From the IMG/VR virus record IMGVR_UViG_3300045988_041431: 5,533 nt of DNA; one strand, given 5' to 3'. The translations under genes and the position numbers were made by a program. Source of the stretch: a virus. Positions 1-5,533 of the stretch are shown here, in pieces. Under the pieces are notes generated by a model. It had not been told where the DNA came from. It searched no databases and worked only from the letters and a program-made list of their open reading frames with translations. Every line of letters begins with the position of its first letter. Within the stretch, counting starts at the first letter, position 1.

Positions 1-77
1 TACTGTTGCGCCTGTTTTGCGCTTGAGGTTGCTAGCTCGCTCGCTGCCTGTTCCCAGCTTTTCGCACTCTTAAGTTG
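1..77. repeat. Terminal direct repeat, copy 1 (circularisation overlap of a 5,456-nt circular genome)
   Basis: Positions 1..77 (tactgttgcgcctgttttgcgcttgaggttgc...cgcactcttaagttg) are identical to 5457..5533. The copies are direct and sit at the two extreme ends. The VP2 reading frame continues without interruption across the implied junction. Confidence 0.97.
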
Positions 78-680
78 TTTTGCGCTGGTGGCCTGTTTTG
101 CTAGCTGTAAGTATTTGTCTGCTAGCTCTGCCGTGTTGTTGCCGTATTCGTACATCGCGGATACGCTTGCAGCCTGTGCGCTCTGCTGGTTATAACGTTG
201 GCTTCCAATACTTGCAGATGCTCCCGATGGTGCGCTTGTTGCGCCGTTGGTCGCTGCTAGAATAGGATTGATGCCCGCTGCGATCATGTCCTTTACGGTA
301 TCCTGATAGGCTGTTCCGCGCATTTCCTTTTGGAATGCTCGTTCTGCTGCTGCTTCTGCGCTGTTGTATTTCTTTGCGCTTGCTTGGCTTCCAGCATTTG
401 CGAGGTTGCTTAGTAGTCCGCTTATCATTTGTAGTGCGTTTGCGGTGTTTACACTGCTCTGGTTGCCAAATGTGGCAATACCTGTTGGCGTGCTTATTTG
501 CGTTGAACCTATCTGTTGTGGTCCTGTTACGCTGCCTGTCGTGGCCTCGCTGCCTGTCGTGGTTTCGTTGCCTGATGCTTGGTTGTTTTTGGCGCTGCTC
601 TGGTTACTGCTCGTTATGATGCCTGTTAGCATGCTTAGCCCTTGCATGAGGTATGGCATAAAGCTTAATAACGTCTCCAT
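1..680 (-). CDS. VP2: DNA pilot / minor capsid protein VP2 (analogue of phiX174 H), N-terminal 226 codons; the gene wraps the circular junction and ends at 5279 (285 aa in total)
   Basis: The start is ATG at 680..678, with an in-frame TGA immediately upstream at 683..681. I checked this minus-strand frame codon by codon and it has no stop down to position 3. Positions 2, 1 and 5456 then form TAC, and the frame runs on to TAA at 5281..5279. The translation contains AERAFQKEMRGTAYQDTVKDMIAAGINPILAAT, the conserved core I recognise from Microviridae VP2 proteins. The flanks are rich in Gly/Ser/Thr/Gln/Ala, and the gene sits directly downstream of VP1. It is missing from the ORF track because it runs off the window edge. 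Confidence 0.85.
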   Translation of the reverse strand, partial: METLLSFMPYLMQGLSMLTGIITSSNQSSAKNNQASGNETTTGSEATTGSVTGPQQIGSTQISTPTGIATFGNQSSVNTANALQMISGLLSNLANAGSQASAKKYNSAEAAAERAFQKEMRGTAYQDTVKDMIAAGINPILAATNGATSAPSGASASIGSQRYNQQSAQAASVSAMYEYGNNTAELADKYLQLAKQATSAKQLKSAKSWEQAASELATSSAKQAQQ

Positions 681-682
681 TC

Positions 683-708
683 AAAAATAGCCCCGCTTTT
701 GCGGGGCT
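683..708 (-). terminator. Intercistronic GC hairpin plus U-tract between VP1 and VP2 (candidate leaky intrinsic terminator and/or RBS-bridging structure)
   Basis: The minus strand reads TAA GGAAGGAGGA [AGCCCCGC AAAA GCGGGGCT] ATTTTTGA ATG. The stem is 8 bp (689..696 pairing with 701..708), the loop is 4 nt, and a T5 run follows at 687..683. The structure begins 10 nt after the VP1 stop and ends 8 nt before the VP2 ATG. Confidence 0.6.
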
Positions 709-718
709 TCCTCCTTCC

Positions 719-2371
719 TTAAATTCTTTCGATGCCGGGAATGCTGTAAATAGGCATTTCGCGGTACCACTGTTCGTTGAAATAGAAGTCACATAAGAAC
801 TGGTGTGACTTGGCGCTTGTTACTGCAATCGTTCGGTCAATGTTCTCGGTGCCTTCCTGAATCCACTCTGCCGAGAGACGCGGAAGCGCGTTATAATCGT
901 CTGCATAGTGCCATGCGTCCAAACTGGTTTGATAGTTCGATCGCATTTCTCCGGTTACGTAGGAAGGTTTGTAGCGGTAATCTGCCCATGCCTCTTGATA
1001 GCCGAAAATTTCGTTATCTTCGTCCGTGCCTTGTGTATAGATTTCACGGTTATACACTGGCTGTTCGCCCAGCGCTGCCAAACGCGGGTCGTAGTATGTG
1101 AACCGTCCGCCACGTGTCCACTTGGTTGCAAGTCCCTGCTGGTAGCTGTGTTCTACTCGTACCACTGCCAGACCGATGATATAGCCGTATTCGGTCGCTG
1201 CATAGTCAACCATCTCTTTACTGCATGTGGTCAGACTGTATGCTGCTGTATTGCCCAGTGCCTGCCCGGTTTTCTCGTCCGTCTGGCTCGTCTGTACGAC
1301 CTGATTAACGTTAATGGCGATACGCTGCCCGCCGATGTATTCAGGAATCTGCAGTCGGCTGTCCGGACTTGTCACGCCCCACGTGCCGGAAAGGAACTCG
1401 CGATAGCGAGTGCCGTTTCTCGCATCAGTTTCAAAAATGTGCTGCAAGGCAATTGCCATGCGCAAATCTTGAATGCTGATTGCGTTTACTCCGCTGAGGT
1501 CTGTGCCTAGGAATTTCATCTGAATTTGTTCTTCATCTTTTCCAGTTACTCCCATTACGTTTCCAAAGTTCTGCATACTGCCGTTTGTAGTTAGCGTCAG
1601 TTGAACTGAGCTTGCTGTTTGAGTTGTCAACTCTGCATTGTTATACATTTTTACTGGTGCATTGCCTGTTAGGCCGATTTCCACAGGGTCATTTTTTAGC
1701 GGCTTTGGCAAGCAGCTGGTGAAGTAGTCGTGGAACTTGCCCGCTTTTGCGGGTTTCGTTGCGTATATTGCACCCTCTGATGCGATTGCAGTAAATTCTG
1801 GTTTATTGGCGTATTTTTCTTTGTCTGCATCTGGGTCTGATGACCTTCCTCCATCGTCAGTTTTATTGTATCCTACCATTATTGGTGCTTCAAGGTTTTC
1901 ATCTCGAAACCACTCGTTATAGATCATCGCATAGGCGCGCGCTGGGAGTGCGTTTACTTCTATCGGTACATTTGTCGGGATTCCAAAGTAATCTCCGATT
2001 GATCCGCTTTTAATGCCGTTGCCTTTGATTTTGGTTTTCGGTGTGGAATATTCGGTCTTTTCTGCCCAATAATCGGTATCGTTCTCGCCGAACATATTTT
2101 CCCAGTGTTCCCACAGCAGACGGCACGGAACAAAGAAGAAATATGTATCCATGTACGCGTTATCCATCACTGGATAGATTGGCGTACTCATACGAATAAG
2201 GCCGTTAAGCTGTACTCGCGCGGTATCACCCGGAAGCACTTCGTCGCAGTAGATGGGCACTAAATCACCTTCATTGATGGTCGTCAACAGCTGGTGACTT
2301 CGGTCAAATTTGCTTCGTGGTCGCTCCATCCGTGGCACTTGCGCGAAATGGTTTTCACTGTTTCTGTTCAC
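719..2371 (-). CDS. VP1: Major capsid protein VP1 (Microviridae F-protein family), 550 aa, GTG start
   Basis: This is the 550-aa ORF in the track. It carries hallmark gokushovirus VP1 motifs: an N-terminal HFAQVP..RPRSKFDRSH....GDLVPIYCDEVLPGDT, then DYFTSCLP, then SIQDLRMAIALQHIFETDARNGTRYREFLSGTWGV.SPDSRLQIPEYIGG. Codon 2371..2369 is GTG, preceded by GGGAGAAGTAAGA (SD-like GGGAG, 8-nt spacing). The stop is TAA at 721..719. A long poorly conserved segment at about aa 170-290 (about 1502..1864) fits the gokushovirus surface-loop insertion. No separate spike (G-like) gene is present. Confidence 0.95.
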   Translation of the reverse strand: MNRNSENHFAQVPRMERPRSKFDRSHQLLTTINEGDLVPIYCDEVLPGDTARVQLNGLIRMSTPIYPVMDNAYMDTYFFFVPCRLLWEHWENMFGENDTDYWAEKTEYSTPKTKIKGNGIKSGSIGDYFGIPTNVPIEVNALPARAYAMIYNEWFRDENLEAPIMVGYNKTDDGGRSSDPDADKEKYANKPEFTAIASEGAIYATKPAKAGKFHDYFTSCLPKPLKNDPVEIGLTGNAPVKMYNNAELTTQTASSVQLTLTTNGSMQNFGNVMGVTGKDEEQIQMKFLGTDLSGVNAISIQDLRMAIALQHIFETDARNGTRYREFLSGTWGVTSPDSRLQIPEYIGGQRIAINVNQVVQTSQTDEKTGQALGNTAAYSLTTCSKEMVDYAATEYGYIIGLAVVRVEHSYQQGLATKWTRGGRFTYYDPRLAALGEQPVYNREIYTQGTDEDNEIFGYQEAWADYRYKPSYVTGEMRSNYQTSLDAWHYADDYNALPRLSAEWIQEGTENIDRTIAVTSAKSHQFLCDFYFNEQWYREMPIYSIPGIERI

Positions 2372-2392
2372 TCTTACTTCTCCCTTTTTTGT

Positions 2393-2842
2393 TCATTTTT
2401 TCTCTTCATCTCTCTGATCAGGCTCTTCTGTGTTGTCCGTTTTCGTCATTTTGCCCAATTTTTCTTCTGGCTTCGGCTGTTCGGTCTGCTGCATCTGTTT
2501 CAGCTGTTCCATTGTTTCGGCTGCTGCCTCGGCCTTTTCGTGCATCGTCATGATATCCTTCGGCAGATTTTCAAGGTCTGTTCCTTCGGTGTATATCACG
2601 CTTTTTGCCTTGATGCTGGTGTCTCCCGCTTCCAGCCGTGCGATTGCGCTTGCAAGGTCGTAGCCCTCGCCCGCTCTCTGGATTTTTTCGTATGTGTTCT
2701 CATCCGGCTGCTCGATGTAGTTGGTTGTGCCGTTCGGTTGTTTAACCGCTTTCCACGTTGGCGCGGTCTTGCTGCCCGGATTGTTTACCACTCTCTCGGT
2801 CGGTAGCCCGTAGTACCTTACCAGTGCTTCAGGATTTAACAT
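2393..2842 (-). CDS. Acidic 149-aa protein, candidate internal scaffolding protein (VP3-like)
   Basis: ATG at 2842..2840 is preceded by AAGGAGACGACCA (SD AAGGAG, 7-nt spacing). The start overlaps the end of the upstream 84-aa ORF by 14 nt. The TGA stop at 2395..2393 lies 21 nt upstream of the VP1 GTG. Its size, position directly upstream of VP1, the central helical segment LENLPKDIMTMHEKAEAAAETMEQL and a very acidic Glu/Asp/Lys tail all resemble gokushovirus VP3. The function is assigned by position and composition, not by a recognised strict motif. Confidence 0.6.
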   Translation of the reverse strand: MLNPEALVRYYGLPTERVVNNPGSKTAPTWKAVKQPNGTTNYIEQPDENTYEKIQRAGEGYDLASAIARLEAGDTSIKAKSVIYTEGTDLENLPKDIMTMHEKAEAAAETMEQLKQMQQTEQPKPEEKLGKMTKTDNTEEPDQRDEEKK

Positions 2843-3083
2843 TGGTCGTCTCCTTCAGGTCGATGAGTCGTGCGATGTGTTCAGGCATTGCTTCGCTCAT
2901 GTGGCCGTTTTCGGTGTCGAATTCGCCCAGTTCTACGAGTGAAATATCTTCGATTTCGCTTTGTTTGCTTTCGTTGGCCTTCCATCGTGCCGTCCGGACC
3001 GCCTGTGCCCGGTTGTTCTGCAGAAACGGCTGTGAGTAGCCATTGGTCAGCGCATCGTGGAATGAATAGAATACCAGTTTCAT
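2829..3083 (-). CDS. Small 84-aa protein, probable conserved Microviridae non-structural protein of unknown function
   Basis: ATG at 3083..3081 is preceded by TAAAGGAGAAAAAA (SD AAGGAG, 6-nt spacing). The SD overlaps the stop of the upstream 38-aa ORF. The N-terminal pattern MKLVFYSFHDALTNGYSQPFLQNNRAQAVRTA and the later LVELGEFDTENG resemble a small protein I recall recurring in gokushovirus genomes. That resemblance is from memory and unverified. Confidence 0.6.
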   Translation of the reverse strand: MKLVFYSFHDALTNGYSQPFLQNNRAQAVRTARWKANESKQSEIEDISLVELGEFDTENGHMSEAMPEHIARLIDLKETTNVKS

Positions 3084-3094
3084 TTTTTTCTCCT

Positions 3095-3211
3095 TTACTC
3101 TTTGTCTTTGTTTGCGTCCTTTAGTGCGTGGTAGATTTCATCGAGCTTATCAAGAATGCTCATCATCAGTGCAATCGCTTCCTTAACGTCCTTGATCTTG
3201 ATCAATGCCAT
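3095..3211 (-). CDS. Unannotated 38-aa ORF (MALIKIKDVKEAIALMMSILDKLDEIYHALKDANKDKE), hypothetical helical peptide
   Basis: ATG at 3211..3209 is preceded by GAAAGGAGGTAACTTA (SD AAGGAGG, 7-nt spacing). The TAA stop at 3097..3095 is embedded in the SD of the next gene, which indicates translational coupling. I translated it by hand. It falls below the length cut-off of the ORF track. Confidence 0.5.
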   Translation of the reverse strand: MALIKIKDVKEAIALMMSILDKLDEIYHALKDANKDKE

Positions 3212-3242
3212 TAAGTTACCTCCTTTCTTTGGTTTGTATTGC

Positions 3243-3359
3243 TTACAGTCGGATTCCGCCGCGTGAGATCTTCGGTCTTACGTTGATATTCTTTACCCGC
3301 TTTGCAGTCTGGGTAAAGCGCTTCTGGTCGCCTTGACCTGCTCCGCTTCTGTGTGCCAT
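3243..3359 (-). CDS. Unannotated 38-aa highly basic peptide (MAHRSGAGQGDQKRFTQTAKRVKNINVRPKISRGGIRL), candidate DNA-binding/packaging protein (phiX174 J / chlamydiamicrovirus ORF8 analogue)
   Basis: ATG at 3359..3357 is preceded by AAGGGGGTGTAAAA. The SD lies inside the last codons of the peptidase gene, whose TAA stop ends 2 nt before this ATG. The peptide has 10 Arg/Lys and 1 acidic residue in 38 aa. It ends in RGGIRL, which I recall as typical of the small basic ORF8-type peptides of gokushoviruses. The stop is TAA at 3245..3243. I verified the frame codon by codon. Confidence 0.7.
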   Translation of the reverse strand: MAHRSGAGQGDQKRFTQTAKRVKNINVRPKISRGGIRL

Positions 3360-3361
3360 TT

Positions 3362-3754
3362 TTACACCCCCTTTCTGTATTTTTCATTTCGTGTGTCGAA
3401 ATGTACCCAGTTGTTATATACGATGATACCGCCGCTGTTCGGCACGATACTGTTTAGCACTTTTGCAAGTTCTTTTGGCGTCACTCCGTTCGCTCTGATG
3501 TCTGCCGCCATGCCTCTCGTATGGTAGCTGTATTTTGCTCCTCCTACTTTTTCGTTGTGGCTTATTGTGCGGTATCCGCTTGTGATTACAATTGGCTTAT
3601 TGATTTTTTTTCTTGCGATTTCTAGAATGACCGCCAAATAATCGTCAACGAATACGATTGGCGTCCCGTCTTTGCACGCAAATTCTTTTACTTTGAAGTG
3701 GTCTGTGATTTTTTCGTTTCCTTGTTCTTTTGCTAGATATGCTTTGATTTCCAT
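3362..3754 (-). CDS. Zinc peptidase of the M15 family (Peptidase_M15_3 / M15A-like, D-Ala-D-Ala carboxypeptidase fold), 130 aa; probable peptidoglycan hydrolase (endolysin)
   Basis: The translation MEIKAYLAKEQGNEKITDHFKVKEFACKDG...ITSGYRTISHNEKVGGAKYSYHTRGMAADI...NNWVHFD contains the family signature SGYR..N..VGG..S.H..G.AaD ... vHfD, with the Zn ligands H, D and H in the expected order. The preferred start is ATG 3754..3752, preceded by GAAAGGAACAAAGGAC (AAGGA). The track's 201-aa version begins at a GTG inside the end of Rep, has no SD, and reads through an AT-rich spacer that contains a consensus promoter. Confidence 0.85.
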   Translation of the reverse strand: MEIKAYLAKEQGNEKITDHFKVKEFACKDGTPIVFVDDYLAVILEIARKKINKPIVITSGYRTISHNEKVGGAKYSYHTRGMAADIRANGVTPKELAKVLNSIVPNSGGIIVYNNWVHFDTRNEKYRKGV

Positions 3755-3800
3755 GTCCTTTGTTCCTTTCGTCCTCTGCAATTCACATTGCGTTATAAAC

Positions 3801-3829
3801 ATTTTATCATTTGTCAAGTGGTTTTGCAA
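3801..3829 (-). promoter_or_regulatory. Sigma70/SigA-type promoter with extended -10, between Rep and the peptidase gene
   Basis: The minus strand reads TTGCAA (3829..3824), a 17-nt spacer AACCACTTGACAAATGA, then TAAAAT (3806..3801). The spacer ends in TGA, which gives the TGnTAAAAT extended -10. The element lies 47 nt upstream of the peptidase ATG in a stretch that is only 16/60 G+C (3781..3840). Confidence 0.55.
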
Positions 3830-3950
3830 TAATTTTAACCAAATTGTAATATTTTTTGTCCTTTGTTTTGAATGGCGCTTTAGCGCCCTGCCGTGTGGAG
3901 CGCATGCGGAACTCGGCTTAATAAATTCTTCCTTTTTAGCGCTGTGCGCG

Positions 3951-4940
3951 TCAAACTTTTGGTTCACGCCACTTTTGCTTTAGCTTGTCCTTTTCTTTCT
4001 GAATGTTTAGATAGGTTTCATAATCCACGCTGGTGCTCTGTTCGAGATTGATCAAACTTTGTATTGCACTGCGTCTGCGTCTTGCTCTAACCTCTCTCAG
4101 CTCGTCAGAGTGTGCCTTAAAATAGCTTTCAGTCTCTTGGCTGGTATCCTTATCAAGTATTTTGTCAAAATAGCGTGGTGGCCTTTTCTCGTGCCCTCCT
4201 GCGCATATGATGCTATCTGTTTTCAAGATTTCATCTTTGTGTTCGTTCAGATACTTTTCGCCGATGCCTTTCGACATGATTCGGAACTCTGGCTCTCTGC
4301 CTTCCATCCAGTATTTTGCCGCTTGCTCTGCCCCTATGGCTTTTTTGTTGACGTATTGTGCCACGTATGCAAAGCTCCCCGGCTGTGCTGGTGAAAAGTC
4401 TATCATGCCTTTGCCCCAGATTTTTTGTAGCCACTCGCTTTTGAAATAGCTGTTGCCTTTTTGGTTTTTATACCATTGCGCATCCGGTGGTTTCAGTCCA
4501 AATACTATTGCGTGATAGTGTGGTCTTTTTGTTCTGTCACCATATTCAGCTGCTAGAAAGTATTTTATTGGCTTTTTGTATGCTTTTCGTAGCCGCTTTA
4601 TAAATAGCTGCACGTCTCGTTTGCTTACTGTCTGGCTTTGAATGCTTCTGTAGCCTTTGAGGATCTCGCCGTATGGGATATGTTCATCGTCATATGTTAG
4701 TGTTAGGAAAATTACATCGTCCCATTCTTTGGCTTCTAGTTCTATTCTGGTTGCCCATTGGTCAGCCATCTGTTTGCGGCAGTACTCGCACTTACCACAT
4801 GGTAATAATGCGAATTTTCCTTTTTTGATTCCGTCCATGATGTCCGTTTGCAGTCCTTGCTTGGATAGGTTTTCCAGACTTCCCCACAGCTGTGGTTTTT
4901 TCGTGTCCATCTGAAATACTAATGGTTTTGTACATGGCAT
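3951..4940 (-). CDS. VP4: Rolling-circle replication initiator VP4 (HUH endonuclease, phiX174 protein A family), 329 aa from ATG 4940 (334 aa if GTG 4955 is used)
   Basis: The track ORF contains the Cys cluster LPCGKCEYCRK, motif 1 VIFLTLTYDD, the HUH motif 2 RPHYHAIVFG, and the double-Tyr motif 3 FAYVAQYVNKK. I prefer the ATG at 4940..4938 because it gives the N-terminus MPCTKPL, matching the M.C..P start typical of Microviridae VP4. The GTG at 4955 lies inside a hairpin stem only 3 nt after the SD. The stop is TGA at 3953..3951. Confidence 0.93.
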   Translation of the reverse strand: MPCTKPLVFQMDTKKPQLWGSLENLSKQGLQTDIMDGIKKGKFALLPCGKCEYCRKQMADQWATRIELEAKEWDDVIFLTLTYDDEHIPYGEILKGYRSIQSQTVSKRDVQLFIKRLRKAYKKPIKYFLAAEYGDRTKRPHYHAIVFGLKPPDAQWYKNQKGNSYFKSEWLQKIWGKGMIDFSPAQPGSFAYVAQYVNKKAIGAEQAAKYWMEGREPEFRIMSKGIGEKYLNEHKDEILKTDSIICAGGHEKRPPRYFDKILDKDTSQETESYFKAHSDELREVRARRRRSAIQSLINLEQSTSVDYETYLNIQKEKDKLKQKWREPKV

Positions 4941-4947
4941 TTTTGTT

Positions 4948-4982
4948 ACCGGCACAAGCCTCCTTGTCTATCTTGTGCCGGT
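4948..4982. promoter_or_regulatory. Perfect 11-bp stem / 13-nt loop hairpin covering the Rep translation-initiation region
   Basis: The arm accggcacaag (4948..4958) pairs with cttgtgccggt (4972..4982). The loop cctccttgtctat (4959..4971) carries the complement of AAGGAGG. On the mRNA the SD therefore sits at the 3' side of the loop, the GTG at 4955 is inside the stem, and the ATG at 4940 lies 7 nt past the stem base. The structure is read directly from the sequence; its function is unknown. Confidence 0.5.
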
Positions 4983-5035
4983 TGACACCTCGCTTCCTTT
5001 TAATATTAACTTGTTGTAGTCGTAGTAGTAGTAGC

Positions 5036-5215
5036 GTGGAAACTGTTGAAAACTCGTTTTTTTAACGTTACTGCGTTTATTTATTGCCTTTTTGCCTGTT
5101 GAAAACTTTGTTGAAAACTTGTTGAATTGTTGAAAGTTCGTCATTATGACGAAAACCTTTGTGCAACTTTATGTTGAAAACCTGTGGAAAGTGTTGAAAA
5201 CTCAAGTTTTCCACA
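5036..5215. repeat. Iteron-like array in the VP2-Rep intergenic region (core TGTTGAAAAC)
   Basis: Perfect TGTTGAAAAC copies lie at 5044..5053, 5097..5106, 5109..5118, 5172..5181 and 5192..5201, all in the same orientation. Degenerate copies lie at 5121..5128 (GTTGAATT) and 5129..5137 (GTTGAAAGT). In the central cluster the GTTGAAAAC cores start at 5098, 5110, 5121 and 5129. An 18-nt composite GTGGAAA[C/G]TGTTGAAAAC occurs twice (5036..5053 and 5184..5201). An inverted partial copy GTTTTCCACA lies at 5206..5215. Confidence 0.8.
5137..5153. repeat. 17-nt perfect palindrome TTCGTCATTATGACGAA embedded in the iteron array
   Basis: The arm ttcgtcat (5137..5144) and the arm atgacgaa (5146..5153) are reverse complements around a central t. 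In ssDNA this can form a 7-bp stem with a 3-nt loop. Its 5' end abuts the last degenerate iteron. Confidence 0.7.
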
Positions 5216-5242
5216 TTCTCTATTTTTTGGATTATTGTTACT

Positions 5243-5270
5243 AAAAAAGGGGGATGTTTTGCCATCCCCC
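5243..5270 (-). terminator. Rho-independent terminator downstream of VP2
   Basis: The minus strand reads TAA GAAAAGGA [GGGGGATG GCAAAA CATCCCCC] TTTTTT AG. The stem is 8 bp (5249..5256 pairing with 5263..5270), the loop is 6 nt, and a T6 tract follows at 5248..5243. The structure begins 8 nt after the VP2 stop. Confidence 0.8.
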
Positions 5271-5278
5271 TCCTTTTC

Positions 5279-5533
5279 TTAGTTTCCTTTGTATGCGTTG
5301 AATGTGTCCATGTTTGGCATGATTGGCACTCTTTGGTTGTACTTTTTGAAGTTTCCTGCTGTGTCTTTGGCTGCTTTGCCAGCCTTTTTTGCTGCGTCTT
5401 TGGCTGCTTTACCAGCTCCTGCAAGGCCTGCACCTAACTTGCTAGCTGCATAGGTGTACTGTTGCGCCTGTTTTGCGCTTGAGGTTGCTAGCTCGCTCGC
5501 TGCCTGTTCCCAGCTTTTCGCACTCTTAAGTTG
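5279..5533 (-). CDS. VP2: DNA pilot protein VP2, C-terminal part (the same gene as 1..680; 5457..5533 duplicates 1..77)
   Basis: I checked this frame codon by codon from 5455 down to the TAA stop at 5281..5279. The translation is ...QQYTYAASKLGAGLAGAGKAAKDAAKKAGKAAKDTAGNFKKYNQRVPIMPNMDTFNAYKGN*. The unique coding part is 5279..5456. Confidence 0.85.
   Translation of the reverse strand, partial: QLKSAKSWEQAASELATSSAKQAQQYTYAASKLGAGLAGAGKAAKDAAKKAGKAAKDTAGNFKKYNQRVPIMPNMDTFNAYKGN
5457..5533. repeat. Terminal direct repeat, copy 2 (duplicate of 1..77)
   Basis: This segment is an exact 77-nt match to 1..77. Confidence 0.97.

Follow-up and report, generated by a model that had tools for sequence, protein, structure and literature searches.

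The lysis protein E of phiX174 is a membrane protein of 91 aa that is overprinted in gene D and inhibits MraY; it does not act as an enzyme. Blocking of wall synthesis, as by E, is as a rule the way in which very small phages lyse their hosts (summarised in PMC3394797). In 2012, Roux et al. found that five gokushoviruses of the human gut and six alpaviruses encode M15_3 peptidases, traced the gokushoviral enzymes to Faecalibacterium-type Firmicutes, noted that the genes of the donors have holin neighbours, and proposed both an endolysin role and transfer from Firmicutes phages (PMC3394797). Kirchberger et al. (2022) listed peptidases among the few accessory genes of microviruses and found that the peptidase segment had recombined between distantly related microviruses (PMC9239249). 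M15 peptidases have also been reported in the Occultatumvirinae, the Amoyvirinae, and a Bacteroides microvirus. Another accessory peptidoglycan hydrolase of a microvirus is Gp7 of Ebor ('Tainavirinae'), a virus of Rhodobacter capsulatus; Gp7 was purified, was shown in 2025 to be active in zymogram and plate assays, and was detected in virions in trace amounts by mass spectrometry (PMC11980548). Since Gp7 degrades peptidoglycan, ssDNA phages can use such enzymes. Ebor differs from the virus described here in subfamily and host, its enzyme is called a lysozyme in that paper, and the likeness of Gp7 to the enzyme discussed below is drawn from their descriptions.

The window analyzed here, a stretch of 5,533 nt (IMG/VR record IMGVR_UViG_3300045988_041431), has identical first and last 77 nt and thus represents a complete circular genome of 5456 nt plus an assembly overlap. 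The virus is a gokushovirus, and the identical genome is contained in public metagenome assemblies (SAMN06111971 / SRR5091603). All genes lie on the minus strand, for which coordinates are given in descending order; this coding strand is A-rich and has few hydrophobic codons. The upstream neighbour of the M15 gene is the Rep (VP4) gene (4955..3951, with ATG 4940 as the likely start), identified by Pfam REP_ORF2-G2P, PHROG 942 (E=5e-108), and the annotation of KX513876. The M15 peptidase gene (3754..3362, with the stop at 3364..3362; Pfam PF08291, PHROG 894) comprises 130 codons plus the stop. Three nucleotides past this stop begins a gene for a basic, J/VP8-like protein of 38 aa (3359..3243; PHROG 10695), which is present in all 57 of 57 related genomes. 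It is followed by a second conserved 38-aa ORF (3211..3095), whose slightly acidic product (pI 5.7) has coiled-coil-like heptad repeats and no membrane span, and which is found in 55 of the 57 relatives at 62-92% identity. Both 38-aa genes and the 130-aa M15 gene were called independently in the public assemblies of the identical genome. Further downstream lie VP5 (Phage_ORF5; 3083..2829) and the VP3 scaffold gene (2842..2393), both assigned by ORF and Pfam/PHROG profiles, the gene for the VP1 capsid protein (2371..719; Pfam Phage_F, E=1e-150), and, as a circular ORF that runs across the junction, the gene for the VP2 pilot protein (680..1 and 5456..5279; PHROG pilot/minor tail protein, E=2e-113). 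The M15 gene therefore sits between Rep and the structural genes, just where a first, sequence-only reading of this DNA had placed it.

An M15 peptidase in a gokushovirus is an already known feature, and its novelty was overestimated in the sequence-only reading: it was published in 2012 (PMC3394797), and the nearest records in GenBank already have the gene labelled 'peptidase M15' (KX513868, KX513876 with ARQ16041.1, and KX513864 with ARQ15993.1). In gut gokushoviruses, the gene is very common. M15 relatives are encoded on at least 579 IMG/VR contigs, and the homologues form 1,251 clusters at 90% identity (E<=1e-5); the best 120 of these 1,251 clusters are 66-95% identical to the window protein, and the non-fragmentary ones among them lie mostly on contigs of ~5-6 kb. 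Of the genomes in GenBank, KX513876 comes closest, with 88% of the genome matching at 90% nt identity, and the closest GenBank M15 gene is that of KX513868 (ARQ16010.1; 93.8% aa identity). Many MG945xxx records also belong to these M15_3 relatives from Gokushovirinae of the human and pig gut. KX513868 carries the same gene, also of 130 aa, at the same site after VP4 and comes from the same virus group and habitat; nothing essential differs from the M15 gene of the window. Published, annotated, and present in hundreds of genomes, the feature itself adds nothing new.

Translated from ATG 3754, the M15 protein has 130 aa, a mass of 14.6 kDa, and a pI of 9.5. Its frame is open further upstream, up to a GTG that would give a protein of 201 aa (3967..3362). 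We rejected this longer protein because the extension is not conserved: an upstream in-frame stop occurs within 30 codons of the start in 48 of the 57 related genomes, and the homologues are mostly of the shorter length (129-130 aa in 97 of 120 cluster representatives). Two public gene calls, made independently for this genome, also gave 130 aa, and the ATG follows a purine-rich putative ribosome-binding region.

The protein is a member of the M15 family of zinc peptidases, as the sequence-only reading had concluded from the motifs. It matches Pfam PF08291 (Peptidase_M15_3) far above the threshold (78.7 bits with a cut-off of 23.2, E=4.3e-22), over residues 19-120 of 130 and profile positions 2-108 of 108, and PHROG 894 ('endolysin') with an E value of 4.6e-42. 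The score against NCBIfam NF053624 (peptidoglycan L,D-endopeptidase MepK), 42.2 bits, is below the equivalog cut-off of 185; by this profile, the protein ranks as a distant relative of MepK only. The motif SGYR...H...AADI (SGYRTISHNEKVGGAKYSYHTRGMAADI; residues 59-86, 3580..3497) contains R62 (3571..3569), the conserved Arg of the SxxR motif, and two predicted zinc ligands, H78 (3523..3521) and D85 (3502..3500). The motif VHFD (residues 117-120, 3406..3395) contributes the third predicted ligand, H118 (3403..3401), and D120 (3397..3395). Thus, the zinc ligand triad H-x6-D ... H and the Arg of SxxR are both present. When 34 sequences from both the microviral and the tailed-phage clade are aligned, R62, H78, D85, W116, H118, and D120 are invariant, so that all three predicted ligands of the earlier reading are intact; altogether, 25 residues are the same in all sequences, some of them non-catalytic. 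Furthermore, dN/dS of the M15 gene is 0.09-0.16 in comparisons with the closest relatives and has a median of 0.21 over 53 pairs, and the gene is therefore under purifying selection.

A sequence search of the PDB gave 1LBU, the zinc D-Ala-D-Ala carboxypeptidase of Streptomyces albus G (MEROPS M15A), as the sole real match (E=3.5e-4); rows with a metallo-beta-lactamase and a cadherin (E>0.05) were discarded as noise. R62, H78, and D85 align to R138, H154, and D161 of 1LBU, the latter two being zinc ligands of that enzyme. The AlphaFold (AF2) model of the M15 protein (pLDDT 94.9, pTM 0.88) adopts the LAS / MD-clan (Hedgehog/DD-peptidase) fold. With the model as query, 1lbu was also the top match of Foldseek in the PDB (probability 1.00), followed by VanY, Ply500, Hedgehog N-domains, ChiX, LysECD7, LysB4, and VanX, with VanXYc also among the matches; VanY and VanX, with which a comparison had been suggested, are thus among the structural relatives. 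In BFVD, phage proteins named 'Peptidase' were matched with TM-scores of 0.91-0.95. 1LBU is therefore the best solved structure by both sequence and fold. However, it is a secreted protein of 213 aa with an additional N-terminal peptidoglycan-binding-like domain, none of which applies to the M15 protein of the window, and the two are only 27% identical over 89 columns; the substrate specificity is not transferable.

Outside the microviruses, the nearest homologues belong to tailed phages of Faecalibacterium and are single-domain endolysins. The enzymes of FP_Toutatis and Lelie (AUV56799.1, XAI97673.1) are likewise single-domain M15_3 proteins of ~137 aa, are 47% identical to the M15 protein, and share the 25 invariant residues with the microviral enzymes; prophage homologues occur in Faecalibacterium, Oscillospiraceae, and other Clostridia. 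The gene of the tailed phages is directly followed by genes for two strongly hydrophobic, holin-like proteins, one of 131 aa (hydropathy 2.59) and one of 105 aa whose hydrophobic segment is C-terminal (1.91), whereas the microviral gene is without these. Moreover, the microviral enzymes lack a 7-residue loop that precedes the GWVH motif in the tailed-phage enzymes, and end in KYRKGV instead of KSRWxG. The gene has its origin in a lysis cassette of this kind. The best cellular relatives are 38-51% identical and come nearly all from gut Clostridia (Faecalibacterium, Oscillospiraceae, Acutalibacteraceae, Lachnospiraceae). Among the cellular M15 matches, the best of which are at most 51% identical, there was no integrated gokushovirus prophage from which the host could be read; a Clostridia host of the window virus is suspected through the homology of a gene that moves horizontally.

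The M15 gene is an accessory, modular gene that is exchanged between gokushovirus backbones. This M15 type occurs in two lineages. In lineage A, which includes window-like genomes (VP1 76-89% identical), the gene order is VP4-M15-J-38aa-VP5-VP3-VP1-VP2; in lineage B (VP1 ~40% and VP4 ~38% identical), it is VP4-...-M15-38aa-...-J-...-VP1-VP2. The M15 protein of the window is 85-94% identical to those of several lineage B genomes (L005, L006, L009, L010) and only ~60-65% identical to those of most lineage A genomes. Hence, M15 proteins can be 94% identical while VP1, VP2, and VP4 of the backbones are only 38-47% identical (VP1 39-43%). The high-identity match to KX513868 spans exactly positions 3353..3951, from just beyond the M15 stop to the Rep stop; the window genome is a KX513876-like backbone with a KX513868-like M15 segment. 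In the lineage-A-like genomes KX513864 and KT264784, M15 is 44-45% identical and is located after the J-like and 38-aa genes, and the gokushoviruses L085-L088, which have no M15 gene, carry the same set of small genes. The existence of M15-less relatives together with the discordant identities of M15 and backbone characterizes M15 as an accessory, free-standing module that was repeatedly gained or replaced.

How such an enzyme gets to the wall had been left open in the sequence-only reading, which described a single catalytic domain without signal peptide, wall-binding domain, or holin-like neighbour. We agree on each of these points and extend them to the whole clade. The N-terminus of the protein (MEIKAYLAKEQGNEKITDHF) is polar, its residues 3-7 form a beta-strand of the fold, and neither a signal peptide nor a SAR segment is found in it. 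Within the protein, the mean Kyte-Doolittle hydropathy of 19-aa stretches peaks at 1.16, in a part that belongs to the fold. An ORF was counted as holin-like if this mean was at least 1.6 in any 19-aa stretch; the three coding-strand frames of the whole circle were scanned for ORFs that begin with ATG, GTG, or TTG and encode 25 aa or more, a procedure that is blind to shorter ORFs, non-standard starts, and soluble lysis factors. No coding-strand frame of the window reaches this value. The maximum, 1.42, belongs to the N-terminus of VP2, the only moderately hydrophobic coding-strand segment of the genome. The scan was applied likewise to 57 M15-carrying gokushovirus genomes of IMG/VR that are complete or nearly so, and none (0/57) has a holin-like ORF apart from one VP2 N-terminus; that of L065 has a value of 1.73. 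As a positive control, we inspected 53 homologous loci of tailed phages, prophages, and Clostridia genomes for same-strand ORFs of 40-200 aa within 1.5 kb, and 48 of the 53 have a holin-like small ORF that often abuts the M15 gene. The lack of a holin and of a signal peptide is therefore a clade-wide property. A small overprinted membrane protein of the phiX174 E type was likewise not found in the three coding-strand frames of the window and the 57 relatives. Of a canonical holin-endolysin cassette, then, the M15 enzyme is present and the holin is not. Two kinds of candidates were examined and rejected. Hydrophobic ORFs on the plus strand, for example 3672..3983, were set aside as by-products of the T-rich antisense strand; in KX513868, the one that lies opposite M15 is both truncated and different. 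The 38-aa ORF at 3211..3095 is no M15-specific partner or holin substitute either, having no membrane segment and being present in the M15-less L085-L088 as well.

That the M15 protein is an endolysin is the best supported reading of the sequence data, in view of nearest non-microviral homologues that are endolysins encoded beside strongly hydrophobic small proteins and from which its substrate-facing residues do not differ. In detail, we favour, at a probability of about 0.62, a soluble, endolysin-type accessory exit enzyme that was captured holin-less from a tailed-phage lysis cassette and swapped between backbones. In our model, the M15A / M15_3 zinc peptidase would be made as a soluble protein in the cytoplasm, would cut the peptide stems or the cross-links of the host's peptidoglycan, and would act at exit as an accessory lysis enzyme. 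Its gene would have been taken, without the holin, from a cassette of the gut Clostridia type (Faecalibacterium / Oscillospiraceae) and then, as a free-standing module together with an upstream region of its own, passed repeatedly from one gokushovirus backbone to another. The enzyme would gain access to the wall through a membrane lesion caused by an agent other than a canonical holin, possibly the primary lysis function of the M15-less sister viruses or the insertion of excess VP2 into the membrane. Given these sister viruses, the backbone must be able to breach the cell in another way, and the M15 enzyme may simply exploit the lesion made by this function; because the sisters complete their cycle, the contribution of M15 to lysis may be minor. 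Like E of phiX174, the enzyme would serve a microvirus lysis function without a holin-endolysin pair. That no holin, signal peptide, or SAR segment was found in this genome or in 57 relatives speaks against the endolysin mechanism, in which release is a required step, and the hydrophobic N-terminus of VP2 is the only candidate for release that is visible in the sequence.

The step would be filled if a holin equivalent were present and had been missed, be it a very short or non-canonical peptide, the N-terminal helix of VP2 acting from inside, or a holin of the host or of a prophage. Pilot proteins of microviruses insert into membranes, and the VP2 N-terminus is the most hydrophobic segment of the coding strand. 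The size and start codon limits of the scan leave room for such a peptide, and Ebor additionally encodes a predicted membrane protein of 45 aa (PMC11980548). We nevertheless regard a missed holin as unlikely, given that the hydropathy threshold was passed in none of the 57 genomes and in 48 of the 53 control loci, that the exchanged segment 3353..3951 is without such an ORF, and that hydrophobic codons are scarce on the A-rich coding strand; VP2, which also occurs in M15-less viruses, is not a dedicated partner. An enzyme that is packaged into the virion would have no need of an encoded export device. The phage phi6 protein P5 acts at both entry and exit, and a virion-associated M15 enzyme might likewise act at entry, or at both stages, by opening the wall locally for the VP2 tube. 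Such a function would matter most with a thick-walled host, and the probable donors are phages of Clostridia. Domains with the M15A fold are indeed fused to baseplate Gp5-type and very large virion proteins of tailed phages (BFVD ranks 21, 23, 42, and 44), and Gp7 of Ebor was seen in virions, albeit at trace level only (PMC11980548). Nevertheless, virion association appears quite improbable: the protein consists of the catalytic domain only and has no capsid-docking segment, the proteins most similar to it are free endolysins encoded in lysis cassettes, and relatives without M15 exist. Furthermore, nearly the same enzyme (94% identity) occurs in backbones with very different VP1, VP2, and VP4, and close backbones carry M15 variants that are only 44-65% identical. 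M15 therefore does not co-evolve with the structural proteins. That its gene changes backbones without regard to the structural genes speaks against an enzyme that is packaged specifically into the virion.

An enzyme that never left the cytoplasm would also account for the absence of holin and signal peptide throughout the clade. As a kind of enzymatic 'amurin', it might hydrolyze the stem of UDP-MurNAc-pentapeptide or of lipid II in the manner of VanX and VanY, and the cell, starved of wall material, would lyse without a holin. This would fit the rule that small phages block wall synthesis (PMC3394797), and the fold family includes precursor hydrolases that act in the cytoplasm, with VanY, VanXYc, and VanX among the Foldseek matches; in addition, the microviral clade has lost the 7-residue loop before GWVH. 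However, the microviral enzymes share 25 invariant residues, non-catalytic ones included, with the holin-associated enzymes of tailed phages, which argues for an unchanged substrate. Until the holin is triggered, endolysins of the M15 kind build up in the cytoplasm without harm, which also speaks against lysis from within. On balance, we hold precursor hydrolysis by the M15 enzyme to be very doubtful, and the stronger claim, that the enzyme lyses the cell alone from the cytoplasmic side by this route, would be more than we are inclined to believe. If true, such enzymatic single-gene lysis would represent a new class of amurins in ssDNA phages.

Throughout a clade of gut gokushoviruses, purifying selection maintains an endolysin of tailed-phage origin, yet a holin is not encoded (0/57, as opposed to 48/53 of the donor-type loci). 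This contrast sharpens the question of how the M15 protein gets out or acts inside. The answer would bear on the lysis mechanism of gokushoviruses and, beyond that, on whether gut microviruses infect Clostridia, as is suspected.

The exchanged M15 segment is bounded upstream by a conserved non-coding element (3951..3854) that directly follows the Rep stop and includes the hairpin GGCGC-TAAA-GCGCC. The element is 85-96% identical at the nt level in 55 loci of two lineages whose VP1 proteins are only ~40% identical. We considered whether this stretch of ~95 nt is part of a mobile M15 cassette; it is also present in MT135268, which has no M15 gene, and is therefore not M15-specific. A structured RNA was rejected as well, the folding energy being not unusual (z = 0.26 and -0.74) and a match in Rfam being absent. 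In most relatives, an ORF of 60-68 aa is located upstream of M15; it is missing in the window genome.

Closer to the gene, a purine-rich stretch directly 5' of the ATG (AGGACGAAAGGAACAAAGGAC; 3775..3755) is the putative ribosome-binding region. A promoter-like site, TTGCAA-17 nt-TAAAAT with the TG of an extended -10 region (3829..3801), lies ~45 nt upstream of the M15 start as a match to the consensus only. The consensus scan gave seven promoter-like sites on the minus strand of the window, three of which fall within the 200 nt between Rep and M15. In many relatives, a near-consensus match of the form TTGACA-17 nt-TGnTAtAAT is found directly upstream of M15 at the same place. From these promoter-like matches, M15 probably is the head of a transcription unit.

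On sequence comparison, the genome of this gokushovirus is a mosaic. Its backbone is about 90% identical at the nucleotide level to the related genome KX513876, and the M15 peptidases of the two share only 60% amino acid identity. The stretch bounded by the M15 and Rep stops (3353-3951) is 91% identical at the nucleotide level to KX513868, a genome whose VP1 is about 40% identical to that of the window. Exchange of this kind in microviruses has already been described (Kirchberger et al. 2022, PMC9239249). A divergent M15 is present in two further genomes, KX513864 (1388-1780) and KT264784 (4461-4844), with backbones near that of the window (74-76% identity in VP1, 81% in VP4). These proteins are only 44-45% identical to the window M15, and their genes are inserted downstream of those for the J-like and 38-aa proteins, the order in the window being M15 first. 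The low identity together with the different insertion site points to an independent acquisition or replacement of M15 in these two genomes.

Two small genes follow M15 on the minus strand. The nearer one (3243-3359) starts 3 nt past the M15 stop and encodes a very basic 38-aa protein (PHROG 10695) with the C-terminal sequence RGGIRL; it is present in all 57 M15-carrying relatives, lacks annotation in the related GenBank records with feature tables examined, and is probably a J/VP8-type DNA-binding protein. The second (3095-3211), also of 38 aa (MALIKIKDVKEAIALMMSILDKLDEIYHALKDANKDKE), follows a 3-4 heptad pattern perfectly and is kept in 55 of the 57 relatives with 62-92% identity, a conservation that exceeds that of VP1 or VP4. 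It is also carried by M15-less gokushoviruses and is without annotation in nearly all GenBank relatives listed. On the other side of M15, most relatives have a soluble ORF of 60-68 aa (e.g., MLKMTHTYELKVFKDDGSTKTVLKL...) between a conserved element after Rep and M15 (4264-4470, minus strand, in KX513876; 1781-1963 in KX513868), which is missing from the window.

The conserved element itself is non-coding, about 95 nt long, and lies directly after the Rep stop (3854-3951, minus strand). It contains a hairpin, GGCGC-TAAA-GCGCC, and a second motif, GCGCTAAA, and is 85-96% identical in 55 related loci across two lineages with core proteins that share only about 40% identity. It was also found in the M15-less genome MT135268 and is absent from four other M15-less gokushoviruses (L085-L088). 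It folds with unremarkable energy, and Rfam gave no match to it. The element may serve as an origin or have a regulatory role.

The window begins and ends with the same 77 nt (1-77 = 5457-5533, an exact direct repeat), which identifies it as a circular genome with a length of 5456 nt; VP2 is encoded across the junction of the circle (680..1, then 5456..5279). The intergenic region from VP2 to Rep holds a repeat cluster (5044-5215, minus strand) with five exact copies of GTTTTCAACA on the coding strand, accompanied by the related motifs GTGGAAAAC and TTTCCAC; the repeat count was reached by none of 200 shuffles. Lineage-B relatives carry the homologous repeats in the VP4-M15 interval, where their orientation is reversed. 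The repeats in the window probably give rise to the mechanical ORFs 5433..5077 and 5144..4968 as by-products.

The Rep ATG (4940) is closely preceded by a hairpin of 10 perfect base pairs, CCGGCACAAG...CTTGTGCCGG (4949-4981, minus strand). Its loop contains the Shine-Dalgarno sequence (AAGGAGG), and the structure may control Rep translation; GTG 4955, the Rep start in the ORF list, falls within the stem. Terminator-like GC-rich hairpins followed by a T run are found, likewise on the minus strand, in the VP1-VP2 interval (689-708; AGCCCCGCAAAAGCGGGGCT plus ATTTTT) and directly 3' of the VP2 stop (5248-5271; GGGGGATGGCAAAACATCCCCC plus TTTTTT).

Follow-up and report, generated by a model that had tools for sequence, protein, structure and literature searches.

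A repeat array in a gut gokushovirus resembles the DnaA-box and DnaA-trio module of Clostridia chromosome origins

The dnaA-dnaN intergenic region is the Firmicutes site of a basal unwinding system (BUS) composed of DnaA-boxes and DnaA-trios, in which the 3' end of the trio strand lies toward the boxes and an AT-rich unwinding element lies past the trios. In this system the box beside the trios has no more than two mismatches to a species-specific consensus (PMC8287927), the proximal 'co-orientated DnaA-boxes' are a characteristic feature (PMC10721633), and the DnaA-trios themselves have been formally defined (PMC8287927, PMC7561715). The trio sequence of C. difficile oriC2 reads CAC CTA CTA CTA TTA CTA CTA. 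Both this origin and B. subtilis incC (DnaA-boxes 6 and 7 plus DnaA-trios) have a layout in common with the phage cassette described here, the shared features being a co-oriented box pair, a short spacer, at least three trios in register, an AT-rich tract and upstream boxes. Several features set the cassette apart from BUS. Its location is a 5.5-kb single-stranded-DNA phage and not the dnaA-dnaN interval, its box is the variant TTTTCAACA, its AT tract is very short, an invariant motif, ACTTGTTG, is added, and the orientation relative to the neighbouring genes can be either. Since the cassette lies in a microvirus of 5,456 nt, with VP2 and Rep on either side, we regard it as a mimic or derivative of such an origin and not as an oriC.

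Layout of the repeat array and its surroundings

The window is the whole 5,533-nt stretch of IMGVR_UViG_3300045988_041431, a circular gokushovirus contig; since 77 nt of it are terminal redundancy, the genome measures 5,456 nt. The largest non-coding stretch of the genome (4956-5278) lies between the VP2 stop and the VP4/Rep start, both on the - strand, and holds the array, as stated in an earlier note on this DNA that had placed the repeats in the only large non-coding region. Within it, a cassette of ~215 bp (4998-5215) consists of an AT-rich tract, ACTTGTTG, the run TAG TCG TAG TAG TAG TAG, a box pair and two more arrays. The features of the locus are as follows.

3951..4955, - strand: VP4/Rep gene, a rolling-circle initiator (Pfam REP_ORF2-G2P, E = 1e-20)
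4948..4982, unstranded: perfect 11-bp hairpin, the cassette's boundary on the AT-rich side
4998..5009, unstranded: AT-only tract TTTTAATATTAA, beyond the trios as seen from the boxes; candidate DNA-unwinding element (DUE)
5009..5016, + strand: ACTTGTTG, invariant phage-specific motif between AT tract and trios
5017..5034, + strand: TAG TCG TAG TAG TAG TAG, DnaA-trio-like run (3'-GAT-5' from the box side)
5035..5043, + strand: CGTGGAAAC, proximal degenerate DnaA box, a candidate by sequence
5044..5053, + strand: TGTTGAAAAC, second box of the proximal co-oriented pair, a putative host-type DnaA box
5054..5096, unstranded: spacer 1, which varies among phages; small palindrome AACG-N6-CGTT at 5064-5077
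5097..5137, + strand: middle array, four head-to-tail boxes starting at 5097, 5109, 5120 and 5128
5137..5153, unstranded: in spacer 2, palindrome TTCGTCAT-T-ATGACGAA, made of two TGACGAA half-sites in inverted orientation
5172..5201, + strand: right array, TGTTGAAAAC at 5172, TGTGGAAAG at 5183 and TGTTGAAAAC at 5192
5206..5215, - strand: inverted box, + strand GTTTTCCACA, containing TTTTCCACA, a perfect TTWTNCACA match
5243..5276, - strand: terminator-like site after VP2 (G+C-rich hairpin then T run), the cassette's boundary on the box side
5279..5533, - strand: 3' part of VP2, the gene running on across the circular junction into 1-680; VP2 is annotated in KX513876

Read on the coding strand, the loop of the 4948..4982 hairpin contains AAGGAGG, a ribosome-binding site that shortly precedes the Rep start. 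A promoter scan of positions 4700-5533 revealed no sigma-70-type site and only the VP2 terminator-like hairpin, an Rfam scan of 4850-5350 at E <= 1 gave only sub-threshold chance matches, and an exact-protein look-up of ORF5 returned metagenome contigs of ~5.5 kb only, with no host clue.

Perfect copies of TGTTGAAAAC, whose reverse complement TTTTCAACA is a putative host-type DnaA box variant, start at 5044, 5097, 5109, 5172 and 5192 on the + strand. The earlier note had likewise counted five perfect copies; it listed only two degenerate ones, however, whereas we found five direct (5035 CGTGGAAAC, 5120 TGTTGAAT, 5128 TGTTGAAAGT, 5147 TGACGAAAAC and 5183 TGTGGAAAG) and one inverted (5206-5215, reading TGTGGAAAAC on the - strand). 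Matches with two or fewer mismatches numbered 18 in the window, compared with 6.3 ± 2.3 in 200 dinucleotide shuffles of the window, none of which reached 18, and the pattern of trios plus box pair appeared in none of 3,000 simulated genomes; the array is not due to chance. The tandem starts had been given 1 nt too high (5098, 5110, 5121 and 5129), but the first two intervals of 12 and 11 nt hold, the four units being spaced 12, 11 and 8 nt, and the 18-nt composites at 5036 and 5184 are correctly positioned. Both of the alternative hairpins proposed for the right end (5183-5215) are possible. The larger unit had been missed: the array is part of a conserved module that starts ~40 nt further left, the left extension (4998-5034) comprising the AT-rich tract and the TAG triplet run.

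Compared with BUS, TGTTGAAAA at 5044 has no mismatch to the host-type box and CGTGGAAAC at 5035 has two, and these boxes (5044-5052 and 5035-5043) abut in the same direction, as their counterparts do in all full cassettes. Positions 5017-5034 hold at least three trios of the form 3'-[G/A]A[T/A]-5' in a 3-nt register. A spacer of 0-16 nt from the first box was allowed, with ~4 nt expected between the proximal box and the trios; distant-Rep phages and every bacterial origin inspected have 4 nt here, and in the window's own group the fourth TAG plus one base aligns with the 4-nt spacer of the others. The TAG strand reads 5'-AT tract, TAG run, boxes-3', the same polarity as in the dnaA-dnaN regions of bacterial loci L144, L150, L157, L187 and L215, and this polarity agrees with 3'->5' filament loading and with the C. 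difficile trio.

Spread, conservation and mobility of the cassette among phages

At least 43 GenBank gut gokushoviruses and ~25 IMG/VR contigs carry the cassette. The 43 GenBank records contain no origin or repeat annotation for this region, and in 37 of the 40 GenBank matches listed it bears no feature of any kind. When IMG/VR was scanned for ATAACTTGTTGTAG, every microvirus match came with a full cassette and no microvirus had the motif without it, the other matches being mostly chance occurrences in large contigs; a cassette HMM gave only short partial matches among non-microvirus viral contigs. PLSDB plasmids yielded no match to the cassette; an independent case in which it drives an extrachromosomal replicon is therefore lacking, a point against an origin mimic. 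The canonical-box pattern TAGTAGTAG-N1-8-TGTGGATAA matched 42 times in an IMG/VR scan, only once in a microvirus, where the match adjoins coding sequence and looks like chance; thus, there is as yet no evidence of canonical-box origin mimics in other microviruses.

Identity between phage groups A and B differed markedly by element (trios 0.97, boxes 0.80, spacers 0.37), three TAGs are invariant in nearly all cassettes, and selection acts, by this comparison, on the putative DnaA elements. An AT-rich tract stands at the same place in all cassettes and in bacterial dnaA-dnaN regions, conserved in composition and not in sequence, as groups A and B share only 0.50 identity over this tract. The AT-only part is short (~12 nt), which counts against reading the module as an origin mimic. 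The adjoining ACTTGTTG is 100% identical between groups A and B and absent from the bacterial origins inspected; being invariant in the phages and absent from those origins, it suggests that something phage-specific also acts at the cassette. Phages with a Rep only 34-42% identical and a VP1 39-50% identical have the same boxes at the same positions, and in several distant-Rep relatives the proximal box site is occupied by TGTGGAAAA, whose opposite strand is a perfect TTWTNCACA box. MG945162, a natural deletion variant, has lost the proximal box pair and spacer 1, and its trios still lie 7 nt from a box array. Less constant are the 5137..5153 palindrome, found in only a subset of cassettes, and the inverted box, which can pair with 5192-5202 as a hairpin. 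Most close relatives of the window, those with a Rep of 80% identity or more, have the inverted box, the exceptions being L003 and L084; of ten distant-Rep phages, only three have it.

The cassette is found in both orientations relative to the coding strand, and in L301 a 212-nt cassette is inverted between flanks that are collinear and 85-95% identical. Its AT-rich end faces the Rep gene, with the hairpin adjoining, in the window's group and in most distant-Rep phages, while in L301 the hairpin is now on the box side. In distant-Rep phages the array is situated downstream of Rep and upstream of other genes, and a TTGACA-17-TATAAT-type promoter follows ~60-130 nt past the last box. The two orientation groups do not differ in base skew at four-fold degenerate sites, measured against the coding strand, although as a proxy for the packaged strand this skew is suggestive only, because codon selection could give the same pattern.

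The counterpart beside dnaA and the proposed role of the module

Bacterial genomes, one per species, were scanned for three TGTTGAAA copies, which yielded at least 120 loci. Among the 120 matches listed, a DnaA signature motif occurred no more than ~1 kb from 10 arrays, and a DnaA-type Walker A motif near another 4; 12 of these 14 listed loci were Oscillospiraceae, Ruminococcus/Ruminococcaceae, Eubacteriales or Clostridia MAGs, the remaining two being one Bacilli MAG and one untitled record. No microvirus genes, whether from a prophage or a binned phage contig, were present in the 120 bacterial loci listed. Pfam searches placed the array between dnaN and dnaA in L144 and identified DnaA or DnaN flanks in L150, L157 and L187; in L144, 19 of the 21 boxes of an 8-kb stretch fall in the 325-nt dnaA-dnaN region. 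These regions in Oscillospiraceae, Ruminococcus and other Clostridia MAGs run from an AT-rich tract through (TAG)3-5 and a 4-nt spacer to a TGTTGAAAA/TGTGGAAAA box pair and then further boxes. Bacteria and phage have in common an adjacent co-oriented box pair followed after ~50 nt by tandem boxes, and the tandem arrangement of the middle array also recurs in bacterial origins. An HMM built from 20 phage cassettes aligned over nearly its full length with dnaA-dnaN regions (E = 3e-18 for L144, 7e-17 for L187, 6e-14 for L215 and 8e-13 for L150), the consensus TGT(T>>G)GAAAA(C)(T) is common to phage (n = 155) and bacterial (n = 65) boxes, and a given alignment column may show either canonical TGTGGAAAA or TGTTGAAAA. 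In the adjacent DnaA proteins the sequence is RDHSTIVY (or RDHSTVVY / RDHSTVMY), and two of the six DnaA residues listed as base-specific (PMC7561715) are changed in them, T435S and H439Y. Bacterial origins beside the altered DnaA are almost devoid of TGTGGATAA, and the substitutions at two base-contacting residues fit the variant box. By position and architecture only, TGTTGAAAA is a candidate DnaA box.

The identity of sequence and architecture is established, as are the conservation of the cassette, its independence of orientation, the lack of co-variation with Rep and the counterpart beside dnaA. From these comparisons the repeats are most likely a copy of a host origin bearing host DnaA sites, not binding sites for the phage Rep, and the module was probably derived from the host dnaA-dnaN intergenic region. 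That it constitutes an origin mimic bound by DnaA we consider highly probable; on balance, we also favor the more specific reading in which the array is the DnaA-box part of a module mimicking the unwinding half of the chromosome origin of an Oscillospiraceae-type Clostridia host. Such a host fits an earlier hint, the M15 peptidase of gut gokushoviruses having been linked to Faecalibacterium and Clostridiales (PMC3394797).

In the following scheme, binding by DnaA, strand opening and, most of all, the use made of the opening are what we infer. Host DnaA would bind the TGTTGAAAA/TGTGGAAAA boxes on the double-stranded replicative form, DnaA-ATP would oligomerise from the proximal pair (5035-5053) onto the TAG trios (5017-5034), the trios and the AT-rich tract (4998-5016) would melt, and the resulting bubble could serve as an entry point for the host helicase-loading and priming machinery. 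The opening might be used for theta-type amplification or maintenance of the replicative form, for complementary-strand priming in rolling-circle replication, or for exposing DNA to Rep, and the phage may also gain from helicase loading or DnaA titration. We see the chances that the module starts or primes phage DNA synthesis as evenly balanced. A microvirus already has a rolling-circle initiator, and its need for a second, DnaA-driven opening is unexplained, which weighs against an origin mimic; so does the fact that, to our knowledge, the B. subtilis region downstream of dnaA does not normally replicate autonomously on its own. It is possible, though unlikely, that the replicative form is able to replicate like a minichromosome under the control of DnaA, with theta replication starting at the mimic and coupled to the host initiation cycle. 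If true, a microvirus would have a non-integrative carrier state resembling that of a plasmid, with Rep reserved for progeny single strands, and this could help to explain the long-term persistence of gokushoviruses in the gut.

A literature search found no paper linking Microviridae with DnaA boxes or oriC, or DnaA-trios with bacteriophage, and nothing relevant to the repeat motif; according to this search, a host-origin mimic would be undescribed in this phage family (gokushoviruses/Microviridae). For the replication of gokushoviruses in Gram-positive hosts, a complete host-type unwinding module would provide a concrete hypothesis. The module would also allow culture-free assignment of an abundant uncultured gut phage group to Oscillospiraceae/Ruminococcaceae-type Clostridia hosts. 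The DnaA-box variant TTTTCAACA together with the two base-contact substitutions in DnaA may represent a natural experiment in initiator-origin co-evolution, and the swapping and inversion of a 212-nt module among phage lineages suggests cassette-like mobility of non-coding replication elements in Microviridae.

Competing explanations

Same-direction repeats with roughly helical spacing beside a Rep gene recall iterons, and the lead analogy of the earlier note was that they are VP4/Rep binding or autoregulation sites, as in iteron plasmids and geminivirus/CRESS-DNA origins. The co-variation of repeat with Rep that the note proposed to look for was not seen, the boxes remaining the same at 34-42% Rep identity, and the analogy is largely refuted. 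Iteron plasmids (P1 oriR, pSC101, R6K, RK2) resemble the cassette in their direct repeats, AT-rich region, use of host DnaA and extrachromosomal state, but their iterons bind and co-vary with their own initiator and DnaA boxes are accessory, whereas all the repeats of the cassette appear to be host-type DnaA boxes and VP4 is an HUH rolling-circle protein (REP_ORF2-G2P), not a winged-helix iteron-binding initiator. Geminivirus/CRESS-DNA iterons are likewise direct repeats near Rep in a small circular single-stranded-DNA virus, but they flank a nonanucleotide stem-loop and co-vary with the Rep N-terminus. The array does neither; no stem-loop with a nick-site nonanucleotide was found within it, the only hairpin (5187-5220) being built of boxes and not conserved. 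With the array located downstream of Rep in distant-Rep phages and the same repeats present in bacterial dnaA-dnaN regions that have no microvirus genes, binding sites for Rep have almost no probability. The note's broader options, an origin-type array of protein-binding repeats or a platform for a host factor, are supported by the match between the boxes and bacterial dnaA-dnaN arrays. Rep might instead profit indirectly, if melting by DnaA exposed a single-stranded nick site at the AT tract, either the invariant ACTTGTTG or the neighbouring hairpin, to form a composite origin. HUH initiators require single-stranded substrates, ACTTGTTG is both fully conserved and phage-specific, the AT-rich end with its hairpin faces Rep in the window's group and most distant-Rep phages, and the reverse complement CAACAAGTTAATATTAA agrees in 12-13 of 18-19 positions with the core of the phiX174 origin, CAACTTGATATTAATAAC. 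That resemblance is AT-rich, however, and the L301 hairpin lies on the box side; furthermore, the cassette is inverted between otherwise collinear genomes, and a nick site inside it would therefore switch the displaced and packaged strand, yet the four-fold degenerate-site skew is the same in both orientations. We consider this composite origin improbable. Orientation also bears on the suggestion, made in the earlier note, of a complementary-strand origin. Such an origin would act on the injected single strand, whether as an ABC-primosome A-site-like hairpin or as a site recognised by RNA polymerase. A hairpin at 5187-5220 that pairs TTTTCCACA with TGTTGAAAA is possible, and the A site similarly has a DnaA box in a hairpin stem (5192-5215 in the window); but the cassette flips relative to the coding strand, either strand folds no better than shuffled sequence (z = -1.5 and -1.1), and the inverted box is absent from two of nine window relatives and seven of ten distant-Rep cassettes. 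Many cassettes have no A-site-like hairpin, and the rest of the module has no A-site counterpart. The phiX174 and G4 origins belong to the same virus family and involve the start of DNA synthesis by host proteins; they comprise a 30-nt nick site in gene A, the PriA n' site and the G4 primase site. These are single sites or folded single-strand signals with a fixed strand, in contrast to a double-strand, orientation-independent array of candidate DnaA boxes and trios, and a complementary-strand origin is very unlikely.

The evidence for DnaA boxes would apply equally if the module bound host DnaA without starting phage replication. Many replicative forms with ~11 boxes each might titrate DnaA-ATP off the chromosome origin and so stop host initiation, or DnaA occupancy might tie phage transcription to the replication state of the host. 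The promoter ~60-130 nt past the last box in distant-Rep phages speaks for a sink or sensor. E. coli datA titrates DnaA, and the B. subtilis origin contains DnaA-box regions that, on multicopy plasmids, show incompatibility with the chromosome, hence their 'inc' names. Like the cassette, datA, the B. subtilis DnaA-box clusters and the 'inc' fragments have dense DnaA boxes outside the chromosome origin and could sequester DnaA; unlike it, DnaA-titrating loci have no trios or unwinding element. Titration requires boxes only, yet the trios (0.97), the 4-nt spacing and the AT tract are the best-conserved parts of the cassette, and the deletion variant retains trios beside boxes. This conservation of trios, spacing and AT tract points to selection for unwinding and not for binding alone, and we judge a pure sink or sensor to be fairly unlikely. 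Another host regulator is a further candidate, above all Spo0A (box TGNCGAA), since TGTTGAA is one base off TGTCGAA and 5137-5153 contains two inverted copies of TGACGAA; the B. subtilis origin has overlapping Spo0A and DnaA boxes, and Spo0A boxes also serve phi29. Position 4 of the box is changed from C to T or G in essentially all copies, however, and the co-occurring trios and the place beside dnaA point to DnaA. A homologous-recombination target for integration at oriC was rejected, similarity being limited to short boxes with diverged spacers. Functionless captured host DNA, which together with another regulator we regard as extremely unlikely, is opposed by element-specific conservation over at least 43 genomes.

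Repeat array and cassette architecture

The first and last 77 nt of the window (1-77 and 5457-5533) were identical, indicating a circular contig and a genome of 5,456 nt. All window genes (VP4/Rep, VP2, an M15 peptidase, ORF5, a scaffold-like protein and VP1) are carried on the - strand, and 4956-5278 is the sole large non-coding stretch. Repeat matches with two or fewer mismatches numbered 18 in the window compared with 6.3 +/- 2.3 in shuffles, and none of 200 shuffles reached 18. The earlier note's description of the array stood overall, although its tandem coordinates were off by 1 nt and its degenerate copies were undercounted. The features are as follows:

3951-4955, - strand: VP4/Rep (gene call)
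End at 5279, - strand: VP2, crossing the circular junction (gene call)
4998-5215: whole cassette (the non-coding unit of AT tract, TAG trios and box arrays)
4998-5016: AT tract, the putative trio-distal melting region
5017-5034: TAG trios
5035-5053: proximal box pair
5044, 5097, 5109, 5172, 5192, direct: five perfect TGTTGAAAAC copies
5035, 5120, 5128, 5147, 5183, direct: five degenerate copies
5206-5215, inverted: one copy

Aligned cassettes begin with an AT-only tract, followed by ACTTGTTG, TAG-xCG-TAG-TAG-TAG, ~4 nt and an abutting pair of boxes (the 10-mer repeats), either TGTGGAAAA GTTGAAAA or xGTKGAAAx TGTTGAAAA; four tandem boxes come after ~45 nt, and three or four more after a further ~35 nt. 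The phage genome has a single instance of the trio-plus-box-pair pattern, and none of 3,000 simulated genomes had it. MG945162 (L401, ~355-400) has lost the first spacer and both proximal boxes through a natural deletion, so that 7 nt separate its trios (TAG GAG TAG TAC TAG) from the middle array.

The array is kept between VP2 and Rep in the close GenBank relatives KX513876, MT121961, KT264784 and KX513864. KT264791 matched the window at megablast level in the non-coding stretch only (90% over 103 nt), its Rep and VP1 being 37% and 40% identical. An IMG/VR motif scan found the cassette in at least ~25 further microvirus contigs and sensitive blastn in at least 43 GenBank phage records; among the matches listed, carriers were without exception gokushoviruses from mammalian gut samples, and flanks outside the cassette were unrelated between lineages. 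No origin or repeat annotation was present at the cassette among the GenBank records, 37 of the 40 listed rows being featureless there.

Two further elements were observed in or beside the window cassette. A palindrome at 5137-5153 (TTCGTCAT-T-ATGACGAA) includes TGACGAA twice, as inverted half-sites in line with the Spo0A-box consensus TGNCGAA; the palindrome recurs in relatives close to the window and in a few cassettes of distant-Rep phages (e.g. L005), others having unrelated sequence. TTGACA-16 nt-TATTAA (4982-5009, +), on the non-coding strand, is aimed into the cassette and antisense to every gene; it occurs in the closest relatives only, and its second hexamer failed the promoter-scan rule.

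Bacterial counterparts and variant DnaA proteins

In Firmicutes origins, a run of 5'-TAG-3', the DnaA-trio (3'-GAT-5'), adjoins a co-oriented DnaA-box pair before an AT-rich unwinding element, and a DnaA-ATP filament loaded 3'->5' from the boxes engages six trios (PMC8287927, PMC6669920, PMC10721633, PMC7561715). Reverse-complemented, TGTGGAAAA reads TTTTCCACA and matches the DnaA-box consensus TTWTNCACA perfectly; TGTTGAAAA is one base off TGTGGAAAA. A bacterial and archaeal scan (one genome per species, three TGTTGAAA copies) returned at least 120 loci. At 10 of these a DnaA signature motif was no more than ~1 kb from the array, and at four others a Walker A motif of DnaA type was close by. 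Of the 14, twelve were Oscillospiraceae, Ruminococcus/Ruminococcaceae, Eubacteriales or Clostridia MAGs, with one Bacilli MAG and one untitled. By Pfam, bacterial locus L144 has the order dnaN, array, dnaA, and L150, L157 and L187 have DnaA or DnaN flanks.

These dnaA-dnaN regions match the phage cassette in order, spacing and polarity. One example reads ...tatatatgtt TAGTAGTAGTAGTAG gggg TGTTGAAAC TGTTGAAAAC and, after ~50 nt, TGTTGAAAG at TGTTGAAAAGTTGAAAAC... An HMM trained on 20 phage cassettes aligned with them nearly end to end (E = 3e-18 for L144, 7e-17 for L187, 6e-14 for L215 and 8e-13 for L150), and the box logo, TGT(T>>G)GAAAA(C)(T), was the same in phages (n = 155) and bacteria (n = 65). 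At L144, 19 of the 21 boxes in 8 kb fell inside the 325-nt dnaA-dnaN region; upstream of dnaA, L157 and L165 each carry another box cluster, a likeness to bipartite Firmicutes origins.

The array-adjacent DnaA proteins carry GGRDHSTIVY, or -STVVY / -STVMY. RDHST(I/V)(V/M)Y replaces the usual RDHTTV(L/I)H in L126, L144, L150, L157, L165, L170, L172, L187, L215 and L226, giving T435S and H439Y, two of six base-specific residues that are conserved in Firmicutes and E. coli (PMC7561715). TGTGGATAA was almost absent from origins beside these variants. This signature suggests a DnaA lineage with changed box specificity, and position, architecture and the altered signature together make TGTTGAAAA a putative DnaA box.

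TAG-trio runs followed by TGTTGAAAA arrays were also seen in L195 (Mesoaciditoga MAG, 2400-2775), L139 and L211 (both Anaerolineae), and L188 (Chloroflexota), with no dnaA within the sequence stretches examined; the box variant may thus extend beyond Oscillospiraceae, into Thermotogota and Chloroflexota MAG contigs. Dense TGTTGAAA arrays (9-17 copies) in L134 (Enterococcus MAG), L236 (Spiroplasma endosymbiont) and L180 (Pseudoalteromonas) had no DnaA motif within the stretches examined.

Cassette orientation and Rep in two phage groups

Group A, to which the window belongs, comprises phages with Rep at least 80% identical; here VP2 and Rep flank the cassette, whose box strand runs antisense to the genes. 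Group B phages (Rep 34-42%, VP1 39-50% identical) carry it downstream of Rep, the box strand usually sense. The boxes are alike in both groups despite this Rep divergence, so the co-variation with Rep by which the earlier note proposed to test its leading idea, Rep iterons, is absent. Column identity between groups was 97% for the trios, 100% for ACTTGTTG, 80% for boxes, 37% for spacers and 50% for the AT tract, which argues for selection on short elements rather than on the whole stretch.

In L301, with a group-B backbone, the flanks are collinear with loci L005, L315, L349 and L360 (85-95% identity), and the segment aligned in reverse (76%) is precisely the 212-nt cassette; this suggests a module swappable or invertible at its edges and functional either way round. 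Flanking the group-B cassette are repeats of alternating purines and pyrimidines, rich in G+C, with GCGCGCACGCGCG... to one side and CGCGCACAGCGC to the other (L005 3690-3737 and 3951-3963; flanks of L301 2072-2283). The L301 inversion breakpoints fall at these quasi-palindromes, which could serve to invert the cassette or adopt a Z-DNA form.

Across the whole window genome and in L001-L005, L008, L014, L029 and others, A was in extreme excess relative to T (0.36-0.54 against 0.10-0.16) at four-fold degenerate sites of the coding strand. The base skew at such sites relative to the coding strand was equal in both groups and with either cassette orientation.

A perfect 11-bp hairpin at window 4948-4982 has a coding-strand loop, ATAGACAAGGAGG, that holds the Rep ribosome-binding site. 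In group B a hairpin directly follows the Rep stop (e.g. L005 3606-3636, L014, L034, L054, L103, L401), with co-varying 10-15-bp stems and a conserved loop ATCAAG(T/A)A (GACAAGG in L403). Candidate roles for the Rep-adjacent hairpin are a rolling-circle origin belonging to the phage itself, a terminator and control of translation.

Proposed role of the cassette

The cassette is very probably a DnaA-bound origin mimic. We infer from its sequence that the supposed iterons are host DnaA boxes and that the unit mimics the unwinding half of the host chromosome origin, from which it was probably captured. Its architecture agrees with a basal unwinding system in every sequence-level feature compared; lying in a phage, it is not a chromosomal oriC. 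Iteron replicons, whose repeats co-vary with the initiator, are a poor match because these repeats do not and the phage initiator is of HUH type; CRESS-DNA and geminivirus origins are a poor match because the cassette has no nonanucleotide stem-loop. Single-strand origins have a fixed strand and a fold, whereas the cassette occurs in both orientations and neither strand folds better than shuffled sequence, which also speaks against the complementary-strand origin offered in the earlier note. Orientation independence, equal skew and lack of a fold suggest that the cassette acts in the double-stranded replicative form and not in the injected strand.

The most economical mechanism would be a DnaA route, the observed part being the sequence architecture and its bacterial counterpart. 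DnaA would bind the boxes, DnaA-ATP, starting at the proximal pair (5035-5053), would extend over the trios (5017-5034), trios and AT tract (4998-5016) would melt, and host helicase-loading and priming proteins would gain access. That this opening starts or primes phage DNA synthesis is the reading we prefer, at about an even chance, since conservation is highest in the unwinding elements. It is unlikely that the phage has a plasmid-like carrier state driven by DnaA. Cloned DnaA-box regions of an origin are the background to 'inc' incompatibility in B. subtilis, but pure DnaA titration or sensing would leave the trios without explanation and is distinctly improbable. The invariance and phage specificity of ACTTGTTG, together with its faint likeness to the phiX174 origin core, lend appeal to a role in assisting Rep nicking, yet such a role fits poorly with the cassette inversions, and we consider it improbable.

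The cassette was absent from PLSDB plasmids and from the non-microvirus viral contigs examined, and a scan of other microviruses for a canonical-box version gave nothing convincing among the matches listed. Full-text literature searches for work that connects Microviridae with DnaA boxes or oriC turned up nothing; a DnaA-box/DnaA-trio origin module, itself a known type, would here be borne by, and mobile among, single-stranded-DNA phages.

An origin mimic of this kind would make Oscillospiraceae/Ruminococcaceae-type Clostridia the phage hosts, in agreement with the M15 peptidases of gut gokushoviruses, which are closest to those of Faecalibacterium (PMC3394797). Downstream of the window's M15 peptidase gene is a conserved 38-aa ORF (3095-3211, -) with no Pfam match, which is 68% identical in KT264791 and present as two or three tandem copies in some relatives (L405-L407).
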